This document shows, piece after piece, positions 1 to 64,000 of a stretch of 64,000 bases of DNA; position 1 is the first letter of the stretch; every line of letters begins with the position of its first letter. Made by a program: the position numbers and the translations under genes. The DNA is taken from assembly GCA_947463095.1 (NCBI GenBank), contig CANHRE010000001.1, positions 10,719 through 74,718 of the forward strand, given 5' to 3'. The notes below the pieces were generated by a model. It was not told where the DNA came from. It saw only the letters and a list, made by a program, of their open reading frames with translations, and ran no database searches. The stretch comes from Flavobacteriales bacterium (GTDB lineage: Bacteria; Bacteroidota; Bacteroidia; NS11-12g; UBA955).

Positions 1-500
1 CTGAAAATCCGTTGGACAACAGCGCAGTGCATCCGGAACGTTATCCCCTGGTGCAGCAAATGGCTCGCGATCTGGGTGTTGCCGTGCAGGAATTGAGCGG
101 CGATGAACAGCGCATCAGCCAGATAAAACCCGAACGCTATGTGAAAGATGATTCGGATTTAGGCCTGCTCACCATCATGGACATCCTGAAAGAATTGCGC
201 AAGCCCGGACTGGACCCGCGTGGCGAGGCTAAAGCGGTGGCTTTCGACGCAGCCATCCGCAGCATTGAACAGGTTGAAACGGGCATGGAAATGCCGGGAA
301 TTGTGAGCAACATAACCGACTTCGGCGCATTCGTGGATATCGGTGTAAAACAAGACGGTCTGGTGCATATAAGCCAAATTGCCGATCGCTTCATCCGCCA
401 CCCCTCTGAAGTTTTGAAACTCGGGCAGGAAGTCCGGGTGCGGGTACTGGATGTTGACTTGTCGCGAAAAAGGATACAACTGACCATGAAATTCCGCTGA
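1..500 (+). CDS. tex: Tex-like transcription accessory protein, C-terminal fragment with S1 RNA-binding domain. The 5' end lies outside the window.
   Basis: The ORF runs in from the window edge. The C-terminal S1-domain signature GIVSNITDFGAFVDIGVKQDGLVHISQ...GQEVRVRVLDVDLSRKRIQLTMK is typical of the Tex/YqgF C-terminus. Confidence 0.6.
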   Translation, partial: ENPLDNSAVHPERYPLVQQMARDLGVAVQELSGDEQRISQIKPERYVKDDSDLGLLTIMDILKELRKPGLDPRGEAKAVAFDAAIRSIEQVETGMEMPGIVSNITDFGAFVDIGVKQDGLVHISQIADRFIRHPSEVLKLGQEVRVRVLDVDLSRKRIQLTMKFR

Positions 501-503
501 GGC

Positions 504-1418
504 GTGAACCTTGCAACAGCCATTCAACAACTGTCACAGGAAGCCATCCTAAAGCAACAGCGGGTTCGCACACGCCTAGCACCTACTCCAAGTGGATTCC
601 TGCACCAGGGCAACCTGTACAATTTCATCTTGAATTGGTGGTTGGCCAGAGCCGCATCGGGCAGCGTGCTGCTGCGCATCGACGACCTGGACAGGCAACG
701 GGTCCGCACTGCATACGTTGATTTTATTTACCGCTGTCTGGATTGGCTGGAACTGGATTGGGATGAAGGGCCGGGCAGCCCTTACGACCTGAACAGTCAA
801 TGGTCGCAGGAACACAGATTGCCCATCTACAGAGCACTACTTCAGCGTATGCAAAATTATAAACTGTTGTATGCCTGCCACTGTTCAAGAGCATCACGAA
901 GTTTAAAACCCTGCGCCTGCCGGTATCAAGAACCGCTTCAACAGCAAAAGGAAGCGAACATCAAGCTGGCCATGCCCGAAGAAATGGATATATGTGATAA
1001 AGATTCCGTCAGCGGAGTCCTGCTTCGCTTCCAGGACAAACCCGAGGATCCGATGGTATGGAAGAAAAATGATACGCCTGCCTACCATTTGGCCAGCGTG
1101 GCCGATGACCTGCATTTTCAGGTAAGCCATGTGATACGCGGTGCAGACCTGATTCCATCTACCCTGATCCAAAAACAATTGGCACACTTGGCTAATTTAC
1201 CGGCCTTTGAAGAGGTTAGTATCGGCCATCATCCATTACTGCATGATGCACAGGGACATAAGCTTTCGAAATCAGCCGGCAGCCGATCGGTAAAGCCGGC
1301 CCTGCAGGAAGATCCCGGCAGTTTTCTGCGGGCATTTGCAGCCTGGGCCGGATTGCCACATGCAGATCAGATTCAGCGAATAACAGACATCCTGCAAATA
1401 CCTGTTGATAAATGCTAG
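504..1418 (+). CDS. gluQ: glutamyl-Q tRNA(Asp) synthetase (GluQ-RS). GTG start.
   Basis: The 304-aa truncated GluRS-like protein has a HIGH-region analogue (RLAPTPSGFLHQGN) and a KMSKS analogue (GHKLSKSAG). Its size fits GluQ-RS and not a full GluRS. Confidence 0.7.
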   Translation: MNLATAIQQLSQEAILKQQRVRTRLAPTPSGFLHQGNLYNFILNWWLARAASGSVLLRIDDLDRQRVRTAYVDFIYRCLDWLELDWDEGPGSPYDLNSQWSQEHRLPIYRALLQRMQNYKLLYACHCSRASRSLKPCACRYQEPLQQQKEANIKLAMPEEMDICDKDSVSGVLLRFQDKPEDPMVWKKNDTPAYHLASVADDLHFQVSHVIRGADLIPSTLIQKQLAHLANLPAFEEVSIGHHPLLHDAQGHKLSKSAGSRSVKPALQEDPGSFLRAFAAWAGLPHADQIQRITDILQIPVDKC

Positions 1419-1445
1419 TACGCTTGTTGTTGTTTTGCAGGAACC

Positions 1446-3458
1446 ATGGATTCCCGGCAGGCAAAGGACAGGATTGATCAACTTACCGCAGCGCTGAAAG
1501 ACCATAACTATCGGTATTATGTGCTGGCTGAGCCGGTGATATCCGACTTTGAATTTGACCGCCTGCTCAAGGAACTTGAATACCTAGAAGGGCAATATCC
1601 TCAATACGCACGCCCCGACTCTCCTACCAGGCATGTAGGCTCTGATGTGAGCAACGAGTTTCGCAGCATCAGGCACAAAAGACCTATGCTGAGCCTTGGT
1701 AATACATACAGCGCAGCCGAATTGAAGGATTTTGACGGGCGAATTGCCAAAGCCCTGGTAAACGAAACCTATGAATATGTTTGTGAGTTAAAGGTTGATG
1801 GCCTGGCTATTTCCATTTTTTACGAACAAGGCAGGCTGGTTCAGGCCGTAACAAGAGGCGATGGAGTGCAGGGTGACGATGTTACGGAAAATGTGCGCAC
1901 CATACGCAGCCTGCCCAAGCAACTGCATGGCAATTATCCCAGCTCCTTTGAAATCCGAGGTGAGATTTTCATGCATCGAAAGGCCTTCGAAAAACTGAAC
2001 GAAGAACGACAGGCTGCCGGTGAATTGCCTTATGCCAATCCGCGCAATGTGGCTTCTGGCTCCTTAAAACTGAAGGACAGTCGCGAAGTTGCTGCCAGAC
2101 CGCTGGACATCATTCTTTACCATTATCTGGAAGAACAACAGCGTTTTGCAACACATTGGGAAGCCCTGGAAGCAGCCCGCTCCTGGGGTTTAAATATTTC
2201 GCCGCACAGTAGAAAATGTAGCGGTTTGGAAGAAGTGTTTTCCTTTTTGAAACACTGGGACGAAGCGCGTAAATCACTAAGCTTTGATACCGACGGCGTG
2301 GTCATCAAAATGAACAGCCTGAACCAGCAGCAGGAACTGGGATATACTGCTAAAGTACCGCGCTGGGCCATCGCGTATAAGTTCCAAACTGAAACAGCAC
2401 ATACCCGGCTCATAAACATCAGCTTTCAAGTGGGAAGAACCGGCGCCATCACGCCTGTGGCCAACCTCGAACCTGTATCGCTGCTGGGTACCATTGTTAA
2501 AAGGGCTTCGTTGTACAATGCGAACGAAATTGAACGCCTTGACATTCGTCCGGGCGACTGGGTATACGTGGAGAAAGGCGGAGAAATTATTCCCAAGGTT
2601 ACCGGCGTTGATTTCAGCAAGCGCGGCAATGATGTTCCCGCCTTTCGCTATATTTCCCATTGCCCCGAATGCCATACCGAGCTCGTTCGTGAAGAAGATG
2701 GCGCCCTGCATTACTGCCCGAACGAGACAGGATGCCCACCGCAAGTAAAGGGCCGAATTGAACATTTTGTGGCCCGCAAAGCGATGAATATTGACAGCAT
2801 CGGCTCGGAAACCATCGACCTGCTTTACAAGGCGGGCCTGGTGCAGAATGTGGCTGATCTTTACGATTTGCGTTTAGCCCAACTGCTTACTCTGGAACGC
2901 ATGGCCGATAAAAGTGCCCAAAACATGCTCAATGGCATCGACGCAAGCCGGCAGGTTCCCTTTGAACGGGTGTTGTTCGCCCTGGGCATCCGCCATGTAG
3001 GTGAAACCGTAGCCAGGAACATTGCTGCTTCCGCCGGGAACATCGCCTGGCTGGAGCAAGCCAGCACCGAACAACTGCAACAGATTGAGGAAGTAGGGCA
3101 AATTATCGCAACCAGCATCAGCCACTGGTTTTCAAAACCTGCCCACAAACAGTTAATTCACCGATTGCAACAGGCCGGCCTGAAACTGGAAACAGAACAC
3201 AAGGCTGCCGATTCTGATTTATTGAAGGGGAATACCCTAGTTATCACCGGTACATTCCTGCAATACAGCCGTGATGAAATTCGCGAAATGATAGAACGAA
3301 ACGGAGGAAAAAATGCTTCAAGTGTGAGTAAAAACACCAATTACCTTGTGGCAGGAGAAGGCGTTGGACCCGCGAAAATGGAAAAAGCGCTGGCCCTGGG
3401 TGTAGCGATTTTAAATGAGGATGAATTTTTAACGATGATCGGCCATGGCAACAAGTAA
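1446..3458 (+). CDS. ligA: NAD-dependent DNA ligase
   Basis: 670 aa. It has the adenylation motif ELKVDGLAIS (KxDG), a Zn-finger with four Cys (CPECHTEL...CPNETGCPPQ), HhH repeats and a C-terminal BRCT domain (LLKGNTLVITGTF...). Confidence 0.92.
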   Translation: MDSRQAKDRIDQLTAALKDHNYRYYVLAEPVISDFEFDRLLKELEYLEGQYPQYARPDSPTRHVGSDVSNEFRSIRHKRPMLSLGNTYSAAELKDFDGRIAKALVNETYEYVCELKVDGLAISIFYEQGRLVQAVTRGDGVQGDDVTENVRTIRSLPKQLHGNYPSSFEIRGEIFMHRKAFEKLNEERQAAGELPYANPRNVASGSLKLKDSREVAARPLDIILYHYLEEQQRFATHWEALEAARSWGLNISPHSRKCSGLEEVFSFLKHWDEARKSLSFDTDGVVIKMNSLNQQQELGYTAKVPRWAIAYKFQTETAHTRLINISFQVGRTGAITPVANLEPVSLLGTIVKRASLYNANEIERLDIRPGDWVYVEKGGEIIPKVTGVDFSKRGNDVPAFRYISHCPECHTELVREEDGALHYCPNETGCPPQVKGRIEHFVARKAMNIDSIGSETIDLLYKAGLVQNVADLYDLRLAQLLTLERMADKSAQNMLNGIDASRQVPFERVLFALGIRHVGETVARNIAASAGNIAWLEQASTEQLQQIEEVGQIIATSISHWFSKPAHKQLIHRLQQAGLKLETEHKAADSDLLKGNTLVITGTFLQYSRDEIREMIERNGGKNASSVSKNTNYLVAGEGVGPAKMEKALALGVAILNEDEFLTMIGHGNK

Positions 3459-3987
3459 TTTCCGGGAAAAGTTGGGCAGAAAATTGCTGAAGAAAAAAAT
3501 GCTGCAGCATAAAAAGAAGCGAACCGTTGTTTCTTTTGAAGCAGCAAAAAATATCCTGTTGGCCTTCAGCAGCAATCAGCCGGAAGCAGAACTTGCCCTG
3601 ATTGATCAGTTTGCCTCCCAGCTCAGGAACATGGGTAAAAAGGTTACCCGGCTGATCTATCTGGGAAAGCTCAAACGCAAGGCTATTAAACCCGGAGATA
3701 TTGCCGGAACCATCTATCTGGCTCAGGAAGACTTTAACCTGTGGGGGATGCCCATTTCTGCCAAAAGCAGCGACATCATGGCTACTGCCTACGACTACGT
3801 TATCAACCTGAACCTGAATAGTCCCATGCCGCTGAGCAGCATGACCGCATGCAGCAATGCCGCCCTGCGCATCGGCCCCTATAAAGTTGCCGATGTGGCC
3901 TGTTACGACCTCATGCTGGGCAACAACAAACACCCCGACTTAAAGCACTTCATCCAGGATTTAAACCATTATATTCCCAAGTTATGA
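3445..3987 (+). CDS. hypothetical protein with a basic N-terminus
   Basis: The 180-aa ORF overlaps ligA by 14 nt and its stop overlaps the dapA start by 4 nt. The N-terminus is lysine-rich. I recognise no motifs. Confidence 0.4.
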   Translation: MATSNFREKLGRKLLKKKMLQHKKKRTVVSFEAAKNILLAFSSNQPEAELALIDQFASQLRNMGKKVTRLIYLGKLKRKAIKPGDIAGTIYLAQEDFNLWGMPISAKSSDIMATAYDYVINLNLNSPMPLSSMTACSNAALRIGPYKVADVACYDLMLGNNKHPDLKHFIQDLNHYIPKL

Positions 3988-4895
3988 CTCATTCTGCACA
4001 ATTCAGGGGCGCAGGAACTGCCCTGATTACCCCGTTTAACCAAGATGGCAGCCTGGATTTGAACGCACTGGAATTGCTGGTGGAACAGCAAATCAGCAAC
4101 AACATACACTATCTGGTAATACTGGGAACCACGGGCGAAAGCCCAACCATACGCCCCGATGAGCGGCAGCTGATAAAAGAAACGGTTTGCCGAGTAAACA
4201 ATGGACGCGTTCCACTGGTGCTGGGTATTGGCGGTAGCGACACTTATGCCGTTCGCGACGCCATGTTGCATGCTGACCTTGAAGGGATTGATGCCATCCT
4301 GAGTGTTTCTCCTTACTACAACAAGCCAAATCAACGCGGTATGGTGGAACATTACAGGGTATTGGCCGACAGCGCACCTCGGCCGATCATCATTTACAAC
4401 GTACCCGGCCGCACCGGAGCCAATATGCTTGCCCAAACCCAACTGGAAATTGCAGCATTTGATAATGTAATTGCCACGAAGGAAGCCAGCGGAAATGTGG
4501 AACAGTGCATGGAAATCCTGCGTCATAGGCCGGATGGTTTTCTGGTCATCAGCGGTGATGATGCGCTTACCTTCCCCTTCCTGGCCCTGGGTATGGACGG
4601 AGTGATCAGCGTGGCTACCCATGCCTTTCCTTTGGCCATGAGCAGTATGGTTACGGCGGCGCTATCCGGTGATTATCAGGCTGCCCGAGCCATACACTAT
4701 ACCCTACTCCCCATGATGCATGAAATTTTCAGCGACGGCTCGCCGGGAGGCATTAAGGTGATGCTGGAAGAAGCCAAAATATGCAAGAACGTGGTGCGGC
4801 TGCCGCTGATGCCCGTAAAACCGGACGTGGCAGAACGTTTACGCACGCTGTACCGCCAACTATCTGAGGATGAGCGCCTACCTGGCCAATCTTAA
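3984..4895 (+). CDS. dapA: 4-hydroxy-tetrahydrodipicolinate synthase
   Basis: 303 aa. The N-terminus GTALITPF...LVILGTTGES and the overall length match DapA/DHDPS. Confidence 0.9.
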   Translation: MTHSAQFRGAGTALITPFNQDGSLDLNALELLVEQQISNNIHYLVILGTTGESPTIRPDERQLIKETVCRVNNGRVPLVLGIGGSDTYAVRDAMLHADLEGIDAILSVSPYYNKPNQRGMVEHYRVLADSAPRPIIIYNVPGRTGANMLAQTQLEIAAFDNVIATKEASGNVEQCMEILRHRPDGFLVISGDDALTFPFLALGMDGVISVATHAFPLAMSSMVTAALSGDYQAARAIHYTLLPMMHEIFSDGSPGGIKVMLEEAKICKNVVRLPLMPVKPDVAERLRTLYRQLSEDERLPGQS

Positions 4896-6510
4896 CCGCC
4901 TGCCGGCCTGGCTACATGCCTATGGCGTTGCACATGTGGTAGCTTGTCCGGGCTCGCGCAATGCTCCGCTGCTTGAAATACTCCACCGCTCAGGCTTGTT
5001 TACCATGACCAGCATACGCGACGAGCGCAGCGCTGCATTCATAGCATTAGGAATGTCCCAGCGTGGAATTCCTGCAGCCATTTGTTGCACCAGCGGTACA
5101 GCCGTGCTGAATTTATATCCTGCCATTTGCGAAGCATATTATCAACGCGTGCCGCTGATTGCCATTACTGCTGACCGGCCACCTGAACTGATAGACCAAT
5201 GGGATGGACAAACCATTCGCCAGCAAAATATATTTGAACAGCATATCCTGGAAAGTTATCAGTGGCCCGACGAACTGGATCATCCTGAACAGGCTGCCCT
5301 CATTGACCAGCTGATGAACGGTGCGATGGCGATGGCCACGGGCTCCTGCAATGGCCCGGTGCACATCAACATCCCCCTGCGCGACCCAATTTACCGCGAT
5401 TTTAACCGTCAACCGGAACCTCTTCCAATCCCGCATGTTGATGCCGCATTACAACCTAAACGTGGCCGCCCCTTATTGCCTGAACCTGCTGAGCGAACCC
5501 TCATTATCTGTGGCATGCATCAGCCCGATAAACGATTAAAAGCGGCCATCATGGCCATCAGCGAACATGCACCTGTGCTATGTGACATTGCCTCCGGCAT
5601 GATGGAGCATTCCGTACACCCTCATTGGGAACGCGCTTTCTCCTTTGCTGATCACATACCGGAGCTTCTGCAGGCTGACCAGCTGATCAGTATCGGCACC
5701 AATATGCTGAGCAAGTCATTGAAGCAATGGCTCCGAAAGCACAAACCCGAACAGCACTTCCATGTTGCTGAATCCGGCTGGGTGGGAGATCCCTTTGGAA
5801 CCCATCCGCGCCACCTGGAACAACATCCGGCCCATTTTCTGGAAGCTTATGCCGCAAGCCTTAATGCAGGTAATAACTACCTCAAGTCCTGGCAGGACTG
5901 GTGCCAAGAATACGAACATCGTTACGAAAAAAAACGCCATCTTCTCCCCTGGTCGGAATGGCAGGCACTGGAGCAGATCTTTCAACAGATGCCCGAAGGG
6001 CTAACCCTGCAGCTGGGCAACAGTATGCCTGTACGTTATGCAGCCTGGCTGTCGCCCAGAAACACTAAATCCGTTTTTGCCAACCGGGGCAGCAGCGGCA
6101 TTGACGGCTGCGTTTCAACAGCACTGGGTTATGCCCTGGCCCATCCAGAAGAGCAGGTGCTGCTAATTGTTGGCGACGTGGGATTCTTTTATGACGGCAA
6201 CGCCATGTGGAACGAGGCAAAACCTGCAAACCTGCGCATCGTTTTGCTGAACAATGGGGGCGGAAATATTTTCAGAATCATTGACGGCCCCCAGCATCTG
6301 GAGGTTACTAAAGAATTCCTGGAAACGGCAGGCTACAGAAATGCCGCTTCCCTGTGCGCAGAACTGGGCTGTGCTTATATCCATGCCGACAAAATGCCTG
6401 ACCCGGAACAAATAGCAGCCTTCTTCATGCAACAGGGTCCTGTACTCCTGGAGTTGACCTTCCCACCTGAAAGCGGCCCGAAAGTGCTCCAATGGCTAAA
6501 GAACATTTAA
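4870..6510 (+). CDS. menD: 2-succinyl-5-enolpyruvyl-6-hydroxy-3-cyclohexene-1-carboxylate synthase (thiamine-diphosphate-dependent)
   Basis: 546 aa. The N-terminal GVAHVVACPGSRNAPL and a later GDVGFFYDGNA...LNNGGGNIF ThDP-binding motif fit MenD. Confidence 0.8.
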   Translation: MSAYLANLNRLPAWLHAYGVAHVVACPGSRNAPLLEILHRSGLFTMTSIRDERSAAFIALGMSQRGIPAAICCTSGTAVLNLYPAICEAYYQRVPLIAITADRPPELIDQWDGQTIRQQNIFEQHILESYQWPDELDHPEQAALIDQLMNGAMAMATGSCNGPVHINIPLRDPIYRDFNRQPEPLPIPHVDAALQPKRGRPLLPEPAERTLIICGMHQPDKRLKAAIMAISEHAPVLCDIASGMMEHSVHPHWERAFSFADHIPELLQADQLISIGTNMLSKSLKQWLRKHKPEQHFHVAESGWVGDPFGTHPRHLEQHPAHFLEAYAASLNAGNNYLKSWQDWCQEYEHRYEKKRHLLPWSEWQALEQIFQQMPEGLTLQLGNSMPVRYAAWLSPRNTKSVFANRGSSGIDGCVSTALGYALAHPEEQVLLIVGDVGFFYDGNAMWNEAKPANLRIVLLNNGGGNIFRIIDGPQHLEVTKEFLETAGYRNAASLCAELGCAYIHADKMPDPEQIAAFFMQQGPVLLELTFPPESGPKVLQWLKNI

Positions 6511-6558
6511 GGCTGACAAGAGGTGCAGTGCTTCAGGGCTTATCCCTAACTTTGTAAC

Positions 6559-7926
6559 GTGCTGCTTCAAGAACTTTCAGCCATCAGTCCGGTTGACGGG
6601 CGATACCGAAACAAGTCCGCTGCCTTAGCGCCCTTCTTTTCTGAATTTGGTTTAATCCGATACCGCGTATTGGTGGAAGTGGAATACCTTTTTGCCCTGG
6701 CCGAAGCCGGGATTCCCGGATTTGACAGCAAAACCCTGAATGAGAAGTCTTCCTCGCTGCGCAGCATCTACACCAACTTTGGAACAGCACAGGCCGACGA
6801 AATCAAGGATACCGAAAAAACCACCAACCACGATGTTAAGGCCGTGGAGTACTTTGTCAAGGCACAACTGGATGAGCTTGGCCTGAAAGAATTACGCGAA
6901 TGGGTGCACTTCGGACTTACCTCCCAGGACATCAACAATACCGCCATTCCTCTGAGCATGAAGGAAGCCTGTGCCCAGGTGATGTTCCCGGAACTGACAT
7001 TGCTTATCGAAAAACTGAAAACACTATCCAAAGAGTGGATAGATGTGTCCATGCTGGCACATACCCATGGGCAGCCCGCTTCTCCTACCCGCCTGGGCAA
7101 AGAACTATATGTATTTGTGAACAGGCTGGAATTGCAAACTGCTCAGTTGCACAGAGTAGCTTATGCGGCCAAATTCGGAGGCGCAACAGGCAACTTCAAC
7201 GCACATCATGTTGCTTTTCCCACGATAGATTGGGAAACGTTTGCAAACAACTTCGTAAACCGGCGCTTAGGGCTTCAACGCAGCGCGGTTACCACACAGA
7301 TTGAACACTACGACAACCTGGCAGCACTTTTTGATGCCTTCAGAAGAATCAACACCATCCTGATTGACCTATGCCGTGATATGTGGTCCTATGTCAGCAT
7401 GAATTACTTCCGCCAGAAAATCAAAGCCGGCGAGGTTGGCTCATCTGCCATGCCACACAAGGTAAATCCCATTGATTTTGAAAATGCAGAAGGCAACCTG
7501 GGCATGTCCAATGCGCTGCTGGGGCATCTGAGTGAAAAACTACCCGTAAGCCGTTTGCAGCGGGATTTGACAGACAGTACGGTACTTCGCAACATCGGAG
7601 TGCCGCTTGCCCACAGCCTGATCGCCTGGAACAGTATACTGAAAGGTCTGGATAAACTGTTGCTTAACGAAGCGGCTATCCATGATGATCTGGAAGCTAA
7701 CTGGGCTGTTGTTGCCGAGGCCATTCAAACCATTTTGCGGAGAGAGGCCTATCCCAATCCATACGAAAAACTGAAAGAACTTACCCGCACCAACAAACAT
7801 ATCACTGCACAAGCTATCGCTGACTTCATCAGTGAACTCGATGTTTCTGAAACACTGAAGGCGGAATTGCGCCGTATTACCCCGTTCAATTACACGGGTA
7901 TCCGCTTCTCTTTTGAAAACGAATGA
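6559..7926 (+). CDS. purB: adenylosuccinate lyase. GTG start.
   Basis: 455 aa. The N-terminal LSAISPVDGRYR motif and the fumarate-lyase signature SSAMPHKVNP are both present. Confidence 0.9.
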   Translation: MLLQELSAISPVDGRYRNKSAALAPFFSEFGLIRYRVLVEVEYLFALAEAGIPGFDSKTLNEKSSSLRSIYTNFGTAQADEIKDTEKTTNHDVKAVEYFVKAQLDELGLKELREWVHFGLTSQDINNTAIPLSMKEACAQVMFPELTLLIEKLKTLSKEWIDVSMLAHTHGQPASPTRLGKELYVFVNRLELQTAQLHRVAYAAKFGGATGNFNAHHVAFPTIDWETFANNFVNRRLGLQRSAVTTQIEHYDNLAALFDAFRRINTILIDLCRDMWSYVSMNYFRQKIKAGEVGSSAMPHKVNPIDFENAEGNLGMSNALLGHLSEKLPVSRLQRDLTDSTVLRNIGVPLAHSLIAWNSILKGLDKLLLNEAAIHDDLEANWAVVAEAIQTILRREAYPNPYEKLKELTRTNKHITAQAIADFISELDVSETLKAELRRITPFNYTGIRFSFENE

Positions 7927-9857
7927 ACTACAGGAAACTGTTCCTGAAGGCCGGTTTGGCAATTGCCTTAGTGCTGGGAATACTGATGGTGATTTATGCC
8001 CTTTTCAGGAACAGCCTGTTGGATTATGCTGTGGAGAAAGCGCAAAAACGAATCAAACGCGATTACGGATTAAACCTGAATATCGGTGCTTCACAGTTTA
8101 CCGGCTTGTTTTCAGTTCGCCTTAATGGCATTAGTCTGGTTCCCGAAGCTGCCGACACCCTGGTTTCAATGGATACGTTGGCATGCAGCCTTAGGGTTTT
8201 GCCGCTGCTTACAGGAAAACTGCAGCTGAAAAGTTTAATGTTGGGAGGCCCCAGGCTCCGAATTTTTAACGAGGAACAGCGCTGCAACTGGTGCGGGATA
8301 CGCCGTCCAAAATCGCAAAACAATAACAAACGCACCGCTGCTGAAGTACTTTTCCGACTGATTGAATCCACCCTTGACCAGGTTCCGGCCTCGGTTCAGA
8401 TTAATAATGCTACGGCCCTTTATACCGACAGTGCAGGCCTGTTACAACTTCATGTGCCCCATTTTCTGTTGGAGCATCAGGCCTTTAAAACCGCCTTCAG
8501 CACGCGCACTACCCAGGGTGCGCAACAATGGGAAGCAGATGGCACCCTGGAACCTTCCGAGCTGAAAGGTAAATTTAATCTGTACGCCCGTAATGACGGC
8601 AGGTCAACTACGCCCAAACTATCCAACTGGTTTGGAATAAAGGCTGGCTGGAGTTCATTAAGCGGGTCCTTCCACAGCATCAGCCTGCAACAGGAAACAT
8701 TAAAAATAAGTCTTGAAGGCTCTGTTGAGCGCCTCCTGGTGCAACATGAAAGACTGAGTGATTCAGCGGTGCTGATTCCCAGTGCGCGCGCCAGTTTGCA
8801 TATTCGTGTAGGCAGCAACCAGGTGGAACTGGACTCCTCTTCTACCGGTTCCATTGACAAGTTAACCTGGAACATGTATGCCCGATATGCCTGGAACCCG
8901 AAACGGGATTATACCCTTGCTGTGAGCATCCCCTGGACACCAGCACAGGATTTTCTGGGCAGTTTGCCTGCCGGCCTTTTTGCAAATCTTTCGGGCATTC
9001 GCGCAGAAGGCAGAATGCGGTACCGGTTTAAGGTTCACCTGAACGACCAGAATCCGGATGAGGCCACCCTGTTCAGTGCCATGGAAGAGCAAAATGTGCA
9101 CATCAGCCGATTTGGCACCGCCAAGCTTCAGGACCTGCACCTACCCTTTTCCTATTATTTCTTCCTGAATGGAAATCTACAGCGCAGTGTATACGTTGGT
9201 CCTGAAAACGCCAATTACCGGAAATTGGAGCAAATAGCTCCCGCCCTGAGAAATGCGGTGCTCACCGGCGAAGACCCTAACTTCTTCTACCACAAAGGTT
9301 TTGAACCGGAGGCGCTGCGCGGCGCACTCATTGCCAACTATAAGGCAGGGCGTTTTCGCCGCGGCGGATCTACCATCACCATGCAACTGGTAAAAAACCT
9401 GTTCCTGAGCCGACGGAAAACTCTTGCACGCAAGTTGGAAGAAGTGTTGCTGGTTTGGCTGCTGGAACACCACACCAACATCAGCAAAAACCGACTGCTG
9501 GAAATATACCTGAACATCATCGAATGGGGCCCGGGCATCATTGGTGCCAACGAAGCTGCTCAGTTCTATTTTGCTAAAGATGCCTCAGCACTGGATCCAC
9601 TGGAAAGTGCTTATCTGGCCGCTATTGTGCCCAGCCCGCGGAGGTTTGCAGGCTGGTTTAACGCACAGGGCAGACTTACCCGTAATGACCTGCATTTTCG
9701 TGTAATACGACAGGTGATGCAAAACAAAGGGATGGCCCCTTTGGATACCTCAGCTCAGGTGCCTAACATGAACCTGCGCGGAAGGGCGCTTCAATACCTT
9801 CCGAAAAATGAACCATTGATTACCCCAGTTAACGATACAGAACCATGGACAGAATAA
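7923..9857 (+). CDS. membrane-anchored protein with a C-terminal peptidoglycan glycosyltransferase (GT51 transglycosylase) domain
   Basis: 644 aa with an N-terminal TM helix. The C-terminal roughly 190 aa carry GT51 motifs (GEDPNFFYHKGF, GGSTITMQLVKN, EIYLNIIEWG). The N-terminal 440 aa are not recognised. There is no transpeptidase domain. Confidence 0.6.
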   Translation: MNYRKLFLKAGLAIALVLGILMVIYALFRNSLLDYAVEKAQKRIKRDYGLNLNIGASQFTGLFSVRLNGISLVPEAADTLVSMDTLACSLRVLPLLTGKLQLKSLMLGGPRLRIFNEEQRCNWCGIRRPKSQNNNKRTAAEVLFRLIESTLDQVPASVQINNATALYTDSAGLLQLHVPHFLLEHQAFKTAFSTRTTQGAQQWEADGTLEPSELKGKFNLYARNDGRSTTPKLSNWFGIKAGWSSLSGSFHSISLQQETLKISLEGSVERLLVQHERLSDSAVLIPSARASLHIRVGSNQVELDSSSTGSIDKLTWNMYARYAWNPKRDYTLAVSIPWTPAQDFLGSLPAGLFANLSGIRAEGRMRYRFKVHLNDQNPDEATLFSAMEEQNVHISRFGTAKLQDLHLPFSYYFFLNGNLQRSVYVGPENANYRKLEQIAPALRNAVLTGEDPNFFYHKGFEPEALRGALIANYKAGRFRRGGSTITMQLVKNLFLSRRKTLARKLEEVLLVWLLEHHTNISKNRLLEIYLNIIEWGPGIIGANEAAQFYFAKDASALDPLESAYLAAIVPSPRRFAGWFNAQGRLTRNDLHFRVIRQVMQNKGMAPLDTSAQVPNMNLRGRALQYLPKNEPLITPVNDTEPWTE

Positions 9858-10798
9858 TACATATTGGCGATAAAGTTCGATTTCTCAACGAGAACCTATC
9901 AGGCACCGTAAGCTCCCTGCACCGCGACGGAATGGTTGGCGTAACAATAGAAGAAGGCTTTGAACTTCAGGTACTTGCACGGGAACTTGTAGTCACCGAA
10001 GCACTGGTGAAACAAGCTACCGATAAGCCTAAAACCGAAAAACCAAAAGCCCCGCAGGAACTGGATAAAGGAATTTTCCTGCTGGCTTGTCGCGATGAAA
10101 AACAGCATTGGCAACTAAGCCTGCTGAACCGACTTGGGCATCCGCTGCTTTTTGCCTTCTACCGGCAAACACCTGCTGCAACGGAACTGCTGGCTCATGG
10201 CCAGCTAACTGACGGACAGGAACAATCAGTAGCATCCATGGGCCAGGCGCTTCCCGACAAATGGGGCAACTGGAGCCTGCAATATTTGCCGGTACGCCAG
10301 TTTCCCGGCACCATTCCGGGAATGGAACAATGCTGGCGCAGCTTTAAGCAGGGTGATTTCCAACATACGCCCTACCGCAACAACGGCCAGCCCCTGTTTG
10401 CCTTCCGTATGGAAGTGGGCATTCCTGAACCTGAAGTCCACGCCAAAGAAACCGCCATGCCGGCGCCAGCAGAAAAGCCCTTTACTCCGTTGAATTTCGT
10501 GCGTCCGGAAGAAGAAATAGACCTTCATGCCGAGGCGCTTGGTTTGGAAGCTTCACTTCCCGGTGATATCATCCTCAAGAAACAGATGGAATGCTTCCAG
10601 AGGCACCTCGAACTAGCGCTGGCCTATGGCCTGACGCGCATTACAGCCATCCACGGAATAGGTAATGGCGTGCTGAAAAACCTGATTCTGCTTCAGCTGA
10701 AAGGCCATCCAGGCGTGCGCACCTGGGATCAGGCCGATTCCCGTGAGTATGGACAGGGCGCACTGCGCATCATCCTTAAACAACAGCAGGCAATATGA
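9845..10798 (+). CDS. Smr-domain protein (DUF2027-like N-terminus plus C-terminal Smr)
   Basis: 317 aa. The C-terminal Smr-like block is IDLHAEALGL...ITAIHGIGNGVLKN. Confidence 0.6.
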   Translation: MDRIIHIGDKVRFLNENLSGTVSSLHRDGMVGVTIEEGFELQVLARELVVTEALVKQATDKPKTEKPKAPQELDKGIFLLACRDEKQHWQLSLLNRLGHPLLFAFYRQTPAATELLAHGQLTDGQEQSVASMGQALPDKWGNWSLQYLPVRQFPGTIPGMEQCWRSFKQGDFQHTPYRNNGQPLFAFRMEVGIPEPEVHAKETAMPAPAEKPFTPLNFVRPEEEIDLHAEALGLEASLPGDIILKKQMECFQRHLELALAYGLTRITAIHGIGNGVLKNLILLQLKGHPGVRTWDQADSREYGQGALRIILKQQQAI

Positions 10799-11877
10799 TG
10801 AAGCCCCTTTTTCTTTCCTTACTGCTCCTTCCTCAACTTATTTGCGCCCAACAGTATGCACCTGCAGATACCATGCGCAGCGCGGATACCATTTGCTTTG
10901 CAGCCGTTGGCGACCTGATGTTGGGCAGCAACTATCCCGGCCCTGAATACCTGTCGCCGGATGACGGCGCACTGCTGCTGAAACCCGTATGGCCCTGGCT
11001 GCGCAGCGCCGATGTGGCCTTCGGCAATGTAGAAGGCACCATCTTCAAAGGCCCTGGAACAGTAAAAAATTGCCAAGATCCTACCAAATGCTATGCCTTC
11101 CGCAGTCCGGCACACTATACTGCGCACCTGAACAATGCCGGCTTCGACCTGATGAGCCTGGCCAATAACCATATGGGTGATTTTGGTGAGGAAGGCCGCC
11201 GGTCCACCCTACGCAACTTGGAGAAACAGGGCATGGCCGCAGCAGGATTACTGATTAAACCCTTTGCCATGATAGAGCGTAAGGGCCTGAAAATTGGTCT
11301 GCTTGCCTTCGCACCGAATTCAGGGTGCCTGAGCCTGAACAATCTGGAAGAAGCCCAAAGGCTGGTGAAACGCTATCGCGACAGTGCAGACGTACTGATG
11401 GTTTCCTTTCACGGAGGTGCTGAAGGCAGCGGTCACAGGAATGTTCCGAAACAAAAAGAATTATTTCTGGGTGAAAACAGGGGCGATGTGTATGCCTTTG
11501 CCCATGTGATGATAGACGCCGGTGCAGACCTCCTGCTTGGCCACGGCCCACACGTTACCCGCGCCGTTGAAGTGTATAAGGGGCGCTTTATCGCCTACAG
11601 TATGGGGAATTTCTGCACCTATGCCCGCTTCAACCTGAAGGGCGTAAACGGCATGGCACCCCTGCTGCGCATCTTTACCGACCGCAGCGGTGCTTTCCTG
11701 TATGCGCATGTGATTCCTACCCGTCAATACGGAGAAGGCGGCCCGGTACTCGATCCGCAGGGCGCCGTGATTCAGGAAATCAAAACGCTCACCCAGACTG
11801 ATTTCGCGGGCGGGGGGCTAAGGTTGGAATCAGAATTCCTCCTGACACCACTGCCTAAAACTCGGGTAGCACCCTAG
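10795..11877 (+). CDS. CapA/PgsA-family metallophosphatase (poly-gamma-glutamate capsule-synthesis-like), secreted
   Basis: 360 aa with a signal peptide. The CapA-type motifs are CFAAVGDLMLG, NNHMGDFG and VSFHGGAEGS. Confidence 0.7.
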   Translation: MMKPLFLSLLLLPQLICAQQYAPADTMRSADTICFAAVGDLMLGSNYPGPEYLSPDDGALLLKPVWPWLRSADVAFGNVEGTIFKGPGTVKNCQDPTKCYAFRSPAHYTAHLNNAGFDLMSLANNHMGDFGEEGRRSTLRNLEKQGMAAAGLLIKPFAMIERKGLKIGLLAFAPNSGCLSLNNLEEAQRLVKRYRDSADVLMVSFHGGAEGSGHRNVPKQKELFLGENRGDVYAFAHVMIDAGADLLLGHGPHVTRAVEVYKGRFIAYSMGNFCTYARFNLKGVNGMAPLLRIFTDRSGAFLYAHVIPTRQYGEGGPVLDPQGAVIQEIKTLTQTDFAGGGLRLESEFLLTPLPKTRVAP

Positions 11878-14800
11878 AGTAGTGTAGCGCTCTGGTTCTG
11901 CTGCGGCTGGGCTCCTTTACATCGAATTGCCCCTCTGCGCGGCGCTGTAATTTCTTCAGCGACAACTTCTTACCTGCGTTAGAGAAATTACTGAAGCGAA
12001 CAATGTCTTCAGAGCGGCCATCCAGCCTGATGTTGTGCCGCTCCCGTCGCAGCAACATACCCATACCGTAAACTTCTTCTGTAAAGTCCAATTCATTGGC
12101 CAAGGCATCCATGCGCCAGCTTTCCGCAGCATCAAAGCACTGGTTATCCAGGTAATTTACGCCTTCAAGATCCCCGCTGAGCCAGCGGCCATGCTTCAGG
12201 CCTTTGCGGTATTTTCCTGCTTCGGTTAAGGTATTGCCGGCAGTAGAAAAGAACCATACGCTGTCGCGTTTGCCCCTATTCATAAATCCGGTGAACTGCT
12301 TCGCTCCCGTGATGTGGTAATCATATACCGCTCCGCTGTAATCGCGCATGGTTTGCACTCCTGTGCTGTCATAGAAGGCTGTGTAGAAGATATCCTCAAA
12401 AGCCAGGTCTGTTTCGGTTGCGCAGGAATAACTGAACTCTTCGTCCAGCACATAGCCTTCATACAGCAAGATTCCGCTTCCCGGGCGGTAGCCGCGGATA
12501 CGCCCTTTAAAGTGAAGACTGTCGCCCGCTCCTGCAGGATTGGCAATAACACCTGGTTTATAGTCCACTTCCTTCATCTTTTGACCGCCTTCATTCCAAT
12601 ATGTCCACCAGCCGGTTTTTTGTTGCCCGCGCACACGACCCTGCTGGCTCTTCTGTCCGTTGAGGAAATAGTAGGTATAATCTGCAGTCCAGTAAGGCTT
12701 CAGCGAGAGCAGGTGTTCCGCATTGCGCCAGTAGATCTTCCCATCTTCAAATGAAAGTGGGATTGATTCTTCTTCCCTGTTCCTGGTCGTAGCATAGCTC
12801 CGGCTGGAAGTGCGTTCATTGAACCTCAATTCCTGTGGTCCCCGAACATCAAAACCGCCACGGCCATCGGGTTCTATGCTTAGAATTCTGACGGAATCCT
12901 CCGGTCTAAAGTTCAACTCGGCTTTTATTCCTCCTTTGTCAAACCAGAACCTCGCGATTCCCGTTACATAGCCCTCCTTGAATTGAATTTCCGAGGCTGA
13001 TGCTTTTCGGGTTACCGGCATCATAATACTTATGGCCATTTCAGCGGGGGATACCATTTCAGCGGGGGATACCTCAACCGTTGCCTCCTGCACATGGCTG
13101 TAAGACCGGTAGATGCCGTGCACAAGACCTTCCTTCAACGGCAAAGAATCACGCACCAGGCCATTGTCGTTATCAGTAATGAGCATATGAAGGTCGGGCC
13201 TGCCCTGTCGCATTATAAAATCCAACCTTAGGTCAGAGATGCCCAACTGGAGGCTCTGGGGGCCATCAGGCCGACCCTTGGAATAATTGATCAGTTCGTC
13301 GCCTCCCGGTTTTGAGGGATTATGGTACAATCCTGTCCTTTGGCCTAGTTCATAGTTATTACTGAAACCGGTTACTTCAGCTTTCTTCCCATATTGCCAT
13401 TCAAAGTGTTCTGTTCCGTGCTTGATACCGCCCGCGTAGTTGGCGCGAATGCTGCGCTGCAGCCGTTGCAGTCCCATGATGGCATCACCCTGTAACTGAC
13501 CTGCCTGCCAGCTTGTGTTGATGCTTACATGATCTCGTACGCGTTTGCCGTGATAATTCCAGCGTCGATTGCCCTCTTGACTATAGGCATTCAGCCAGTC
13601 CACACCGCCCCTGGCCTTTGTGTAGATGATGGTATCGTAGGTAAACATCCAGGGCCTTTTGATTCGCTCCAGACGGAATTTGTGAAAACCGGACAAGTTT
13701 TTATCGCTGCCATTGGGAAAGCGCTTTTTGTGAAGACGGATATCCCAGGTTCCGTAAAAGGGCCGGTCATTCAGGAAGAGTTTACTCTGAACCTGATCGG
13801 GAAAACCATCGCTCAACTGGTCATATAAGAAGTAATCCGTCAGGTCGTAAGTAGCATTATTTTCCAGTCCCCGCTGTTCCGGCGCTGCCGGGCGGGTTGT
13901 GGTCTGTACCACAAAGCTCAGAGGCATGTCATGCAATGTGGATGTCTGAGTGAGCAAGAGCTTCCCGTCGGCTGTGCGGGATATGTTGCTCTTCCATACC
14001 GGGCGCGTACTTTTCAGGTTGGAGCCGGAACCGCGACGGTCAAAGAGAATATAAGTGGTATCCGCCGCATACACTTCCCGTTTCAGGTATTCAAAATACA
14101 CCTTTCCGTGCTTGTCGCGCGTTACCGTAGAATCTAGATTCACCACCACAGGCACCTCCTGCTTCAGGATGTAACGGTAATAATCCGCGGTACGGTCTTC
14201 TTCGAATTCCACAGCTCCTTTAGGACTAGCGCGTGTTTCAATGGTTTTGCTGTATAGGGTATTCAAGGAAAAATCCTTGATGGCGTAATATGCTTCCATG
14301 ACCACCTGTCCCTGATCTTCCACCAACAGTTGGAACAAGTTTCCGACACTGGTATCCAGATAAAGGTGGCGATTGGTAACCAGAACCTGGCCGGGTTTAC
14401 TTTCCCGCTTTTCCGGGATGGAAATAAGTCGTTTACTGCAGGTTTCTATGCGGCGGTAGTCGCCCAGGAAAATTCCTGAATACTGTAGCTGCCCATTTTC
14501 CAGTTCCTGTTGTACATAACGATATGTGGGAGACTCCTCATTGTCGATGCTCAGGCTGCATCCATCAGTAAAAATCCTGGAATCCAGGGTTGCCCAGCTC
14601 CGCGCATTAAAATACCAGTAGCCTGAATCCAGATATCCTTGTGTCACAGAATCCAGAAACAGGGTCTCTTCTCTTTCTTTACCGCGCACAACCACCTGCC
14701 GTGGGGTTTTGATACCATGCTCCCACCATACCATTTCAGATGAGCCCGCGGTTTGTTTCTTCATGATGAAGATACTTGTATCCCAGGCCCATCCATGCAG

Positions 14801-15460
14801 CTCATTATCTTCATAGGTGAAATATTGATTCCGGAAGCCCTGAGCCGTGAAATACTCGTTCAAACCGGTTCTCTTACCCAACTGAAACATTCCGCGCTCG
14901 CGCAGGTTACCCATGGGATCAAACACCTCAACCGGGCCATCCGGTAAGTCTTCATGAAACCTGATGCGGGTGGTCTTTTCCGCTAATCCGTAGCTGTTGA
15001 TGTCATAAAAAGTCCAAAGTCCTTCTTTCTTGTCGTTTACATAACTTCCTTCCCAATAAACCACACCCAAGCCATTTTTCATGGTGCTTTGGGTATAAAA
15101 CATGGCCGTACCTTCCTTGCGGTTGTTTTTCATGGAGAAACTTACAGCCACATGGGTGGAATCCTCATGCGCGTAGGTTTGTAAACTGCGTTTGGGAACG
15201 TTGCCAAATTCCGGCAAGGGGTAATAGGCGATATAATCACCGTCAGGCAGTTGATAAGGACAAAAGGGAATGGCCAGTAAGTTCCGGGATTCCAGCACCT
15301 GATGTTCAGCGGTATTGTTTTTCCAGTATGACTCCAGTCGGAATGGAAATACGTAAACCTGTTTCCCTCGGAAAAAGGTCGTTTCGGTTTCCTGTGCCAT
15401 CATTGCGGGGAAAGAACATGCGCCTGAAAGCAACAGTGAAAGGAGGGATATTTTCTTCAT
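11855..15460 (-). CDS. large secreted protein with scattered MORN/YwqK-like repeats
   Basis: 1201 aa with an N-terminal signal peptide (MKKISLLSLLLSGACSFPAMMAQ). It has recurrent G-x-K/R-x-G-x-W-x-Y-x-NG-like repeats, for example GQQKTGWWTYWNEGGQKMKE and GKYRKGLKHGRWLSG. An in-frame duplication gives VSPAEMVSPAEM. There is no T9SS C-terminal domain. Confidence 0.6.
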   Translation of the reverse strand: MKKISLLSLLLSGACSFPAMMAQETETTFFRGKQVYVFPFRLESYWKNNTAEHQVLESRNLLAIPFCPYQLPDGDYIAYYPLPEFGNVPKRSLQTYAHEDSTHVAVSFSMKNNRKEGTAMFYTQSTMKNGLGVVYWEGSYVNDKKEGLWTFYDINSYGLAEKTTRIRFHEDLPDGPVEVFDPMGNLRERGMFQLGKRTGLNEYFTAQGFRNQYFTYEDNELHGWAWDTSIFIMKKQTAGSSEMVWWEHGIKTPRQVVVRGKEREETLFLDSVTQGYLDSGYWYFNARSWATLDSRIFTDGCSLSIDNEESPTYRYVQQELENGQLQYSGIFLGDYRRIETCSKRLISIPEKRESKPGQVLVTNRHLYLDTSVGNLFQLLVEDQGQVVMEAYYAIKDFSLNTLYSKTIETRASPKGAVEFEEDRTADYYRYILKQEVPVVVNLDSTVTRDKHGKVYFEYLKREVYAADTTYILFDRRGSGSNLKSTRPVWKSNISRTADGKLLLTQTSTLHDMPLSFVVQTTTRPAAPEQRGLENNATYDLTDYFLYDQLSDGFPDQVQSKLFLNDRPFYGTWDIRLHKKRFPNGSDKNLSGFHKFRLERIKRPWMFTYDTIIYTKARGGVDWLNAYSQEGNRRWNYHGKRVRDHVSINTSWQAGQLQGDAIMGLQRLQRSIRANYAGGIKHGTEHFEWQYGKKAEVTGFSNNYELGQRTGLYHNPSKPGGDELINYSKGRPDGPQSLQLGISDLRLDFIMRQGRPDLHMLITDNDNGLVRDSLPLKEGLVHGIYRSYSHVQEATVEVSPAEMVSPAEMAISIMMPVTRKASASEIQFKEGYVTGIARFWFDKGGIKAELNFRPEDSVRILSIEPDGRGGFDVRGPQELRFNERTSSRSYATTRNREEESIPLSFEDGKIYWRNAEHLLSLKPYWTADYTYYFLNGQKSQQGRVRGQQKTGWWTYWNEGGQKMKEVDYKPGVIANPAGAGDSLHFKGRIRGYRPGSGILLYEGYVLDEEFSYSCATETDLAFEDIFYTAFYDSTGVQTMRDYSGAVYDYHITGAKQFTGFMNRGKRDSVWFFSTAGNTLTEAGKYRKGLKHGRWLSGDLEGVNYLDNQCFDAAESWRMDALANELDFTEEVYGMGMLLRRERHNIRLDGRSEDIVRFSNFSNAGKKLSLKKLQRRAEGQFDVKEPSRSRTRALHYSRVLPEF

Positions 15461-15570
15461 GATTGAACTGAGAGAAGTTTAAAACGGAATTCAGCGAAAA
15501 AAAGTACCTGCTGATTTCCCTAGTGTTGGGTTGAAGTGTATGCGCAAGGCATGTACCACCCTTCCCACAT

Positions 15571-16596
15571 TTAAAAGCGAAACGACAATGATTCAGGAAC
15601 ACAGAGCATGCCAGTGCGGTTTCCTGCAAAATTGTGCTGTGGTGCGGTAATGTAATGCGCCAGTTCGGCACAGGCTTCTTGTGAAAGCACCCCGCAATCC
15701 TGCAAGAGTTTCTGGGCAACGTGATACTGCGGCCCCATTTTACCATCGTCAATCTTGATGCAGATTCCCAATTTACGTTCAGGAAGGCCTATACAGTAAA
15801 CTCCATCTGCGCCGGTTTTTCCAATCACTGATTTCCCGGCTACCCGCATCAGGTCGCTGCAATAGCGTTTACTTCCTGCAATCATCATGGGGTAACGGCT
15901 TACCGCATCGGTTATGCGGCGACAGGCAGCGGCAACTTCCGGTTCAAATTTATCGGGATGTACCAGATTCCTGTAGGCGATGGCCTGATTGCGCACAGGC
16001 ATGGCAAAGATGGGTGCTGAACAACCGTCAAGACCGGTTTGCAGTGCTGATTCGGGTATTTCATAGAAAAGTGATACCCATTTTTTGATTTCCAGATGAA
16101 GCGGATGATCCGCATTCAGGTACGAATCAGTCGCTTGATGGTGAAACACGCACCAGGCCAGAAAGCCGGCGTGTTTGCCGCTGCAGTTGTTGTGCAGCGC
16201 TGAAGGTTCTAAGCCTGCGCGAATGAGTGCCTGCGCGTCCTGTTTGAGGGTTGGCGCCTGTGCACCGCAACCCAGGGCACTTTCATCCAATCCAATCTTA
16301 TTAAAAATACCCCGAACTACCTGCAGGTGCGTTCCTTCCCCATTATGGCTGCCGCACATCACGGCCAGTTCTTCTTCAGAAAAGCCAAAATGATCTGCCG
16401 CTCCGCTGAGCAAAAGAGGCAATTGCTGGAAGAACTTGAGGGCCGAGCGCGGATAGCATACCTGCTCCACGTTGCCCTGTTGGTATATAATGCTGTTGTG
16501 TTCATCCACCACGCACACCACGCCGCGATGGAAACTCTCTACTACCGGCCCCCTGTAACTTTCCACAAGTACCGGATTACACGCAGGGTTTTGCAT
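15571..16596 (-). CDS. asparaginase family protein (Asparaginase_II-like)
   Basis: The ORF extends to 16713, but the first plausible start is M at 16596 (MQNPACNPVLVESYRGPVVESFHRG), just downstream of the pyrB stop. The roughly 340-aa size fits the family. Confidence 0.55.
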   Translation of the reverse strand: MQNPACNPVLVESYRGPVVESFHRGVVCVVDEHNSIIYQQGNVEQVCYPRSALKFFQQLPLLLSGAADHFGFSEEELAVMCGSHNGEGTHLQVVRGIFNKIGLDESALGCGAQAPTLKQDAQALIRAGLEPSALHNNCSGKHAGFLAWCVFHHQATDSYLNADHPLHLEIKKWVSLFYEIPESALQTGLDGCSAPIFAMPVRNQAIAYRNLVHPDKFEPEVAAACRRITDAVSRYPMMIAGSKRYCSDLMRVAGKSVIGKTGADGVYCIGLPERKLGICIKIDDGKMGPQYHVAQKLLQDCGVLSQEACAELAHYITAPQHNFAGNRTGMLCVPESLSFRF

Positions 16597-16603
16597 CAGT
16601 ATT

Positions 16604-17563
16604 TCAGTTGTTGTCAATTTTCTGGGATAGCAGGAACAATACGGCCATGCGAACAGCAACGCCGTTTTCAACCTGATCAAGTATGATGGCTTCAGATCCA
16701 TCAGCCACATCACTGCTCAATTCCACGCCTCTGTTGATGGGCCCCGGATGCATGATGACCGGCTTTTTATTCAATCCGTCAAGCAGCGATTTATTGATTC
16801 CAAAGTTCAGTGTGTATTCTCGCAGGCTGGGGAAATAGCGGATGTCCTGTCGTTCCAGCTGGATGCGCAGCACATTGGCCACATCGGCCCATTCCAGCGC
16901 CTTGCGCACGTCGGTTTCAACATGAACACCCAGGCTGGCAATATGCCGGGGCAAGAGGGTTGCCGGTCCGCACACCATCACTTCTGCACCCAACTTCTGC
17001 AGGCAGAAAATGTTGCTCAAGGCCACCCGTGAATGCAGGATATCGCCGATGATTACCACTTTTTTACCGGCCACACCACCCAAACGCTCCCTGATGGAAT
17101 ATGCATCCAATAAGGCTTGGGTAGGATGTTCCCGCGTTCCATCGCCTGCATTGATTACAGGAACTTCAATGTGTTTTGCCAAAAATACACAGGCACCAGG
17201 AACAGGGTGACGCATCACCACCATATCCACCTTCATGCTCAAAATATTTTTCACCGTATCGATCAGGGTTTCGCCCTTTGAAACGCTGCTTCCGGAAGTT
17301 GAAAAATTCACCACATCGGCCGACAGTCTTTTTTCTGCAAGTTCAAAAGACACCTTGGTACGGGTAGAATTCTCAAAAAAGATGTTGGCAATGGTGGTAT
17401 CGCGCAGGGAGGGTACTTTTTTGATTTTGCTGTTGAGCAGGTTCTTGAAATTATCGGCCGTTTCAAAAATCAAATCCAGGTCTTCGCGGTTCAGTTCGCG
17501 AATACCCAGCAAATGCCGAGTGCTGAGGAGTCTGTTCATCCCTGTTTTGTTTCCCTGATCCAA
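16604..17563 (-). CDS. pyrB: aspartate carbamoyltransferase catalytic subunit
   Basis: The motif STRTKVSFELAEKRLSADVV and the HPxQ-type region (REHPTQALLD) are present. The alternative start at 17539 (MNRLLSTRHLL) avoids overlap with pyrR. Confidence 0.9.
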   Translation of the reverse strand: MDQGNKTGMNRLLSTRHLLGIRELNREDLDLIFETADNFKNLLNSKIKKVPSLRDTTIANIFFENSTRTKVSFELAEKRLSADVVNFSTSGSSVSKGETLIDTVKNILSMKVDMVVMRHPVPGACVFLAKHIEVPVINAGDGTREHPTQALLDAYSIRERLGGVAGKKVVIIGDILHSRVALSNIFCLQKLGAEVMVCGPATLLPRHIASLGVHVETDVRKALEWADVANVLRIQLERQDIRYFPSLREYTLNFGINKSLLDGLNKKPVIMHPGPINRGVELSSDVADGSEAIILDQVENGVAVRMAVLFLLSQKIDNN

Positions 17564-18081
17564 ACCTTATAATCGTTTTCTGTTAGTGAAACCTTTACCT
17601 GTTCCAGTTTTGCTCTGGTATCCACGGCTACCCCGGTATAATCAGGGGCTATGGGTAATTCGCGGCTGTACCTGCGGTCCACTAGAACCATGAGGGAAAC
17701 CTTCGCCGGCCTTCCAAAACTCAACAAGGCGTCCATCGCGGAACGGACGCTGCGCCCTGTAAATAGTACGTCATCGATCAGAACCACCTGCTTGTTTTCT
17801 GTACTGAAATTGATGTCATTCTTCTTGGGAACCAGTAATTCACCTCTGTTAAAATCGTCCCTGAAAAAGGTGATATCCAACTCGCCGTAGAGAGGCAGAT
17901 GAGGAAGTTTCATTTGAACCAATTCATCATACACCAGCCTGCTTAAAATTACCCCGCGGGGTTGAAGACCTATCAACGCTAAGCCTGACATATCGGTATG
18001 ATGCTCCAGCAACTGGTGCGCAAAGCGCTTTAATATCAAGCGGATTTGTTTGTCTCCCAAAAGCAGCCGTGGTTCCATCAT
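17536..18081 (-). CDS. pyrR: bifunctional pyrimidine operon regulator / uracil phosphoribosyltransferase
   Basis: 181 aa. The PRTase motif VVLIDDVLFTGRSVRSA is present, and the gene sits immediately upstream of pyrB. Confidence 0.85.
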   Translation of the reverse strand: MMEPRLLLGDKQIRLILKRFAHQLLEHHTDMSGLALIGLQPRGVILSRLVYDELVQMKLPHLPLYGELDITFFRDDFNRGELLVPKKNDINFSTENKQVVLIDDVLFTGRSVRSAMDALLSFGRPAKVSLMVLVDRRYSRELPIAPDYTGVAVDTRAKLEQVKVSLTENDYKVWIRETKQG

Positions 18082-18488
18082 TGCTCAGAAAGTGCCACAA
18101 TTATATCAAATTCTTCGCGGCTTACTTCAACTACAGAAAGTCGACCCTGACGCAGCAATCCCATTTGTGCCAAAGATGGCTCTGATTTTATCCTGGCCAA
18201 TCCTACCGGTTTCTTTAGCCGCCTATGCGGTGCAACATCCACTCCAACCCAGGTTGCTACATCAGCAGTAGGATCCGGTTTGGCAGTCCCTGTTACTCGG
18301 GCGATACCTACTACTTCCTTGCCTTCATTGCTGTGGTAAAACAAGCATAAGTCGCCGTTTTGCATGGCTGCCAGATTATTTCTGGCCTGATAATTACGCA
18401 CACCATCCCAAAATGCAATACCATCTTTTTCCAGCTGATCCCAGCTGTATTTGTAGGGCTCGGATTTAATTAACCAGAATCTCATCAC
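18078..18488 (-). CDS. EVE (PUA-like) domain protein
   Basis: 136 aa. MMRFWLIKSEPYKYSWDQL...GVRNYQARNNL is the canonical EVE/DUF55 N-terminus. Confidence 0.75.
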   Translation of the reverse strand: MMRFWLIKSEPYKYSWDQLEKDGIAFWDGVRNYQARNNLAAMQNGDLCLFYHSNEGKEVVGIARVTGTAKPDPTADVATWVGVDVAPHRRLKKPVGLARIKSEPSLAQMGLLRQGRLSVVEVSREEFDIIVALSEQ

Positions 18489-18501
18489 GGTGTAAGGATA
18501 T

Positions 18502-18529
18502 AAAAAACCCCGGCGAACCGGGGTTTTTT
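18502..18529 (-). terminator. rho-independent terminator downstream of rpsA
   Basis: AAAAAA-CCCCGG-CGAA-CCGGGG-TTTTTT forms a perfect 6-bp GC stem with a 4-nt loop, flanked by an A-run and a T-run, and lies 10 nt after the rpsA stop. Confidence 0.75.
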
Positions 18530-18538
18530 AAAGGAGTA

Positions 18539-20670
18539 TTAAATCAGCCCTTTGGCTTCTTCAATCCATTTGTGCCATTGTTCCAGACTGGTCATAGAGT
18601 CTTCAGCCTCCATCTCAGCTATGCGTTCATCGGATAGGGCCGCCATGTCAGACAAGGTGTGAACACCGAGTGCCTGCAAGCGCTTTTCAAAAGCCGGTCC
18701 AATTCCTGCAATTTTCTTCAGGTCATCAGCTATTGATTCAGCCTTTTTGGCCTTTTTCTCTTCTGCGGCGGGCGTTTCTTTTGTTACCTTAGCAGCAGGA
18801 GCGTCAGATCTTTCAGCTCTTTCCATCCTTGCGCGCAGTTCGCTCAGTGCCTCAAGTTCACCAAGGGTGGTCTTTTCAGAACTCTTGTTGATTTTCTTGA
18901 TGGTCTTGGAAGCAGTTTTGCGCATTTTATCGCGGCTCGCTTCATCAGCTGCACCTTTCGCTTTCTCAGCACCTTTCCAGATGTTGGTATGCGAAGCAAT
19001 AATGCGCTTTTGGTCTTTACTGAATTCGATTACCTCAAATTCCAGTACATCATCTTCACGAGCGGAAGTATTGTCCTTCTTTTTGATGTGACGAGTGGGT
19101 GCAAAGGCCTCAACTCCATAGGGCAGTTGAACTGTAGCACCTTTTTCATTCACCGAAGTAACGGTTCCCTCGTGAACGCTGCCTACGCTGAAGATAGATT
19201 CGAAGGTATCCCAAGGATTTTCTTCGAGCTGCTTATGACCAAGGCTGAGGCGGCGGTTTTGGGTATCTACTTCCAAAACAACTACTTCCAACTTCTCCCC
19301 TTTTTTGGTGAACTCGGCAGGATGTTTAATTTTCTTATTCCAGCTGAGGTCGGAAACGTGTACAAGGCCGTCAATACCTTCTTCCAGTTCCACGAACAGT
19401 CCGTAGCTGGTCAGGTTCTTCACAACGCCGATGTGGCGTGAATTAACCGGATATTTGTCGGCGATCGTTCCCCATGGGTCAGGAGTAAGCTGTTTGATGC
19501 CAAGTGACATCTTATGCTCATCCTTATCAAGGGCAAGAACCACGCAATCTATTTCATCACCAACCTTCAGGAAGTCCTGAGGATTGCGCAGATGACTGCT
19601 CCAGCTCATTTCACTAACGTGAACAAGGCCTTCAACACCGGGTTTGATTTCAATGAAAGCACCGTAATCAGCAACAGTTACAACTTTTCCTTTCACCTTG
19701 CTGCCGATCTGGATTTCTTCTCCAAGGCTGTTCCATGGGTGTTCAGAAAGCTGCTTCATGCCTAGGCTGATACGCTTCTTCTCGTCATCGAAGTCGAGCA
19801 CTACCACATTGATTTTCTGATCGAGCTTCAACACCTCTTCAGGGTGGTTGATGCGACCCCATGAAATATCGGTGATGTGCAACAGACCGTCAATTCCGCC
19901 AAGATCAACAAACACGCCGAAAGAAGTCATATTTTTCACCGTACCTTCCAGAACCTGCCCTTTTTCAAGGCGCTTCAGGATTTCCAGTTTCTGTGCTTCA
20001 ATATCGTCTTCGATCAGGGCTTTATGAGAAACAACCACGTTTTTATAAACGTCGTTGACCTTCACAATTTTGAAATCCATGTTCTTGCCTACATACTGGT
20101 CGTAGTCGCGAACAGGTTTGGTATCAATTTGGGAACCAGGGAGGAAGGTATCGATGCCGAACACATCTACAACCAAACCACCTTTGGTACGGGAACGAAC
20201 ATAACCGGTAACCACCTGATCATCATTCATGGCTGCCAGGATGCGGTCCCAGGCTGTTTCAGCAAGTGCTTTGCGGCGGCTCAGGATGAGCTGGCCTGCA
20301 GCATCTTCTGCAATGTCCACGAATACTTCAACTTCATCTCCAAGTTTCAGATCGGGCAGGTCGCGAAATTCCTGACGCGGAACAAGTCCATCTGATTTGA
20401 AGCCTACATTCACCACCACGTCTTTATCGTTGATGGCTACCACATGTCCTCTAACTACCTTTTTTTCTTCGATAGGGTTAAAGGTTCCGGCATACTGCTG
20501 CTCCATGGACGCGCGCTCGTTCTTGGTGTACGTGCCGAAGCCGGCACCGTCCATGTCCCAATCAAAATCGTCGTGTGAAGCTGCTGTTGCATTGTTCTTT
20601 GCCGTTACCGGCGCTGTGGTCTCAGGTTGTACCTGTTCGACCTCCTGGTTTTGAGTGTGTTCTGTTGTCA
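18539..20670 (-). CDS. rpsA: 30S ribosomal protein S1 with a C-terminal Lys/Ala/Glu-rich and HhH-containing extension. Proposed TTG start.
   Basis: Multiple S1 repeats are present. The open frame continues to an ATG at 20782, but that would overlap the guaA promoter and start. A TTG at 20670 is preceded by AAAGGAGGAAAC at a 9-nt spacing and by a TAnnTTTG-like -7 box. Confidence 0.8.
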
Positions 20671-20698
20671 AACTGATGTTTCCTCCTTTTGGGGCCGG

Positions 20699-20706
20699 CA
20701 AAAATA
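20699..20706 (-). promoter_or_regulatory. candidate Bacteroidetes -7 element (TATTTTTG) for rpsA
   Basis: The minus-strand TATTTTTG matches the TAnnTTTG consensus. It lies about 28 nt upstream of the proposed TTG start, with an upstream TTG about 24 nt away. Confidence 0.3.
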
Positions 20707-20739
20707 TACATTCCTTTTGAATTTCCATATCAAAAACTC

Positions 20740-20772
20740 TTGAATGCCTTTCGAACATCCTTGGTAACTTTG
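20740..20772 (+). promoter_or_regulatory. candidate Bacteroidetes sigma-A promoter (TTG -N22- TAACTTTG) for guaA
   Basis: The -33 TTG at 20740 and the -7 TAACTTTG at 20765-20772 lie 12 nt upstream of the guaA ATG. Confidence 0.3.
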
Positions 20773-20784
20773 CAGCTTCCAATC

Positions 20785-22314
20785 ATGCACCAAAAAGTTC
20801 TTATCCTCGACTTCGGATCGCAATACACCCAGTTGATTGCCCGCAGGGTCAGGGAACTCCAGGTTTATTGTGAAATCCACCCATACAACCACATCCCCGA
20901 TATCGGGGAAGACGTACAGGGAATTATTCTCAGCGGTAGCCCTTATTCGGTGAACGAAGATCAGGCACCAGAGGTAGACCTTGATGCCCTGCGCAGTCGA
21001 TTTCCTTTGCTGGGCATTTGCTACGGTGCTCAATTGCTGGCAAAAAAATACGGTGGCAGGGTGGGCAGCAGCAGCCACCGGGAATATGGCAGGGCCACCA
21101 TCAGCCAGACTGGAATAAGCAACAAGCTATTCGATAGCCTGGACGCACAAAGCCAGGTATGGATGAGCCATGGTGATTCCATCCTTGAACTTCCTGAACA
21201 CTGCGAAGTGATTGCCAGTACAGATCATATCCCTGTTGCGGCCTTTCATTTTAAAGGCAGCCAGACCTATGGCATACAGTTTCATCCGGAGGTAACCCAC
21301 AGCACCCAGGGTAAAGACTTGTTGAAGAACTTTCTTTTTGACATTTGTGGATGTTCGGGAGACTGGACTCCGGCGCACTTTATTTCTGAAACCACTGCGC
21401 TGTTGAGCCATCAAATCGGATCAGATCATGTAATTCTAGGACTTTCCGGCGGGGTGGACAGCTCGGTTGCGGCCATGTTGCTGAATAAGGCCATTGGCAA
21501 ACAACTTACCTGCATCTTCATCAACAATGGGCTGCTTCGGAAGCATGAATTCACAGAAGTTCAAGAGTCGTACAAGAGTTTAGGGCTGCATGTGGTGGCT
21601 GTTGACGCATCCCATCGGTTTTACTCAGAACTTAAAGGAGTGCGCGACCCCGAACAAAAAAGGAAAATCATTGGCAGGGTTTTCATAGAGGTTTTTGATG
21701 AAGAAGCCGCAAAAATCCCCAATGTGCGCTGGCTAGCGCAGGGTACCATTTACCCTGATGTTATTGAAAGTGTAAGTGTAAAAGGGCCCTCCGCCACAAT
21801 TAAGAGCCACCACAATGTGGGTGGATTGCCAGAACGCATGAACCTGCGCATCAGCGAACCGTTGAAATCTCTGTTTAAAGACGAGGTGCGCAGGGTCGGA
21901 CGAGAAATGGGCCTGGCAGACCATTTTGTGGATCGCCACCCCTTCCCTGGCCCGGGCCTTGCCATTCGCATTATTGATGATGTGACAGAGGAAAAAGTAC
22001 AAATTTTACAGGATGCCGATGAAATTTACCTCAACATCCTGAAAGAGAAAGGCCTGTACCAACAGATATGGCAGGCCGGCGCCATCTTCCTTCCCATTCG
22101 CAGTGTGGGTGTTATGGGTGATGAACGCACGTATGAAAACGCCATTGCCTTGCGCGCCGTTACCTCTCTGGATGGCATGACCGCCGATTGGTTCCCCATG
22201 CCCTACGATGTGCTCGCAGAAATTTCCAATACCATCATCAACCGTGTGAAAGGAATCAACAGGGTAGTGTATGATATCAGCTCAAAACCACCGGCAACCA
22301 TCGAATGGGAATGA
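20785..22314 (+). CDS. guaA: GMP synthase (glutamine-hydrolysing)
   Basis: The start was chosen at [24 protein letters not shown]. The GATase domain is followed by the ATP-PPase motif SGGVDSSV and the conserved C-terminus. Confidence 0.92.
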
Positions 22315-23408
22315 AAAATATCTTGATTAAAATCTTAGTAGCTGCATTAATACTTTCCAGCAGCAGCTCCGACGCAAAACCTGCAGACAGCTTGTTTAAA
22401 GTGGGCCTGATCATGCCGTTTAAGTCCAACAGTATGCGCAACGGGCTCAGCGAAGCTTCTTTGGATTATTATGAAGGAGTTAAACTGGCATTACAGGAAT
22501 TGGAGCTCAATGGAATCAAATTGCGCCTATATGTATTTGATTCACAAAAAGACTCCTTTGCGCTGAAAGAAATCCTGGCGCATCCGGATTTGCCGAACCT
22601 GCATTTGATTATTGGACCTGCAGCATCCACGGAGCTAGATGAAGTGGCGCCATTCTGTGCAAAGCATGGCATTCCTCTTGTCTCGCCTTTGAAATATTAC
22701 AGCGCCCCAGAAGATGCGCACACCGTGGTATTCAACCCCTTCAGCAACGACAGCATCAGGGTGAAGGCGAGCATTGAAAAAACTGTTTGGGTGTTTCAAT
22801 CATCAAAAATCTATATCCTGAACGACAACAGCGCTGAATGTGCACGCAACATCGGATACATCAAGGGTGTTTCAGGTGCATTCAGGAAAAGAAGCCTCTC
22901 TGTTATCCCTTACAACAATGGAAACTTCAGCCAGTTGCTTCCTAAGAATGATTCGGTTGTGATTGTGATGCCCACCTCCCGTACCGGAATGCTCAGTGCC
23001 GTGGTGAAATTTCTTGAGGAGCATCCGAAGGCCATGGCTGTCGGTCATCATCAGTGGTACGAAAATCTGGAAGCTACCATGGCTTCCGGTAAAATGACGC
23101 GGGTGTTTCTTCCAGAAGTAAACTTCGTTGACCAGTACGACAGCATTACCCAAAAATTCAGGTTGCGATACCGGGATCAATTCCGCAGTGAGCCTACCCG
23201 GTTTGTCTATGTCGGATATGATCAGATGTTGTTTTTTGGCCAGGCCCTGATGGCCTTCGGCAGGAACTTTCCGGAACGTGTGTCCGATGGCTCCTTCCCT
23301 ATGGTTCAAAATGAACTCTACTTTAAAAAACGCAACGGCAGCTACGACAATTACGGAATTAACCTGATCACTATGGGCGAGCAACGTCCGTATAAGGTTC
23401 GCCCATGA
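22305..23408 (+). CDS. periplasmic-binding-protein (type 1) fold protein, secreted
   Basis: 367 aa with a signal peptide. The Leu/Ile/Val-binding-protein-like N-terminus is VGLIMPFKS...[12 protein letters not shown]...[12 protein letters not shown]. Confidence 0.45.
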
Positions 23409-24568
23409 GCCGCGATCTGATTCGATTGCGCATCCTAAAACAGCTTATTGCTTCTTATACAGGCAATCAACCTCTGAACCTGTTCCTTCAGGAGCAATTC
23501 AGGCTGAATAAATCATGGGGTTCATCTGATCGCAGGTTCTACCGTGAATGGGTATATGCTTACATGCGACTTGGCACGGCTGCAGACCAGCTTACGCTCC
23601 AGGATGCCCTGCTGCTGTTGGCAATAAAAAAGAATGAAGCTTCCCTGGTGGAGGCCTGGAGCGAAGGAACTGTTACGGCTGAACAAAGCATCAGCGAAGT
23701 TTTTCCTGAATATAAAGAACAGAACTGGTTCCCCTACCACCACCTCGTCTCTGAACACATTCCCATGGAGGCCCTTCAGGCACATCATCAGCATGTCCTG
23801 CCTGTTTACGCGCGCATTTTACCTAAAGCAGAAAAAGGCACGATGAACCTCCCGGAAGGTGCCCAGCTTCTACCGGATGGCGCTTTATCGTTTCCTTCAG
23901 CTACCGATTTGTCCCTTTGGGTGAAGCAGGGCTTTCTTCAAATACAAGATTTAGGCAGCCAGAGTATTTGCAGGCATATTGCCCAGCATATTGCTGAAGG
24001 ACTATTTTGGGATGCATGCGCCGGTGCAGGTGGGAAAAGTTTGTACTTCGCTCCGTTGGTTCAGCCTCACCAGCTTTTCTGCTCCGACCTCAGACCTGGC
24101 TCCTTAAACAATCTACTGGAACGCTTTGAACAAGCTGGATTCCAGCAACCTTTCTATGCCGTAGTTGATCTAGAGCAGGAACAGGTAAGTCTGGAGTTTT
24201 CTCAGGCCCATGAATCAAAAGTGGTTTTATCGGAACATATGGTGGATTATGTGGCACTTGATGTACCCTGTTCCGGTTCCGGCACCTGGGGTCGCAGCCC
24301 TGAAATGCTGCGCACTCAATTCCATAAATCTGCACCGGAAGATTATGCGCGAAAACAGAGAACCATCGTATCAAATGCCCTTCATTTTCTCAAGCCTGGT
24401 GGCCTGCTCTTCTACAGTACCTGTTCTGTTTACCGCTGTGAGAATGAAGAAAACACCACTTTTTTCCAGGAATCCTTCAATTTAACATTAAAGGAGTTTA
24501 CCTACATAGACGGTTACCACAATCGTTGCGATTACCTATACCTGGCTGTACTTCAAAAGCAATCATAA
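23405..24568 (+). CDS. RsmB/NOP-family class I SAM-dependent RNA (cytosine-C5) methyltransferase
   Basis: It has a NusB-like N-terminus. The C-terminal motifs are DACAGAGGKS (SAM binding), DVPCSGSG and FYSTCS, which fit the RsmB/F family. Confidence 0.7.
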   Translation: MSRDLIRLRILKQLIASYTGNQPLNLFLQEQFRLNKSWGSSDRRFYREWVYAYMRLGTAADQLTLQDALLLLAIKKNEASLVEAWSEGTVTAEQSISEVFPEYKEQNWFPYHHLVSEHIPMEALQAHHQHVLPVYARILPKAEKGTMNLPEGAQLLPDGALSFPSATDLSLWVKQGFLQIQDLGSQSICRHIAQHIAEGLFWDACAGAGGKSLYFAPLVQPHQLFCSDLRPGSLNNLLERFEQAGFQQPFYAVVDLEQEQVSLEFSQAHESKVVLSEHMVDYVALDVPCSGSGTWGRSPEMLRTQFHKSAPEDYARKQRTIVSNALHFLKPGGLLFYSTCSVYRCENEENTTFFQESFNLTLKEFTYIDGYHNRCDYLYLAVLQKQS

Positions 24569-24597
24569 AAAAAGCTCCGTTTCCGGAGCTTTTTTTA
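24566..24597. terminator. bidirectional rho-independent terminator between rsmB-like (+) and actF (-)
   Basis: AAAAAA-AGCTCCG-TTTC-CGGAGCT-TTTTTTT forms a perfect 7-bp stem flanked by A- and T-runs. Confidence 0.75.
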
Positions 24598-24614
24598 TCG
24601 TAATTATGACCGGA

Positions 24615-26036
24615 TTAAGGTCCTACATCATGGTAGGCTGATTCTTCGATATATGGATGGTTCACTGCGATCAGTGACCGCCTGGTCAAAGCTTGCAGCA
24701 CCCAATATGCAAACACTCCGCAAAACATGGTGAACATTCCTATTTCCAGAACACCAACTTCTGCCGCTGATCCAATGGTACCAGGCATGACCATCAGGTA
24801 AACATCATTCCAGTGACCTGTAATCAGTATCAGAGCTGCAATGCTGAGCACCAAAGGATTGCGTTTATTATTCCTGGTCATAAGAATCAGGAATGGAGCC
24901 ACAAAGTTCATGATTACGTTCAGGAAGAACTGGAATTTGAACTGAGGGTCATTAAAGCGATCATAGTAATAAGCTACTTCTTCTGGAATCTGTGCATACC
25001 ATATGAGCAGGAACTGAGCCAACCAGATGTAAGTCCAAAAGATGGAAAAGGCGAACATGAATTTACCAAGGTCATGCACATGCTCATCACTTACAATTTT
25101 CAAGTACCCCTGCGAACGCAGATAGAGCACAAAACAGCAAATGATGGTTAAGGCAGATACCCATCCGGTAGCGAAGTTGTAAACTCCGAAAATGGTACTG
25201 TACCAATGAGCATCCACGCTCATGATAATTAACCAAGACAACACGCTGAAAGAAAAGCCGTAGATAACAGTAAAAGCACCTGAGAAACGAACCGATTTAC
25301 GGAAATTGGTCAGGTCACCCTTAGACACTTCATCTTCTTTTTTGCTCAGGCTGCGCAATTTCAATCCGAACAGGAAGTATATGCTTACAAACAGCAAGGT
25401 GCCAAACAACAAGATGTTGCTGTTCAGGAATCCAGATTTACCGGCAAGAATTTTGTCATAACCAGGAGCACCTTTAGCTATATTCTGATGCTCATAGTGT
25501 GCCCAATGATATAAGTCCTGACGAGCTACAAAAAGCACCACAAGGACGATTACAAGGGCAACCGGAATAAAGGTCAACATTGCTTCCGGGATCCTCTTAA
25601 TCGCAGCACTCCATCCTGCATTAGCCACATGATTCACAGCAATGAAGAATAGCGCAGCAAGAGAGATGATGAGGAAGAAGTAACCGTTTACCAGCAGGTT
25701 TGCCCAAAAGCGGGTGAAAGCAGGCTTGGGGTGTTCCGGGTCTTTGTGGGTTGTTTTCGGAAACAGTGTTTCATGACCGGCATTGTCAACAACCAGGTTA
25801 GGATCTACCTTATGGGCTTCCTGCGCAGCAGCGCCATGATTATCATGACCGGCATGTGTTGCAGGCTTTGCATGACTGTTTGCAGAATGTGAAGAGTCCG
25901 TAGGTAAGGTAAATACCCCCACCACAGTGAGCAGAAGGCCAATAATGGCAGCTCCCAGGGTGAACATTTTAGCTTTAGCGGGAACAACAAACTGTTCCTT
26001 GGAAATTTCGATATGATGCGCTTCGTGATGTGCCAT
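24615..26036 (-). CDS. actF: alternative complex III subunit ActF-like integral membrane protein (NrfD-like)
   Basis: 473 aa and polytopic. It is the last gene of the act cluster and has a His-rich N-terminus. Confidence 0.6.
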   Translation of the reverse strand: MAHHEAHHIEISKEQFVVPAKAKMFTLGAAIIGLLLTVVGVFTLPTDSSHSANSHAKPATHAGHDNHGAAAQEAHKVDPNLVVDNAGHETLFPKTTHKDPEHPKPAFTRFWANLLVNGYFFLIISLAALFFIAVNHVANAGWSAAIKRIPEAMLTFIPVALVIVLVVLFVARQDLYHWAHYEHQNIAKGAPGYDKILAGKSGFLNSNILLFGTLLFVSIYFLFGLKLRSLSKKEDEVSKGDLTNFRKSVRFSGAFTVIYGFSFSVLSWLIIMSVDAHWYSTIFGVYNFATGWVSALTIICCFVLYLRSQGYLKIVSDEHVHDLGKFMFAFSIFWTYIWLAQFLLIWYAQIPEEVAYYYDRFNDPQFKFQFFLNVIMNFVAPFLILMTRNNKRNPLVLSIAALILITGHWNDVYLMVMPGTIGSAAEVGVLEIGMFTMFCGVFAYWVLQALTRRSLIAVNHPYIEESAYHDVGP

Positions 26037-26052
26037 AATGTTTCCTCCCGGA

Positions 26053-26673
26053 TTATCTTTTTACTTCATTTGATTGATTCAGACTAGTGTCTGAAGCTAC
26101 TGTTCCTGTTCCGCTTAACTCTTTCACGTAGCGAATCACTTTCCAGCGATCAAGCGGTGAGAGTACCGAAGCATGGCTACCCATGTTATTTTTTCCGTAC
26201 GTAAGGGTATGGTAAATCTTTCCAACAGGAAGCGTTTTGATGTATGCATCCTGATAATTAGGCCAAACCGGTTTACCTACTTTTTCCATCACCTTGCCGT
26301 CGTTACCGCCGGTAAGACCATGACAGGGTGAACAGTAAATTTCATAGTTGTATTTGCCGCGGCCTTCAGCATCCTGTAAGTCGGCAGGCATTTGAAAACC
26401 AGTTCCGGCAGCTTCATAACCTTCATTGGTGTTGGGATAAGGATAGAAATAATCCATTTGACCTTGAGCGATAGTGCCTTTTACCGGCTCCCTCATGTTC
26501 ATGCCATAAGGATTGATCAGATTCGAATCGCGTTGGTTATACGGTTCATACCCTTTTGAATCATACATGTCAGGGGCATATTCCAAACCCGGATTGTTTC
26601 CGCGGCTCTTGATACAGCTGCTGAATACAGCTATGGAAAGCACCGAAAAAGTGATGATATTGATTGTTCTCAT
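26053..26673 (-). CDS. actE: ACIII monoheme cytochrome c lipoprotein (ActE-like)
   Basis: 206 aa. It has a lipoprotein signal ending in a lipobox (LSIAVFSSC) and a single CSPCH heme motif. Confidence 0.65.
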   Translation of the reverse strand: MRTINIITFSVLSIAVFSSCIKSRGNNPGLEYAPDMYDSKGYEPYNQRDSNLINPYGMNMREPVKGTIAQGQMDYFYPYPNTNEGYEAAGTGFQMPADLQDAEGRGKYNYEIYCSPCHGLTGGNDGKVMEKVGKPVWPNYQDAYIKTLPVGKIYHTLTYGKNNMGSHASVLSPLDRWKVIRYVKELSGTGTVASDTSLNQSNEVKR

Positions 26674-26688
26674 TACGCTTTTTCTTTA

Positions 26689-27255
26689 TTATCCAACAAC
26701 TTTTTGAGTACCATTCAAACGCTCGCGCAGTTCTACCGCTCCTGTTTTGCGATAAATTGAAAGCACTTCCTGTTCGTTCACATTGCCTGCTTCAACTACA
26801 ACCACCATACGATCATCTGTTTGGCGATCATCCAGAAGTTCCGGTTCAATACCGTGAGCGAGCCTGTTGCGCCAAAAGAAGAAGAAAGCCATTCCAAAGG
26901 CAGTCAGCAACACGGTTGATTCAAACATTACTGGAATCCATGATGTAGCAAAAATCAATGGCTTATTACCTACATTCATTGGCCAATCATGAACATTCAT
27001 GTACCAAATCATCAGTGCAGCCAGCGAGAAACCTGTTAATCCGCATATGAAGGCGATAACCGTTAGGTTGGTTCTTTTGATGCCAATGATGCGATCCAAG
27101 CCGTGCAAAGGATATGGGGTATACACATCCAGAACAGGAATTCCATGACCTGTAAGCTCTTTGGCAGCGGCCATTACCTTCTCTTCGTCTTCATAAACAC
27201 CCAGCAACATTTTTCCTCTGTTGCGGAGCATGACGTTTTTATCAATAATTCCCAT
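26689..27255 (-). CDS. actD: ACIII subunit ActD-like (DUF3341) membrane protein
   Basis: 188 aa with two TM segments. Its position is between actC and actE. Confidence 0.55.
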   Translation of the reverse strand: MGIIDKNVMLRNRGKMLLGVYEDEEKVMAAAKELTGHGIPVLDVYTPYPLHGLDRIIGIKRTNLTVIAFICGLTGFSLAALMIWYMNVHDWPMNVGNKPLIFATSWIPVMFESTVLLTAFGMAFFFFWRNRLAHGIEPELLDDRQTDDRMVVVVEAGNVNEQEVLSIYRKTGAVELRERLNGTQKVVG

Positions 27256-27258
27256 GGA

Positions 27259-28608
27259 TTATTCTCTGTTTTTAAGAATGGTTTTTAATTCTGACATGTT
27301 AATCACAGGCAGAAACTTGCTGAACAGGAAGAAACAGGTAAAGAACAGGCCAAAGGTGCCAAGGAAAATTCCTATCTCTGTCCATGAAGCTGAATACATA
27401 ACCCATGATGAGGGCAGGTAATCTCTATGCAGGGAGGTCACAATAATTACGAAACGTTCAAACCACATACCAACGTTCACCACAATCGAAATCATGAAGA
27501 TGAACCATGGTGTGGTGCGCGCCCACTTGAACCAAAACACCTGTGGAGAAACCAGGTTACAGAACATCATGCTCCAATAGGCCCACCAGTAAGGACCGGT
27601 AGCGCGGTTGATGAAGGCATATTGCTCGTATTCTACGCCCGAATACCAGGCTACAAAAAACTCAGTGATGTAAGCCATACCTACCATGGTACCGGTCAGC
27701 ATCACCACTTTGGCCATGGCTTCTAGGTGTCCGATGGTAATGTAGTTCTCGTAGTTCATCACCTTTCTGGCAACAATCAAAAGGGTAAGAACCATACCGA
27801 AACCGGAAAAAATCGCACCGGCCACAAAGTATGGCGGGAAGATGGTGGTGTGCCAACCGGGAACGAGCGAAGTGGCAAAGTCTGTAGATACAATGGTATG
27901 CACCGACAAAACCAGAGGCGTACTTAAGCCAGCCAGAATTAACGATACAACCTCATAACGTGCCCAGGTGCGGGTAGACCCTGTCCAGCCCATGCTGAAC
28001 ACCCTGTACCAGAATTTACCGGCTTTGGTTTTGATCTTGTCGCGAATGGTAGCAATATCCGGAATCAAACCGAGGTACCAAAACAACAGCGATACGCTGA
28101 AATATGTTGAGATTGCAAAGACGTCCCAAAGCAGCGGTGACTGAAAATTCGCCCATAAGCTGCCGAAGGAGTTTGGCAGGGGAAGAGCCCAGTAGGCTAC
28201 CCAAACCCTTCCCATGTGAAATACAGGGAAAATTGCTGCGCACATTACCGCAAAAATGGTCATAGCTTCAGCCGAACGGTTGATGCTCATCCTCCACTTC
28301 TGACGAAACAGCAGCAGAATTGCAGAAATAAGGGTACCGGCATGTCCAATACCCACCCAAAATACGAAGTTGGTGATGTCCCAACCCCACATAACACTTT
28401 TGTTGATGTTCCATACACCGATGCCGGTCCAAACCGTATAACCGATGGTCCATACCAACAGAAGCAGAAAGATAAACGAGATGACAAATCCAACACGCCA
28501 GGAAGTACTTGGCTTGTTCAGAATTGGTCTTGAAATGTCCGCCGTAACGTCGGTTGGTGTTTTCCCCCCAACGACCAGTGGCTGTCTGATGATGCTGTCG
28601 TGATTCAT
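27259..28608 (-). CDS. actC: ACIII quinol-binding membrane subunit ActC (NrfD/PsrC family)
   Basis: 449 aa and polytopic. It has an NrfD-like hydropathy pattern and follows actB. Confidence 0.7.
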
Positions 28609-28626
28609 GTACGCTGACTTTCCTGG

Positions 28627-31600
28627 TTATACTGTTTCGGTGTTTCTGATTTTGGTGAGGTATTTCACACTGCTCTGAACGTTCAGTTCTTCAAGCACGT
28701 GGAAGCCGCGTTCATTGCGGTAGAGCTTCGTAATTTCACTCTGCTCGTCATTCAGGTCTCCAAACACAATGGCATTGGCAGGACATGCGCGCTGACATGC
28801 AGTTTTAACCTCACCATCATTCAGGGAACGCTTTTCGCGCTTGGCCCTGAGTTTGCCTTCCTGAACTTTTTGAATGCAGAAGCTGCACTTTTCCATTACA
28901 CCGCGGGTACGAACAGTAACATCAGGATTGATTACCATCTTACCCAACTCGTTGTTGAAGTGATAATCAAAATTGCTGTTGTTGTTGTAGCGATACCAGT
29001 TGAAACGACGAACCTTATAAGGGCAGTTGTTTCCACAATATTTAGTACCAATACAGCGGTTATACGTCATCTGGTTGATGCCTTCCGTGCTGTGGGTGGT
29101 AGCCAATACAGGACAAACAGTTTCACAAGGAGCCTGACCGCAATGCTGACACATCATGGGCTGATGAACTACCTTCACATGTTCGTAATGCGCGTAAGCG
29201 GCACCTTGCTTGTTGCTCAGTTCTTTATCAAGGGCTTCTAAACCTTTTTCTTTAGTCAGATAAGCACCTTCATAATGTTCATTTTCCTTCTTAATAACGG
29301 TGCCATCGTTGCTGAAGGAATAGTAACGGTCAATACGAAGCCAGGTCATTTCCCTTCTTAGGATGATCTCCTTGCGTCCTACTATGGGCACGTTATTTTC
29401 TATGGAGCAACTCACCACGCAGGAACCACAACCGGTGCATGCATTAAGGTCAATGGCCATTGCCCACAGGTGACCGGTAGCTCCTTTCCTTCTGTATTCA
29501 GGAGTTTGCCAAACGGTATACATATGAGGTTTAGGCTCATCGTTGCCGGCTTTGGGATTCTTTTTCCAATCGGTAAAGGTGGCTTCCCTTACATGGTTCC
29601 TACCTTCTATGGTATGGTGGGTTTGGGTTTGTGCCAGTGCGTATGTGCCATCACCTTTGGAAACCTCAACACCGCGAACCACAAAACTGCGGCTGCTGCT
29701 GGTTCCCTGAAACAGCGGATATGCATTTACACCCACAGTATCCACTGCTTTTTCTGTGCTGCCTCCTACTTTACCGGCTGCAGTGCGTCCGTAGCCAAGT
29801 GCAAGGCCAATCGTTCCATTGGCTTGACCTGGCTGAATGATTACCGGAACATTATTCAGGGTAATACCGCCTGCTTTGATATTCACGGTGTCTCCCAGCT
29901 CAATGCCTTTGCTTACCGCCAGTGATTTAGGAAGTGTAACATAGTTATCCCAGCAAACCTTGCTCATCGGATCTGGCAATTCATGAAGCCATGGGTTATT
30001 CGCCATAGCACCATCCCTAAGTCCTACTTTCTGGTATAGCACCAAGTCAATCTGTCCTTCTTTTGAAACCGTGCTGTCCAAATATGAGCCTATGGCAGTA
30101 AGGTCAGAAGCATATGCCGGAACCACTGTGGTTTTAGGCTCTGAAGTGAGCACGCCGTCATGGAGGCACTGGTTAAAGCGGGTCTGGAAGTTTTCTGCAC
30201 CCAGTTTTTCCTGCCATACCGTTTGCATATAGGTATAGAACGGGGAAGTCTGGAAGCGTTGGTTCATGATCTGCTTATCAGCCATTGGATCCTTTTCAGG
30301 AGACAGAACACCAACGGACCAGCTCAACAGGCTCAATTGCGCCTGGCGGGTATTGAACACAGGGCTGATTACCGGTTGGGTGAAATGAAACTGGCCGGCT
30401 TTGGGCTCAGCATCGCTCCAGCTTTCCAGGAAATGGTTGTCAGGGCATACATAAGCACAGGCTGATGCTGTTTCGTCTTTTGAAGAGGCCGTTGAAACAG
30501 AAAGTTTAAGCTTACCTATGGCTTCTTTGATGGCTTTACCTTGATGGTGGCTGTATACGGGATTTACGTTGTAGAAGATAACCCCGGAAACTTTACCGGA
30601 ATTAATATCGGCCAACAGCGTATCCATGTCGCGGTCAACAGCTTTAAACTGATTGCTGTGGTTATCAAGGTCGATGGTCTGACCATAGTTACCCAGCATC
30701 ATATTGATGCCGTTCACGATCATTTGAAGCTTGGCATCGTTTGAACCACTGATTACTAAGCTCTTGCCTGCGTTTTTCAGCAGCATTTCTGCTGTTTGAG
30801 CGATGCTGTTACCTGCCAGCTCCCCGGAAGTTGCTACAGGAATCTGCTTCCCTCCTTTAGCCTGGGCAATTTTGTTGTACAGCGCTGCCAGGTAAATGCC
30901 TTCATTTCCGGATTTCATAGGGAAACGGTCATCGGCATTGGTACCTGTAAGGCTCAAATTGCTTTCAAACTGAATATGCTTGCTCATTTCCTTGCCTTGG
31001 GCAGGAACACGATTGCGCACATAAGACTTCGTAAACTCTACCGGAGAAATCCAGGTTCCCAGGAAATCAGCGCCGAAGCTGACAATCACCTGAGCTCTAT
31101 CGAAGTAATACGATGGGATAAGCTTTTTGCCAAAATCAGTTTCATTGGCTTCCAATATACCGCTGTATGAAACTGAGTCCCACATAATGTGGCGTGCAGT
31201 GGGGTATTTACCGGTGAAATCGGCTATAGTTCTGAGGGTAGAAGGACTGTGGTTACTTCCACTTACGATGGCAATTCCAGAACCGGCAGCAGCTAGATCG
31301 TTCAGGCTTTTGCTGATTTCAGCATCAATCGTAGTCCAATCACTTTCAGAACCTTTTTTAAGTGGATTAGCCAGACGCTCATTGTCGTATAGCGACAAGA
31401 TGCTGGCCTGGCCAACGGCACAAAGGCTGCCCTTCGCTTCAGGGCTCCTGTCGTTGCCATTGCTGACCAGGGAACGGCTGTTGCCGTCCAGTTTTATTGG
31501 TCGACCTTCGCGGGTCTTTACTTCAACACCGCAGGCGGTAGCACAGGCGCCGCAGGTGGAAGAATAGTAAAGCGGCACACCCGGAGTGATTTCCTCGGGT

Positions 31601-31845
31601 TTAACCAGATAAGGAACAGCGTTGCGTATGGGCGCCTTAAAACAAGATGCCAATGTTACAGCAGTTACGCTGAATCCAAAATATTTCAGGAAGTCCCGGC
31701 GGCTGGAGTTGAGTTCGAAGTTGCTTTCTTCCAAAACTTCCTGAAGCGGAAGGTCTTCTGCAAATTCATTCTTCTGTGACGTTGTAAACGCCTGGTCGCG
31801 TAACAACTCGTCTTCACCCTTCCAGTATTTTACTGATGGAGCCAT
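28627..31845 (-). CDS. actB: ACIII iron-sulfur subunit ActB (molybdopterin-oxidoreductase-like plus 4Fe-4S ferredoxin domains), Tat-secreted
   Basis: 1072 aa. The twin-arginine signal is SRRDFLKYFGFSVTAV. The N-terminal cluster is CGACATAC. The C-terminal ferredoxin motifs are CTGCGSCVVSC, CQHCGQAPCETVCP and CIGTKYCGNNCP. Confidence 0.8.
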   Translation of the reverse strand: MAPSVKYWKGEDELLRDQAFTTSQKNEFAEDLPLQEVLEESNFELNSSRRDFLKYFGFSVTAVTLASCFKAPIRNAVPYLVKPEEITPGVPLYYSSTCGACATACGVEVKTREGRPIKLDGNSRSLVSNGNDRSPEAKGSLCAVGQASILSLYDNERLANPLKKGSESDWTTIDAEISKSLNDLAAAGSGIAIVSGSNHSPSTLRTIADFTGKYPTARHIMWDSVSYSGILEANETDFGKKLIPSYYFDRAQVIVSFGADFLGTWISPVEFTKSYVRNRVPAQGKEMSKHIQFESNLSLTGTNADDRFPMKSGNEGIYLAALYNKIAQAKGGKQIPVATSGELAGNSIAQTAEMLLKNAGKSLVISGSNDAKLQMIVNGINMMLGNYGQTIDLDNHSNQFKAVDRDMDTLLADINSGKVSGVIFYNVNPVYSHHQGKAIKEAIGKLKLSVSTASSKDETASACAYVCPDNHFLESWSDAEPKAGQFHFTQPVISPVFNTRQAQLSLLSWSVGVLSPEKDPMADKQIMNQRFQTSPFYTYMQTVWQEKLGAENFQTRFNQCLHDGVLTSEPKTTVVPAYASDLTAIGSYLDSTVSKEGQIDLVLYQKVGLRDGAMANNPWLHELPDPMSKVCWDNYVTLPKSLAVSKGIELGDTVNIKAGGITLNNVPVIIQPGQANGTIGLALGYGRTAAGKVGGSTEKAVDTVGVNAYPLFQGTSSSRSFVVRGVEVSKGDGTYALAQTQTHHTIEGRNHVREATFTDWKKNPKAGNDEPKPHMYTVWQTPEYRRKGATGHLWAMAIDLNACTGCGSCVVSCSIENNVPIVGRKEIILRREMTWLRIDRYYSFSNDGTVIKKENEHYEGAYLTKEKGLEALDKELSNKQGAAYAHYEHVKVVHQPMMCQHCGQAPCETVCPVLATTHSTEGINQMTYNRCIGTKYCGNNCPYKVRRFNWYRYNNNSNFDYHFNNELGKMVINPDVTVRTRGVMEKCSFCIQKVQEGKLRAKREKRSLNDGEVKTACQRACPANAIVFGDLNDEQSEITKLYRNERGFHVLEELNVQSSVKYLTKIRNTETV

Positions 31846-31878
31846 GTATCTTCTAAGGTTTTTTCGGGTTAATGTTCA

Positions 31879-33192
31879 TTAATAATGGCACTTGGAACAT
31901 TCCAGACCGCCATTCATTCCGGCTGTTACTACAATGCGTCCGTTCTTGTCTTTGTATTTGCTCTTATCACCATTTTTGGCAATATCAGCCTTCACCTTTT
32001 CATGAAGCTTTTCGTAATAATCATTATGCTCCACCTGGATACCTGTTTGCCTGTGGCAATTGATACACCATCCCATAGTCAACTGTGACCATTGCTGTAC
32101 TTTTTCCATTTTTTGTACGGGACCGTGACAGGTTTGACAACTCAAACCGGCAACATTTACGTGCTGAGAGTGGTTGAAATATGCATGGTCCGGCAGGTTG
32201 TGTATGCGAACCCAGCGCACCGGACGGGGATTTTTACCGTAAGCCTCGTTTGCAGGCTTTTCAGGATCGTAATCCAGAGCGGCATAAATTTTCTTGATTT
32301 CGGGTGAAATTTCACCTTCATATTTATCACGGGCCTGAACAGCTTTGTGGCAATTCATACAAGTATTCAGGGCAGGAATGCTGGCACTCTTGCTCTTATC
32401 AGCAGAGCTATGGCAATATTTACAATCAATTCCGTATTGGTCTGCGTGGATTTTGTGCGAGAAGTTGATGGGTTGATCTGGGGCATAGCCTTTCTGCACA
32501 CCTACTTCGGTGATTCCGTATTCGTAGAATTGTACAAAACCCAAAATACCGAAAATGGAGAAGGCGAACATGGTCAGCACCACTGGATTCATGCGTGCCA
32601 GAGGACCTGGAAGCAAACGCTGGATGATGTTTCCTTTGGGCGCCTCTTCTTCCTGACCTTGACCTGCGGCAGCCAGTCGGTCCAAATCGCGTTTCACGCG
32701 TGCCAGAAGCAGGAACACCACCAGGAACAAACCTATCAACGCGAGCAGTACATATAAGGTGCTGTCGGGTGTCTGATCGGACTTGCTCTCACCACCTGGG
32801 GGAACCACTGCTTTTTTAGGCGCTTTGGCTGATTCCTCCTTTACGTAGGCGATGATGCTTTTAATATCTGTTTCAGCTAAACTGCCGAAAACAGGCATGA
32901 TGGAACCTCCGTTGTCGTTAAACACCTGGAGCGCCTGAGCATCGCCTGATTTCCGCAGGGCTTCATTGTTCTTGATCCATTTCAACAGCCATTCTTCACT
33001 ACGCCTAAGGTGCACGTCTTTCAGAGCAGGGCCTGCGCCTCTATTCTGTATTCCGTGACATGAAGCGCAATTGGCGTCGAAAATTTCTTTACCTTTTTTG
33101 GCATCCTGGGCATTCATCGAAGGAAGTGCCGCAAACAGGGCCACAAAACCCGCCAGGCGGAATTTTGATTGGAGCTGGTGTAAAACCCTCAT
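31879..33192 (-). CDS. actA: ACIII multiheme cytochrome c ActA-like with an N-terminal class-I cytochrome c domain. Six CxxCH motifs.
   Basis: 437 aa with a signal peptide. The six CxxCH motifs are CASCH, CKYCH, CMNCH, CQTCH, CINCH and CSKCH. Confidence 0.75.
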   Translation of the reverse strand: MRVLHQLQSKFRLAGFVALFAALPSMNAQDAKKGKEIFDANCASCHGIQNRGAGPALKDVHLRRSEEWLLKWIKNNEALRKSGDAQALQVFNDNGGSIMPVFGSLAETDIKSIIAYVKEESAKAPKKAVVPPGGESKSDQTPDSTLYVLLALIGLFLVVFLLLARVKRDLDRLAAAGQGQEEEAPKGNIIQRLLPGPLARMNPVVLTMFAFSIFGILGFVQFYEYGITEVGVQKGYAPDQPINFSHKIHADQYGIDCKYCHSSADKSKSASIPALNTCMNCHKAVQARDKYEGEISPEIKKIYAALDYDPEKPANEAYGKNPRPVRWVRIHNLPDHAYFNHSQHVNVAGLSCQTCHGPVQKMEKVQQWSQLTMGWCINCHRQTGIQVEHNDYYEKLHEKVKADIAKNGDKSKYKDKNGRIVVTAGMNGGLECSKCHY

Positions 33193-33473
33193 AAGTCCTT
33201 TAAAAACGTTCTTTTCAGACCTTTTTCAGGGTGCAAATATATACGGGGGCTGAAGCCGCGGGAAAGAAATTCTTAACACAAAAGGGAATTTGGAATCTGT
33301 CTAAAGTGAAATCGTAAATTATTGATTATCAATAGTTTACGAAGCATGTCAAGTCCATGAAATCCCCAAGTGCTTCTGCCATCATAAGGCATTGTCCACT
33401 TTAGGCCACCACTGTTTCAGCAAGCTTTCCGTTCTGCCTCTCAAAAAGCTGCTGGTGAAGCACTTCTGCTAAT

Positions 33474-34529
33474 GTGCGTAATTTGCAGCAAGAAACCATG
33501 AACCCTAACCTGGATCCAAACAGCGAGCGGATGAACCATAATGAAAAAGACCTGGAACGGGTGCTGCGGCCGGACCGCTTTGATGAATTCCAGGGCCAGG
33601 AAAAAGTTCTGGAAAACCTGACGGTATTTGTTCAGGCGGCAAAACTCCGCGGTGAAGCCCTGGATCATGTGCTACTGCACGGACCTCCCGGTCTAGGTAA
33701 AACTACCCTGAGCCAGATTGTGGCCAATGAATTAGGAGCCAGCCTGAAAATCACCAGTGGACCGGTACTGGAAAAACCCGGTGATTTGGCCGGCTTGCTT
33801 ACCAACCTGGAAGAAGGCGATGTGCTGTTTATTGATGAAATCCACCGATTGAGCCCTGTTGTCGAAGAATATTTGTATTCGGCCATGGAAGATTATAAGA
33901 TTGACATTATGATTGACACTGGCCCCAGCGCGCGCAGTGTTCAAATCAATCTGAATCCCTTCACCCTTGTGGGCGCTACCACCCGTTCAGGTTTGCTCAC
34001 GGCACCACTTCGCGCACGCTTTGGCATCACCTTCCGACTGGAATATTACAAGGCTTCTACCCTTGCTGGCATTTTGAAGCGGTCTGCAGGCATTATACAA
34101 ACACCTCTGGAAGAAGACGCAGCCATGGAGATTGCCCGTCGCAGCAGGGGAACTCCGCGCATAGCCAATGCACTTTTACGGCGCACACGCGACTTTGCCC
34201 AAATCCGCGGAAACGGAATCATCTCACTTGATATTGCACAGTATGCGCTTCAGGCACTGCATGTAGATGCGCATGGTCTAGATGAAATGGACAACAGAAT
34301 CCTGCTTACCATCATAGACAAATTTAAAGGCGGGCCGGTGGGCATCAACACGCTGGCTACCGCCGTTGGAGAAGAATCGGGAACCATTGAAGAAGTGTAC
34401 GAGCCTTTTTTGATTCAGGAAGGCTTTTTGATGCGCACCCCCCGCGGTCGTGAGGTTACCGAACAGGCCTATCGGCATCTGGGGCGTATGCGGCATCCGG
34501 GTTCACCCAATCTTTTTGACCAGGGTTAA
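33474..34529 (+). CDS. ruvB: Holliday junction branch migration helicase
   Basis: The Walker A motif [10 protein letters not shown], the LFIDEIHRL motif and the winged-helix C-terminus are present. Alternative starts are at 33498 or 33531. Confidence 0.9.
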
Positions 34530-34530
34530 C

Positions 34531-35484
34531 ATGAATGCCTCGGAAAGGAGCCGCTCCGTGAAACTATGGGCTCAGGAACTGGGCTTCATGTTTTGTGGTA
34601 TTTCAGTGGCGCGTAAACTGGATGAAGAAGAAAAACATCTGGAAACATGGCTGAATAAAGGATATCAAGGAAGGATGCAATACCTGGAACGCCATGCAGA
34701 TGTGCGCCTGGATCCGAGATTGCTGCTGCCCGGTGCGAAGAGCGTTATCAGCCTTGCATTGAACTACTTCCCGAAAGAAGCACAAAGAGCAGATGCCCCG
34801 AAAATTGCCCGTTATGCCTACGGCCGCGACTACCATAAAGTGCTGAAAAAAAAACTGAAGGCATTGCTTCAACACATTCAGGAAACGTTTGGCACCGTGC
34901 AAGGCCGGGTATTTGCCGACAGCGCCCCAATTATGGAGCGCAAATGGGCTGAACTGTCGGGTTTAGGCTGGATAGGAAAAAACGGATTGTTGCTAACGAA
35001 AAATGTCGGTTCGTATTTCTTCCTCGCGGAAATCATCACCGACCTTGAACTGGAAGCCGATGGTCCTGTGAAGGATTATTGCGGCACCTGCACCGCCTGT
35101 ATAGATGCCTGCCCCACCCAGGCCATTCTGGACCATAAAACTCTGGATGCCGGTCGTTGCATCAGTTATCTGACCATCGAGCTGAAAGATGCCATTCCAA
35201 CTGCTTTCAAGGGGAACATGCAAAACTGGATGTTTGGATGTGACATATGCCAGGAAGTATGCCCATGGAACCGGTTCAGTAAACCACATCAGGAACCCGA
35301 TTTTGAACCCCACCCTGAACTGCTTTCAATGGACAAGGAAGCGTGGGAAGACATCACAGAGGAGGTGTTTCAGCGTGTTTTGGGCACATCGGCTGTGAAG
35401 CGTACTGGTTACTTGGGATTGAAACGCAATTTGATATTCCTGCGTGAAGACCGCCAGGAAACTATGGCAAGCCCAGAGGAGTAA
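34531..35484 (+). CDS. queG: epoxyqueuosine reductase
   Basis: The start was chosen at MNASERS immediately after the ruvB stop. The two 4Fe-4S motifs are CGTCTACIDACP and CDICQEVCPWN. Confidence 0.85.
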   Translation: MNASERSRSVKLWAQELGFMFCGISVARKLDEEEKHLETWLNKGYQGRMQYLERHADVRLDPRLLLPGAKSVISLALNYFPKEAQRADAPKIARYAYGRDYHKVLKKKLKALLQHIQETFGTVQGRVFADSAPIMERKWAELSGLGWIGKNGLLLTKNVGSYFFLAEIITDLELEADGPVKDYCGTCTACIDACPTQAILDHKTLDAGRCISYLTIELKDAIPTAFKGNMQNWMFGCDICQEVCPWNRFSKPHQEPDFEPHPELLSMDKEAWEDITEEVFQRVLGTSAVKRTGYLGLKRNLIFLREDRQETMASPEE

Positions 35485-35488
35485 CAGG

Positions 35489-36979
35489 TCAATCCTTGCG
35501 ATCCTTGCGTTTCTTCTTGCTTTTGCCAATGCCCGAACTCATACCAAAGTAAAAGTTAAATCCATTGAAGCCAGTTTTCTTAAAGCTGGTGAACAGGTTG
35601 TCGGTTCCAAAAAACACAGGGCCCAAACGGAGGAAGGCCCCCAGACCTGCATCCGTGTAATCGTTGTTTAAGGATACTGGTACGGAAATTTCAAAAAGGC
35701 GAGATTCAAAGCGCGGCATCACCACAATTCCCGAAGGCCTTCTGAAATTAACGCTGGACCGACTCACAAAACTCTGGTTCCACAGCATACCAAGGTAAAA
35801 AGACCTAAACAGGTTATAATCGAGCTGAACCGAAAGAGTACTGGGCATATTCACGCGGAAACTGTTCTGTTGTTCTTTGTAGTTCAGATTTCGTTGTGCG
35901 TAACCTTTCATCCAATCCAGACCCTGCTCAACACCTTGCTGGAATGCGGCACTAAAGGCACTGTCCTCGTTAAACAGCAAAGGGGTGGAACGGGAAACCG
36001 AATACGAAGTCACGTTCTTTTTATATTTAATCCCGCCCATATCCAACAGCGATACCCCAAGTCGCAGCAAGTATCGGTTCTTACCCTGCATCGCTTCAGT
36101 AAATTCAGGCCTCCATTCCATGGTTGCACCCAGATCGTAGCCGATGCCAAAACCATTCATATCGGGTTTAGGAAGAGACGACGACAAAATCCCTTTACTC
36201 AGGTTCTGAATGAAAGCTGAGTTTGAATATCCCAATTCCATGTCCATTCTGTTGATGCGCAAGGAATCGAGGTTCCGCACATCCAGCTCCAGTCCCTTAT
36301 TGTTCAAATAGAGTGAACCAATACCAAACAACGCCTTCACTGTCCCCCCTACTTTCAGGTAACGGCTTTTTTTATTGATCAGCACCAATGCCATGGTACC
36401 GGATATTTCCTGAAATGAATTCATGTTCAGGTTAAATGAGTTGTCGCCGCTCAGGGCCTGCTGATAGGTTGTGTCAATTCCGCGCCGCAGGGTGCGCGCC
36501 AGCTGTTCATCTACATTATTCAGGTTTATACCCAGCCTGGTGCGCAATCCTGCACCAACGGCAAGCCTCTTGGATAAGCTGACCATGGCGGAAGGACCTC
36601 GCCACTCCAAATTGTAAGCCACATTCTTTGGCTTACCGTTGAGCTGTTCTACCATCCATGAGTCGTCCCATTGAATCTGCCCTGATGAATTTTTCGCACT
36701 AGCCGGAACCGTACCCCGTATCAACTGTGTCAGGGTGAATGGTAATTCAAGACTCAGGTAATCATTGTAAAATGAGGTACCCAAAGCAGTAAGGTTCACA
36801 TGCAGTTTATACCTGGAATCTGCAATAGAAGATGGATTGATGTACATCCCATGAACGCCCTGAAAATTACTGATGTTCAACCCGTAAAACGATTGAGCCC
36901 TGAGGGATGTTAAGGCCAAGAAAAACACTACCGATAAGGCAGTGGCGTTGGTTCTGAAGAATCTTTGTTTCTGTTGCAT
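35489..36979 (-). CDS. hypothetical outer-membrane protein (putative beta-barrel), secreted
   Basis: The start was chosen at MQQKQRFF, giving a signal peptide FFLALTSLRAQS. The protein is rich in alternating Tyr/Gly/Asn beta-strand-like segments and ends in a basic tail, KSKKKRKDRKD. The longer ORF start at 37096 would overlap the next gene. Confidence 0.4.
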   Translation of the reverse strand: MQQKQRFFRTNATALSVVFFLALTSLRAQSFYGLNISNFQGVHGMYINPSSIADSRYKLHVNLTALGTSFYNDYLSLELPFTLTQLIRGTVPASAKNSSGQIQWDDSWMVEQLNGKPKNVAYNLEWRGPSAMVSLSKRLAVGAGLRTRLGINLNNVDEQLARTLRRGIDTTYQQALSGDNSFNLNMNSFQEISGTMALVLINKKSRYLKVGGTVKALFGIGSLYLNNKGLELDVRNLDSLRINRMDMELGYSNSAFIQNLSKGILSSSLPKPDMNGFGIGYDLGATMEWRPEFTEAMQGKNRYLLRLGVSLLDMGGIKYKKNVTSYSVSRSTPLLFNEDSAFSAAFQQGVEQGLDWMKGYAQRNLNYKEQQNSFRVNMPSTLSVQLDYNLFRSFYLGMLWNQSFVSRSSVNFRRPSGIVVMPRFESRLFEISVPVSLNNDYTDAGLGAFLRLGPVFFGTDNLFTSFKKTGFNGFNFYFGMSSGIGKSKKKRKDRKD

Positions 36980-37160
36980 GAAACTGTTAAATAATAACGC
37001 AAAATAAGCAATTGACTTATCAATCAAACTTGCTGGTGCTGAATATCTGCACCTGCAGCTTCGCATGAAGTTTAGAGATAAACCAATGACTATCAATCAT
37101 TTACAGGCATATTTAGCCTGTAATAAAATATTTGGCATAGTTATTGCTAAGCCCCCTGTA

Positions 37161-37739
37161 ATGAAAAAAGTCTGGATAAGCCTTGTTTTCATCTCCTTCA
37201 CGCTGGCCGGTTTTGCCATGTTAAAACCGAAGCACCAGGGTGTCGCAGCACAAACGGGTCCTGACAGCATTGTCCGCACCACAGCAGATTCACTCTTTAT
37301 AGATTCAGTGAACCTTCGTTTATCGCTCAAGGAGATCCCACCAGCCCGTTCAATGCATCAGGTTGCCCGATTTGTTATTGGTCACTGGGCGAAAGTTTTT
37401 ACCGTTATCAAACTACAGGAAAGCGGAGCTGACGGTAAAAACAGCTACCTGGCTGTTGAATTCAACAACCTCACAGGCATGCGGATGCCGGGAAACAGCC
37501 GCCCCACAACGGCAATTGGAAAAACCAAAACCAATTACGCCATCTTCAGCTCGTGGTATGGCTGCATGGTAGACTTCCATTACTATTTGGAACATACCCT
37601 CACGTTATTCAGAAAAGAACATAAACGCGAGCCGAAGGACGAATATGAGGTTATTGACTTCATGTTCGGCTCTTACAACCCTTACAGCAGTTGGAAAAAG
37701 GATATTTACTGGCTTCTGAAGAACTACCGATTTGAGTAA
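37161..37739 (+). CDS. GH73 glucosaminidase-like (peptidoglycan hydrolase-like) secreted protein
   Basis: The start was chosen at MKKVWISLVF, giving a signal or TM segment. The core LQESGADGKNSYLAVEFNNLTGMR resembles the FlgJ/GH73 ESGWG...NNLFG motif. Confidence 0.4.
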   Translation: MKKVWISLVFISFTLAGFAMLKPKHQGVAAQTGPDSIVRTTADSLFIDSVNLRLSLKEIPPARSMHQVARFVIGHWAKVFTVIKLQESGADGKNSYLAVEFNNLTGMRMPGNSRPTTAIGKTKTNYAIFSSWYGCMVDFHYYLEHTLTLFRKEHKREPKDEYEVIDFMFGSYNPYSSWKKDIYWLLKNYRFE

Positions 37740-38906
37740 TCAGGCATGTCCGTATTTACGGCGCATACGAAGCAGAAACAAGAATGCCGCAAGTGTACAG
37801 CAAGCGGCCATGGCAAAAAGCGATGGCAGTCTTTGATTGTCGTTTGCATAGTAAAAACCACCGCCAAGACCTCCAATGGTAATGCCCAGCTCCAGGGCAA
37901 TGTACAGTGTAGCCAGCGACCTTCCTTTCTTTTCAGGCTGACTTAGGTCTGTAGTCCAGGCAAACAATGCCGGTGCATTAAAACCCTGTCCAAAACCAAA
38001 CAAAACTGCAGAGGTGATGAATCCAGCCGTGCCCAGGTTGAGCGACAGCAGCAGCAAACTCAGGGTGAGCAATCCTGTTCCGATAAATACCGACAGCATT
38101 CTCCCGAAGCGATCGGCCAGCCTTCCGGAAATGAGCCTTACCAGCAGAGATGCTAAGATATACACACTCATGTACACCCCTTTATTGGAAAAACCCAGCG
38201 CTGCGGTATAATCAGGGATCACGGTCAATACCACGCCCAATGAAGCGCAAACCAGCACCATGATTACGGATGGCACCCATACATCTGTATCCAGCACATT
38301 GCGCCATTCAATAGCCAGCAAGTTCCGACTGAAGCGCTGCCTCCGCCAAAGTGTTTCAGGCAGGCGGAAAAACATGAATAAAGCAGCAGCAGCAGCGGCG
38401 GCAGAAACGATATACATCCAATCGCGTGACAGGTAAGTTGCTGCCAATGGGCCGATGGAGAAACCGATGGCTGTTCCCACGTTGCTCAGTAACCCATGAA
38501 TACCCATAGCCTCTGCCCTTCTGGAGGGATGCACACTATCAGCAATGAAGGCGGTACTGCCTGTTGGGGTAAATCCGGTACTCATCCCATGCAACAATCT
38601 CAATGCAAAGAACATCGAAACCACTTCCACAAAAGGATAGCATAAACCGCACAACATGGTTGCCAGGGCGCCAAGCATCATGACAGGTTTTCGTCCGATG
38701 CTGTCTGTAAGCACGCCGCTGAATGGCCTCGAAATCAATGCCATCAGGGAAAATACCGGAATCACTAATCCCTTCAGGTCGGGCCTTCCCAACTCGGTAA
38801 GGTGCTGATTAAACTCCGGTACGGGAAGGTTAAAACTGCAAAAAAACAAGAGGGAACCCAGACTCATCATCCAAAACTGCCTGGGAAAGGGGATGCGTTC
38901 AGTCAT
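37740..38906 (-). CDS. MFS transporter
   Basis: 388 aa with 12 predicted TM segments. The MFS motif is GVLTDSIGRKPVM. Confidence 0.8.
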   Translation of the reverse strand: MTERIPFPRQFWMMSLGSLLFFCSFNLPVPEFNQHLTELGRPDLKGLVIPVFSLMALISRPFSGVLTDSIGRKPVMMLGALATMLCGLCYPFVEVVSMFFALRLLHGMSTGFTPTGSTAFIADSVHPSRRAEAMGIHGLLSNVGTAIGFSIGPLAATYLSRDWMYIVSAAAAAAALFMFFRLPETLWRRQRFSRNLLAIEWRNVLDTDVWVPSVIMVLVCASLGVVLTVIPDYTAALGFSNKGVYMSVYILASLLVRLISGRLADRFGRMLSVFIGTGLLTLSLLLLSLNLGTAGFITSAVLFGFGQGFNAPALFAWTTDLSQPEKKGRSLATLYIALELGITIGGLGGGFYYANDNQRLPSLFAMAACCTLAAFLFLLRMRRKYGHA

Positions 38907-40530
38907 AGCGTGCCACCAATGGCATCTTCCTTCCGCCTCCGAAAGCCTTTTCAGTAACCCTTAAAACCGGAGGAGCTTGAAATCGCTTATACTCGCTCCT
39001 GTTCACCAACTGAAGCACCCTGTTCACCAAAACATGGTCAAAGCCCTGTGCAATAATTGAAGCAGCGCCCATGCGCTTTTCGATATACAACTTTAGCACG
39101 GCGTCAAGCACTTCATAGGGAGGCAGCGAATCGCTGTCTTTCTGATCCGGTCTTAATTCCGCACTTGGCTCCTTGGTAAGTATGGCTTCAGGGATAAGGG
39201 TTCCTTGTTTGTTCAGGTAAGCGGCCAAGGCGTAAACCGTTGTTTTGTAGACATCACCAAGGGGGCTTAGGCCACCGCACAAATCGCCATACAGGGTGCT
39301 GTATCCCACCGCCATTTCACTTTTGTTGGATGTATTCAGCAGCAGGTGGCCGAATTTATTGCTCCACCCCATGAGCAGTTGGCCTCGAATCCTTGCCTGC
39401 AGGTTTTCTTCGGTCAAATCGAAAGGCAGGCTTCCGAATGCAGGCTTCAAGGCATTGAGGGAAGCGTCAAACACATCGGCGATGGGAATCACCGTATAGG
39501 GGTTTCCTAGGTTCTGGCAAAGATTCACCGCATCTGCAACTGAACCTTCGGATGAAAAGCGAGAAGGCAGCAACAGGGCCTGCACCTGTTCAGGGCCCAG
39601 GGCCTTACAGGCCAGGGTTTGAACCACAGCACTGTCAATACCTCCCGAGGAACCAAGCACTAACCGTTTAAAGCCGTTCCTGGTGCAATATTCCCGAATC
39701 CCAAAAACCAATGCATCACTGAGCACATGAAGGTATTCCGGACTTTCCGATGGTTCATGTTCGGCACCAATTCCTTCGGAGCTGAGCTCCACATATGCCA
39801 GGGCTTCCTGAAAACGCGGCATTTCCAAAACTACATTGCCATGGGCATCTACAACCATGCTGTTCCCGTCGAAGATCAGTTCGGCATGGGCTCCCACCTG
39901 GTTAACATAAATTAGGGGCATCTGAAAACGCTGTGCATTGTCTTTGAGAACCGCTTTGCGCTTCATCGCCTTTCCGACCTGAAACGGCGATGCCGAAGGA
40001 TTGATCAGCAAGGTGGCACCCTGCGATGTTAAATCGGACAATGGCACCCTGGAATAGGAAAAATCATTGTGTTGATCCCAGAGGTCTTCGCAAATCAATA
40101 TCCCTGCACACACCCCTTCAACATCCACAGGATGTACTGAAGGAGCGGGTTCGAAATAACGGGCTTCATGAAATACATCGTAGGTGGGAAGCAGGCTTTT
40201 ATACTGAACAGAGGCTATGTGCCCATCTTTGAGCAGATAGGCTGCATTATACAAGGCCCTGCCCTTTCCTTTATTCACGGCAATGGCGCCCAATACACAG
40301 GAGATTCCATGGCAGGATTCAGCAATTTCCTGCACGCTGTTCAGGCAGGCCTCTACAAACCAGGGATAATCCAGCAAATCCTCCGGCGGATATCCGCATA
40401 CAGCCAATTCACTGAACACAATCAGATGTGCACCTGCGGTCCTAGCCTCAGCGATGGCATTCAGTATTTTAGTTCTGTTGCCAACAAAGTCACCAATATG
40501 ATAATTCAGCTGGGCAAGGCAAATCTTCAT
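38899..40530 (-). CDS. nadE: glutamine-dependent NAD+ synthetase (nitrilase domain plus NAD synthetase domain)
   Basis: 543 aa. The CN-hydrolase N-terminus is MKICLAQLN...FSELAVCGYP. The PP-loop is LGSSGGIDSAV. Confidence 0.9.
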   Translation of the reverse strand: MKICLAQLNYHIGDFVGNRTKILNAIAEARTAGAHLIVFSELAVCGYPPEDLLDYPWFVEACLNSVQEIAESCHGISCVLGAIAVNKGKGRALYNAAYLLKDGHIASVQYKSLLPTYDVFHEARYFEPAPSVHPVDVEGVCAGILICEDLWDQHNDFSYSRVPLSDLTSQGATLLINPSASPFQVGKAMKRKAVLKDNAQRFQMPLIYVNQVGAHAELIFDGNSMVVDAHGNVVLEMPRFQEALAYVELSSEGIGAEHEPSESPEYLHVLSDALVFGIREYCTRNGFKRLVLGSSGGIDSAVVQTLACKALGPEQVQALLLPSRFSSEGSVADAVNLCQNLGNPYTVIPIADVFDASLNALKPAFGSLPFDLTEENLQARIRGQLLMGWSNKFGHLLLNTSNKSEMAVGYSTLYGDLCGGLSPLGDVYKTTVYALAAYLNKQGTLIPEAILTKEPSAELRPDQKDSDSLPPYEVLDAVLKLYIEKRMGAASIIAQGFDHVLVNRVLQLVNRSEYKRFQAPPVLRVTEKAFGGGRKMPLVARYD

Positions 40531-40542
40531 GCACTCCCTATT

Positions 40543-41301
40543 TCAGAAAAACACACCCACATTCAGCGACATCAGGTTGTTGCGGCCTGTAGCAGCCTTA
40601 TCCCTGAGAAAATCATTCAAACCGTTGTCAAAGCGAAGACCGAAATTCAACATGGTATTGCCGCTGATTCTATATTCTACACCGGCGCCGATAACCATGG
40701 AAAAACGCAATACCGACACATCATCCTTATACACTCCTTTGCCCCCCTGACCGTTAAAATCGTTATCGGTGCCATTAGGACTGTATTTCTCGCCCACAAA
40801 AACGGGGTCTGACCAGGTTCTTACTAAATTGTTTATGAGGAAGGAAGGAGCAAAACCCAGCTGCCCGTACCAAACATACTTTCCAATTTCATTGGTTTTC
40901 AACTTTAATGAAACAGGCAGCTGTATGTATTGAAGCCTGTAGCCAAAAGAAACATCTGCATAGCGCTGTCCCAAACCATTGCGATAGTATATCAGGGTAT
41001 CCTGGTGGGCTACAGCAATAGACATGCTGCTTACCAAGACCTCTGCGGCCAGGGCATAATTGTCGGTAAAAGAATTTTCCGCCATAATTCCGTAGGAAAA
41101 ACCTAAACCCAGTCCATCATATTGAACTTCATCCGACAAGCCATGCATCCATGAAAAATTTGGCGATGCTTTAAATCCCATACGAAACTTCCTGGCCGCG
41201 GGCGGCAAGGTTTTTTGTTGCGAAACGGCCTCATGAGACATCAAACCTAAACAAGCCAACATCAGGAACCCTTTTCTTTGCAGGCTGATTCTTCTGAACA
41301 T
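40543..41301 (-). CDS. outer-membrane beta-barrel protein (porin/OmpA-like transmembrane barrel family)
   Basis: The start MFRRISLQRKGFLMLACLGLMS gives a signal peptide. The alternating aromatic pattern ends in a C-terminal F. Its ATG overlaps the ATG of the divergent gene. Confidence 0.55.
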   Translation of the reverse strand: MFRRISLQRKGFLMLACLGLMSHEAVSQQKTLPPAARKFRMGFKASPNFSWMHGLSDEVQYDGLGLGFSYGIMAENSFTDNYALAAEVLVSSMSIAVAHQDTLIYYRNGLGQRYADVSFGYRLQYIQLPVSLKLKTNEIGKYVWYGQLGFAPSFLINNLVRTWSDPVFVGEKYSPNGTDNDFNGQGGKGVYKDDVSVLRFSMVIGAGVEYRISGNTMLNFGLRFDNGLNDFLRDKAATGRNNLMSLNVGVFF

Positions 41302-42313
41302 GGTTGCGAAGTTCTTAAAAAAATACGGTACGTGGTTAGGGCTTTCCCTAATGTTGGGTGCATGCGGTGTTCCTGAACCCAAATACGAGGTGCAGGATGT
41401 ATTTTCTGCTATGCATGTGGTTTCATCGAAGGAGCTGGACTCGGGAAGCTACCAGGCCTTACGACGCCAATACGGGGTGTTTTTTGATTACTATACCCAA
41501 GAGGTGCTGGGCTTGTGGACGCCTTCTGACTCGGTTACTGCTGCCCGGTTGAACTTCTTCAACAAGCGCAATCGCTTTGTTTACGAGCGTCTGAAAGGAG
41601 CAGATAAGGTTCTGAAGCTTCAAACCCGCGACTTAGGCAAGGTGCTAGCAGCCTGGAAAAAGCACTTACCTTCCGATTCGCTGCCATTGATTTATGCCTA
41701 CTACTCGCAATTCAGCAACTACTTCACCCTGGCTGCGCCTGTTGAACGGGGCAAGGTTGCGGTAGGATACAGCGTGGAAATGTTCCTGGGCGACACCTTT
41801 ACCGGTTACCGAAGCCTACAACTTCCGCAGTGGTATGGACGCTTTACCCGCCCAGAACTGGTGCCACCCATGCTGGCCATGGCCTACCTCAATTACCTTT
41901 ACGACAGCAGCAATACCAGAAACAATATGTTGGGTGAAATGATTTACTATGGAAAATTGCTCTATGCTACGGCCACTTTGGCTTCATGGATGGAAGCTGC
42001 TGATATCGCAGGCCTGAAAAAAGAAGAATGGAAGTGGTGTTTGGAGGAAGAAGCCAACATCTGGAAGCATTACCTGGATGCTCAAATACTATACAGCAGC
42101 AACCGCATGGAATACGGGCGCTATTTCATCGAAGGAAACGAAACCAAAGGCAGCGGTATTCCTGAACATTGCCCACCGATGATTGGTCGTTGGACAGGCT
42201 ACCGCATTGTTGAAGCCTACATGAAGAACAACAATGGCCTGAGTTTGCGCGATTTAATGCTTTTGAACAATCCGGAACAAATACTCAGAGAATCAGCCTA
42301 TAAACCAAAATGA
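41300..42313 (+). CDS. lipoprotein, putatively GldB-like gliding-motility-associated lipoprotein
   Basis: 337 aa. The lipoprotein signal ends at a lipobox Cys (LMLGAC). Its size and its adjacency to nadE match my recollection of the Flavobacterium johnsoniae gldB locus. I cannot confirm family motifs. Confidence 0.4.
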   Translation: MVAKFLKKYGTWLGLSLMLGACGVPEPKYEVQDVFSAMHVVSSKELDSGSYQALRRQYGVFFDYYTQEVLGLWTPSDSVTAARLNFFNKRNRFVYERLKGADKVLKLQTRDLGKVLAAWKKHLPSDSLPLIYAYYSQFSNYFTLAAPVERGKVAVGYSVEMFLGDTFTGYRSLQLPQWYGRFTRPELVPPMLAMAYLNYLYDSSNTRNNMLGEMIYYGKLLYATATLASWMEAADIAGLKKEEWKWCLEEEANIWKHYLDAQILYSSNRMEYGRYFIEGNETKGSGIPEHCPPMIGRWTGYRIVEAYMKNNNGLSLRDLMLLNNPEQILRESAYKPK

Positions 42314-42768
42314 TACAGCCCTTTTCTCCTCCGGATTTCAGCCCCCAAAACCCCGATTTCCGGGAAGAACTCGAACACATTTTAAAGGGGCAATACTTCA
42401 TGAAGCATATCGGATTCCAGTTGGAACATGTAGAAAACGGCAAGGCTGAGGGCTATATCGTACTAGGTGAGCAACATTTGCAACAACATGGTTATCTGCA
42501 CGGTGGCGTTAGCGCCACCGTATGCGACTTGGTTATGGGCTTTGCCGCCTGGTCCTTGATACCCAAAGGCTACGGTGTGGTTACCGCAAACCTGAACATC
42601 GACTACCACTATCCCGGGTTAGGCCGCAAGTTATTTGGCCGCGGCAGGGTGGTTAAAACGGGCAATATGCTGCACTTCTGCGAAGCGGAATTATGGCTTG
42701 ATGAAGGTCCGGTGGTAGTGCGCGCCAGCTCCATCATGAGCACCGTTGTCAAACCCCTAAACCCCTAA
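42310..42768 (+). CDS. PaaI-family hotdog-fold thioesterase
   Basis: 152 aa. The motif LHGGVSATVCDLVMGFAAW is typical of PaaI/4HBT thioesterases. Confidence 0.7.
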   Translation: MIQPFSPPDFSPQNPDFREELEHILKGQYFMKHIGFQLEHVENGKAEGYIVLGEQHLQQHGYLHGGVSATVCDLVMGFAAWSLIPKGYGVVTANLNIDYHYPGLGRKLFGRGRVVKTGNMLHFCEAELWLDEGPVVVRASSIMSTVVKPLNP

Positions 42769-44132
42769 GCACCGTTTTGATACTTCTTTAAAAGCAGCAT
42801 CACCTCGCGGCTGCCTGATGCCTTGGCCCATTGCCGAAGCTTTTTATGTTCTTCTCTGTTCAGTCCATTCCAGGCGCCTCGTTCCAACAAGCATTTGCAC
42901 AAGTCTAAATCTGCTTTGCGCACCGCCTCGAACAATGGTGTTTCCCCATTTTTATCGCGTATGTTCACCACAGCGCCAGAGGCCAGCAACTGCTTCACAA
43001 TGGCTGCAGCGCCCAGGATAACAGCATGGTGCAGGGCCGTTAATCCTTCCGCATCCTGGCTGTTTAGGTTTACGCTGCTGCAGCGAAGCAAGTGGTTCAG
43101 CGCTGGCCGGTTCCGCTTCAGCACCAACAGGTGAATTAATGGCAAACCCTGTCCATCGCGCTGATTCAGGTTAAAGCATGTGGTGCTGCATGCCATGGTG
43201 ATAATCGTATCCAGCAGCAGCTGATTGTTGGATTTCGCGGCCAGAAACAATAACTCAGAATCGGTGCCACACAGCAAATCCAAATAGGGTACATACGCGG
43301 CCATGTAGGACCATTGACCGGTGGTAAGGGCATTTTTAAGGTTTGCCTCCGTAAGTATACGCCGCGCCTCAACGGGCAATACCGAAAGCCGTTGAACAGC
43401 ATTCCCGAACAGCCTTAGATCAATATCTGAAGTGTCAACAAATCCGATATGTGGACCGGGAATTAATATTCCACCAACAACACCCTGTTCATCCAGCACC
43501 GCACTTCCAACTGCCGCCTGCGGAAACTGTTCGGCCAGGAACAGTGATTTGGTTCCTTCATCAGCCAAAACCGATAAATCCTGTCGGGTTCCGTCATCCA
43601 TGCAGCAACTCAGAAGAAGATGGAAAGGCGAAGCGCCGAAATTCAGTTTAAACGCCGGCATCCCTGACGGCCTGTCTATTTGAAGCAGCGCATAATTCTC
43701 GTCCATTCCACGAACACCTGTCCAAGCTTCAGCCCTTACGGAAGCAATCCGGAATACCGAAGAATCCGGAATTGGGGACCCCAGCGCGGCTGCCGGAATC
43801 CATACAAGCGCCTGGCCGCTTGTCAGCGCGCTCCGGTGCAGGCTGCTGCCTGCAGTAAGCAGCAAATCAGGAGCAACAAGAAAGGCTGTTCCCAAGGGTT
43901 TGTAGGGATGCTGTTTGGCTGAGGAATATCCTTCATTCCAACGCCATACTCCGAATGCAGGCGGCTTAAATGCCTCAGCAGGATATAGATATCCTGTGGT
44001 ACCGGTGCAGCCAGCAACAGACCTCTTTGGGGAAGGCCAGCCTGAACCGATAGGCGTTGCTTGTTGCGCCAGGCCTGAAGATAAAATCAGACATGCACAA
44101 AGCAGGCAGGAATACCGAAGATACCATTGCAT
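42765..44132 (-). CDS. secreted trypsin-like peptidase-fold domain fused to C-terminal ankyrin repeats
   Basis: The start was chosen at MQWYLRYSCLLCACLILSSGLAQQ, giving a signal peptide. The N-terminal half has chymotrypsin-fold-like GTAFLVAPDLLLTAGSSLH and a VGSAV motif. The C-terminal half has clear ANK repeats (DAEGLTALHHAVILGAAAIVKQLLASGAVVNIRDKNGETPLFEAV...). Confidence 0.55.
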   Translation of the reverse strand: MQWYLRYSCLLCACLILSSGLAQQATPIGSGWPSPKRSVAGCTGTTGYLYPAEAFKPPAFGVWRWNEGYSSAKQHPYKPLGTAFLVAPDLLLTAGSSLHRSALTSGQALVWIPAAALGSPIPDSSVFRIASVRAEAWTGVRGMDENYALLQIDRPSGMPAFKLNFGASPFHLLLSCCMDDGTRQDLSVLADEGTKSLFLAEQFPQAAVGSAVLDEQGVVGGILIPGPHIGFVDTSDIDLRLFGNAVQRLSVLPVEARRILTEANLKNALTTGQWSYMAAYVPYLDLLCGTDSELLFLAAKSNNQLLLDTIITMACSTTCFNLNQRDGQGLPLIHLLVLKRNRPALNHLLRCSSVNLNSQDAEGLTALHHAVILGAAAIVKQLLASGAVVNIRDKNGETPLFEAVRKADLDLCKCLLERGAWNGLNREEHKKLRQWAKASGSREVMLLLKKYQNGA

Positions 44133-44161
44133 ATCGCCACCGGGCACTTGCCCTGAATTTC

Positions 44162-45925
44162 TCAATCCAATAGCACCTGGAGCAAAGGTTGTACCGCTTT
44201 ATCGGCGTTTGCTTCCAGTGTCCATGCCGCCCTACTGACCTTTTCTGGGCGAAGCATGATGGTGCGCATGAGCCCAGCGCGGTTCACAAGCACTTCGGTT
44301 GGCTGATCATTTGTAAGCAGTCGGTTTACCTCTTCTATTGAATTTCCAACGCGGCGCCCGTCAATTGCAACCAGCTCATCCTGCACATTCAGTCCACCTT
44401 TCCAGGCTGGTAAATCGCGTTCAACATATTTCACCATAAGTCTGCCGTTTTCAAAAGCCGTACTGATGCCCAAGGTAGTTTCCGTTTTACCCGGATTCTG
44501 CGCTTTGATTCCCGCTTTGGCGAGTATTCCAGCATAATCGGGTATTTCGGTGCTTTCAACCAGGCCTCGGATTTCAGCGCCAAGCCCAACACCCCCTATG
44601 GCATCAATGGTTTCGTAAAATTCATCATTGCTGAAACCGCGCTCCGGCCTATTGAGGTATTGCTGCCAGAGTGACTTCATCACATCGTCGAGGTTGCGAC
44701 TCCCCTTAGTTCTGGATACAATGTTAGCGTCCAGAAGAAATGCCAGCACCTGCCCTTTCCCATAGTAACTGATGGTCGTATTGCGGCTATTTTCGTTCGG
44801 GCGGTATTCACGGATCCAGGCATCATGGCTGCTTTCTGCCAGCGACTGATAAAACCTTCCGGGACGCTGTTCCAAATCGTTGATGGCAGAGGCCATTTTC
44901 TCCAGATAGGCTTCTCGGGTATAGAATCCGGCTCGACGCAGGATGAGTTCATCGTAATAGCTGGTAATTCCTTCGGCCACCCACAGCATATCGGTATGAT
45001 TTTCCTTGCTGTAGTCGAAGGGCCCCAGAGGTTCAGGCCGGATGCGCTTCACATTCCATAGGTGCAGGTATTCGTGTCCGCATAACCCTAAAAACTGTTT
45101 GTATCGGGAGGGATTATTCCATTGCCAGCGAGGCATCATTACCGTGCAGGAATTGGCGTGTTCCAGACCACCTCCCCCGGCTTCTGTGTTTAACACAATA
45201 AACAGGTAATTCTTACAGGGATGATGCCCGAAAATGCCCGTGGTGGTATCGCAGATGACAGTAAGGTCGCGCACGAAAGTACCCATGTCCTGATTGCCGG
45301 ACCCCACTACGGCCACCGTATGGGGAACACCCTGCACCTTAAAATCAACGGTTTCATAATTTCCGGCGATGAGCGGAGCATCTGCTAAATCATCGTAATG
45401 TTCAAATGAGAATATGCCGGGCTTGAGTTCCGGTAATGCCACATTCATCTGCTTCCAGGCTGCGGGCAAGTGTACTTCGAGTATTCCCGGCAGATGTTTC
45501 ATTTGTTCTACCAGCATAAACACGGAAGTTTGGTGCAGAAATGCCATATCCGCATCAATAAAAGATGTGCGCACCGACCATTCAAATGCATACACCTTAT
45601 AGCGCACAGAGAGTGATTTCAGTCCTTTCACAGGAAACTGCCAGGTGTTCTTGTCCGTTCTTTGCGGTGTTAGCGGCTTCCCATCGGCTTCAGCCTGCAC
45701 CTGCTCCACACTTTTGGCGAACTCACGCAACAGGTAGCTGCCCGGAGTCCATGATGGCATGCGCAGGTCCAGCACCTGCTCCTTGAAACCGCTAAGCTCC
45801 ATACTTACTTCGGCATAATGCGTATGGGGTTCAGGGAAGGAAACACGATATTTTATTTGAGGCGTGGCAAAGTGCTCCATGATGGTCATGCTTGTAATGA
45901 ACAGCGTCAGTAAGGTGCGGCGCAT
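44162..45925 (-). CDS. M61-family glycyl aminopeptidase with C-terminal PDZ domain
   Basis: 587 aa with a signal peptide. The zinc motif is HEYLHLWN. The C-terminal PDZ-like block is LVAIDGRRVGNSIEEVNRLL. It overlaps the downstream gene by 4 nt. Confidence 0.75.
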   Translation of the reverse strand: MRRTLLTLFITSMTIMEHFATPQIKYRVSFPEPHTHYAEVSMELSGFKEQVLDLRMPSWTPGSYLLREFAKSVEQVQAEADGKPLTPQRTDKNTWQFPVKGLKSLSVRYKVYAFEWSVRTSFIDADMAFLHQTSVFMLVEQMKHLPGILEVHLPAAWKQMNVALPELKPGIFSFEHYDDLADAPLIAGNYETVDFKVQGVPHTVAVVGSGNQDMGTFVRDLTVICDTTTGIFGHHPCKNYLFIVLNTEAGGGGLEHANSCTVMMPRWQWNNPSRYKQFLGLCGHEYLHLWNVKRIRPEPLGPFDYSKENHTDMLWVAEGITSYYDELILRRAGFYTREAYLEKMASAINDLEQRPGRFYQSLAESSHDAWIREYRPNENSRNTTISYYGKGQVLAFLLDANIVSRTKGSRNLDDVMKSLWQQYLNRPERGFSNDEFYETIDAIGGVGLGAEIRGLVESTEIPDYAGILAKAGIKAQNPGKTETTLGISTAFENGRLMVKYVERDLPAWKGGLNVQDELVAIDGRRVGNSIEEVNRLLTNDQPTEVLVNRAGLMRTIMLRPEKVSRAAWTLEANADKAVQPLLQVLLD

Positions 45926-45965
45926 GCGTGCAAAATTAAGTAGCTTGCCGGCAATTCAACGGCTC

Positions 45966-46331
45966 ATGAATTTCAGATTGATTGCCTGTGTCCTGATATG
46001 CTTCGCGACTTCCTGCAGTTCGGATAACAACCCACTGCTCAAGCAATGTGAGCTGGAGCTCGACTCCCTGGAAACTGTATTGGCTCAGAACCCCGGCTTT
46101 GCTGCTTCGAACACCAACAGCTTTATGGTATTGCGCGAGCGGATTCACGGCCGGCTGGATGCGCTGAGTAAAGACCAAACCCTAAGTGCTTCAGCGTTGG
46201 AGCAGCGTGATTTACTGGCCATCCGAAGCAGCGTGTTGTTCACCGCGGCCATGGAACAGGCGCTGGAACTGACCCGAAAACAATCAGACAGCCTGAACAA
46301 GCTTCGCAACAGTGCTACATCAGGCAACTGA
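45966..46331 (+). CDS. hypothetical small lipoprotein
   Basis: The start was chosen at MNFRLIACVLICFATSCSS, which ends in a lipobox. 121 aa, predicted helical. Confidence 0.4.
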   Translation: MNFRLIACVLICFATSCSSDNNPLLKQCELELDSLETVLAQNPGFAASNTNSFMVLRERIHGRLDALSKDQTLSASALEQRDLLAIRSSVLFTAAMEQALELTRKQSDSLNKLRNSATSGN

Positions 46332-46349
46332 TGCTTGCAGAAAACGCAC

Positions 46350-46670
46350 TCAGTCGCCGTACTCCAGCTCCAGCTTTGCGCTTTGCAGTTCGGACCGGGC
46401 GTGTTGATCGCCTAGCCTGGCAGCTGCGGCAATCCCCTGTTCATAAACTGCCATAGCCTGATCCTTTACCCCATCCTTCTCCATCAATTTCCCCAGATGG
46501 TAATAGGTAGCCACATAATCGGGATGTTGTTCCAGCAACCATTCCAGCAGGCGCCTGGCTTCAGTGGTATTGCCTGCGGAAAGATGTTCCTGCGCCAGTG
46601 CATAGTTCAGGAATGGATCCTCGGGTGATTCCTTAAGGAAGCCCAGCAGTTGGATCATGCGCGGATTCAT
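46350..46670 (-). CDS. tetratricopeptide-repeat protein
   Basis: 106 aa. The TPR-like A/Y/L periodicity is visible in LNYALAQEHLSAGNTTEARRLLEWLLEQHPDYVATYYHLGKL. Confidence 0.5.
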   Translation of the reverse strand: MNPRMIQLLGFLKESPEDPFLNYALAQEHLSAGNTTEARRLLEWLLEQHPDYVATYYHLGKLMEKDGVKDQAMAVYEQGIAAAARLGDQHARSELQSAKLELEYGD

Positions 46671-47136
46671 AAGGCAAAACTAAGGGCTTTCCCCGCATGC
46701 CGAAGCGCCTCACCCGAAACAGCATCCATGTGAGCAACAGAATTAATACCATTGCAGTAATGAACAGTTTCTTATATCGTTCCAGTGTGGATTCCTGTTG
46801 ATGTGCCTGTGTTTGTAGTGCGGCTATAGTGCTTTGATGTTGTCGGTCTTTTTCCACGCCTTCCGTATGATGCCTCAGACACAAGGAATCCACCGCGCGC
46901 TTCAGGCTGTCAACCCGGCGATAGGGTGTGGAATCCAACACAAACCAACAGGTGGGCATGGTAATTCCGCTGAACACCGAAGGCGGCAAGGGACAAGGCG
47001 ATGGAAAGTACGGTGGCGAACTGTTTAATACCTGAAACTTCCCCAGCGTGTCTGGTACAACTTCCGCCACCTGTATTTGGCCATTCATGCCTGCGGCGAA
47101 CAGCATCAACATCAGCATCAGCAACAAGTGCTTCAT
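46633..47136 (-). CDS. hypothetical bitopic membrane protein
   Basis: 167 aa. It has an N-terminal signal, a Cys/Pro-rich region and a C-terminal TM helix followed by an RVRRFGMRGK tail. It overlaps its neighbours at both ends. Confidence 0.4.
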   Translation of the reverse strand: MKHLLLMLMLMLFAAGMNGQIQVAEVVPDTLGKFQVLNSSPPYFPSPCPLPPSVFSGITMPTCWFVLDSTPYRRVDSLKRAVDSLCLRHHTEGVEKDRQHQSTIAALQTQAHQQESTLERYKKLFITAMVLILLLTWMLFRVRRFGMRGKPLVLPYESAHDPTAGLP

Positions 47137-48215
47137 TTTCCTGTTTTGTAGTAATTGATGTGAAGTTTGCTGCTTCCTGATTTCAACATGGTACCACTTT
47201 GCTGAATCCTTTGCTCCTGTTGTTTTTCTTCGTGCAACAGTTCATCCAGAAACGCCAGTACTGTGGAAGCAGTGACGCTCACTACGGCGCCGGAAGTAAT
47301 GGCCTCCACGGCAGCAGATTTCAGCAGGTTTGCCGATTGCTGACGGAACAGCTTATTATTGGCAAATAAGTCGCAGGAGATAATACTGTCGCCGGTAACA
47401 GCCACAAAGCCTATATAGCTTGTATCTTCAGCCATCAACTGGTTAAAATGTTGCAAGTAGGCCGGCAGGTCTTTATTTATTTTATCTGATTGGGCAATGG
47501 CGGTATAAGTACCGGTTCCGCTGCCAGTGCCGGCTTCGCGGTTTTTCACGGCTACCTTGCTCCATACCTCTCCCTGATTCTTTTCCACTACGGCGGCCTT
47601 GCGCACTGAAGGAGAAGTCACCCCGAAGGTATTGTTAAAGGTGTATCCGCTGCCGTTGGGTGTCCACCGTCCGCGCTCCACACAAAACACCGGAACCTGA
47701 ACAGGCCCCGAGTTGGGCAGCAGCAACATATCCTTGGCAACCACCCGATCCTGTTTCCCTCCAGTAACGACCTCTCCTGCCAGTACAAGCACGGTATCCT
47801 TGCCTTTGTTCTCGAATACCAGCGTGTTCACCGTTCCACCCTGAAGTTCGCTCACCACCACGGCACCTTTAGTGAGGGCATCTTTAAAACTGGTATAGTT
47901 CCCAAGTCCCCTGTGCGCCTTTACAAATTCAGGTTCCGATGATATCATGTACAATCTGAGGTTCCCAAACGTAAACTTCTGTTCTTCTGCGCTCAACTCC
48001 TGTTTGATTTTAGTACCCTGATCGCCAAAAGCCCAGGCATAGTTTGCATTCGTGGATCCGTTTGCCTGATTGCTGATGCGGTATACAGTATCGGCAGAGG
48101 AAATCTTGTTCTTGAAAAGCTTCAGATCTTCCTTGTTATACTGAGCCTTTGCGCTGCCAGCGGCCATAATGGCACCCAGAAGAAGGAATCTTGACATGTT
48201 GGTGGAATGGTTCAT
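47133..48215 (-). CDS. hypothetical secreted protein
   Basis: 360 aa with a signal peptide (MSRFLLLGAIMAAGSAKAQ). I recognise no catalytic motifs. It is the first gene of a three-gene operon divergent from the LytS/LytTR pair. Confidence 0.45.
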   Translation of the reverse strand: MNHSTNMSRFLLLGAIMAAGSAKAQYNKEDLKLFKNKISSADTVYRISNQANGSTNANYAWAFGDQGTKIKQELSAEEQKFTFGNLRLYMISSEPEFVKAHRGLGNYTSFKDALTKGAVVVSELQGGTVNTLVFENKGKDTVLVLAGEVVTGGKQDRVVAKDMLLLPNSGPVQVPVFCVERGRWTPNGSGYTFNNTFGVTSPSVRKAAVVEKNQGEVWSKVAVKNREAGTGSGTGTYTAIAQSDKINKDLPAYLQHFNQLMAEDTSYIGFVAVTGDSIISCDLFANNKLFRQQSANLLKSAAVEAITSGAVVSVTASTVLAFLDELLHEEKQQEQRIQQSGTMLKSGSSKLHINYYKTGK

Positions 48216-48392
48216 TTTTTCAGAAATATTTGCTCAAAACTGACGGTTCTTTTCCTGGCCTTTTGAACCAATGAGCCAAACAGGCTTTTGAATGAGTCAA
48301 TGTGCCGGATTGGCTGACCAAATACCGAAAGGAAGGTTAGTTTGGTAGGCTATTTTATCATTTAGGTTCAATACACTGATTAGATTTGTGCA

Positions 48393-50264
48393 TTGCTGCG
48401 CTGTAAAATCCTGCTGATGCTTGCCCTTGTGGGTTGTTGCCTGCGTTTAGCGGGCCAGAATAATCCTGTTCCGCGCGGTGCCGGCGAATTGTTACATGAT
48501 GCTGGAACTTATGAAAACACCCAGCCGGGAAAGAGCATGGAGCTGGCCGCAGAAGCGCTTGAACTGGCCTTAAAGGGTAAAGATCAACAGCATATTGCCG
48601 GATGTTACCTGCTGCTTGGCCGATTGCACCTTACCAATGGCAATAAGGAGCGCGCTGCTGAATTACTGGAAAAGGCATCGGAGGGCTATGGGACGCTTCA
48701 AAATGCTGCAGCCAAGGCCGAGGCCGACCGGCTGCTGGCGCTGGCTCTGGAACGTTCCGGCAAATTGGACAAAGCGGCAGAGGTTCAGAAAAACTACATG
48801 AACTCTTCAGCCATCAGCAAAAAGGATAAAATCAGGGCCAGTGGCAAGAATGCGGAATACATGTACCGCAAGGGGCTGAAAAGCGAAGCAATAAAAGAAT
48901 TGGAGCAGAATCTTCCAGAGGTGCAGCGCGACACGGTGGTGAAGCTGGAACTGATGAACCAGCTGCAGGGAATTTATGGACAAACGGGCGACACGTTGGG
49001 AACCATCAGGATGGCTCAGGAAAATATCGAATTCCTGGCCGTCAATAAATCTGCAGATGCCGCCAGCTTTACCTGGAAATTCGGTGAGGCGCTGCTGAGC
49101 AACGGGAGTGTGAGCACCAGCCTGAACATCAACGAGAAACTGCTCACCGGAGCCCTTAATAATGAAAACTATCTGGTAGCCCGTCAGGCTTACCTGAACC
49201 TGGGATTCACCTATGCGCGCAGCAATGATTATCCGCAGGCCATGCGCATGTTCACGGCAGGATACCAAACCGCGGTGCAGCATCAGGATGCTCTTGGTGA
49301 ACAGGAAGCGCTGCTGCGCATAGCAGAAACAGAGGAACATACCGGGAATTACCCGGCTGCACTCAACGCCTACCAGCGCTATACCATGCTGAAAGATTCC
49401 TTCCGGCATTTGGATGTTCTCGCCGAAGTGCGCAAACTGGGGTTGAACGAGCAATTTGCCCGGCAAGAACAGCGCATAAAAACACTGGAAACCGATCAGA
49501 TTAAACGCGACTGGGAACTGCAAAAACAAAAGCAGGCCATCATCATCCTTGGCGCAGCTGTGCTGCTGTTCCTGTTGCTGCTGTTCCTGTTGTTCAGAGC
49601 CCTGAAAGCCAAACAGCAAGCCAACCTTAGCAATCGACTACAATCGCTGCGCAACCAGATGAACCCGCACTTCATCTTCAACTCGTTAAACTCCGTAAAC
49701 CATTACATCAGCCTGCATCAGGAAAGAGAGGCAAACCGTTACCTGAGTAGCTTCAGCACCCTGATGCGTAGTGTGCTCAGCAATTCGGGAAAGGATTTTA
49801 TCAGCCTGCGTGAAGAATTGGAAATGCTGCGCATTTACACGGACCTGGAACAAGCGCGATTCGCCGACAAATTCGACATACGCTGGGATATGGACGAAGC
49901 CCTTCCCCTGGATGAACTACAGGTGCCTCCGCTGCTGCTGCAGCCCTATGTGGAAAATGCAGTATGGCATGGCCTCAGATATCGGGAAAACCGAGGACTG
50001 TTAAGCATTAAGGTATTCATCCAGGACAATCAACTTTGTTGTTTGATCATAGACGATGGCATCGGCAGGAAACGAAGCAGGGAACTGAAAACCGAAAACC
50101 AAAAGCGCAGCACCGGTACCGGATTGAAGAACACGGAAGAACGTATTGTCATTCTGAACAAGTTGTATAAAACAGGAGTTCGGGTGATGATTGATGATTT
50201 AAACGAGGAAGGTGGCACCTTGGTGCGCATCCTTATTCCATTGAAAAAGGTGGAACCCATATGA
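48393..50264 (+). CDS. sensor histidine kinase (LytS/YehU His_kinase family) with an N-terminal extracytoplasmic TPR domain
   Basis: The order is signal peptide, TPR repeats, one TM helix (AIIILGAAVLLFLLLLFLLF), a His_kinase motif LRNQMNPHFIFNSLNSVNHYI, then HATPase_c. Confidence 0.75.
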   Translation: MLRCKILLMLALVGCCLRLAGQNNPVPRGAGELLHDAGTYENTQPGKSMELAAEALELALKGKDQQHIAGCYLLLGRLHLTNGNKERAAELLEKASEGYGTLQNAAAKAEADRLLALALERSGKLDKAAEVQKNYMNSSAISKKDKIRASGKNAEYMYRKGLKSEAIKELEQNLPEVQRDTVVKLELMNQLQGIYGQTGDTLGTIRMAQENIEFLAVNKSADAASFTWKFGEALLSNGSVSTSLNINEKLLTGALNNENYLVARQAYLNLGFTYARSNDYPQAMRMFTAGYQTAVQHQDALGEQEALLRIAETEEHTGNYPAALNAYQRYTMLKDSFRHLDVLAEVRKLGLNEQFARQEQRIKTLETDQIKRDWELQKQKQAIIILGAAVLLFLLLLFLLFRALKAKQQANLSNRLQSLRNQMNPHFIFNSLNSVNHYISLHQEREANRYLSSFSTLMRSVLSNSGKDFISLREELEMLRIYTDLEQARFADKFDIRWDMDEALPLDELQVPPLLLQPYVENAVWHGLRYRENRGLLSIKVFIQDNQLCCLIIDDGIGRKRSRELKTENQKRSTGTGLKNTEERIVILNKLYKTGVRVMIDDLNEEGGTLVRILIPLKKVEPI

Positions 50265-51022
50265 AACCCTCCATACGCGCTCTGATTGCCGACGATGAAC
50301 AGTCTTGCCGGGAAACCCTAAGGCATTATATATCGCGCTATTGCAACCAAATTGAACTGGTTGGAGAAGCGTATGATGTTCGGGATTGTGTAATGAAAAT
50401 CCGCGCCTTAAAACCCGAATTGGTATTTCTGGATGTAGAAATGCCTTTCGGAAATGCCTTTGATGTGCTGGAGCAAACTGCCGGAGTATTGTATAAAACC
50501 ATATTTGTTACTGCCTTCAGCGAATATGCTATGCGCGCCCTGAATGCAAGCGCGTCGTATTATCTGCTCAAGCCATTAAACATTGACGAATTGATTCGCG
50601 CTGTGGAGAAAGTACAGAATCAAGAAGAACAACCCCAGGAGGTTCAGTCCGGCATCATCAGAGAAAACCTGAGCAGCGGGAAAATCCGGAAAATCCTGAT
50701 TCCCACACTAAGCGGTTTTGAAGTGTTGAAGGTGGATGAAATTATCCGCATCAGCGGGAACGGAAACTATACCGATCTGCATTTAAGCGGTCAGCGGCGC
50801 AAAACGGTGAGCCGTGTGCTGAAATATTTCGACGAACTGCTTCAGGCCGATGGCTTTCTCCGGGTGCATAAAAGCCATTTGGTGAATATGGATTATGCCG
50901 TTGCCTGGCATAGAGGCAAAGGTGGTTTTTTAGAACTCAGCGATGGCAGCGAGGTAGAAGTATCGCCGCAAAAGAAGCAGGATGTACTCACACGTTTAGG
51001 TGCAGGACCCGGTGTTAGCTGA
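50261..51022 (+). CDS. LytTR-family two-component response regulator
   Basis: The receiver domain is ALIADDEQ...VFLDVEMP and the C-terminal LytTR DNA-binding domain is LRVHKSHLVNMDY. It overlaps the kinase gene by 4 nt. Confidence 0.85.
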   Translation: MKPSIRALIADDEQSCRETLRHYISRYCNQIELVGEAYDVRDCVMKIRALKPELVFLDVEMPFGNAFDVLEQTAGVLYKTIFVTAFSEYAMRALNASASYYLLKPLNIDELIRAVEKVQNQEEQPQEVQSGIIRENLSSGKIRKILIPTLSGFEVLKVDEIIRISGNGNYTDLHLSGQRRKTVSRVLKYFDELLQADGFLRVHKSHLVNMDYAVAWHRGKGGFLELSDGSEVEVSPQKKQDVLTRLGAGPGVS

Positions 51023-52175
51023 ACATACCCACCAGCAAATCAATATCCTGGTAGCGAATTCCGAACTTTTCTGCCAGCGTTTTATTGGTAAGCACCCCCT
51101 TGAGCAAGTAAGTTCCCTTGCGCGCGCCGGCCCGGTAGCGCAGATACTCATGAAAGCCCCCTGTATCGGCCATATCCATCAGCAGTGGAGTAAAAATATT
51201 ACTCAAGGCATAACTGGCCGTGCGGCTCACCCTTGATGCGATGTTGGGCACACAATAATGAATTACGTCGTGCTTTCTGTAAATGGGTTTTTCGTGGTTG
51301 GTTACTTCGCTGGTTTCGAAGTTTCCGCCGCGGTCAATACTCACATCAATCATCACGCTGCGGGGACGCATCTGCATCACCATCTGTTCGGTAACCACCA
51401 CCGGACTGCGTCCCGCTTTTCCGCGCAGGGCGCCAATCACCACATCACTCCTGGAAATGGCGTGTTCTAGTACATTGGGATGGATGGTGCTGGTAAAAAT
51501 GCTGCGCCCTAGTAAATTCTGCAGTCGCCTCAAACGGTACACATTGTTGTCAAAAACCTTCACGTTTGCCCCCAAAGCCAGGGCTGTGCGAGCGGCGTAT
51601 TCTCCCACTGCGCCCGCACCGATGATTACTACTTGCGTGGGGGGGATTCCGGCAAAACCTCCCAACAGTTCACCCTTCCCAACCTGGGTATTGGTTAACA
51701 GTTCTGCTGCAATCATGATGCTAGCTGTTCCGGCCATTTCGCTCATGGCCCTGATTACCGGCAATGCTCCGGAATCGTCTTCCAGGAATTCATAGGCCAC
51801 GGCATTCACCCTTTTTTCCATCAGCCTGCGCAACAACACCTCATCCAACTGATCCAGTTGCAGCGCGCTTATAATGAGCTGTCCGGGGTGCATCAGGTCT
51901 ATTTCTTTTGAAGTAGGAGGATCGATTTTCAAAACGATATCGCAGTGATAAACCTCGTCCTTACCCTGGGAAATTTCTGCACCTGCTTCACTGTACTGCC
52001 GGTCTGTGAAGTGCGAGGCATTACCTGCCCCTGTTTCTACGACCACTGCATGGCCATTGGCGGTAAGGTAGGAAACAGAACTGGGCGTCAGTGCAACCCT
52101 GCTCTCCTGGAAGGTGATCTCCCTTGGAATCCCAATCTTCAATCCATTGCTTTTCTGCTTGATGCCCTTGGCCAT
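51015..52175 (-). CDS. ald: alanine dehydrogenase
   Basis: The start was chosen at MAKGIKQKSNGLKIGIPREI. The AlaDH/PNT N-terminal domain and the Rossmann motif VVIIGAGAVG are present. The ORF extends to 52268. Confidence 0.7.
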   Translation of the reverse strand: MAKGIKQKSNGLKIGIPREITFQESRVALTPSSVSYLTANGHAVVVETGAGNASHFTDRQYSEAGAEISQGKDEVYHCDIVLKIDPPTSKEIDLMHPGQLIISALQLDQLDEVLLRRLMEKRVNAVAYEFLEDDSGALPVIRAMSEMAGTASIMIAAELLTNTQVGKGELLGGFAGIPPTQVVIIGAGAVGEYAARTALALGANVKVFDNNVYRLRRLQNLLGRSIFTSTIHPNVLEHAISRSDVVIGALRGKAGRSPVVVTEQMVMQMRPRSVMIDVSIDRGGNFETSEVTNHEKPIYRKHDVIHYCVPNIASRVSRTASYALSNIFTPLLMDMADTGGFHEYLRYRAGARKGTYLLKGVLTNKTLAEKFGIRYQDIDLLVGMFS

Positions 52176-52430
52176 AGGCTGTGCCTCTGGAGCCGATTTT
52201 TCTTCAGGGATAGAATATTCAGGTAAGTTTACGGACATGATGTAGGCAATGTTTGGTTTTTTATACACCTGGGCCGCTGTCTATACCTTGAGCAGCGCTT
52301 AAGGGTTTTCCTATGCGGCAACCCGGACTGTATTTTGTTCAAATTTACAAAATATGTGCAGTAGGAATGGCGTTTTATGCACAAGAAGGAACGGATTCCT
52401 TCATGAGTATCTTATTTTTGCAAGATTACG

Positions 52431-53699
52431 GTGAGAAAAAGGAAACTTAATAGTCAACAAGCAGCAATAATTACAGGATTGATTTCCTGTTTGTTTCTGC
52501 TGCTGCCCGAATTAAGGGCTCAGGTTCCCGTTGCCTTGCCGGAAACCGAAAATAGTCTGGAACGAATTGACAGCCTTACTTGTTTGCTGCTGGAGAACAT
52601 TCCCAACCACGATGCATTTCGCTGCGAAAGCCAATGGTACGAGCAATTGAGTGCCGCCTCATTCCATGACGACATGCTGCTCATGGGCAGTGCCATCCCA
52701 CTGGATTACAACAGTTTTGTAAAACAGAACCTCTATTCACTGAACGTTGCGTCATCAGCCTATTTTGATCGTCTCCATCAGCGTAAACTCATCTATTTCC
52801 CCATCTTTGAGCAAGTACTGGATCGATTCAATCTGCCTCAGGAATTGAAATACGTGTCCATCATCGAATCAAGCCTGAACCCGAATGCGGTTTCATGGTG
52901 CGGAGCAACCGGTTTGTGGCAGTTCATGCCCTACACCGGTAAGATGTATGAAATGCGTATCGACCAATATGTAGACGAGCGCAAAAGCATCATCCAAAGT
53001 ACTGAAAAGGCCTGTGAGTTTTTTAAATCCAGCTATGAACTGTTCGGCGACTGGCTGTTGGCCATCGCTTCCTATAACTGCGGTCCTGGGAATGTTAGAA
53101 AAGCCATCGCACGCAGCGGTGGAAAGAAGACCTTCTGGGAAATAAAGCCCTACCTGCCTAAGGAAACGCAAAATTATATCCCCCGCTTCCTGGCTATGGC
53201 CTATGTGATGAATTTCACCCATCTGGGGGATGACGGACAGAACGGACGTTCTCTGCTCACAGCCAGGGTGCAGGTTGATTCGCTCATTCATCTGGAACAT
53301 ATCGCCAGGTTTCTGGAAGTTCCTGTTCAGGAAATTAAATCCTACAACGAACACTATATCAGACAGGTGGTGCCAGAAACAGGGAAAAACGAAATCATCC
53401 TTCCCTACAACCTTGCCATGGCATACCTCGAGCATGAACAGGAAATTTTCTCCTATGCACGAGAACAAATTGCACTGGCCAAAGCCGCTGAACCGGTTTA
53501 TGAAAAACAAACCATCACAGTTCATCATAAAGTGCGTAAAGGCGAAACCGTTTACAGCATCGCTTCAAAACACAAGGTTACTGTTTCCCAGGTTAGATCC
53601 TGGAATCATCTGGGCAAAACAACCCTGAAAGCAGGACAAACCCTGGTAATCAAAAAAACCTCTTGGGTGCGCGTTAATCCAGAGTACACCGCTCCTTAA
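52431..53699 (+). CDS. lytic murein transglycosylase (MltD-like: SLT domain plus C-terminal LysM). GTG start.
   Basis: A signal peptide is followed by the SLT catalytic motif ESSLNPNAVSWCGATGLWQFMPYT and a C-terminal LysM (VRKGETVYSIASKHKVTVSQVRSWNHL). Confidence 0.8.
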   Translation: MRKRKLNSQQAAIITGLISCLFLLLPELRAQVPVALPETENSLERIDSLTCLLLENIPNHDAFRCESQWYEQLSAASFHDDMLLMGSAIPLDYNSFVKQNLYSLNVASSAYFDRLHQRKLIYFPIFEQVLDRFNLPQELKYVSIIESSLNPNAVSWCGATGLWQFMPYTGKMYEMRIDQYVDERKSIIQSTEKACEFFKSSYELFGDWLLAIASYNCGPGNVRKAIARSGGKKTFWEIKPYLPKETQNYIPRFLAMAYVMNFTHLGDDGQNGRSLLTARVQVDSLIHLEHIARFLEVPVQEIKSYNEHYIRQVVPETGKNEIILPYNLAMAYLEHEQEIFSYAREQIALAKAAEPVYEKQTITVHHKVRKGETVYSIASKHKVTVSQVRSWNHLGKTTLKAGQTLVIKKTSWVRVNPEYTAP

Positions 53700-53743
53700 A
53701 TTCGGCAGCAACTGCAACTTACTCCGCTTAGCTTTGCGGAACG

Positions 53744-54784
53744 ATGTATAGGCATCTTCGTTTTATAGCACCCTTACTGCTGTTTGTTGCTTGCGGAAAG
53801 CACAAGCCGGAATCCACTTCCATGGTTTCACATGGCATGCCCGCAGAAGTGCTGCTTGTAGGCGCTGCAGCCACTGAAGCCTGGCTAAAGCCCCTGCTTG
53901 ATTCAGGAATTGGTGGTCCGCAAGCCGGCCTCTCACCTGCAGAACCCCGCTACCGATGTTCATTCATACACCCAGAAGAAGCACAGGGCGATGCGCTTGG
54001 TGCGGCATTGATTATTCTGGTAAAAAATAGGCAGGCTGAAAACAGAAAGCTGAATACCCTCTGGGAAGAAGCAAACCAAAAAGCTGATAGGAAATCAGGC
54101 ATACTTGTGGCTGGTGATGTATGGGCAAAAGGACAAAAAGTGCTGCTTTTGGAAGCCTCCTCAGAAAATCAAGTGCGCGAACTTGCCTCTGCCGGAGGCA
54201 GGCTTGCCGATGTACTGTTTGAATCGGAATGCGCCATTGGCCTCTACGGCGGTTTGCTTCCCAATAAATACTCCGACAGCGTGATGAACAGGGTGGCCGG
54301 CGATTTTGGCTTCAGCTTCCCACTGCCCCCGCAGTTCCGCCTGGTACAGTCGAACAAGGAAATGCTCTGGTTTATCTGGGAAGGCCGAGACTTCCGCGCT
54401 AACCTTTGGGTGAATATCCTGCCAGAAACGATGAGCAATGTTTCTGTAGACCGGATGATTCAGCTGCGGGATACCTTCGCAGCCCGTTATATCAGAGGAA
54501 ATCAGGGTTTGAACATGACCAGCAGCCGAAGCACAGAATATCCTTCATTTGAATCCCCATTAAACAAAATACCCGGCTGGCGGGGCTGGTGGACCATCAG
54601 CGGTCAATGGCAACGTGGGCCCTACAGGCGCTTCCTGATGAACGACCCGGCAGGACAGCGCTGCATCTGGCTGGAAGGATTTCTGGAGGCACCGGAAATA
54701 GCCAATAATCCCTATTACCGCATGTTTGACCTGATAGCTGCAGGTTTTAACTTTACAAACAACAACTCGGTGGCGCGGCCATGA
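53744..54784 (+). CDS. hypothetical lipoprotein
   Basis: 346 aa. The lipoprotein signal is LLLFVACGK. I recognise no catalytic motifs. Its stop overlaps the purN start. Confidence 0.45.
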   Translation: MYRHLRFIAPLLLFVACGKHKPESTSMVSHGMPAEVLLVGAAATEAWLKPLLDSGIGGPQAGLSPAEPRYRCSFIHPEEAQGDALGAALIILVKNRQAENRKLNTLWEEANQKADRKSGILVAGDVWAKGQKVLLLEASSENQVRELASAGGRLADVLFESECAIGLYGGLLPNKYSDSVMNRVAGDFGFSFPLPPQFRLVQSNKEMLWFIWEGRDFRANLWVNILPETMSNVSVDRMIQLRDTFAARYIRGNQGLNMTSSRSTEYPSFESPLNKIPGWRGWWTISGQWQRGPYRRFLMNDPAGQRCIWLEGFLEAPEIANNPYYRMFDLIAAGFNFTNNNSVARP

Positions 54785-55341
54785 AACACATTGTGGTCTT
54801 TGCCTCCGGTAACGGCAGCAATGCCATGAACCTGGCTGCCCATTTCAATAGTGAAACCAAGGCAAGGGTGGTTGCGGTGTTTTGCAATAATCCAGAAGCA
54901 GGAATTATTGAAAAGGCCAGCGCTGCCAACATTCCCGTGGTGCTGTTCAACCGCACACAAATGCAAGAGCCGGGATTTCTAGAAACCGCCTTGGAAGAGT
55001 ACAAACCCGACCTTATTGCCCTTGCAGGATTCCTGTGGCTGTTCCCGGCAAGATTGGTTAAACTGTACCCAAACCGCATCGTAAATATCCACCCTGCCCT
55101 GCTGCCGGCCTATGGCGGAAAAGGCATGTACGGCGACCATGTGCATCGCGCTGTGCTTCATAACAAGGAAACCCGCCATGGTATTACCGTACACCTGGTA
55201 AACGAACACTACGATGAAGGGCGAATCCTGCTTCAGGAATCTTTTGATCTAAGCCCGGCTGATACGCTGGAATCTATAAAACAGCGCATCCACGAACTGG
55301 AATACCGCCTCTTCCCCGCAGCCCTGGAACAGTTGCTGTAA
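54781..55341 (+). CDS. purN: phosphoribosylglycinamide formyltransferase
   Basis: 186 aa. The motifs VFASGNGSN and NIHPALLPAYGG are present. Confidence 0.85.
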   Translation: MKHIVVFASGNGSNAMNLAAHFNSETKARVVAVFCNNPEAGIIEKASAANIPVVLFNRTQMQEPGFLETALEEYKPDLIALAGFLWLFPARLVKLYPNRIVNIHPALLPAYGGKGMYGDHVHRAVLHNKETRHGITVHLVNEHYDEGRILLQESFDLSPADTLESIKQRIHELEYRLFPAALEQLL

Positions 55342-55366
55342 GTCAGCGGGGTTGTACCTTTGCCGC

Positions 55367-56512
55367 ATGCATTTCGAAACCAAAGTGCTGCACGCCGGCA
55401 TTGAACCGGATCCGTCTACCGGAGCCATCATGACCCCCATCTTTCAGACCAGCACCTATGTTCAAGCCGCCCCCGGCGAGCACAAAGGCTATGAATACGC
55501 CAGAACGCAAAACCCCACCCGCAATGTGCTGCAGCAAAACCTCGCCGCCCTGGAAGGCGCGGCGCACGGCCTTTGCTTCTCCACCGGCATGGGTGCCGTG
55601 GATGCGGTGATGAAACTGCTGCAACCCGGCGACGAAGTCATCGCCACCAACGACCTGTACGGCGGTACCTACCGCCTGTTTACCAAAATATTCGCGCCCT
55701 ACGGCATCCACTTCCACTTCGTGGATATGGGCAATCCCGAAAAGGTTAATGCCGCCGTGAACGAAAGAACAAAGCTTATTTGGGCAGAAACGCCCACCAA
55801 TCCCCTCCTCAAGATTATTGACATCGCCGCCATGGCCGAAATCAGCAAGGCCGCCGGCGCCCTGCTGGTGGTAGACAATACCTTCGCCTCTCCCTACCTG
55901 CAGCAGCCCATCAGCCTCGGCGCCGACATCGTAATGCACTCGGTGACCAAATACCTCGGCGGCCACTCCGACCTGGTAATGGGCGCGCTGATTACCAACA
56001 GCGACAGCCTCCGCGAGCGGCTGGCATTTATCCAGAACGCCTGCGGTGCCACGCCCGGACCCATGGACTGCTTTCTGGCCCTGCGCGGCATCAAGACCCT
56101 GCACCTGCGCATGCAAAGGCATTGCGAAAACGGAGCCGCCATCGCCGCCTACCTCTCTGAGCATCCGCTGGTGGGCAAGGTGTACTGGCCCGGACTGGAA
56201 ACCCATCCCGGACATCACATCGCGCGGAAGCAGATGCGCGACTTCGGCGGCATGATTTCCTTCACCCTGGCCAATGACACGGTGGAAGCTGCCATGACCT
56301 TCCTGAAAAACACCAAACTGTTCTCCCTGGCTGAATCTCTGGGCGGCGTGGAAAGCCTGGTAGGCCACCCGGCAACCATGACCCATGCCTCCATACCCCG
56401 TGAAGAGCGCATCGCCAACGGACTCAGCGACAGCCTCATCCGCCTGAGCGTAGGTGTAGAGCATGTTAATGACCTGATTGACGACCTGAGCAAGGCGTTG
56501 AAGGCTGTTTAA
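55367..56512 (+). CDS. PLP-dependent trans-sulfuration enzyme (cystathionine gamma-synthase / gamma-lyase family). Compositionally atypical at about 60% GC.
   Basis: The N-terminus TKVLHAG...AIMTPIFQTSTY and a PLP-lysine region SVTKYLGGHSD are present. GC3 is strongly elevated. An antisense ORF at 55343..56464 is a GC artefact. Confidence 0.8.
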   Translation: MHFETKVLHAGIEPDPSTGAIMTPIFQTSTYVQAAPGEHKGYEYARTQNPTRNVLQQNLAALEGAAHGLCFSTGMGAVDAVMKLLQPGDEVIATNDLYGGTYRLFTKIFAPYGIHFHFVDMGNPEKVNAAVNERTKLIWAETPTNPLLKIIDIAAMAEISKAAGALLVVDNTFASPYLQQPISLGADIVMHSVTKYLGGHSDLVMGALITNSDSLRERLAFIQNACGATPGPMDCFLALRGIKTLHLRMQRHCENGAAIAAYLSEHPLVGKVYWPGLETHPGHHIARKQMRDFGGMISFTLANDTVEAAMTFLKNTKLFSLAESLGGVESLVGHPATMTHASIPREERIANGLSDSLIRLSVGVEHVNDLIDDLSKALKAV

Positions 56513-56693
56513 ATACAGGTTCCAAAACTTTCATTAAGTCAATACAAGGAATGAATGCAAAATGGGTCAATAGATTGACCGAATGTGCATTTTCCATGGA
56601 GCATATAAGGGTAAAACCAAGAATTTATCCATGTAATTTTAAAGTTTTAGTTTAAAATTACATGAATCATCTACCCTATCTAAGTTCTAATTC

Positions 56694-57464
56694 ATGAACA
56701 AATCCCGCCTCAAGGCGCTGCTCGACGCTAAAGCCGAACAGTATAACCGAAGGGATTTCGTCCAGAATGACCCCATCCTGATTCCGCATGGCTTCAGCAA
56801 AAAGCAGGACATAGAAATCGCGGCTTTCTTCGCGGCCATGCTGGCCTGGGGACAGCGTGTCACCATTATGGCCAATACTATACGAATTATGGAGGGTATG
56901 GATGGGGCGCCTTACGATTTTATCCTGAATCATGCGGACAATGATCTGAAGCGATTCCGCGGCTTTGTGCACCGTACCTTCAACGAGACCGACCTGCTCT
57001 ATTTCATACACTTCCTGAAGATGCATTACCAAAAGGAAGAGAGTCTGGAATCCGCCTTCAGCCGTTCACTGCGCCGCGGTGATGCCGATTGCGGGAACAC
57101 CCTGATTGGCTTCCACCATTATTTCTTCAGCGAAGAACATCCGGAGCGTACCCGCAAGCATGTCAGCACGCCCGAGCGCGGCAGCGCCTGCAAACGACTG
57201 AACATGTTCCTGCGCTGGATGGTGCGTAAGGACCACAACGGGGTTGACTTCGGAATATGGAACTCCATAAAGCCTTCCCAGCTGATTTGTCCGTTGGATG
57301 TGCATGTGCAGCGGGCCGCCCTGGAACTCGGTTTATTGCAGCGCACCCAGGCCGACTGGAAAGCCGCGCTGGAACTCACGGCCAATCTGAAACACTTCGA
57401 CGCGGAAGACCCTGTGCGCTATGATTTCGCCCTGTTTGGAATCAGTTTGGAAAAATCACGCTAG
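56694..57464 (+). CDS. conserved hypothetical protein (TIGR02757/DUF2400-like)
   Basis: 256 aa. The family assignment is from memory only. The gene is preceded by two perfect palindromes. Confidence 0.4.
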   Translation: MNKSRLKALLDAKAEQYNRRDFVQNDPILIPHGFSKKQDIEIAAFFAAMLAWGQRVTIMANTIRIMEGMDGAPYDFILNHADNDLKRFRGFVHRTFNETDLLYFIHFLKMHYQKEESLESAFSRSLRRGDADCGNTLIGFHHYFFSEEHPERTRKHVSTPERGSACKRLNMFLRWMVRKDHNGVDFGIWNSIKPSQLICPLDVHVQRAALELGLLQRTQADWKAALELTANLKHFDAEDPVRYDFALFGISLEKSR

Positions 57465-57695
57465 ATATAACCAAAAAACTGTCATCCTGAGCTAGTTTAC
57501 CCTGCCTGCCCCCACCGAGTTGCGTAGCAACTGCTTGCCCCCACTGTGGTTCGACATGCTCACCATGACACGCAGCAAGACACCGTGGGGGTGGGGGAGC
57601 GAAGCCGAAGGGAAGGACACCATGACAGGCTTGGTTCCCGACAAGAGTCCAACCCCGCTAATTCCTATGCCAAAACCCGCCGGGTTCGACTCCGC

Positions 57696-58613
57696 TCACC
57701 CAACGGTACAATCCTCTTCCGCGCAGGGCGTGAACTCTGTTTCGATGGTGGCGTGCTGTATGTTCAGATGCTCTAGCCTATGGCGCAACTCTTCCTTGAT
57801 TTCCTGCTCGCGCATTCGGTCCACCTCCGCCTTCAGCAACACATGCATGGTGATGGCGTTGCGCATGCTGCCAATGGCCCAGATATGCAGATGGTGTATG
57901 TTCTGTACGCCGTTCACCTTGAGCGCCTCGCTGTGCACCGCTTCCGGGTCTATGCCGTGCGGAATGCCGTCCAGGGCGAGGCGCACGCTTTCCAAAAGCA
58001 GGCGGTAAGTACCGAACAGAATTACCAGTGCTATCAGGAAACCCATGATGGGATCGGTCAGAGTCCAGCCAGTGTACATAACGATAAGTCCGCTGATCAG
58101 CACGCCCAAAGAAACCAGGGCATCGGCCGCCATATGCAGGAAGGCTGCCCGCACGTTGATGTCATGGCTGTGGCTGCCATCGCGGATAAACAGCCAGGCG
58201 GTGAATCCGTTCACGAGGATGCCCGCAGCGGAGGTGATCACCACCCACTGCCCCTGGATTTCCTGTACCTGGTTGAAGCGCAGGATGGTCGTGCGCATGA
58301 GCAATACCACCATCAGCAAGAGCAGCAGACTGTTCAGCAGTCCTGCCAGCACAGTGGATTTGGCATAACCGTAGGTGTAGGATCGATGTTGTTTCCCTGA
58401 GCTCAGCCGGAAGGCGAACAGCGAGAGGAGCAGACCGAAAACATCGCTGAGGTTATGCGCTGCATCGCTCCACAGGGCCATGGAATTGGACCAGGATGCG
58501 GCCAATGCTTCAACGGCCACAAATGCCAAATTCACAAGCACTCCTGCCATAAATACCCTAACCTGCCGTTCCGGCAGACTTTGGTGATGGTGGTGATGCG
58601 TATGGTTGTGCAT
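57696..58613 (-). CDS. cation diffusion facilitator family transporter (CzcD-like)
   Basis: There is a His-rich N-terminus (HNHTHHHHHQ) and six TM segments. The CDF signature region with the conserved HxxxD motifs is present. Confidence 0.85.
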   Translation of the reverse strand: MHNHTHHHHHQSLPERQVRVFMAGVLVNLAFVAVEALAASWSNSMALWSDAAHNLSDVFGLLLSLFAFRLSSGKQHRSYTYGYAKSTVLAGLLNSLLLLLMVVLLMRTTILRFNQVQEIQGQWVVITSAAGILVNGFTAWLFIRDGSHSHDINVRAAFLHMAADALVSLGVLISGLIVMYTGWTLTDPIMGFLIALVILFGTYRLLLESVRLALDGIPHGIDPEAVHSEALKVNGVQNIHHLHIWAIGSMRNAITMHVLLKAEVDRMREQEIKEELRHRLEHLNIQHATIETEFTPCAEEDCTVG

Positions 58614-58727
58614 GGCCCATGCAATTTAATCAGATAAATACTAGAGATGAGCATGTTCAGCACAGAACAAATTGACAGTATCGATATCTTTGGAGCAAAG
58701 TTTGAATCTAGACCAACACGTTTAACT

Positions 58728-59048
58728 ATGGCAAAAGAAATAACAGATAAGGATTTCAAGGAACTGGTGCTGCAATCAGACAAACCGGTTTTAGTAGATT
58801 TTTGGGCAATTTGGTGCGGCCCATGCAAAATGATTGCTCCGGTGGTGGAAGAGCTTTCCAATGATTTCGAAGGCAAGGCGATTATCGGCAAAATGGATGT
58901 GGATGCAAATCCGAACACAGCTATGGAATATGGCATCCGCAGCATCCCAACCCTGCTCATTTTCAAAGGAGGACAGGTGGTTGACAAAGTTGTGGGCGTT
59001 GTATCTAAAAGTGTTCTGGCTGCGAAGCTGGAAGACCAAATGGCCTAA
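58728..59048 (+). CDS. trxA: thioredoxin
   Basis: The start was chosen at MAKEITDKDF. The WCGPC active site is present. 106 aa. Confidence 0.85.
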   Translation: MAKEITDKDFKELVLQSDKPVLVDFWAIWCGPCKMIAPVVEELSNDFEGKAIIGKMDVDANPNTAMEYGIRSIPTLLIFKGGQVVDKVVGVVSKSVLAAKLEDQMA

Positions 59049-59063
59049 CCAAGAAAACAAGAT

Positions 59064-59094
59064 AAAAGCCGGGGCATGTTCCTCGGCTTTTTTA
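59064..59094 (+). terminator. rho-independent terminator after trxA
   Basis: AGCCGGGG-CATGTT-CCTCGGCT forms an 8-bp stem with one G:U pair, followed by TTTTTTATTT. Confidence 0.7.
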
Positions 59095-59107
59095 TTTGAA
59101 CACGGCT

Positions 59108-60001
59108 ATGATGCTGGCTGAAATTCAGGATTTCCGCAATTTGGAACTGCTCGCCCGTCAGGTGGTAGAAGGGTTTATCAACGGATTGCACCGAAGTCCA
59201 TTCCACGGTTTTTCCGTTGAATTTGCTGAGCATAGGCCTTATAATCCCGGTGAATCGGTGCGCTACCTCGACTGGAAATTGTACGGCAGAACAGACCGCC
59301 TGTTTGTGAAACGCTTTCAGGAGGAAACCAACCTGCGTTGCCGGCTGGTACTTGATGTTTCCGGCAGCATGTACACCGGTGAGGGTTATCCAAAGGCAAG
59401 ATTCTCAATGCTTGCAGCAGCTGCCATCATGCTCATGCTGCGCAAACAAAGAGATGCTTTTGGCTTGAGCCTGTTTGCCGACAGCATCCTGGAAGAAACA
59501 GACATCAAAAGCACCGCTTCCCATTTTGACCTGTTGTTGCATTGCTTGGACAATAACCTAAATCCGGGGCCTGCTGCGCGTGGATCTGCTCCCGCTGCCA
59601 TCCTGCACGACATTGCCGACCGGCAGCACCGCCGCAGCCTCATCATCTTGTTCAGCGACATGTTCACTGCTGAAGACCCTGAACAGTTGTTTAAGAGCCT
59701 GCAACACCTGAAGCATGGGCAGAATGAGGTCATCATGTTCCATGTTACAGACCGCAAAACCGAGCTAGAGCTGCGTTTTGACAATAAGGCATACCGGTTT
59801 GTTGATGCGGAAAGTGGTGAGGAAATAAAGCTGGATCCGGCCGAATTTAGTACTGCCTATCAGCAGAAAATAGGCGAACAGATTTTAGAACTTCAGACCC
59901 GCTGCAGGCAATATAAAATTGATTTTATACCTGTTGACGTGGCAGAAGACTTCCGCCAGGTGTTGCTTCCCTTCCTGATGAAGCGTCAGAGTCTTTACTG
60001 A
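59108..60001 (+). CDS. DUF58 (VWA-like) domain protein
   Basis: The DUF58 hallmark HRSPFHGFSVEFAEHRPYNPGESVRYLDWKLYGRTDRLFVK is present. The ORF could start at a TTG at 59096. No MoxR-type ATPase lies adjacent. Confidence 0.7.
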   Translation: MMLAEIQDFRNLELLARQVVEGFINGLHRSPFHGFSVEFAEHRPYNPGESVRYLDWKLYGRTDRLFVKRFQEETNLRCRLVLDVSGSMYTGEGYPKARFSMLAAAAIMLMLRKQRDAFGLSLFADSILEETDIKSTASHFDLLLHCLDNNLNPGPAARGSAPAAILHDIADRQHRRSLIILFSDMFTAEDPEQLFKSLQHLKHGQNEVIMFHVTDRKTELELRFDNKAYRFVDAESGEEIKLDPAEFSTAYQQKIGEQILELQTRCRQYKIDFIPVDVAEDFRQVLLPFLMKRQSLY

Positions 60002-60555
60002 TTGCCAGCCAGGAACTGCTTCAATTCACTGTAAAAACGGGCCATGGGGAAACCCATTACGTTGTAAAAACAGCCATTTACCCGGGTTACACAGGTATAG
60101 CCCAGCCAATCCTGAATTCCATAGGAACCGGCCTTGTCGAAAGGGTGATAATTCCTGATGTAGAAGTGAATTTCCTCTTCACTAAGACTGCGGAAATGAA
60201 CTTCCGTAACGTCATGAAATATACGTTCCCGATCGCCATACCTCATACAAACGCCTGTAAACACCCGGTGAACACCGCCAGACAGCCTGCTCAGCATACT
60301 GAAGGCTTCGGCCTCATCGGCTGGCTTGTTGAGGATTGCATGTTGATGAACCACTATGGTATCGGCACAAACCAGCACCCTGCCGGAAAAATCCCCATGG
60401 AACGTATGGGCTTTTTTCCAAGCGAGAAATTCCGCAACCTCGGCATCTTTCAAGTGGTCGGGAAACGTTTCATCAGCATCCAGGTCGCATAAGGTTACAT
60501 CGAAACCTGTTTCGCTGAATAAGGTTCTTCGTCGCGGTGAACGACTGGCCAGCAT
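59995..60555 (-). CDS. maf: Maf-like nucleoside triphosphate pyrophosphatase
   Basis: The motifs MLASRSPRRR and VLVCADTIV are present. The ORF extends to 60621, and the start is uncertain among 60555, 60585 and 60621. Confidence 0.7.
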   Translation of the reverse strand: MLASRSPRRRTLFSETGFDVTLCDLDADETFPDHLKDAEVAEFLAWKKAHTFHGDFSGRVLVCADTIVVHQHAILNKPADEAEAFSMLSRLSGGVHRVFTGVCMRYGDRERIFHDVTEVHFRSLSEEEIHFYIRNYHPFDKAGSYGIQDWLGYTCVTRVNGCFYNVMGFPMARFYSELKQFLAGNQ

Positions 60556-60619
60556 AATCCCCGGTAATTCCTCAGGCAGCAACATGTGTGGCAAAAATGC
60601 GACAAAGCATGCAATTTGC

Positions 60620-61285
60620 ATGATGGTTCTTGGTAAGTGGAAGAAGCTGCTCAGCTATCTGTGGCCCGTTGTTGAGGCACGCAAGTCTTCTATCCTGAAC
60701 CCAAACCTTGAATTGCGCTGGGAGCATGGCCGCCTGGTTCTGAATACTGCACGCGCTAATTATTCCTATGGCTCTCTGCACGAAGTAATGCGCGTAGCTA
60801 TTGACGGGCTATCGGAAGCAGACATGAAAAAACTGCTGCTGCTTGGACTGGGAGGCGGTTCTGTGCTAACGATAATCCGAAAAAAGCAGTTCCGCAACAC
60901 GCATGTTACCGCAGTAGAACTTGATCCTCTAATCTTGGACATTGCTGCTGCATATTTCAATATCGGAAACGACCACCAATGCACCCTTGTGCAGGCTGAT
61001 GCTCTGGATTATGTTCAAAAAACAGGTGAAGCACGCTTTTCATGCATCATCGATGACCTCTTTACGGATCTTGTAAAACCTGACTTCGCCACAAACCCTG
61101 CTTATGCTATTGCACTGCACCGCATTTTATTACCCGATGGCATGCTGGTCATCAATGTGATAATTTCAGGAGCAATCAGCCTCCAGGATTTTTTAAATCC
61201 TTACCTGCCTTTTTTTCGACTCGAACAGTACAGGTTGGTGCACAGCGACAACCATTTGCTGTTCTTGCGGAGAAAGCCTAGCTGA
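60620..61285 (+). CDS. class I SAM-dependent methyltransferase (spermidine-synthase-like fold)
   Basis: The start was chosen at MMVLGKWKK. The Rossmann motif LLLGLGGGS and the VELDPLILDIAAAYF region are present. The longer ORF from 60356 would overlap maf. Confidence 0.5.
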   Translation: MMVLGKWKKLLSYLWPVVEARKSSILNPNLELRWEHGRLVLNTARANYSYGSLHEVMRVAIDGLSEADMKKLLLLGLGGGSVLTIIRKKQFRNTHVTAVELDPLILDIAAAYFNIGNDHQCTLVQADALDYVQKTGEARFSCIIDDLFTDLVKPDFATNPAYAIALHRILLPDGMLVINVIISGAISLQDFLNPYLPFFRLEQYRLVHSDNHLLFLRRKPS

Positions 61286-62042
61286 TGGCTTCTTCCATCA
61301 TGGAATTGCTTAAATCAGCACCTAGATATCGGTCAATCCAATGGTGCACCGCGTACAATACCGGAGTGAGGATGATGGCCACGGAGAATTTGTACAGGTA
61401 ACCCATGGTACCAACCGCCAACACTTGGCTCAGAGGCCAGTCGGCACCCCAATAGAAGGCAATGATCAACACCACGTAGCTATCCAGCAACTGTGATACC
61501 AGGGTTGATCCGGTAGCCCTCAACCATATAGCTTTGGAACCGGTGCGTTTGCGCAATGCCCTAAAAATACCTGCATCAACAACCTGCCCAATCAGAAAGG
61601 CGCATAAGGAGCCGATGATGATAAACAAGCCCTGCCCGAACACCTGGCTGTATGCCTGATTCAAATCGCGAAGTCCCTTGGTGGTAGCGCTTTGAGACCA
61701 CCAGTCGGCCGGAGTTAACCAAATGGCAAGCCGAACCATGATGAATGCATACACAATCAACCCAATGGCCATCATGGTAAGCCGCCGAACCCCTTTTTTA
61801 CCGAAATACTCATTCACAATGTCGGTAATTACAAAAACCACTGGCCATAGAATTACACCGGCAGTAAGCTGAAAATTGAGGGTATAGCCAAGAATTCTGA
61901 AGCCTGCATCAGGAAGTCCGAGGGTCTTTTCGGCAGAAAATATTTTAACTCCTATAAATTCGGCAAGCAGGGCATTGGTAAGAAAGAAACCAGCCAACAT
62001 GAGGAACAGCAGGTTCTTTTTATCGGCAGTAGATTGATTCAT
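61278..62042 (-). CDS. queuosine precursor transporter (YhhQ/DUF165, VUT family)
   Basis: This polytopic membrane protein has FILAEFIGVKIF...VITDIVNEYFGKK motifs characteristic of YhhQ. Confidence 0.65.
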   Translation of the reverse strand: MNQSTADKKNLLFLMLAGFFLTNALLAEFIGVKIFSAEKTLGLPDAGFRILGYTLNFQLTAGVILWPVVFVITDIVNEYFGKKGVRRLTMMAIGLIVYAFIMVRLAIWLTPADWWSQSATTKGLRDLNQAYSQVFGQGLFIIIGSLCAFLIGQVVDAGIFRALRKRTGSKAIWLRATGSTLVSQLLDSYVVLIIAFYWGADWPLSQVLAVGTMGYLYKFSVAIILTPVLYAVHHWIDRYLGADLSNSMMEEAIS

Positions 62043-62052
62043 CAAACTGGGT

Positions 62053-63456
62053 TTAGCAAGCATACTCCTCCCCCATCTTCATGATGTGCACATTGGGGAA
62101 ACCCTTAGCCAGCAGACGGCTCTTCCAGGCCTGCAGAGCTTCAGTATCGCCGTGCACCAGCAGCATGTGTGCTACACGTTCCGGCACCTGACAGCTTAAA
62201 TACTGCAACATTTCCTCATAATCGGCATGGGCAGAAAAATAGTCCATCACTTCTACCCGGCAACGAACATCATACTCGGTTCCGAAAATGCGTACATGCT
62301 CTTTTCCTTCGCGCAGCTGACCGGCCAGACTCATTGGTGTGGCATAGCCTACAATCAGTACCGTAGCATTTACATCGCTGATGTTGTTGGCAATATGGTG
62401 CTTCACACGGCCCGCTTCTGCCATCCCGGAGGCGGAAATGATGATGGCCGGACCTGTGTCATTATTCAGGGCTTTGCTCTCATCTACTTTACTAATGTAG
62501 TGTAGGTTGCTGAACCCGAAAGGATCGCCATCACGTGTGATGTAATCCAGGATTTCCTTATTGTATTCTTCGCGGTGCCGGGCCATCACAGCGGTGGCAT
62601 TTACCGATAAGGGGCTGTCCACGTAGACCGGGATTTTCGGAAGCATTCCCTTGTGTTCCAGTCGGTCCAGCAGGTATATTAACTCTTGTGTACGGTCAAT
62701 GCTGAAGGCGGGAATAATCAGTTTACCTCCCCTGTTCACACAGGTATCTTTAACCACACGCAACAAATGCGCTTCAGCATCTTTAGCAGGCTCATGCAGA
62801 CGGTTACCGTAGGTGCTTTCGCAAATGATGATATCTGACTGGGGGAAAGTATCAGGGCCGGAAAGAATTTGATCGCCGGGCCTTCCTATATCTCCGGTAA
62901 AGGTTATTTTCTTTTCGTGAACACCGTCCTTAACCGCCAGGGTGATGGCAACACTACCCAAGATATGGGCGTTTCTGGTGCACAGTACGGAAACCTCCTC
63001 ACAAAGTTGCCAGTAATCCCCTTCCATTGGCATGATTTCCACCTGCCTGAACACTTGTTGCACATCTTCTACATCGTACAACGGTACTACCGGTGGAAGG
63101 CCTTTATTGGCACGTCTTTTATTCAGATGACCCAAATCACTTTCCTGGATCTTGGCGCTGTCCAGCAGCATCAGATCCATCAGATCTTTGGTAGGGGCTG
63201 TGCAATATATGGGTCCGCGAAACCCCTCCTTCACCAGGCGAGGGAGTAGGCCGGTATGGTCGATGTGCGCATGCGAAATAATAACATAATCAAGTGAAGG
63301 AGGCGCAAAGCCAAAATGACGGTTCAAATCGTCACCTTCAGCCCCTTCTCCCTGCACCAGACCGCAGTCTAACATGATTTTCGTCCCTTTTCCAGTGGTG
63401 ATGATGTGTTTGCTTCCGGTAACCCTTCCGGCTGCTCCAAATGATGTAATGTGCAT
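62053..63456 (-). CDS. MBL-fold metallo-hydrolase of the beta-CASP RNA-metabolising family
   Basis: 467 aa. The beta-lactamase motif HAHIDHTG and the beta-CASP C-terminal region are present. Confidence 0.7.
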   Translation of the reverse strand: MHITSFGAAGRVTGSKHIITTGKGTKIMLDCGLVQGEGAEGDDLNRHFGFAPPSLDYVIISHAHIDHTGLLPRLVKEGFRGPIYCTAPTKDLMDLMLLDSAKIQESDLGHLNKRRANKGLPPVVPLYDVEDVQQVFRQVEIMPMEGDYWQLCEEVSVLCTRNAHILGSVAITLAVKDGVHEKKITFTGDIGRPGDQILSGPDTFPQSDIIICESTYGNRLHEPAKDAEAHLLRVVKDTCVNRGGKLIIPAFSIDRTQELIYLLDRLEHKGMLPKIPVYVDSPLSVNATAVMARHREEYNKEILDYITRDGDPFGFSNLHYISKVDESKALNNDTGPAIIISASGMAEAGRVKHHIANNISDVNATVLIVGYATPMSLAGQLREGKEHVRIFGTEYDVRCRVEVMDYFSAHADYEEMLQYLSCQVPERVAHMLLVHGDTEALQAWKSRLLAKGFPNVHIMKMGEEYAC

Positions 63457-63514
63457 GAAAAATATAGATTAGAATGTTGATGCAAGCTATCCTTGCTGAA
63501 CTTTGCAAATATTG

Positions 63515-64000
63515 ATGCACCGTTTCAGAATAACAACTTTCCTATTTTCCTTGGCCTGTCTTTTTTTGAGCGTTTCCAGTCTGAAGGCCCAAAACTGGCA
63601 GCAATGGATGGAACGCGGGAGCCGGTATGAATCACAAGGGCAGGTTACCCAGGCTTTATCATGCTATGATTCAGCCATCCGCATAGAACCGCAAAAAGCA
63701 CAGGCCTATTTCAACCGGGCCAATATTCGATATCAGACCAACAAGAAAACGCTGGCTCTGGTAGATCTAAATAAATGCCTGCTCCTGGATACCTCGTTTG
63801 CAGAGGCCTACTTCAACAGGGCATTGGTGCATCACGAACTTTCCAACGATGCTTTTGCCTTAGCAGACATCAAATGCTATTTGCGTTTTGACAGCACAAA
63901 CACCGAATCACTGTTGCTCTCAGCAGAAATTCTGGAGCGTATGGGCGATGCACGGGGTGCAGCAAAGGTCCTTCAAGGTTATTTAAACAACAAACCCGAA
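63515..64000 (+). CDS. tetratricopeptide-repeat protein, N-terminal part. The 3' end lies outside the window.
   Basis: The ATG at 63515 opens a frame that runs to the window end (MHRFRITTFLFSLACLFLSVSSLKAQ...). It has a signal peptide and repeated AYFNRA TPR-like units. Confidence 0.45.
   Translation, partial: MHRFRITTFLFSLACLFLSVSSLKAQNWQQWMERGSRYESQGQVTQALSCYDSAIRIEPQKAQAYFNRANIRYQTNKKTLALVDLNKCLLLDTSFAEAYFNRALVHHELSNDAFALADIKCYLRFDSTNTESLLLSAEILERMGDARGAAKVLQGYLNNKPE

Follow-up and report, generated by a model that had tools for sequence, protein, structure and literature searches.

A catalytically dead trypsin-fold/ankyrin fusion protein, predicted to be exported, encoded beside an M61-PDZ peptidase in a freshwater Bacteroidota genome

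In the genome of an uncultured freshwater member of the Bacteroidota, the gene next to an M61 zinc peptidase with a C-terminal PDZ domain encodes a 455-residue protein in which a chymotrypsin-fold domain (peptidase family S1, clan PA) has lost its whole catalytic triad and is joined to an ankyrin (ANK) module. The gene is under purifying selection, and its position marks its descent from a larger cluster in which the corresponding S1-ANK proteins retain the triad. We consider it probable that the product is an exported, non-catalytic binding or adaptor protein, co-transcribed with the M61 gene, and the inactive survivor of a shrunken M61 - C14 - C14 - S1-ANK - S1-ANK cluster. The positions in Table 1 are those of the window, the 64-kb stretch of DNA that was analysed.

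Table 1. Features of the M61-PDZ and dead-S1/ANK gene pair (residue numbers refer to the protein concerned).
Feature	Residues	Nucleotides	Strand	Basis
M61 zinc peptidase with C-terminal PDZ, 587 aa		44162..45925	(-)	Pfam, HEXXH, 4fgm
Signal peptide of M61 peptidase, probable	1-21		(-)	MRRT+hydrophobic N-terminus
M61_N domain	25-189		(-)	Pfam
M61 catalytic domain	278-393		(-)	Pfam
Intact zinc motif HEYLH (HEXXH)	284-288	45062-45076	(-)	sequence
PDZ domain	about 483-560	44246-44479	(-)	Pfam
Bacteroidota-type -7 promoter box TAATTTTG		45931..45938	(-)	consensus match only
Dead-S1/ANK gene, 455 aa, probable ATG start		42765..44132	(-)	ORF, P0001 gene call, orthologues, omega
Alternative TTG start of dead-S1/ANK gene		44163..44165	(-)	sequence; TTG not conserved in orthologues
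Sec/SPI-type signal peptide, predicted cleavage between GLA and QQ	1-22	44067..44132	(-)	sequence by inspection
Catalytically dead S1 (chymotrypsin-fold) domain	23-250	43383..44066	(-)	
Equivalent of His57: Ser96	96	43845-43847	(-)	alignment
Equivalent of Asp102: Asn146	146	43695-43697	(-)	alignment
Equivalent of Ser195: Val208	208	43509-43511	(-)	alignment
Two-helix linker, S1 to ANK	about 251-290	43263..43382	(-)	AF2 helices 254-271, 274-287
Ankyrin module, four repeats and C-terminal capping helix pair	291-455	42768..43262	(-)	Pfam, PDB, AF2
Hyperdivergent allelic tract relative to L001		43600..44800	(-)	sliding identity 45-80%

The two genes correspond to adjoining minus-strand ORFs (42765..44165 and 44162..45925), the downstream one ending in a TAG codon at 42765-42767, and both are real genes, with orthologues in at least 11 other assemblies and evidence of purifying selection. 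The initial annotation described them as a two-gene operon, an exported trypsin-fold/ankyrin fusion beside an M61-PDZ peptidase, with a 4-nt overlap suggestive of translational coupling. Genes, domains and synteny bear out the layout, but not the overlap as a conserved feature: the TTGA shared with the M61 stop (44162-44165) requires the first in-frame TTG as start codon, and this TTG is probably not used. The public gene call (P0001, 455 aa, identical over the first 300 aa) starts at the ATG at 44132, 33 nt downstream of the overlapping option, which gives a 29-nt gap to the M61 gene and a normal signal peptide; as judged from the sequence this is likely the real start. In orthologous loci the next start codon lies -1, -1, 14, 14, 18, 21, 22, 23 or 51 nt from the end of M61, so that the pair is tightly linked throughout and co-transcription is plausible; coupling through a 4-nt overlap would depend on the improbable TTG start. 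This spacing suggests transcription of both genes from a promoter upstream of M61. Neither a terminator-like site nor a -7 box was found in the gap between them, and the sole -7 box on the minus strand for the pair lies 5 nt upstream of the M61 ATG; as the window shows no enrichment of TAnnTTTG (27 occurrences vs 41 expected), this box counts as a consensus match only. Scans for sigma-70 promoters and intrinsic terminators, which are of limited relevance in Bacteroidota, performed no better than on shuffled sequence. Conservation of the pair, proposed earlier as a check on the operon, extends to every clade member found, but it carries little independent weight, since the clade is narrow and synteny in it extends over the entire neighbourhood.

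By its domains and HEXXH motif, the upstream gene product belongs to the M61 glycyl aminopeptidase family, and a preference for N-terminal glycine is predicted. Pfam identifies Peptidase_M61_N (1.3e-48), Peptidase_M61 (5e-47) and PDZ_6 (1.4e-7, above cut-off), and the nearest solved structure is 4fgm (E 1.6e-78). The two M61 domains, the zinc motif and the PDZ domain are common to the family (solved relatives 4fgm, 8j9c and 7xyo), relative to which the enzyme itself shows nothing unusual. Its MRRT+hydrophobic N-terminus is kept in 8 orthologues.

The fold of the N-terminal domain of the downstream protein becomes apparent through remote homologues. Pfam and NCBIfam scans of this domain gave nothing beyond a sub-threshold Trypsin_2 match (E 0.16, 13 bits vs a cut-off of 27.6), phmmer against the PDB matched the ANK part alone, and AF2, given an alignment of 6 sequences, modelled the domain at pLDDT <50. 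A word-indexed homologue search had returned 6 proteins only, and an exhaustive profile search was needed to reach S1 relatives. The 38 matches of the clade profile comprise the clade itself and then Trypsin_2 proteins only (5.9e-13 to 1e-3, with the S1-ANK protein P0009 at 5.9e-13), in which Pfam confirms Trypsin_2 and Trypsin. Once remote S1 relatives were added to the alignment the fold was obtained, and the domain has the double β-barrel of the chymotrypsin fold, as the initial annotation had proposed.

The same annotation had read the catalytic motif as degenerate (VGSAV for GDSGG), and comparison with the relatives upholds this: the protein has AAVGSAV where they have GNSGSAV. All three triad positions are altered, TAGHC to TAGSS, DYA to NYA and GNSGS to AAVGS. 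These columns read HDS in 151/151 relatives outside the clade; within it they read SNV, NNA, NNT, NNI, SNS or MNS. With Ser96, Asn146 and Val208 at the triad positions, the protein is a non-peptidase homologue of S1, and a pseudoprotease fused to ANK repeats. In the clade 78 residues are invariant, among them GS209-210 and GILIPGP221-227.

The linker that follows is colinear with that of active S1-ANK proteins, as seen in an end-to-end alignment with the protein of a sister lineage (L014). In the ankyrin module, helix pairs start at residues 294, 332, 366 and 399 (period 33-38 residues); pLDDT is >90, Ank_2 is matched at 3.5e-26 with Ank_4, Ank, Ank_5 and Ank_3 also above their cut-offs, and ankyrin and DARPin entries of the PDB match down to 2e-45. 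The repeats noted earlier are thus present, but their supposed rarity in bacteria is no argument here: within the Bacteroidota, fusions of Trypsin_2 to ANK make up a large family (3951 matches at E<=1e-5, the best 120 of the 3951 all having that architecture). Members of the clade have basic C-termini (KKYQNGA, KKYR), unlike classical hydrophobic PDZ ligands, and a model in which the PDZ domain of the peptidase binds this C-terminus is therefore not favoured.

Localization was judged by eye from the sequence. The N-terminal signal sequence reported earlier was found again (MQWYLRYSCLLCACLILSSGLA/QQ, the slash marking the predicted cleavage site): it has n-h-c form, small residues at -3 and -1, Gln at +1 and a hydrophobicity maximum of 2.49. 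Ala22-Gln23 is invariant in the clade (8 orthologues), which fits the Q-rule for Bacteroidetes signal peptides (PMC5837995) and supports export through the signal peptide. Export by this route is plausible and a periplasmic location most likely. A lipoprotein signal peptide was rejected, as Cys 9, 12 and 14 lack a lipobox and are missing in orthologues. The C-terminus is the ANK cap, and no match to a T9SS C-terminal domain (Por_Secre_tail / TIGR04183) appeared at E<=1 in Pfam or NCBIfam.

Gene order in sister lineages reveals the origin of the protein. In L015 and L016 the order is M61 - C14 - C14 - S1-ANK (536 aa) - S1-ANK (540 aa, P0009), after which come the convergent 4HBT-GldB-OMP-NAD synthase-MFS genes that the window also has, and L013 and L014 have the same arrangement. 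The slot from M61 to the convergent 4HBT-GldB genes thus holds two exported caspase-like (C14) proteins and two active S1-ANK proteins, the caspase-like genes standing between M61 and the S1-ANK genes; P0009 occupies the same place as the window gene, just before 4HBT-GldB. The window gene descends by position from this active cluster. No C14 homologue adjoins it or lies elsewhere within the window, whereas C14 is directly upstream of active S1-ANK in 7/7 contexts examined. From gene content and sequence, the C14 genes and one of the S1-ANK genes have disappeared in the window lineage, and the S1-ANK protein that survived no longer has catalysis. The Bacteroidota fusions share with it the succession signal peptide - S1 - two-helix linker - ANK, at 23-27% identity between the clade and the active family; the active proteins keep His/Asp/Ser, an IYG.DDR N-terminal motif and the upstream C14 gene, none of which persists in the window clade.

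A metallo-aminopeptidase gene (M61, M28 or M24) is often found near C14 - S1-ANK genes. Active S1-ANK proteins, for example those of Salinimicrobium soli and Gaetbulibacter aestuarii, are uncharacterized and appear in databases as 'V8-like Glu-specific endopeptidase', 'ankyrin repeat domain-containing protein' or 'trypsin-like peptidase domain-containing protein'. A full-text literature search for the C14/S1-ANK cluster or for partners of M61-PDZ returned nothing specific, and PADLOC gave no defence-system match, only generic domain-level matches to ANK, caspase and protease.

The dead-S1/ANK protein changes 3-4 times faster than its neighbour (dN 0.13-0.21 vs 0.03-0.06 for M61), which fits relaxed constraint as well as changing binding specificity. 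Part of the locus also differs between close relatives. L001, 99-100% identical to the window elsewhere, diverges sharply over a tract taking in the C-terminal and PDZ portion of M61, the gap between the two genes and, in the dead S1 domain, the N-terminal β-barrel. Saturation of dS in this tract (vs 0.017 in the ANK part) points to an imported allele and led us to reject positive selection in situ; assembly chimerism was rejected because each allele occurs in at least two independent assemblies.

The proposed history begins with a large Bacteroidota family of active S1-ANK peptidases, normally encoded directly downstream of exported C14 genes. The five-gene cluster shrank to M61 and one S1-ANK gene, whose product lost His, Asp and Ser and was nonetheless retained under purifying selection. 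A peptide or the tail of a protein would lie in its vestigial substrate cleft (invariant GS...GILIPGP strand), the ANK repeats would bind a second partner, and the neighbouring M61-PDZ peptidase or its substrates would be the most likely clients. Co-operation with M61 is suggested by adjacency, which could also be a remnant of the deletion of intervening genes. Such a mode of action would match that of two other dead trypsin-fold proteins. MamO of magnetotactic bacteria acts by binding (PMC4794232), and in UmbA, from the spokes of the Streptomyces umbrella toxin particle, the cleft of a non-catalytic trypsin fold binds the UmbB N-terminus (PMC11062931). MamO, however, is a member of the HtrA/S1C branch that carries a TauE transporter domain and a metal-binding di-His motif, lacks ANK and serves a different process; the second module of UmbA is a lectin rather than ANK, and the Gram-positive producer secretes the protein within a toxin particle. 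The window has no genes resembling those for UmbB or UmbC.

A more ambitious version is conceivable but rather doubtful: the pseudoprotease-ANK protein would be a dedicated non-catalytic subunit of M61-PDZ (substrate-delivery adaptor, allosteric regulator or inhibitor), the swapped tract would mark a co-evolving interface, and the ancestral C14 - S1-ANK genes (with or without M61, M28 or M24) would encode an undescribed periplasmic proteolytic cascade widespread in Bacteroidota, of which the window holds a stripped-down, rewired version.

Periplasmic ankyrin proteins offer another comparison. Bd3460 of Bdellovibrio binds and inhibits the DD-endopeptidase Bd3459 encoded next to it (PMC4686830), and RARP-1 of Rickettsia is also a periplasmic ankyrin protein (10.1101/2022.02.23.481736). 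Both resemble the predicted behaviour of the window protein as Sec-exported ANK proteins acting in their own periplasm, Bd3460 also in being encoded beside a peptidase, but both are stand-alone ANK proteins without a protease-fold domain, and their homology to the window protein is limited to the repeat. The parallel with Bd3460, the location of an exported ANK protein gene directly beside a peptidase gene, and the fast change and swapped tract over the M61 C-terminus and S1 N-barrel, which fit an interface under pressure, would suit an inhibitor or self-protection factor whose ANK module, by itself or together with the dead S1 domain, holds a periplasmic peptidase inactive, be it M61 or some C14 or S1 enzyme from another locus. 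We regard this as unlikely, as in the active members of the family the equivalent ANK module is attached to a working protease, so that the module was not recruited as a stand-alone inhibitor, and only the generic repeat connects the protein to Bd3460. Nor do we know of any need for an immunity protein among M61 aminopeptidases.

Loss of the triad, of the caspase-like partner genes and of the paralogue, together with the faster evolution, might indicate a functionless relic drifting to loss after the cluster broke up. Selection makes this improbable. Omega is 0.23-0.27 (about 0.25) for the dead-S1/ANK gene and 0.15-0.34 in every structured segment after the signal peptide (M61, 0.09-0.11); at least 11 assemblies, at 38-80% identity, have an uninterrupted full-length ORF, and the invariant residues and the signal peptide junction are retained.

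Hydrolysis by non-canonical residues, for instance Ser210 of the GS pair with Asp144, Asp191 or Glu192, or Cys177, is very improbable: D144, D191, E192, S196, S210 and C177 are invariant in the clade, but no histidine is, different residues occupy the positions of the nucleophile (V, A, T, I, S) and of the general base (S, N, M), and we know of no clan PA enzyme that works without His. Equally far-fetched is the secreted host-interaction factor suggested by the initial annotation, or a prey-directed effector, mimicking eukaryotic proteins through ANK repeats, which are typical of effectors in intracellular pathogens: the matches to Legionella/Coxiella Dot/Icm Ank equivalog models are weak, domain-level and confined to the ANK region (<=47 bits vs cut-offs of 450-1400), no secretion signal beyond Sec was found, the relatives are MAGs from rivers and lakes and free-living flavobacteria from the sea, and the protein descends from a cluster of exported proteases with a housekeeping look.

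Pseudoproteases are scarce in bacteria, and each of those studied (MamO, UmbA) showed how a dead cleft is reused for binding. The present clade is a clean natural experiment, with active and dead versions in the same slot in sister lineages and a loss of catalysis that coincides with the loss of caspase-like neighbour genes. In annotations, the label that suits the window gene is non-peptidase S1 homologue rather than protease or host effector. What is new is a conserved, apparently unstudied Bacteroidota cluster in which trypsin-ankyrin fusions come after exported caspase-like proteins and a metallo-aminopeptidase is often present too, and the periplasmic role of this cluster is probably the more valuable lead.

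The downstream product is an exported protein in which a catalytically inert trypsin fold is joined to an ankyrin-repeat (ANK) module. Direct scans of its N-terminal half give only a Trypsin_2 match below threshold (E = 0.16), and a word-indexed search finds just six relatives, each fused to ANK. An alignment of the N-terminal regions of these six was the query for an exhaustive HMM search of 1.84 billion representatives, which returned 38 proteins: the clade itself (the window protein and its orthologues), then P0009 (an active relative; 5.9e-13), then approximately 30 more. All non-clade matches tested are bona fide Trypsin_2/Trypsin proteins. The chymotrypsin fold proposed in the initial annotation is present, and VGSAV was rightly read there as a degenerate GDSGG; alignment to S1 relatives reveals that all three positions of the triad are altered. 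The His motif, TAGHC in the relatives, is TAGSS in the window protein (S, N or M in the clade), DYA at the Asp position is NYA (Asn, invariant in the clade) and GNSGS at the Ser position is AAVGS (V, A, T, I or S in the clade). Across the window protein and 159 fetched proteins, the His/Asp/Ser triad is present in every one of the 151 outside the clade and in none of those inside it. The conserved disulphide cysteines of the TAGHC...C region have been lost in the clade, and a Cys-Cys pair at aa 176–177 (43596–43604; Cys177 invariant) has been gained, replacing the GHP motif of active relatives.

The ankyrin repeats noted earlier are confirmed in the C-terminal half, which matches Ank_2 (3.5e-26) and four further ANK models above threshold (Pfam); PDB sequence matches are ankyrins and DARPins. 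In the first AF2 model the ANK region has helix pairs every 33–38 residues with pLDDT > 90, which amounts to four repeats and a capping pair, with a two-helix linker ahead of them.

The upstream ORF encodes an ordinary M61 metallopeptidase, with Peptidase_M61_N (1.3e-48), Peptidase_M61 (5e-47) and PDZ_6 (31.6 bits, above its cut-off) domains in Pfam and an intact zinc motif (HEYLH, aa 284–288). The nearest solved structure is 4fgm (E = 1.6e-78). The signal-peptide-like N-terminus of the M61 protein (MRRTLLTLFITSMTIMEHFA/TP) is kept across all orthologues.

The downstream ORF can be opened at a TTG (44165) that overlaps the M61 stop as TTGA, the 4-nt overlap initially reported. The public gene call P0001 (455 aa, identical to the window protein across the first 300 aa) begins instead at ATG 44132, which gives a standard predicted signal peptide (MQWYLRYSCLLCACLILSSGLA/QQ) and leaves 29 nt between the two genes. 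The Ala-Gln junction of this signal peptide is invariant throughout the clade and agrees with the Bacteroidetes Q-rule for signal peptidase I substrates (PMC5837995). The distance from the M61 stop to the next start ranges from -1 to 51 nt among orthologues, so close linkage is conserved and the overlap itself is not. No terminator-like site was found in the gap between the two genes, and the sole Bacteroidota -7 box for the pair (TAATTTTG, a consensus match) lies 5 nt ahead of the M61 ATG; since the gap is short and terminator-free and the only box of the pair lies before M61, the genes are probably co-transcribed. TAnnTTTG boxes stand 4–5 nt before the predicted starts of three genes (see table). 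At so short a distance the transcripts may be leaderless or have very short leaders, or the annotated start codons may lie upstream of the true ones. At the other end, the stop of the ANK gene (minus) overlaps the end of the convergent 4HBT thioesterase gene (plus) by 4 nt (42765–42768), and there is therefore no space for a terminator between them; in six orthologous loci (L005, L006, L009–L012) a gap of 12–23 nt is found instead.

Coordinates of the M61 gene, its flanking features and example clusters of C14 (caspase-like peptidase) and active S1-ANK genes (the latter drawn from loci L013–L016 and L018–L022 of other genomes)
Feature	Coordinates	Strand	Remarks
M61 metallopeptidase, 587 aa	44162..45925	minus	upstream ORF of two adjacent ORFs spanning 42765..45925
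TAnnTTTG box, M61	45931–45938	minus	
Small predicted lipoprotein, 121 aa	45966–46331	plus	...ICFATSC/SS; divergent from M61, 40 nt away; no Pfam family
Upstream block	46350–50264		conserved together with the locus in relatives; 106-aa TPR protein; 167-aa protein with hydrophobic N-terminal and near-C-terminal segments; ARPP-1 (PF20208) protein with signal peptide; divergent TPR-LytS-type histidine kinase
TAnnTTTG box, TPR gene	46675–46682	minus	
TAnnTTTG box, histidine-kinase gene	48381–48388	plus	
C14 - S1-ANK cluster, L015	4025–11623		
C14 - S1-ANK cluster, L018	4312–9545		
C14 - S1-ANK cluster, L021	4402–9560		
C14 - S1-ANK cluster, L022	4776–9662		

M61 directly precedes the clade gene in all members (L001–L012, L017), and a convergent 4HBT-GldB-OMP-NAD synthase block lies beyond it wherever the assembled contig extends far enough. 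The gene pair is conserved, as had been proposed, but this by itself says little because the entire neighbourhood is syntenic; the informative loci are those with approximately 60% M61 identity. In two of these sister lineages (L015, L016) the corresponding slot, flanked by M61 and the 4HBT-GldB-OMP-NAD synthase-MFS block, contains two C14 genes (679 and 686 aa) followed by a pair of S1-ANK genes (536 and 540 aa); the second of the pair encodes P0009, the closest active relative of the window protein. L013 and L014 have the same arrangement, and the L014 S1-ANK protein, which retains SAGHC, DYA and GNSGG, aligns with the window protein over aa 82 to 450 (both modules and the linker). No C14 homologue was found within the 64-kb window. 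The window protein descends from an active protease belonging to a C14-linked cluster; in the simplest history the two C14 genes and one of the S1-ANK genes would have been deleted in the window lineage, and the remaining S1-ANK gene would have lost its triad. The small lipoprotein divergent from M61 has a homologue at the equivalent place in L015 (23% identity); a lipoprotein of matching size at the equivalent place in L020 does not align with it.

The dead S1/ANK gene is tightly linked to M61 and under purifying selection. Calculated from unsaturated pairs only (L009–L012), omega is 0.23–0.27 versus 0.09–0.11 for M61, non-synonymous change being 3–4 times faster than in M61; it is 0.15 to 0.41 for individual segments after the signal peptide (S1 N-barrel, S1 C-barrel, linker, ANK). 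The ORF is intact in lineages diverged down to 38% identity, and 78 residues are invariant in the clade, including GS209–210 and GILIPGP221–227, which align to the oxyanion-loop/substrate-strand region of active relatives. As far as sequence can tell, the gene is still functional. The protein is probably periplasmic, since it has a Sec signal and no T9SS C-terminal domain was found in it (Pfam/NCBIfam). A non-catalytic binding or adaptor role is proposed: one partner would be held in the vestigial cleft and another in the ANK groove, and M61 may be a client. There are precedents for such a role: MamO, a dead trypsin-fold protein, activates its partner protease MamE (PMC4794232), the major cleft of the inactive trypsin domain of UmbA binds the extended N-terminus of UmbB (PMC11062931) and the periplasmic ANK protein Bd3460 binds the product of the adjacent peptidase gene (PMC4686830). 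A role in inhibition or immunity, as for Bd3460, is possible but we consider it unlikely. A functionless relic is improbable given omega and the integrity of the ORF. Residual catalysis via non-canonical residues is very doubtful, as the nucleophile position varies and no His is invariant. The suggestion of a secreted host-interaction factor is not supported: scores against Legionella Ank models fall well short of the cut-offs, the protein has no secretion domain and its relatives are free-living organisms, making a host effector highly improbable.

Compared with the near-identical relative L001, identity falls to 45–80% over approximately 43600–44800 (around 1.2 kb), with flanks at 99–100%. 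Within this tract lie the C-terminal and PDZ part of M61, the gap between the two genes and the N-terminal barrel of the inactive S1 domain. It is an imported divergent allele rather than a product of local positive selection, because dS is saturated within it versus 0.017 in the ANK part just downstream, and omega in the tract is approximately 0.17. Each allele is seen in at least two independent assemblies; the tract may have arisen by chance recombination, or it may be an interface that is inherited together.

Many Bacteroidota proteins have the active Trypsin_2-ANK architecture (3951 matches at E ≤ 1e-5); the best 120 of these are all Trypsin_2 plus ANK proteins of 470–583 aa, including those of cultured Salinimicrobium and Gaetbulibacter. 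One or two same-strand C14 genes occur within a few genes of active S1-ANK in all seven independent Bacteroidota contexts examined, directly upstream in six and a few genes off in the seventh (L019). The surroundings often include a metallo-aminopeptidase (M61, M28 or M24), sometimes also DUF900 and a giant TPR-CHAT protein (2231 aa), and nearly all proteins inspected in four clusters have signal peptides. A full-text literature search, itself limited evidence of absence, found no publication on an exported C14 - S1-ANK cluster. Inactive homologues of S1 peptidases are already known, as are ANK proteins of the periplasm, and databases contain many proteins with the active S1-ANK architecture; the dead S1/ANK protein is therefore a variant and not a new kind. 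It is a neat example of a pseudoenzyme, and the ancestral C14 - S1-ANK cluster is the more valuable lead.

Follow-up and report, generated by a model that had tools for sequence, protein, structure and literature searches.

Genes at the locus

Five genes in two divergent operons, with a predicted operator between them, lie at this locus within the window (the whole 64-kb stretch of DNA that was analyzed). The features are as follows.

46350..46670, minus strand: small cytoplasmic TPR protein, 106 aa (Pfam TPR)
46633..47136, minus strand: bitopic membrane protein, 167 aa (signal peptide, disordered Pro-rich segment, TM segment 124-142)
47133..48215, minus strand: exported ARPP-1/DUF6569 protein, 360 aa (PF20208 match, 29-sequence alignment, AF2 model)
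48235..48242, minus strand: candidate -7 box CAGTTTTG of the ARPP-1 operon, predicted TSS near 48230
48270..48279, minus strand: proximal repeat TTGGCTCATT of the predicted operator, about -49 to -40
48291..48300, minus strand: distal repeat TTGACTCATT of the predicted operator, about -70 to -61 of the predicted ARPP-1 promoter
48381..48388, plus strand: candidate -7 box TAGATTTG of the kinase/regulator operon, a perfect TAnnTTTG match
48393..50264, plus strand: sensor histidine kinase, 623 aa (Pfam, hydropathy, catalytic motifs)
50261..51022, plus strand: response regulator with REC and LytTR domains, 253 aa (Pfam Response_reg E 7e-15, LytTR E 6e-12)

All five open reading frames are where the initial annotation put them, and the gene overlaps and intergenic direct repeat it reported are real. 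The 360-aa and 167-aa genes overlap by 4 nt (ATGA), the 167-aa and 106-aa genes by 38 nt, and the kinase and regulator genes by 4 nt. ATG 48417 is a possible alternative start for the kinase. The intergenic region is 177 nt long (48216-48392) rather than the 178 bp first given. Pfam supports the earlier domain calls, with TPRs, PF06580 (His_kinase) and HATPase_c in the kinase, REC and LytTR in the regulator, and TPR in the 106-aa protein. The statement that none of the three minus-strand genes has a recognizable function does not hold, since the 360-aa protein belongs to ARPP-1/DUF6569 (PF20208), described in 2022. The neighbors of the locus encode AlaDH, an M61 peptidase, an ankyrin protein and a lipoprotein. 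There are no paralogous copies of the kinase, the regulator or ARPP elsewhere in the 64-kb window.

Conservation of the linkage

Three genes make up the conserved unit at this locus. Two of them encode a kinase with a TPR sensor and a LytS-type core and a REC-LytTR regulator, and the third, divergent from these, encodes an exported ARPP-1. A contig scan with one protein as query gave nothing beyond close, fully syntenic relatives and one distant match, which is no test of linkage. Linkage was instead tested by exact-protein look-ups and an alignment-based metagenome scan. The trio and its shared predicted operator recur across many uncultured Bacteroidota. A divergent kinase and regulator are present in every retrieved locus where ARPP identity is at least 47% (L001-L005, L007-L011, L014 and L015), and also in the sister lineage (L097). 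They are present too in distant loci with 38-40% ARPP identity (L020, L025, L026 and P0037). The identities of the kinase catalytic half, the regulator and ARPP drop in parallel, which is consistent with co-inheritance as a unit. The flanking genes do not follow. They are AlaDH/M61 in the window, and elsewhere MarR-RND, Usp/TonB, peptidase M15/M90 with SecG-LptE, dnaE, GAPDH or RtcB. In all, the trio is found at 38-85% ARPP identity in at least 9 different flanking contexts.

One can imagine that an ordinary LytTR two-component system merely came to sit beside an unrelated exported protein. TPR-kinase/LytTR pairs are numerous in Bacteroidota, and some ARPP-1 genes do lack the kinase/regulator pair. 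However, the orientation, the adjacency and the position of the operator are kept down to 38% ARPP identity and through all of those flanking contexts. We regard chance adjacency as already refuted by these sequence comparisons and give it next to no credence. The functional link that had been proposed between the kinase/regulator pair and the divergent operon is thus upheld, because their adjacency is conserved well past local synteny with a LytTR-type operator conserved between them. We found no description of the ARPP-1/TPR-kinase/LytTR linkage in the literature on DUF6569/PF20208 or on Bacteroidota TPR-kinase/LytTR systems.

The 167-aa and 106-aa genes

The initial annotation proposed a self-contained module of five genes in which the secreted, bitopic and small TPR proteins form an undescribed effector cassette. 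The three genes do overlap in the same orientation, and the arrangement is conserved in L003-L005. There is also a weak orthologue of the 167-aa protein (E 1e-6) behind ARPP-1 in the sister lineage. The wider comparison argues otherwise. Only 2 representatives of the 167-aa protein, both from close relatives, were found among 1.84 billion proteins. It is missing from all linked loci outside its own lineage and the sister lineage, where the orthologue is weak. The 106-aa protein belongs to a widespread family of 104-109 aa proteins that has unrelated neighbors in L094 and L096. In the sister lineage (L097-L099) an opposite-strand gene splits the TPR gene from the ARPP-1 operon, and the TPR gene is there a separate transcription unit. 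Dioxygenase-like, VWA, SIMPL or rhodanese genes, or nothing at all, follow ARPP-1 in other lineages.

The five-gene cassette is therefore largely refuted as a general unit, and we consider it improbable. Failure of the three genes ever to co-occur with the two-component pair in relatives had been named as the sign of a fortuitous arrangement. Outside close relatives this is what is seen for two of the three genes, and it is clearly not what is seen for ARPP-1. The unit of function is corrected from five genes to three.

The 167-aa protein is a fast-evolving orphan on the sequence evidence, and would be a lineage-specific accessory. Its identity is 37-63% where that of ARPP is 80-85%. A long helix runs into the TM segment (124-142) and is followed by a short cytoplasmic tail, which is conserved as GKPLVLPxESAHxPTAG. 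The AF2 model, built from 2 sequences only, has low confidence (pLDDT 61) and shows no more than one long helix besides a signal helix and a disordered stretch. The ectodomain had been described as Cys/Pro-rich. The Pro-rich segment is there, but the cysteines are not conserved among orthologues and do not stand as a functional feature. We considered whether this is a divergent DUF5683 protein, since the one in L094 has the same length and the same position before a TPR gene. This was rejected, as the BLASTP E-value is 1.1 and there is no Pfam match. Judging from its genomic distribution, the 106-aa TPR gene is a doubtful member of the module, probably a neighbor that joined the transcript in this lineage alone. 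It is most likely a passenger.

The predicted intergenic operator and promoters

A direct repeat, TTGACTCATT-N11-TTGGCTCATT, occupies 48270-48300 on the minus strand. Its repeats are 10 nt, its spacer 11 nt and its period 21 nt. The pair is the sole match in the 64-kb window at 3 or fewer mismatches, with 0.03 expected by chance. The pattern TTSRCTCATT-N11-TTSRCTCATT was then scanned on both strands of 854 kb with up to 4 mismatches. This gave 21 matches, and 13 of the 21 are 54-61 nt upstream of an ARPP-1 ATG in the same orientation. The site in L026 precedes the SIMPL gene that heads that operon. LytTR sites have 9-11-nt repeats and 11-13-nt spacers (PMC4847170), so this format matches and we predict that the repeat is an operator. 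Its placement upstream also agrees with AgrA-type activation (PMC4227749).

The Bacteroidota sigma-A consensus is TAnnTTTG at -12 to -5 (PMC9723704). In 14 linked loci a [C/G]AnnTTTG box lies between the repeat pair and the ATG, 26-34 nt ahead of the latter. On the other strand, TAGATTTG is conserved in L001-L005 and is the putative -7 promoter box of the kinase/regulator operon. A scan for sigma-70 promoters and terminators gave no useful information, as is to be expected with Bacteroidota promoters.

The sensor kinase and regulator

The hydropathy profile of the kinase has two hydrophobic segments, a signal or anchor at 1-19 and a TM segment at 383-401. The TPR domain spans about 20-382. This placement of the TPRs between two hydrophobic segments supports a periplasmic TPR domain. 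PF06580 is matched at E 5.6e-23 along with HATPase_c, and the catalytic motifs are intact (NPHF at 424, ENAVWH at 521, DDGIG at 554 and GTGLKN at 575). The regulator has the phospho-acceptor context FLDVEMP (D58), and the contexts of DDE at 11-13 and K104 are present too. Its orthologues, at 40-83% identity, adjoin in all loci linked to the two-component system; an unrelated LytTR paralogue in L039 is at 31%. Across linked loci, identity in the catalytic half of the kinase is 47-81%. Where ARPP identity is about 50%, the figures are only 25-28% for the sensor half and 54-58% for the catalytic half.

The system resembles the LytS/LytR-type two-component systems (LytSR, BtsSR/YehUT, YpdAB and AgrCA-type) in its PF06580 and HATPase_c core and its REC and LytTR regulator. 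The predicted operator is also of their type, a pair of 10-nt direct repeats that lie 11 nt apart, upstream of the target promoter. LytS proper and its orthologues (LytS/BtsS/YpdA) have a 5TM-Lyt (PF07694) membrane sensor, usually with GAF. Pfam gives no match to PF07694 or GAF in the window kinase, which has merely the two hydrophobic segments around its TPR domain. Unlike LytS-type kinases it is single-pass with a periplasmic TPR domain of about 360 residues. The best NCBIfam matches are far under the equivalog cutoffs (BtsR 99.6 bits vs 246, LytR 75.6 vs 375), so this system has no orthologue among the named ones. FimS of Porphyromonas gingivalis, also a kinase from Bacteroidota, likewise has its TPR sensor in the periplasm and a single TM segment after it. 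Its match to the window kinase is weak and partial (NF053520, 27.5 bits vs a cutoff of 600), and it differs in kinase core family and regulator type.

The exported ARPP-1 protein

The 360-aa protein shares with the ARPP-1/DUF6569 family a strong HMM match and the invariant Cys and Gln motifs. The PF20208 match has an E-value of 1.2e-57 (196 bits vs a cutoff of 27), and residues 80-338 cover profile positions 7-268 of 297. More than 1,200 homologues were returned by one search. An alignment of 29 homologues has two invariant motifs, G152-G153-K154-Q155-x-R157 (GGKQDR) and C178-V-E180-x-x-R183-W184 (FCVExGRW). C178 and Q155 are invariant across it, as is Q214, and the window protein retains every residue that is invariant in the family. 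This agrees with the absolutely conserved cysteine and glutamine that were described for ARPP and proposed as active-site residues (PMC9503650). The fold of the ARPP family (Iyer, Burroughs, Anantharaman, Aravind 2022, Viruses 14:1977; PMC9503650) has as its core a four-stranded beta-meander that is duplicated, with a beta-barrel inserted. The AF2 model of the window protein is confident (pLDDT 86). Residues 86-199 form a beta-rich block in it, and two beta-hairpins come later, at 267-284 and 341-355. No relative was found in the PDB by sequence or by fold. In its clade the N-terminal part has a further helical segment, about 55 residues long.

The protein had been called secreted. It does have a Sec/SPI signal peptide, which ends AKA|Q with cleavage before Q25, but there is no match to a T9SS C-terminal domain and it is better described as exported, in all likelihood to the periplasm. 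All homologues have a signal peptide that ends A-Q, which fits the Q-rule for Bacteroidetes signal peptides (PMC5837995). Its partners in other lineages are exported too (VWA, a Tat-signal intradiol-dioxygenase-like protein and SIMPL). Exported ARPP versions paired with a PF01522 deacetylase have been noted before (PMC9503650). No PF01522 gene is beside ARPP-1 among the window neighbors or in any of the linked loci. The contexts in the 2022 paper are ARG systems, HIRAN, WYL and PF01522; coupling to a TPR kinase and LytTR regulator with an operator is not among them.

ARPP was first defined from ARG-centered NAD+/ADP-ribose systems (PMC9503650), so it is worth considering whether this is an anti-phage or other biological-conflict system of that kind. 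The fast evolution of the 167-aa partner would fit, as would the rhodanese gene downstream of ARPP-1 in L020. However, genes for ARG, Macro, NADAR, REase, HIRAN and WYL are absent from the locus and the adjoining genes. The linked loci have no ARG, Macro, NADAR, REase or rhodanese-phosphatase domains other than that plain rhodanese. PADLOC has no matches for ARPP-1, the kinase or the 167-aa protein. The neighbors are housekeeping genes in stable synteny, and export would take ARPP-1 away from cytoplasmic NAD+ and ADPr. We consider a conflict system very improbable.

A probable three-gene signaling module

We argue that the trio is probably a signaling module in which the phosphorylated regulator activates the operon of a periplasmic ARPP-1 and ARPP-1 acts on an envelope molecule. 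This builds on gene content, domain membership, conserved linkage and conserved operator position, which are seen directly. The TPR domain would sense a periplasmic or envelope cue and the kinase would phosphorylate the regulator. A regulator dimer would then bind both 10-nt repeats (48270-48300), about -70 to -40 of the weak Bacteroidota-type promoter CAGTTTTG, and turn on transcription of ARPP-1 and the gene or genes behind it. Sec and signal peptidase I would export ARPP-1. In the periplasm it may use its pocket of conserved Cys, Gln, Lys, Arg and Glu residues to act on an envelope molecule that contains a sugar or is reactive in some other way.

One can also imagine that ARPP-1 is an input to the system, in place of its output or in addition to it. 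Bound to the kinase TPR domain in the periplasm, as CpxP is to CpxA, it would serve as a co-sensor or feedback partner, induced by the system and tuning or damping it or presenting a ligand. In cpxP/cpxRA of Escherichia coli the gene of a periplasmic protein is divergent from the two-component system with the regulator site between them, and the layout here is the same. This is a functional analogy of gene layout alone; there is no sequence or fold relationship, and CpxR is OmpR-type. The usual ligands of TPR domains are proteins or peptides. Divergence is far faster in the sensor half of the kinase than in its catalytic half, which would be expected of a domain that follows a protein partner, and ARPP-1 is the sole invariant gene of the target operon. 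Against this, the enzyme-like residues are the same as in ARPP-1 proteins that are cytoplasmic or free of a two-component system, which argues for an autonomous biochemical activity. By analogy with CpxP and CpxA, we think a co-sensor is possible but the less favored explanation. It is compatible with ARPP-1 as an activated effector, and the two are not exclusive.

The effector explanation can be carried further, and we do so tentatively. The trio may be an undescribed envelope-surveillance pathway of Bacteroidota, with ARPP-1 as a new periplasmic Cys-dependent enzyme that acts on a sugar-bearing or damaged envelope component. Interchangeable exported helpers (VWA, the Tat-exported intradiol-dioxygenase-like protein, SIMPL, rhodanese and the 167-aa protein) would adapt this core in each lineage. 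If this is true, the long-unknown activity of the ARPP fold would be open to direct test by way of the conserved operator and the inducible promoter.

Significance

ARPP-1/DUF6569 is a large family with a unique fold and an apparent active site, and so far it has been discussed only for NAD+/ADP-ribose conflict systems. A whole Bacteroidota clade of exported ARPP-1 is tied to a kinase with a periplasmic TPR domain and a LytTR regulator of its own, along with a defined predicted operator. The predicted operator upstream of ARPP-1 is a concrete regulatory element to examine. On the comparative evidence ARPP-1 would be the first target assigned to one of the many uncharacterized TPR-kinase/LytTR pairs of Bacteroidota. 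The ARPP family may in turn have a physiological setting in the envelope or periplasm, with expression induced by a signal.

Gene content of the locus

The initial annotation placed five open reading frames in one signalling module, and all five lie where it put them:

46350-46670, minus strand: 106-aa TPR protein
46633-47136, minus strand: 167-aa membrane protein
47133-48215, minus strand: 360-aa protein (ARPP-1)
48216-48392: intergenic region common to both operons, 177 nt
48393-50264, plus strand: TPR histidine kinase
50261-51022, plus strand: LytTR regulator

Neighbouring genes overlap in three places: the 360-aa gene shares ATGA with the 167-aa gene, the latter shares 38 nt with the 106-aa gene, and the kinase and regulator genes have 4 nt in common. 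The 360-aa protein had been taken to have no recognisable function, but it is a clear member of PF20208 (196 bits, cutoff 27), that is ARPP-1, named DUF6569 by NCBI. According to Iyer et al. (PMC9503650), who described the family, a Cys and a Gln are absolutely conserved, the fold is beta-rich and novel, and the protein is proposed to act on sugar moieties. They report it in ARG-centred systems, in HIRAN and WYL contexts, and in exported form paired with a PF01522 deacetylase. The window protein retains the family-invariant polar and Cys residues, which argues for chemistry shared with the cytoplasmic members. One can imagine the locus as a defence system, but this is unlikely since no neighbouring gene encodes ARG, Macro or REase, there are no PADLOC matches, and this ARPP-1 is exported.

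The kinase has Pfam TPR matches over residues about 50-330, PF06580 His_kinase (E 5.6e-23) and a weak HATPase_c match; its NPHF, N-box and G-box motifs are all intact. The TPR region lies between two hydrophobic segments (1-19 and 383-401), so it should be periplasmic. The regulator consists of REC and LytTR domains. LytSR, BtsSR and YpdAB are of the LytTR type too, but the 5TM-Lyt sensor is absent here and NCBIfam scores fall under their cutoffs, so this system is not their orthologue.

Two neighbours deserve mention. ORF 45864-46331 (plus strand) is convergent with the ARPP-1 operon and keeps that position in L003-L005, three close homologous loci. It has no family match and is probably a lipoprotein, with a lipobox-like LICFATSC if it starts at an internal Met. 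Further on, the gene at 44162-45925 (minus strand) encodes a PDZ-containing M61 glycyl aminopeptidase. It overlaps by 4 nt with 42765-44165 (minus strand), which encodes an exported protein of 466 aa with ankyrin repeats making up the C-terminal third. This pairing is unusual in free-living Bacteroidota.

Linkage of the kinase-regulator pair to ARPP-1

The closest loci (L001-L005, 80-85% ARPP-1 identity to the window protein) are syntenic with the window across the whole neighbourhood, so they are uninformative on linkage. The distant homologues are decisive. A TPR and His_kinase gene and a REC-LytTR gene are divergent from ARPP-1 in P0009 (58%), P0029 (55%), P0024 (48%) and P0037 (39%) despite quite different flanking genes, which bears out the proposed association of the pair with the 360-aa gene. 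A tblastn survey over 93 loci finds the pair in every locus with at least 47% ARPP-1 identity, as well as in L020, L025 and L026 (38-40%). The same survey finds it absent from L012, L013, L018, L027 and L028 (36-42%) and from all 60-odd loci at or below 35%, whose ARPP-1 proteins are mostly exported or anchored too. The sister lineage of the window clade (L097-L099, 59%) carries the pair. In a neighbour-joining tree, which is not robust, the window clade through L011 is linked in 11 of 11 cases, and two more linked subclades have unlinked subclades in between. The loci came from nine contig look-ups and from the 80 best among at least 596 metagenome matches, with P0037 compared by gene content. 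These comparative data exclude chance adjacency.

Across loci, the kinase catalytic half, the regulator and ARPP-1 lose identity in parallel, and the TPR sensor half changes much more quickly. That fast evolution is compatible with ARPP-1 feeding back on the TPR sensor or presenting a ligand to it, and the layout is analogous to cpxP/cpxRA. Such a role by analogy could coexist with control of the ARPP-1 operon by the regulator.

A candidate operator

The LytTR-style direct repeat noted earlier in the shared intergenic region is present. AATGAGCCAA and AATGAGTCAA (48270-48300) start 21 nt apart and, read in the direction of the 360-aa gene, give TTGACTCATT-N11-TTGGCTCATT. Allowing up to 3 mismatches, this pattern has no other match in the 64-kb window (chance expectation 0.03). 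LytTR sites generally have two 9-11-nt repeats with 11-13-nt spacers (PMC4847170). The consensus common to linked intergenic regions is TT[C/G][A/G]CTCATT-N11-TT[C/G][A/G]CTCATT. A scan for it at up to 4 mismatches covered both strands of all retrieved loci (854 kb). There were 21 matches, none of them in unlinked Bacteroidota loci; 13 share the orientation of ARPP-1 and precede its ATG by 54-61 nt. A SIMPL gene is first in the L026 operon, and there the pattern is ahead of that gene. L020 and L026 have a variant half-site, TTCACCAAGT.

In 14 loci the proximal repeat is followed, some 27-30 nt further downstream, by a [C/G]AnnTTTG box that lies 26-34 nt before the ATG. The -7 box recognised by Bacteroidota sigma-A is TAnnTTTG, spanning -12 to -5 (PMC9723704). 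In the window, the position of the ARPP-1 box predicts a transcription start near 48230, and relative to this start the repeats span roughly -70 to -40. AgrA activates its promoters from direct repeats located directly upstream of them (PMC4227749). C/G in place of the consensus T is consistent with an activator-dependent promoter. Ahead of the kinase there is a perfect -7 box, TAGATTTG, at 48381-48388 (plus strand), kept in L001-L005. Its predicted start coincides exactly with the kinase TTG start codon at 48393, which implies either a leaderless mRNA with a TTG start or translation from the ATG at 48417.

Two further observations concern these regions. L003 (13268-13298) and L005 (16710-16740) have a second operator-like pair, absent from the window, at an equal relative position some 8.7 kb beyond ARPP-1 on its downstream side, as TTGAATCATT-N11-TTGGTGCCTT and TTGAATCTTT-N11-TTGGCGCATT; it may be an extra regulon site in those genomes. 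In L025 the kinase/ARPP-1 intergenic region (4176-4640) reaches an unusual length of about 465 nt and is full of CCTTATAT(G/T)-type short tandem repeats.

Variable members of the operon

The 167-aa and 106-aa genes do not share the conserved linkage that had been proposed for them. Profile searches agree that the 167-aa protein belongs to no family, and it has only 2 representatives among 1.84 billion proteins. Its Cys/Pro-rich ectodomain does not stand as a functional feature since the Cys are not conserved. What is conserved is LDSTPxRRVDSLKRAVDS, the TM segment and the cytoplasmic tail. In the predicted model the signal peptide is followed by disordered, Pro-rich sequence and a single long helix running into the TM segment. 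The gene is lineage-limited: the tblastn survey finds it only in L001 and L003-L005, and the sister lineage gives weak matches (E 1e-6 and 3e-4). The 106-aa protein has two to three TPR repeats and belongs to an uncharacterised family (104-109 aa, 50-60% identity) widespread in Bacteroidota and Rhodothermota. Its homologues occur in unrelated contexts, after parA-parB-DUF5683 in L094 and between LemA and a LysM/DPBB protein in L096. In the sister lineage the TPR gene adjoins dnaE, and an opposite-strand gene separates it from the ARPP-1 operon. Genes of this family tend toward the ends of unrelated operons.

Other linked lineages have different partner genes, and the products are all predicted to be extracytoplasmic.

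Partner genes of ARPP-1 in other linked lineages
L007:7043-7648, L009:8182-8781, L014:7016-7624: intradiol-dioxygenase-like (Dioxygenase_C), about 200 aa, after ARPP-1
L009:7005-8180 (downstream of ARPP-1), L016:510-1706 (upstream): exported VWA protein, about 390 aa, mutual homology E 8e-35
L007, L026: SIMPL
L020: rhodanese
L011: no partner gene

The dioxygenase-like partners carry Tat-type signal peptides (RRNFI, RKKFI and RNEFL in L007, L009 and L014), which implies that a folded protein, probably metal-loaded, is exported alongside ARPP-1. The VWA proteins have a MIDAS DxSxS motif and a C-terminal coiled coil, and a 407-aa gene in the P0037 contig is probably a further homologue. They lie on either side of ARPP-1 in different lineages, so VWA is a recurrent second partner.

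Proposed regulation and its meaning

We argue the best-supported reading is that the regulator activates the ARPP-1 operon. The TPR kinase would phosphorylate the regulator, which would then bind the repeat pair and activate the operon, where periplasmic ARPP-1 is the one product that never varies. The evidence throughout is comparative or computational, and the window is from a freshwater Bacteroidota MAG lineage. A link between ARPP-1 and a two-component system is undescribed in the ARPP paper (PMC9503650) and was not found by full-text literature searches. What appears to be new is a periplasmic operon under probable two-component control, built around a described but functionally uncharacterised domain; the architecture itself is conventional. 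The ARPP family thereby gains a physiological setting, as well as a regulatory element that can be tested. TPR-kinase/LytTR pairs are numerous in Bacteroidota, many of them orphans, and this would assign a first target to one of them.

Follow-up and report, generated by a model that had tools for sequence, protein, structure and literature searches.

We have found that the 177-bp spacer (48216-48392) separating a minus-strand ARPP-1/DUF6569 gene from a plus-strand histidine kinase/LytTR regulator operon carries an array of 10-nt direct repeats, TT(C/G)(A/G)CTCATT on the minus strand, with a 21-bp period. The three repeats (R1, R2 and R3; Table 1) lie in the window, by which we mean the whole 64-kb stretch of DNA that was analysed, and are almost certainly a selected cis-element. 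We think that the LytTR regulator encoded next to the array probably binds R1-R3 and activates the ARPP-1 operon, and we put the probability of this at about 0.75. Judged from its sequence, the array is most likely a further case of the known class of LytTR direct-repeat operators, and a fairly ordinary regulatory element. Its peculiarities are modest: there are three sites rather than two, one array is placed at fixed distances from two divergent promoters, and those promoters are of the Bacteroidota type.

Table 1. The three-repeat array, the predicted promoter boxes, the repeat cores first described and the flanking genes (positions count from the first letter of the window; centres are predicted, relative to the predicted transcription starts)
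Feature	Position	Strand	Sequence or domains	Predicted centre, ARPP-1 promoter	Predicted centre, kinase promoter	Remark
106-aa TPR protein	46350-46670	minus				ARPP-1 operon
167-aa membrane-anchored protein	46633-47136	minus				ARPP-1 operon
ARPP-1/DUF6569, secreted	47133-48215	minus	PF20208, E = 1e-57			First gene of the target operon
ARPP-1 operon -7-like box, predicted	48235-48242	minus	CAGTTTTG			(C/G)AnnTTTG variant of TAnnTTTG
CTTTTGAA core, copy one	48260-48267					Within the 27-nt stretch from R1 to the ARPP-1 box; not conserved
R1, promoter-proximal	48270-48279		minus: TTGGCTCATT; plus: AATGAGCCAA	-44.5	about -118.5	3' half of copy one
CTTTTGAA core, copy two	48285-48292					Mostly inside the non-conserved 11-nt R1-R2 spacer
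R2, middle	48291-48300		minus: TTGACTCATT; plus: AATGAGTCAA	-65.5	about -97.5	3' half of copy two
R3, distal	48312-48321		minus: TTGGTCAGCC; plus: GGCTGACCAA	-86.5	-76.5	TTnAC half alone conserved
Kinase/regulator operon -7 box, predicted	48381-48388	plus	TAGATTTG			Perfect TAnnTTTG
Sensor histidine kinase	48393-50264	plus	N-terminal TPR, one membrane span, His_kinase (PF06580), ATPase domain			PF06580 81.4 bits; orthologues called at 614 aa
Response regulator, receiver + LytTR	50261-51022	plus	Response_reg 55.5 bits; LytTR 46.1 bits			LytTR cut-off 22.6; Response_reg also above its curated Pfam cut-off

The evidence for the array comes from the comparison of related loci. When anchored on R1 alone, the spacers of all 14 distinct loci in our set, whose ARPP-1 proteins are 47-85% identical to that of the window (47-59% for the distant additions), align without any gap. 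R1 is conserved in every one of these loci, R2 lies exactly 21 nt from R1 in each, and the shared layout, read along the ARPP-1 coding strand, is R3 (TTnAC.....)-11-R2 (TTnACTCATT)-11-R1 (TTnrCTCATT)-27-(C/G)AnnTTTG-19 to 23-ATG. Mean information amounts to 1.16 bit/position in R1, 1.05 in R2 and 0.71 in R3, where it is concentrated in TTnAC; it is 0.35-0.41 bit/position in the spacers (0.30-0.41 for spacers and upstream flank together). At a distance of 21 nt from R1 the 11 divergent loci agree with TTNACTCATT at 84/99 positions (85%), and at 42 nt from R1 they do so at 54/99 (55%), whereas seven control offsets, one-nucleotide shifts either way included, give matches of 21-34%. R3 itself shows as an information peak exactly 21 nt from R2, the 55% match at this offset standing against 29-33% at offsets of 20 or 22. 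We regard the contrast between the 21-nt offset and the one-nucleotide shifts as decisive; the binomial p for this offset, ~1e-29, overstates independence, the loci being related.

Individual sites vary in quality. R3 of the window is a weak match, with TTGGT in place of TTnAC, and R2 is degenerate in L002, L004, L089, L093 and L094. Candidates for a third copy at a 22-nt offset were also considered and have been superseded by the 21-nt register. Close relatives share two more conserved blocks, of which TTCAAAnCTGA lies by the ARPP-1 start and TTAGATTTGTGC by the kinase start. We also note a block between R1 and the ARPP-1 box (48249-48256, minus strand GAAAAGAA) that is invariant in six close relatives and absent in distant loci; it could be a clade-specific promoter element, or could simply not yet have diverged. 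On specificity, a AATGAGNNAA-N11-AATGAGNNAA pair occurs once in the 64-kb window even with three mismatches allowed, and a scan of 690 kb of related loci with position weight matrices (both sites at least 6 bits, period 21) returned the orthologous sites, a second array in one locus (L096, discussed below) and two weak extras.

The first-pass annotation had placed a longer, imperfect direct repeat in this same spacer, and the location, sequences and coordinates that it gave for the two copies are exact (copy one, 48257-48279, ggccttttgaaccaatgagccaa; copy two, 48283-48300, ggcttttgaatgagtcaa). An ungapped repeat search, nevertheless, splits this repeat into two pieces with different offsets, namely CTTTTGAA at 48260 and 48285 (spacing 25, 8/8 identical) and AATGAGCCAA at 48270 with AATGAGTCAA at 48291 (spacing 21, 9/10 identical). 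Judged by the window alone, the repeat does not exceed what chance would give: a ten-mer repeated with 9/10 identity at any period of 11-39 turns up in 15% of dinucleotide-shuffled versions of the 177-bp spacer (1.5% for periods of 20-22), and the best gapped direct-repeat score is equalled in 40% of spacer shuffles. The significance of the repeat therefore derives from the comparison between loci and not from window statistics. The full gapped repeat of 23 and 18 nt was rejected as a unit, since it does not rise above the shuffles and its CTTTTGAA half is not conserved; a gapped pattern search with CTTTTGAA-N(0-6)-ATGAGYCAA finds copy one only, because the two halves of copy two overlap by one A.

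Conservation in orthologous spacers, which the annotation had proposed as a check, separates the two halves of the repeat. The AATGAG(C/T)(C/G)AA half is retained, always with the 21-bp period; in close relatives copy one shows little or no variation in AATGAG(C/T)(C/G)A, and the motif can be recognised in copy two (alignments A1 and A2). The CTTTTGAA half is not retained. The cores that had been aligned at a 25-bp spacing lack conservation even where the proteins are 80-85% identical, the orthologues reading CTATACAC, CTTGGCCG, CTGAACCG and AAAAGCCG at the position of the copy-one core (alignments A1 and A2), and the leading GGC of the motif is not conserved either. The proposal of a paired direct repeat at two-helical-turn spacing that serves the adjacent LytTR regulator thus appears sound in its conservation, its geometry of 10 + 11 nt and its linkage to both operons, and wrong in its register. 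It had also missed the third, half-conserved repeat and the fixed distances to both -7 boxes.

The genes on either side of the array suggest what it might control. ARPP-1 has an N-terminal signal-like sequence and contains the invariant blocks FCVE.GRW and GGKQDR (alignment A3). In the excerpted text of PMC9503650, ARPP-1/DUF6569 is predicted, from a conserved Cys and Gln, to be an enzyme acting on sugar moieties, and no link between ARPP-1 and a kinase/LytTR pair appears among the gene neighbourhoods quoted there. A literature search on DUF6569 returned eukaryotic ARPP-16/19 matches only, which we judged to be noise. The frames of the ARPP-1 operon overlap or abut, and the same gene order is found in L002, L006 and L007. 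On the other side, the kinase and regulator genes, which overlap by 4 nt (50261-50264, the kinase stop and regulator start sharing ATGA), constitute a PF06580-type two-component system with a LytTR output. The NCBIfam models nearest to the regulator, BtsR (99.6 bits, cut-off 246) and LytR, both score below their cut-offs, and more than 4800 relatives of the regulator are found at E below 1e-30. The 3' end of the regulator gene overlaps that of a convergent alanine dehydrogenase/PNT-family gene by 8 nt (51015-51022). We note separately that a 466-aa ORF on the minus strand (42765-44165), downstream of an M61 glycyl aminopeptidase gene, has an orthologue with ankyrin repeats in L002; ankyrin repeats are uncommon in bacteria.

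The array lies at fixed distances from predicted promoter boxes on both sides. The sigma-A -7 box of Bacteroidota, TAnnTTTG, spans positions -12 to -5 (PMC9723704), so that transcription is predicted to start near 48230 on the minus strand and near 48393 on the plus strand. The ARPP-1 box is found in 14/14 loci, with exactly 27 nt between it and R1 in each, and with 19-23 nt between it and the start codon. Its first dinucleotide is CA or GA, never TA, in all 14, and no -33 TTG is present at the expected 19-nt distance from it; because of the CA/GA box and the missing -33 TTG, the ARPP-1 promoter looks activator-dependent. The kinase box lies within a block that is invariant in close relatives save for one base of L007 (TTAAATTTGTGC as against TTAGATTTGTGC). 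The distance from R3 to a TAnnTTTG box upstream of the kinase is 58-60 nt in 12/12 loci with an adjacent kinase, the sequence in between being unalignable between distant loci. The two boxes are ~138 nt apart, and reading the window sequence reveals no second array that faces the kinase promoter with 27 nt between it and the box of that promoter. With regard to the start codons, translation of ARPP-1 probably begins at the first ATG (48215), which is separated from the -7-like box by 19 nt, as in orthologues; public gene calls take the second ATG as the start (48197, 354 aa, P0001). For the kinase, ATG at 48417 is a likelier start than TTG at 48393, which coincides with the predicted transcription start.

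Natural rearrangements indicate which genes the array belongs to. In L091 and L092 a Por_Secre_tail gene and a YoeB toxin-antitoxin pair put the kinase 3.6 kb from ARPP-1. The ARPP-1 side of both loci keeps R1-R3, with a perfect R1/R2 pair (AATGAGTGAA-11-AATGAGTGAA in the plus-strand orientation of the window) 27 nt from the box, and the kinase side of L091 has a set of its own, ATTTAGCAAA-11-AATGAGCGAA-11-GGCGTGTAAA, followed after 58 nt by TATCTTTG; the spacers of the ARPP-1-side and kinase-side sets are unrelated. In L096 the insertion is about 3 kb long and includes ParDE, CoiA and other genes, the ARPP-1 side again keeping R1-R3 at 27 nt. The pair scan located the second array of this locus at about 1034 (AATGAGTAAA-11-GGCATGTAAA, then TATCTTTG, laid out as in L091), beside a truncated gene that proves to be the N-terminus of the orthologous kinase (E = 2e-17, collinear). 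The splits in L091 and L096 were probably one evolutionary event, since the ARPP-1 proteins are 77% identical, and both sets of repeats have been retained in both loci since the split. The inserted cargo differs between the two (624-3472 in L091, 1106-3794 in L096), and the spacer behaves like an insertion hotspot. The degenerate sites in the split loci are R1' in the kinase-side set and R3 in the ARPP-1-side set, which hints that each promoter mainly uses its two nearest sites.

In three further loci (L097-L099), which come from widely sampled Bacteroidia and whose regulator is 50% identical to that of the window, the divergent operon consists of an unrelated 324-aa gene, a VWA_4 gene and then ARPP-1 in third place, and the layout is kept as box-27-R1-11-R2-11-R3-58-TATATTCG. 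Bacteroides sp. 224 (L100, GCA_010500995.1) has a variant array (TTCACCnnTT) of TTCACCCGTT, TTCACCAATT and TTAAAACATT with periods of 21 and 22 nt; this array starts 28 nt from a perfect TACTTTTG box and lies between the kinase and a VWA gene, ARPP-1 being absent. An IS200-type Y1 transposase gene (4355-4813) is found between the kinase and LytTR regulator genes of the same locus. From the arrangements of L091/L092, L096 and L097-L099 together with L100, we conclude that the array is tied to two operons, the kinase/regulator one and the ARPP-1/VWA output one. Moreover, the split ARPP-1 side, at a distance of 3.6 kb from the kinase, has a perfect R1/R2 pair, so that ARPP-1 itself is presumably a target.

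Other relatives contribute less. The close relatives of ARPP-1 come from uncultured Bacteroidota only, and loci with 80-85% identical ARPP-1 retain the whole gene order. Most array-bearing loci also hold the kinase/regulator pair, L096 showing only the N-terminus of the kinase. A metagenome scan with the ARPP-1 alignment returned mostly distant homologues, of 28-44% identity, among which L009-L011 alone were useful; almost none of those distant homologues has the kinase/regulator pair and none has the array. Distant ARPP-1 loci without the pair likewise lack the array, an association that is confounded with phylogenetic distance. In L014 (ARPP-1 42% and regulator 38% identical to those of the window) the pair stands beside ARPP-1, and the locus is uninformative because just one AATGAGTGAC is present, with no array standing at the canonical distance. 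L101 has the pair without ARPP-1, and its array is not intact: two TTTACACA-type sites 52 nt apart are found upstream of the kinase (2900-3175), one of which may be at the position of R1. L101 shares its SecG/LptE/sigma-54 neighbourhood, minus ARPP-1, with L093. As regards the composition of the regulated operon, the window clade has ARPP-1 with the 167-aa transmembrane protein and the TPR protein, and L094 and L095 have ARPP-1 with VWA_4 (in L094 also Dioxygenase_C); the pairing of secreted ARPP-1 and VWA proteins may be the functional core of this operon.

The dimensions of the array are those of a LytTR operator. A LytTR site, according to PMC4847170, consists of a pair of 9-11-nt repeats, 11-13 nt apart, for which there is no shared consensus. 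Here there are three 10-nt repeats with 11-nt spacers and a nearby, co-inherited LytTR regulator, and the array would lie upstream of the core promoters, R1 being 27 nt and R3 58-60 nt from boxes predicted by the TAnnTTTG consensus. None of the AgrA, YpdB, AlgR, BtsR and LRS consensus strings fits the repeat sequence. In particular, the AgrA/ComE-type box, [TA][AC][CA]GTTN[AG][TG], has no match on either strand of 48216-48392. YpdB, the regulator of the LytS/LytTR-type YpdA/YpdB system, binds its sites at the E. coli yhjX promoter sequentially and cooperatively (PMC4847170). Its operator resembles the array in being a direct repeat of a 10-nt motif (GGCATTTCAT) that goes with a LytTR regulator, and YpdB activates a neighbouring target; unlike the array, it has two sites rather than three, its sequence is unrelated (4/10), its target gene is not arranged divergently to the regulator operon, and the YpdA-type kinase is a LytS-type multi-span sensor rather than a single-span TPR kinase. 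The spacer between the YpdB sites is reportedly 11 nt.

In Staphylococcus aureus, AgrA binds direct repeats between the divergent agr promoters P2 and P3, which are suboptimal and activator-dependent (PMC4227749). The array resembles this system in that its repeats lie between divergent promoters, one for the regulator's own operon, pointing to probable autoregulation, and one for the output. In the agr system, however, each promoter has a separate pair of repeats, whereas here a single three-site array would serve both. The AgrA consensus is absent here, the promoters are of the Bacteroidota type (-7 TAnnTTTG) rather than the -35/-10 type, and the proximal site is predicted to be centred at about -44.5 as opposed to about -60 for AgrA. 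In B. thetaiotaomicron and B. ovatus, the 'LRS-like' LytTR operons of Bacteroides have predicted 11-nt repeats with an 11-nt spacer (PMC6193735, Table 3), shortly upstream of a -33/-7 (TATCTTTG) promoter, and autoregulation has been proposed for them (PMC6193735). They share with the array the phylum, the promoter type and the scale of repeat and spacer, but there the LytTR regulators are anchored in the membrane and have neither a receiver domain nor a kinase, and the repeats, which are also predicted, number two only and read TCCGGTATTCA, as against three repeats of another sequence here. The family consensus TTCACTCATT agrees with the streptococcal LRS repeat ACCACTTAT at 6/9 positions. At the E. 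coli btsT/yjiY promoter, BtsR (YehT) is said to recognise the repeat ACC[G/A]CT[C/T]A with a 13-nt spacer. The BtsR-type repeat, ACCACTCA, agrees with TTCACTCATT at 6/8 positions, with CACTCA as the common core, but the window's own sites (TTGGCTCATT) agree with it at 4/8 only, and the spacer is 11 nt here rather than 13.

That the repeat fits no published LytTR consensus, and that other regulator families also use direct repeats at two-turn spacing (PMC5859096), would suit a conserved operator for some other transcription factor encoded elsewhere, the LytTR regulator then having different targets. We consider this unlikely. The array accompanies the kinase/regulator operon even where ARPP-1 has been split off, and also where the first divergent gene is a different one; its dimensions of 10 nt + 11 nt suit the LytTR description, and the conserved neighbourhood encodes no other DNA-binding protein. 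It is also quite improbable that the regulator binds the array but acts as a repressor, or that it controls its own operon alone and the ARPP-1 promoter merely happens to be adjacent. R1 is upstream of the would-be -33 position and does not cover the core promoter; the non-consensus ARPP-1 box without a -33 element is typical of activator-dependent promoters; and the split ARPP-1 side retains its perfect R1 and R2 at 3.6 kb from the kinase. Such a reading does gain something from the distance between R3 and the kinase box, which is under no less constraint than the R1-to-box distance on the ARPP-1 side, and from the set of repeats that the kinase side keeps in the split loci.

Chance similarity, or a functionless compositional quirk of an AT-rich spacer, would account for a window repeat that falls within the shuffles (15% ungapped, 40% gapped), but it is refuted by the comparison across loci, where the register is gapless amid unalignable flanks, the match at the 21-nt offset is 85% as against 21-34% at the controls and the 27 nt to the box are invariant in 14 loci; it holds for the CTTTTGAA half only. 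Nor do we see more than a negligible prospect that the blocks are promoter elements of an alternative sigma factor, although flavobacteria do have ECF-type promoters, or part of a non-coding RNA, given that three equal copies with a 21-nt period centred at -44 to -87 are too many and too far upstream, that 10-nt blocks with free spacers are unlike a folded RNA or a coding frame, and that an Rfam search of the spacer gave no match at E up to 1.

We therefore return to the adjacent LytTR regulator as the probable binder of R1-R3, for which the following scheme may be proposed. The TPR histidine kinase would sense a signal, probably a periplasmic one, and would phosphorylate the regulator (predicted acceptor D58). 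The phosphorylated regulator would then occupy R1-R3 cooperatively on one face of the DNA, the three sites lying on the same helix face because their spacing is exactly 21 bp. From -44.5 and -65.5 (R1 and R2) the bound regulator would recruit RNA polymerase to the weak ARPP-1 promoter, and secreted ARPP-1 would be switched on together with its two small partners. With R3 near -76.5, the array would probably also mediate positive autoregulation of the kinase/regulator operon. In this scheme the repeats, the way they are conserved, the constant distances and the linkage to the genes are observed, whereas we infer the transcription starts, the binding by the adjacent regulator and activation as opposed to repression. 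A broader reading, to which we would give even odds, is that a rigid three-site LytTR operator common to two back-to-back Bacteroidota promoters constitutes a phylum-wide module, in which an uncharacterised periplasmic-TPR kinase controls secreted ARPP-1/DUF6569 and VWA proteins as well as its own synthesis, with R1 and R2 used for the output and R2 and R3 for autoregulation.

Lastly, the array is useful as annotation and overturns nothing known. Pairs of a TPR-type histidine kinase and a LytTR regulator are very numerous in Bacteroidota, and a literature search found no TPR kinase/LytTR system of this phylum for which a DNA site or a target had been defined. If the broader reading is true, the array would give a LytTR two-component system of Bacteroidota its first defined regulon motif, and the function of secreted ARPP-1 could for the first time be approached through its regulation. 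The consensus, TT(C/G)ACTCATT-N11 three times over at 27 nt from the -7 box, translates into a pattern with which complete genomes could be searched for the regulon, TTNRCTCATT-N11-TTNACTCATT followed by N27-NANNTTTG; it also delimits a fragment suited to binding and reporter assays, and the locus of Bacteroides sp. 224 may be a culturable entry point. An operator this precise and this conserved would provide a testable link between a signal, the kinase, the regulator and the secreted ARPP-1/VWA proteins.

Follow-up and report, generated by a model that had tools for sequence, protein, structure and literature searches.

The closest described kind of element to the repeats analysed here is the group of REPs that carry a CGTC or TGTC tag. 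The families CGTC-1 to CGTC-4 of these tagged REPs include dRS3 of Neisseria and RPE-4 and RPE-6 of Rickettsia (Di Nocera, De Gregorio and Rocco 2013, PMC3733652). Their members have perfect stems of 8–9 bp and loops of 4–5 nt, and the signature of a family is its stem sequence, which in translation gives VIAGLDPAIH, VIPAKAGI and WIPWSNHGMT (PMC3733652). The GTAG elements referred to as REP, BIME or REPIN are short, extragenic and palindromic, and a conserved tetranucleotide lies on the 5' side of the hairpin, next to its foot; they occur as singletons, inverted doublets and clusters, favour the 3' ends of genes, and vary between strains (PMC3733652, PMC6006769). Subclass 2.6 of the Y1 transposases, found in Bacteroidetes, is noted to be associated with "atypical secondary structures" (PMC6006769).

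Here we analysed a spacer between two convergent genes in a 64,000-nt stretch of DNA from a Flavobacteriales bacterium; this whole stretch is referred to below as the window. The spacer is probably a mosaic, made up of short REP-like palindromic repeat units and a GC-rich lineage-specific insert. Like the CGTC REPs, the units carry an unpaired CGTC, often TGTC, tag at one end (TGTC in the units named U2 and A below), have stems beginning with A-T and T-A pairs, and are about 24–30 nt long (PMC3733652). Both kinds are mostly intergenic and often lie downstream of genes, frequently form inverted dimers, often heterodimers, with spacers of 20–100 bp, and occur in Alphaproteobacteria and Bacteroidetes/Chlorobi (PMC3733652). 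The CGTC REPs have no dedicated transposase (PMC3733652), and a crude motif search of the loci examined gave none for the units. The difference lies in what is conserved: in the units described here, the 4–5-bp stem varies freely with compensatory changes, while the loop of 11–12 nt is invariant. The 4+9+4+9 geometry of the CGTC families fits the units only if G.A/A.G and C.T oppositions are counted as stem, and no unit strings were found in the text of PMC3733652 and its searched supplements.

The RAYT-mobilised GTAG REPs of E. coli and Pseudomonas also resemble the units in having a 5' tag, doublets and clusters, a preference for 3' ends, and differences between strains. Unlike them, the units have the tag GTCA with no GTAG or GTGG, share one loop across phyla, have an apparently low copy number in this genome, and are accompanied by no RAYT-like ORF that a crude search could detect. 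REP families are usually specific to their RAYT.

Genomic Context of the Spacer

A gene of the TIGR02757 family (DUF2400) on the plus strand (56694–57464; NCBIfam TIGR02757, 211.7 bits; stop codon TAG at 57462–57464) and a CDF cation-efflux transporter gene on the minus strand (57696–58613; NCBIfam TIGR01297, 256 bits; stop codon TGA at 57696–57698) converge, and the spacer therefore sits between two convergent stop codons, where the initial annotation had placed it. An identical spacer is present on several public contigs that encode the window's own flanking proteins.

The junction with the CDF gene is common to one of the 34 loci of GTDB species representatives that contain a TIGR02757 relative, namely L006, which encodes a 94% identical protein. 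The remaining loci, from Chitinophagaceae and allies, encode proteins about 60% identical and have different neighbours. One close cluster was found in the protein database, and the loci of its members supplied the series of spacer haplotypes analysed below. The gene order cystathionine gamma-synthase, TIGR02757, CDF, thioredoxin, DUF58 is constant across all haplotypes and is the same in relatives whose spacers are much shorter. No integrase or inserted island was found at the junction in the window or in the haplotype loci examined. Comparison of the relatives at this junction for an inserted element, as had been proposed, turned up the same neighbours in all haplotypes.

Parts of the Spacer

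To locate the repeat units, a covariance model, R1, built from sequences outside the window only, was run with filters off over the 64 kb. The consensus unit is about 26 nt long and consists of Y-GTCA (or CGTT), a 4-nt stem, GAGC(N3-4)TCGA, the complementary stem, and Y. R1 matched full length at 57546–57570 on the minus strand (unit U2) and with stem and loop only, next to the tag variant CGTT, at 57682–57701 on the same strand (unit U3). Nothing comparable was found elsewhere in the 64-kb window outside this spacer. Over 593 kb of more distant relatives, R1 gave 2–3 matches, and this spacer is therefore a local cluster. The copy number of the unit in this genome appears to be low, since there is no unit outside the spacer in the 64 kb plus about 10 kb of this genome covered by the analysis, and only 2–3 occur per 593 kb in the relatives. 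The parts of the spacer are listed in Table 1.

Table 1. Features identified in the spacer and at its borders, with positions counted from the first letter of the window.
Feature	Position	Strand	Basis
Unit A, 5' part, TGTCA-TCCT-GAGC-T	57480–57493	+	Third-best R1 match in the window, partial (57480–57498), E = 2.6
Lineage-only insert, about 118 nt	57494–57611		Absent from L006, L040, L041 and L052
Unit X, putative 5' half, GTTTA-CCCT-G	57494–57504	+	Read from sequence; no significant model match
Block Y, GC-rich, about 92 nt	57505–57596		Repeat search; uninterrupted form in L042–L048
Inner hairpin GTTGC-GTA-GCAAC	57518–57530		Within the first 29-nt repeat of block Y
Unit U2, complete, TGTCA-TGGT-GAGCATGTCGA-ACCA-C	57546–57570	-	Best R1 match, 31.1 bits, E = 4.9e-6
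Unit X, putative 3' half, GAGCGAAGCCGA-AGGG-A	57597–57613	+	Sequence and family consensus
Unit A, 3' stem remainder, AGGA-C	57614–57618	+	Comparison with L052
Isolated 5' half-unit, C-TGTCA-TGGT-G	57617–57628	-	Repeat search
Long hairpin of U3 and unit B remnant	57636–57712	-	-31.5 kcal/mol, z = -3.53
Unit B remnant GAGTCCAACCCC, left arm of old convergent pair	57645–57656	+	Comparison with L052 and L040
Small hairpin and T-run, AACCC-GGC-GGGTT-TT, weakly terminator-like	57672–57686	-	Read from sequence; not called by the terminator scan
Unit U3, CCGTT-GGGT-GAGCGGAGTCGA-ACCC	57681–57706	-	Second-best R1 match (57682–57701), 20.3 bits, E = 0.004

Unit A is split within its loop by the insert, which replaces 4 nt (GGTC) of that loop and holds all of the C5AC/GTG5 blocks, the inner hairpin, and U2. 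At the borders of the insert, two segments may represent the halves of a further unit, X. Of the 12 loop positions in the 3' half, 11 agree with the family consensus, and the AGGG stem of this half complements CCCT at 57500–57503; a GTTYA tag variant like that of unit X is seen in Sphingomonas units, and CGTTCA occurs in L222. An isolated 5' half-unit further right forms a direct repeat, CACCATGACA, with U2 and an outer inverted repeat with 57479–57485.

Block Y, between the putative halves of unit X, ends in an 8-bp inverted repeat (CCCCCACC/GGTGGGGG) and consists of a 29-nt sequence (CTGCYTGCYCCCACYGRRTTGCGYAGCAA) present as two tandem copies, with one TTGC-GYA-GCAA hairpin per copy, and then GACACC(GTGGGG)2. 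It resembles MITEs in its size, its terminal inverted repeat, its presence or absence between lineages and its insertion in a hairpin loop; unlike MITEs, it has no second copy that could be found and no clearly visible target-site duplication around it. Searches for other copies of block Y or the spacer by blastn-short in the window and 39 loci, and by blastn of plasmids, gave none. An exact 24-mer scan of metagenome contigs returned no match, in a collection that apparently lacks even the JGI contigs carrying this locus, and the insert's three open frames, searched as peptides, likewise had 0 matches.

At the right-hand end, U3 overlaps the last codons and the stop of the CDF gene. The small hairpin with its T-run, just 3' of the CDF stop, sits in the loop of the long hairpin of U3 and unit B on the CDF strand, and a similar site is found at the same position in L006 and L051.

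The motifs on which the initial annotation was built are all present. The sequence and a repeat search confirmed CCCCCAC at 57509 and 57538 and GTGGGGG at 57585 and 57591, as well as the inner hairpin; the segments described as near reverse complements, TGTCATCCTGAGC and GCTCACCATGACA, form an inverted repeat that is 85% complementary, and GGTTCGAC is followed by GCTCACC in both claimed copies (57548/57558 and 57683/57694). It is the meaning proposed for them that did not hold. Two copies of TGCCCCCAC are at chance level (0.9 expected; two or more in 24 of 100 shuffles), and the repetition traces to the 29-nt tandem duplication. What does exceed chance is that both GGTTCGAC..GCTCACC copies, the first being U2 and the second, read earlier as a T-loop, being U3, are the window's two best matches to an independently built repeat model.

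Spacer Haplotypes in Close Relatives

Four haplotypes were distinguished among the relatives. H1 comprises the window, L001 and L049, with a spacer of 231 or 230 bp; H2 comprises L042–L048, with 211 bp; H3 comprises L006, L040/L041 and L052, with 133 bp in L006; and H4 is represented by L051, with 48 nt between the stop codons. The flanking proteins of L006, L040, L041 and L052 fall in the same 90%-identity cluster as those of the window. The correspondence of units was taken from this haplotype series, a two-sequence MAFFT alignment of the window with L006 being misleading.

The flanking genes of H1 and H2 are 98.6–99.0% identical, and their spacers show 1 mismatch among about 208 aligned positions and one extra A in an A-run. 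In addition, H1 has 24 nt (57547–57570) where H2 has 5 nt (GATTG), a net indel of 19 nt. The comparison shows U2 to be a whole unit polymorphic between strains 99% identical, as one full-length unit, U2, is missing from L042–L048. H2 is the older state and U2 a gain, because the second 29-nt repeat of H2 is intact and aligns with the first, while in H1 the hairpin arm of this repeat has been replaced by U2.

H3 lacks about 118 nt (57494–57611), including the first GGTTCGAC copy, and has an extra 24 nt further right. In L052, unit A is intact (TGTCA-TCCT-GAGCTGGTCGA-AGGA), the full unit TGTCATCCTGAGCTGGTCGAAGGAC scoring 36.3 bits with R1 (E = 7e-8). Comparison with these sister lineages shows the C5AC/GTG5 blocks as belonging to an insertion of about 118 nt into the loop of unit A. 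Since this insert is absent from H3, the blocks are therefore unconserved even within roughly a genus. Single-nucleotide differences of L049 are not compensatory.

The full unit B, without any insert, is present in L006, L040 and L052. In L040 and L052 it is GGGTGAGCGGAGTCGAACCC (20.3 bits). This 20-mer is the exact reverse complement of positions 57682–57701 of the window, but is found on the opposite strand, 26 nt upstream of where the CDF gene ends; in L052, a gap of 26 nt separates unit B from U3. Direct AACCC repeats lie on both sides of the 24-nt difference at unit B. The most reduced haplotype, H4, retains just the right-hand inverted repeat, i.e., the old pair, and each of its arms carries the stop codon of one gene: that of TIGR02757 lies in one arm, and that of CDF within U3. 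By comparison across the haplotypes, U3 and the unit B remnant are shown to be the remains of a convergent unit pair.

In several runs, Logan contigs (k=31) stop at 57518/57525 and restart at 57590; the known haplotypes do not account for these stops.

Occurrence and Structure of the Repeat Family

Units confirmed with R1 were found in Pedobacter, a Chitinophagaceae MAG, Sphingomonas, Phocaeicola (P. massiliensis), and, with a variant loop, the cyanobacterium Gloeothece verrucosa. In Sphingomonas parapaucimobilis the units form doublets, including one between the convergent genes bfr and der, and BLAST gave 7–27 places per replicon. Judged by these model matches, the two complete units U2 and U3 and the split unit A are shown to be members of a hairpin repeat family dispersed in unrelated genomes.

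Pattern searches gave a wider view of this family. The pattern GTCATCCTGAGC-N2-5-TCGAAGGA, with 20 fixed bases, was found in 40 stretches with 44 copies in viral contigs; several of these stretches represent the same locus in different contigs, and the flanks of the others are unrelated. The stem type present in the window itself, GTCATGGTGAGC..TCGAACCA, was found in 8 stretches, while a hybrid pattern with non-complementary stems was found in none. The stem-agnostic pattern GTCANNNNGAGCGNAGTCGAA matched at least 120 stretches in metagenome contigs, the sources being soil, marine and sludge. The host contigs range from 29% to 68% GC, and 81% of the units lie outside crude ORFs.

Among the matches listed, 133 of 165 units have all four stem pairs in Watson–Crick form, with at least 17 stem types. 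Covariation, scored on 139 distinct aligned units, was 0.686 versus 0.17 in shuffles, a value reached by none of 500 shuffles, and controls with slid positions were all far lower. Conservation ends sharply at positions -1 and +24, with nothing conserved beyond; at position -1, directly before an invariant GTC, 117 of 160 units have T and 34 have C. There are only 4–5 Watson–Crick stem pairs, and the loop GAGC..TCGA of 11–12 nt is invariant across phyla. Among stem mismatches, G.T (12) and A.C (9) are about equally frequent, and the mismatches therefore give no hint of which strand the pairing matters on, or of whether it matters in RNA. Under nearest-neighbour rules isolated units are marginal hairpins (-1 to -2.3 kcal/mol), no better than shuffles. 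Such weak isolated hairpins, taken with the strong stem covariation, suggest a loop that either has a structure of its own or is bound by a protein.

The collected units include 15 convergent pairs with gaps of 17–39 nt, mostly with differing stems, as well as tandem arrays. Relative to neighbouring genes, the units are slightly over-represented in convergent spacers and slightly under-represented in divergent ones; their orientation with respect to genes (46 versus 30) is not decisive. A search of Rfam with 9 unit-rich loci at E<=1 gave no family that covers the units. The ORFs present between paired units in L126 and L059 are unrelated to RAYT, and a crude HUH...Y motif regex for RAYT/HUH transposases gave 0 ORFs over all loci examined. 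Searching the open literature for strings of the units returned unrelated primers or nothing, within the coverage of those searches. A family with an invariant loop, a covarying 4-bp stem, a cross-phylum spread, polymorphism of whole units between strains and apparent nesting in loops seems to be uncatalogued, while a hypervariable REP-like mosaic at convergent 3' ends is ordinary as a kind of thing.

Folding, RNA and Terminator Searches

The spacer had been described as highly structured. Folding of both strands against dinucleotide shuffles gave z = -1.07 for the whole spacer on the plus strand and z = -1.90 on the minus strand, and z = -0.29 for the part with the nested blocks (57476–57632), where 73 of 200 shuffles fold equally well. 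The description holds only for the long minus-strand hairpin of U3 and unit B, the sole part of the spacer significantly above shuffled sequence (1 of 200 shuffles as good); the whole spacer and its nested-block part are near shuffles.

The 11-mer GGTTCGACTCC at 57683, taken for a canonical T-loop, is present, but the T-stem positions around it pair at only 2 of 5: the loop TTCGACT occupies 57685–57691, and the stem positions are 57680–84 and 57692–96. No T-stem pairing was found around the copy at 57550–56. ARAGORN detected 0 tRNA or tmRNA genes in the whole 64-kb window, and an Rfam scan of 56500–58700 at E<=10 gave no match in 57465–57695 and no tRNA or tmRNA. A combined terminator and promoter scan called nothing in the spacer, no canonical GC stem followed by a T-tract included. 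By eye, a 5-bp stem, AACCC/GGGTT, followed by TTTT can be made out at 57672–57686 on the minus strand, and the strong hairpin at 57636–57712 has no T-tract. A hammerhead-like core, a K-turn, a CRISPR repeat and an integron attC site were rejected on inspection, the required motifs being absent.

Origin of the Spacer

The spacer lies between convergent genes and has a strong hairpin (z = -3.5) immediately 3' of the CDF stop codon, as intrinsic bidirectional terminators do. One could therefore ask whether ordinary stacked or bidirectional terminator hairpins simply arose in situ through point mutation, slippage and quasi-palindrome correction, their likeness to sequences elsewhere being due to convergence and nothing being mobile. 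The small hairpin and T-run at a conserved position in the loop of that hairpin would suit such an origin, as would the AACCC direct repeats around the 24-nt difference at unit B, which slippage would give, and the local tandem duplication in block Y. We nevertheless consider it unlikely. U2 and U3 fit a 26-position model derived from unrelated genomes (E = 5e-6 and 4e-3), the tag and the 11–12 invariant loop bases are not terminator features and are needless for one, and what distinguishes the 99%-identical strains at U2 is precisely one full-length unit in place of 5 nt. The nested part is no more stable than shuffles, and no canonical terminator was called. Of the proposal of stacked terminators in the initial annotation, what stands is that it fits a likely role of the hairpins at the 3' ends; it misses the cluster of REP-like repeats and the lineage-specific insert.

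Still less probable is a lineage-specific structured small RNA, or a cis-regulatory 3'-UTR element, encoded by the nested complementary blocks. Several of these blocks can be drawn as nested stems, and the minus-strand fold of the whole spacer has z = -1.9. However, no Rfam covariance model matched at E<=10, the blocks are absent from the nearest sister lineages, 99%-identical strains differ by the 19-nt net indel within the proposed stems, and neither the L049 substitutions nor the stability of the nested part (z = -0.29) points to a maintained structure; the structured ncRNA suggested earlier is not supported. The initial annotation had itself named a lack of covariance-model hits and of block conservation in relatives as grounds for refutation. 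The least credible reading of all is a 3'-end remnant of a tRNA or tmRNA, an att scar left by integrase-mediated integration or excision. It would explain why GGTTCGACTCC equals the T-loop consensus and why GCTCACC follows at the place of the acceptor strand, and the 11-mer is indeed the one likeness of the spacer to T-arms and att remnants. Yet there is no T-stem, no cloverleaf, and no tRNA or tmRNA match by ARAGORN or Rfam; gene order is identical in all haplotypes, with no integrase or island. Moreover, read on the complementary strand the motif is a repeat unit with the consensus loop of the family, GAGCGGAGTCGA, and the same 20-mer stands in the opposite orientation in L040 and L052. Judging from these comparisons, the spacer is neither a tRNA/tmRNA scar nor a conserved small RNA.

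Returning to the mosaic of repeat units and a lineage-specific insert, one could hypothesise the following order of events. The old unit pair would first have served as a shared 3'-end hairpin of both genes. A further unit, X, could then have inserted into the loop of unit A, the GC-rich block Y into the loop of X, and finally U2 into one of the hairpins of block Y; the steps involving X, Y and U2 are drawn from partial matches. If the insertions are indeed nested in this manner, they would prefer existing hairpins. The units may spread as DNA hairpins, moved by a putative trans-acting enzyme with specificity for tag and loop, much as REPs are moved by RAYT; alternatively, templated copying could account for their spread. 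Both the units and the hairpin of U3 and unit B could act in transcripts as 3'-UTR stem-loops that aid termination or block 3' exonucleases, and we infer a function of the spacer hairpins as a 3'-end hairpin or terminator.

A more far-reaching proposal, which we offer only tentatively, is that the 26-nt unit is an undescribed mobile hairpin element found across phyla. A putative conserved enzyme that binds or cleaves ssDNA or RNA would read its tag and loop and would prefer hairpin loops, including those of its own kind, as targets; the spacer would then be the product of three or four nested insertions, of which U2 was the last and is still polymorphic between 99%-identical strains.

Implications

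For the window, the analysis removes a false lead, the spacer being neither a tRNA scar nor a new sRNA. The mosaic reading accounts for the large spacer differences between close strains. It may also be offered for breaks in short-read assemblies, where the known haplotypes do not account for the exact Logan stops. Annotation may confuse the units with tRNA T-arms, and the units also give rise to spurious short ORFs.

Beyond the window, the units represent a compact and easily searched repeat that is common in metagenomes and also occurs in Bacteroidota and Alphaproteobacteria; a cyanobacterium has a variant of the loop. Among REP-like elements, an invariant loop combined with a free stem is an unusual signature, one that suggests the loop is read by a conserved partner. 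If such a partner exists, the unit family would provide a handle on it.

Features adjoining the spacer

Several features of the window near the 57465-57695 spacer, together with occurrences of the ~26-nt REP-like hairpin unit in other sequences, are listed in the table. Rfam matches in the AT-rich spacer were limited to sub-threshold noise (snoR16, E=0.62, and others), and this stretch is probably no more than the promoter region. The 373-aa ORF, which had no NCBIfam match, is probably a spurious shadow ORF, and the terminator-like site is most likely a chance match.

Features near the spacer and hairpin units or related elements in other sequences
Feature	Sequence	Positions	Strand	Remarks
373-aa ORF	Window	55343-56464	-	Antisense to cystathionine gamma-synthase gene (55352-56512, +)
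AT-rich spacer	Window	56513-56693		5' of TIGR02757 gene
Terminator-like site	Window	57720-57732	+	Within CDF coding region; sole site called by terminator scan
Tandem hairpin units and tRNA gene	L171, metagenome contig	860-1072 and 1277-1350		Six units
Flavo-1 RNA and convergent unit doublet	L138	394-465 and 609-684		Rfam RF01705, 73.9 bits
Unit doublet	L222	20001-20092		In convergent bfr/der spacer
Unit doublet	L222	25029-25116
MITE-like element	L010, Pedobacter sp. BS3	about 14965-15115		~150 bp, intergenic

Assembly breaks within the insert

In several sequencing runs, the short-read Logan contigs (k=31) all break off within the lineage-specific insert, with the ends of six loci (L002, L004, L005, L045, L050, and L053) falling at 57518-57590. 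Left-hand contigs have their last base at 57518 or 57525, right-hand contigs begin at 57590, and a contig of the H2 haplotype ends at the equivalent of 57588. These break points were not predicted from the known haplotype differences; they may stem from G-runs, additional haplotypes, or a repeat.

Hairpin units in other contigs and replicons

The tandem units of L171 are spaced by 12 nt (44 nt for the last), with a tRNA gene (78 bits) ~200 nt downstream. In L138, ~150 nt separate the Flavo-1 RNA from the unit doublet, a closeness that may be coincidental. Around the match in two viral contigs (L064 and L084) lie three neighbouring units, oriented both ways, with one common loop but three differing complementary stems (GGCT/AGCC, TCCT/AGGA, and CATT/AGTG). 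The 880-kb Sphingomonas parapaucimobilis replicon L222 (NZ_CP155749.1, 'plasmid unnamed1') looks chromosomal despite its plasmid label, since it carries smpB, der, dapA, greB, and ettA; 7-27 BLAST places per replicon were found in this strain.

The Pedobacter element is bounded by perfect 21-bp terminal inverted repeats (AATGAGGGTGTCTCAAAAGTC) and encloses one hairpin unit (34.1 bits with R1, the covariance model built from sequences outside the window) and one C5/G5 hairpin. It looks like a composite MITE, and its arrangement recalls that of the insert.
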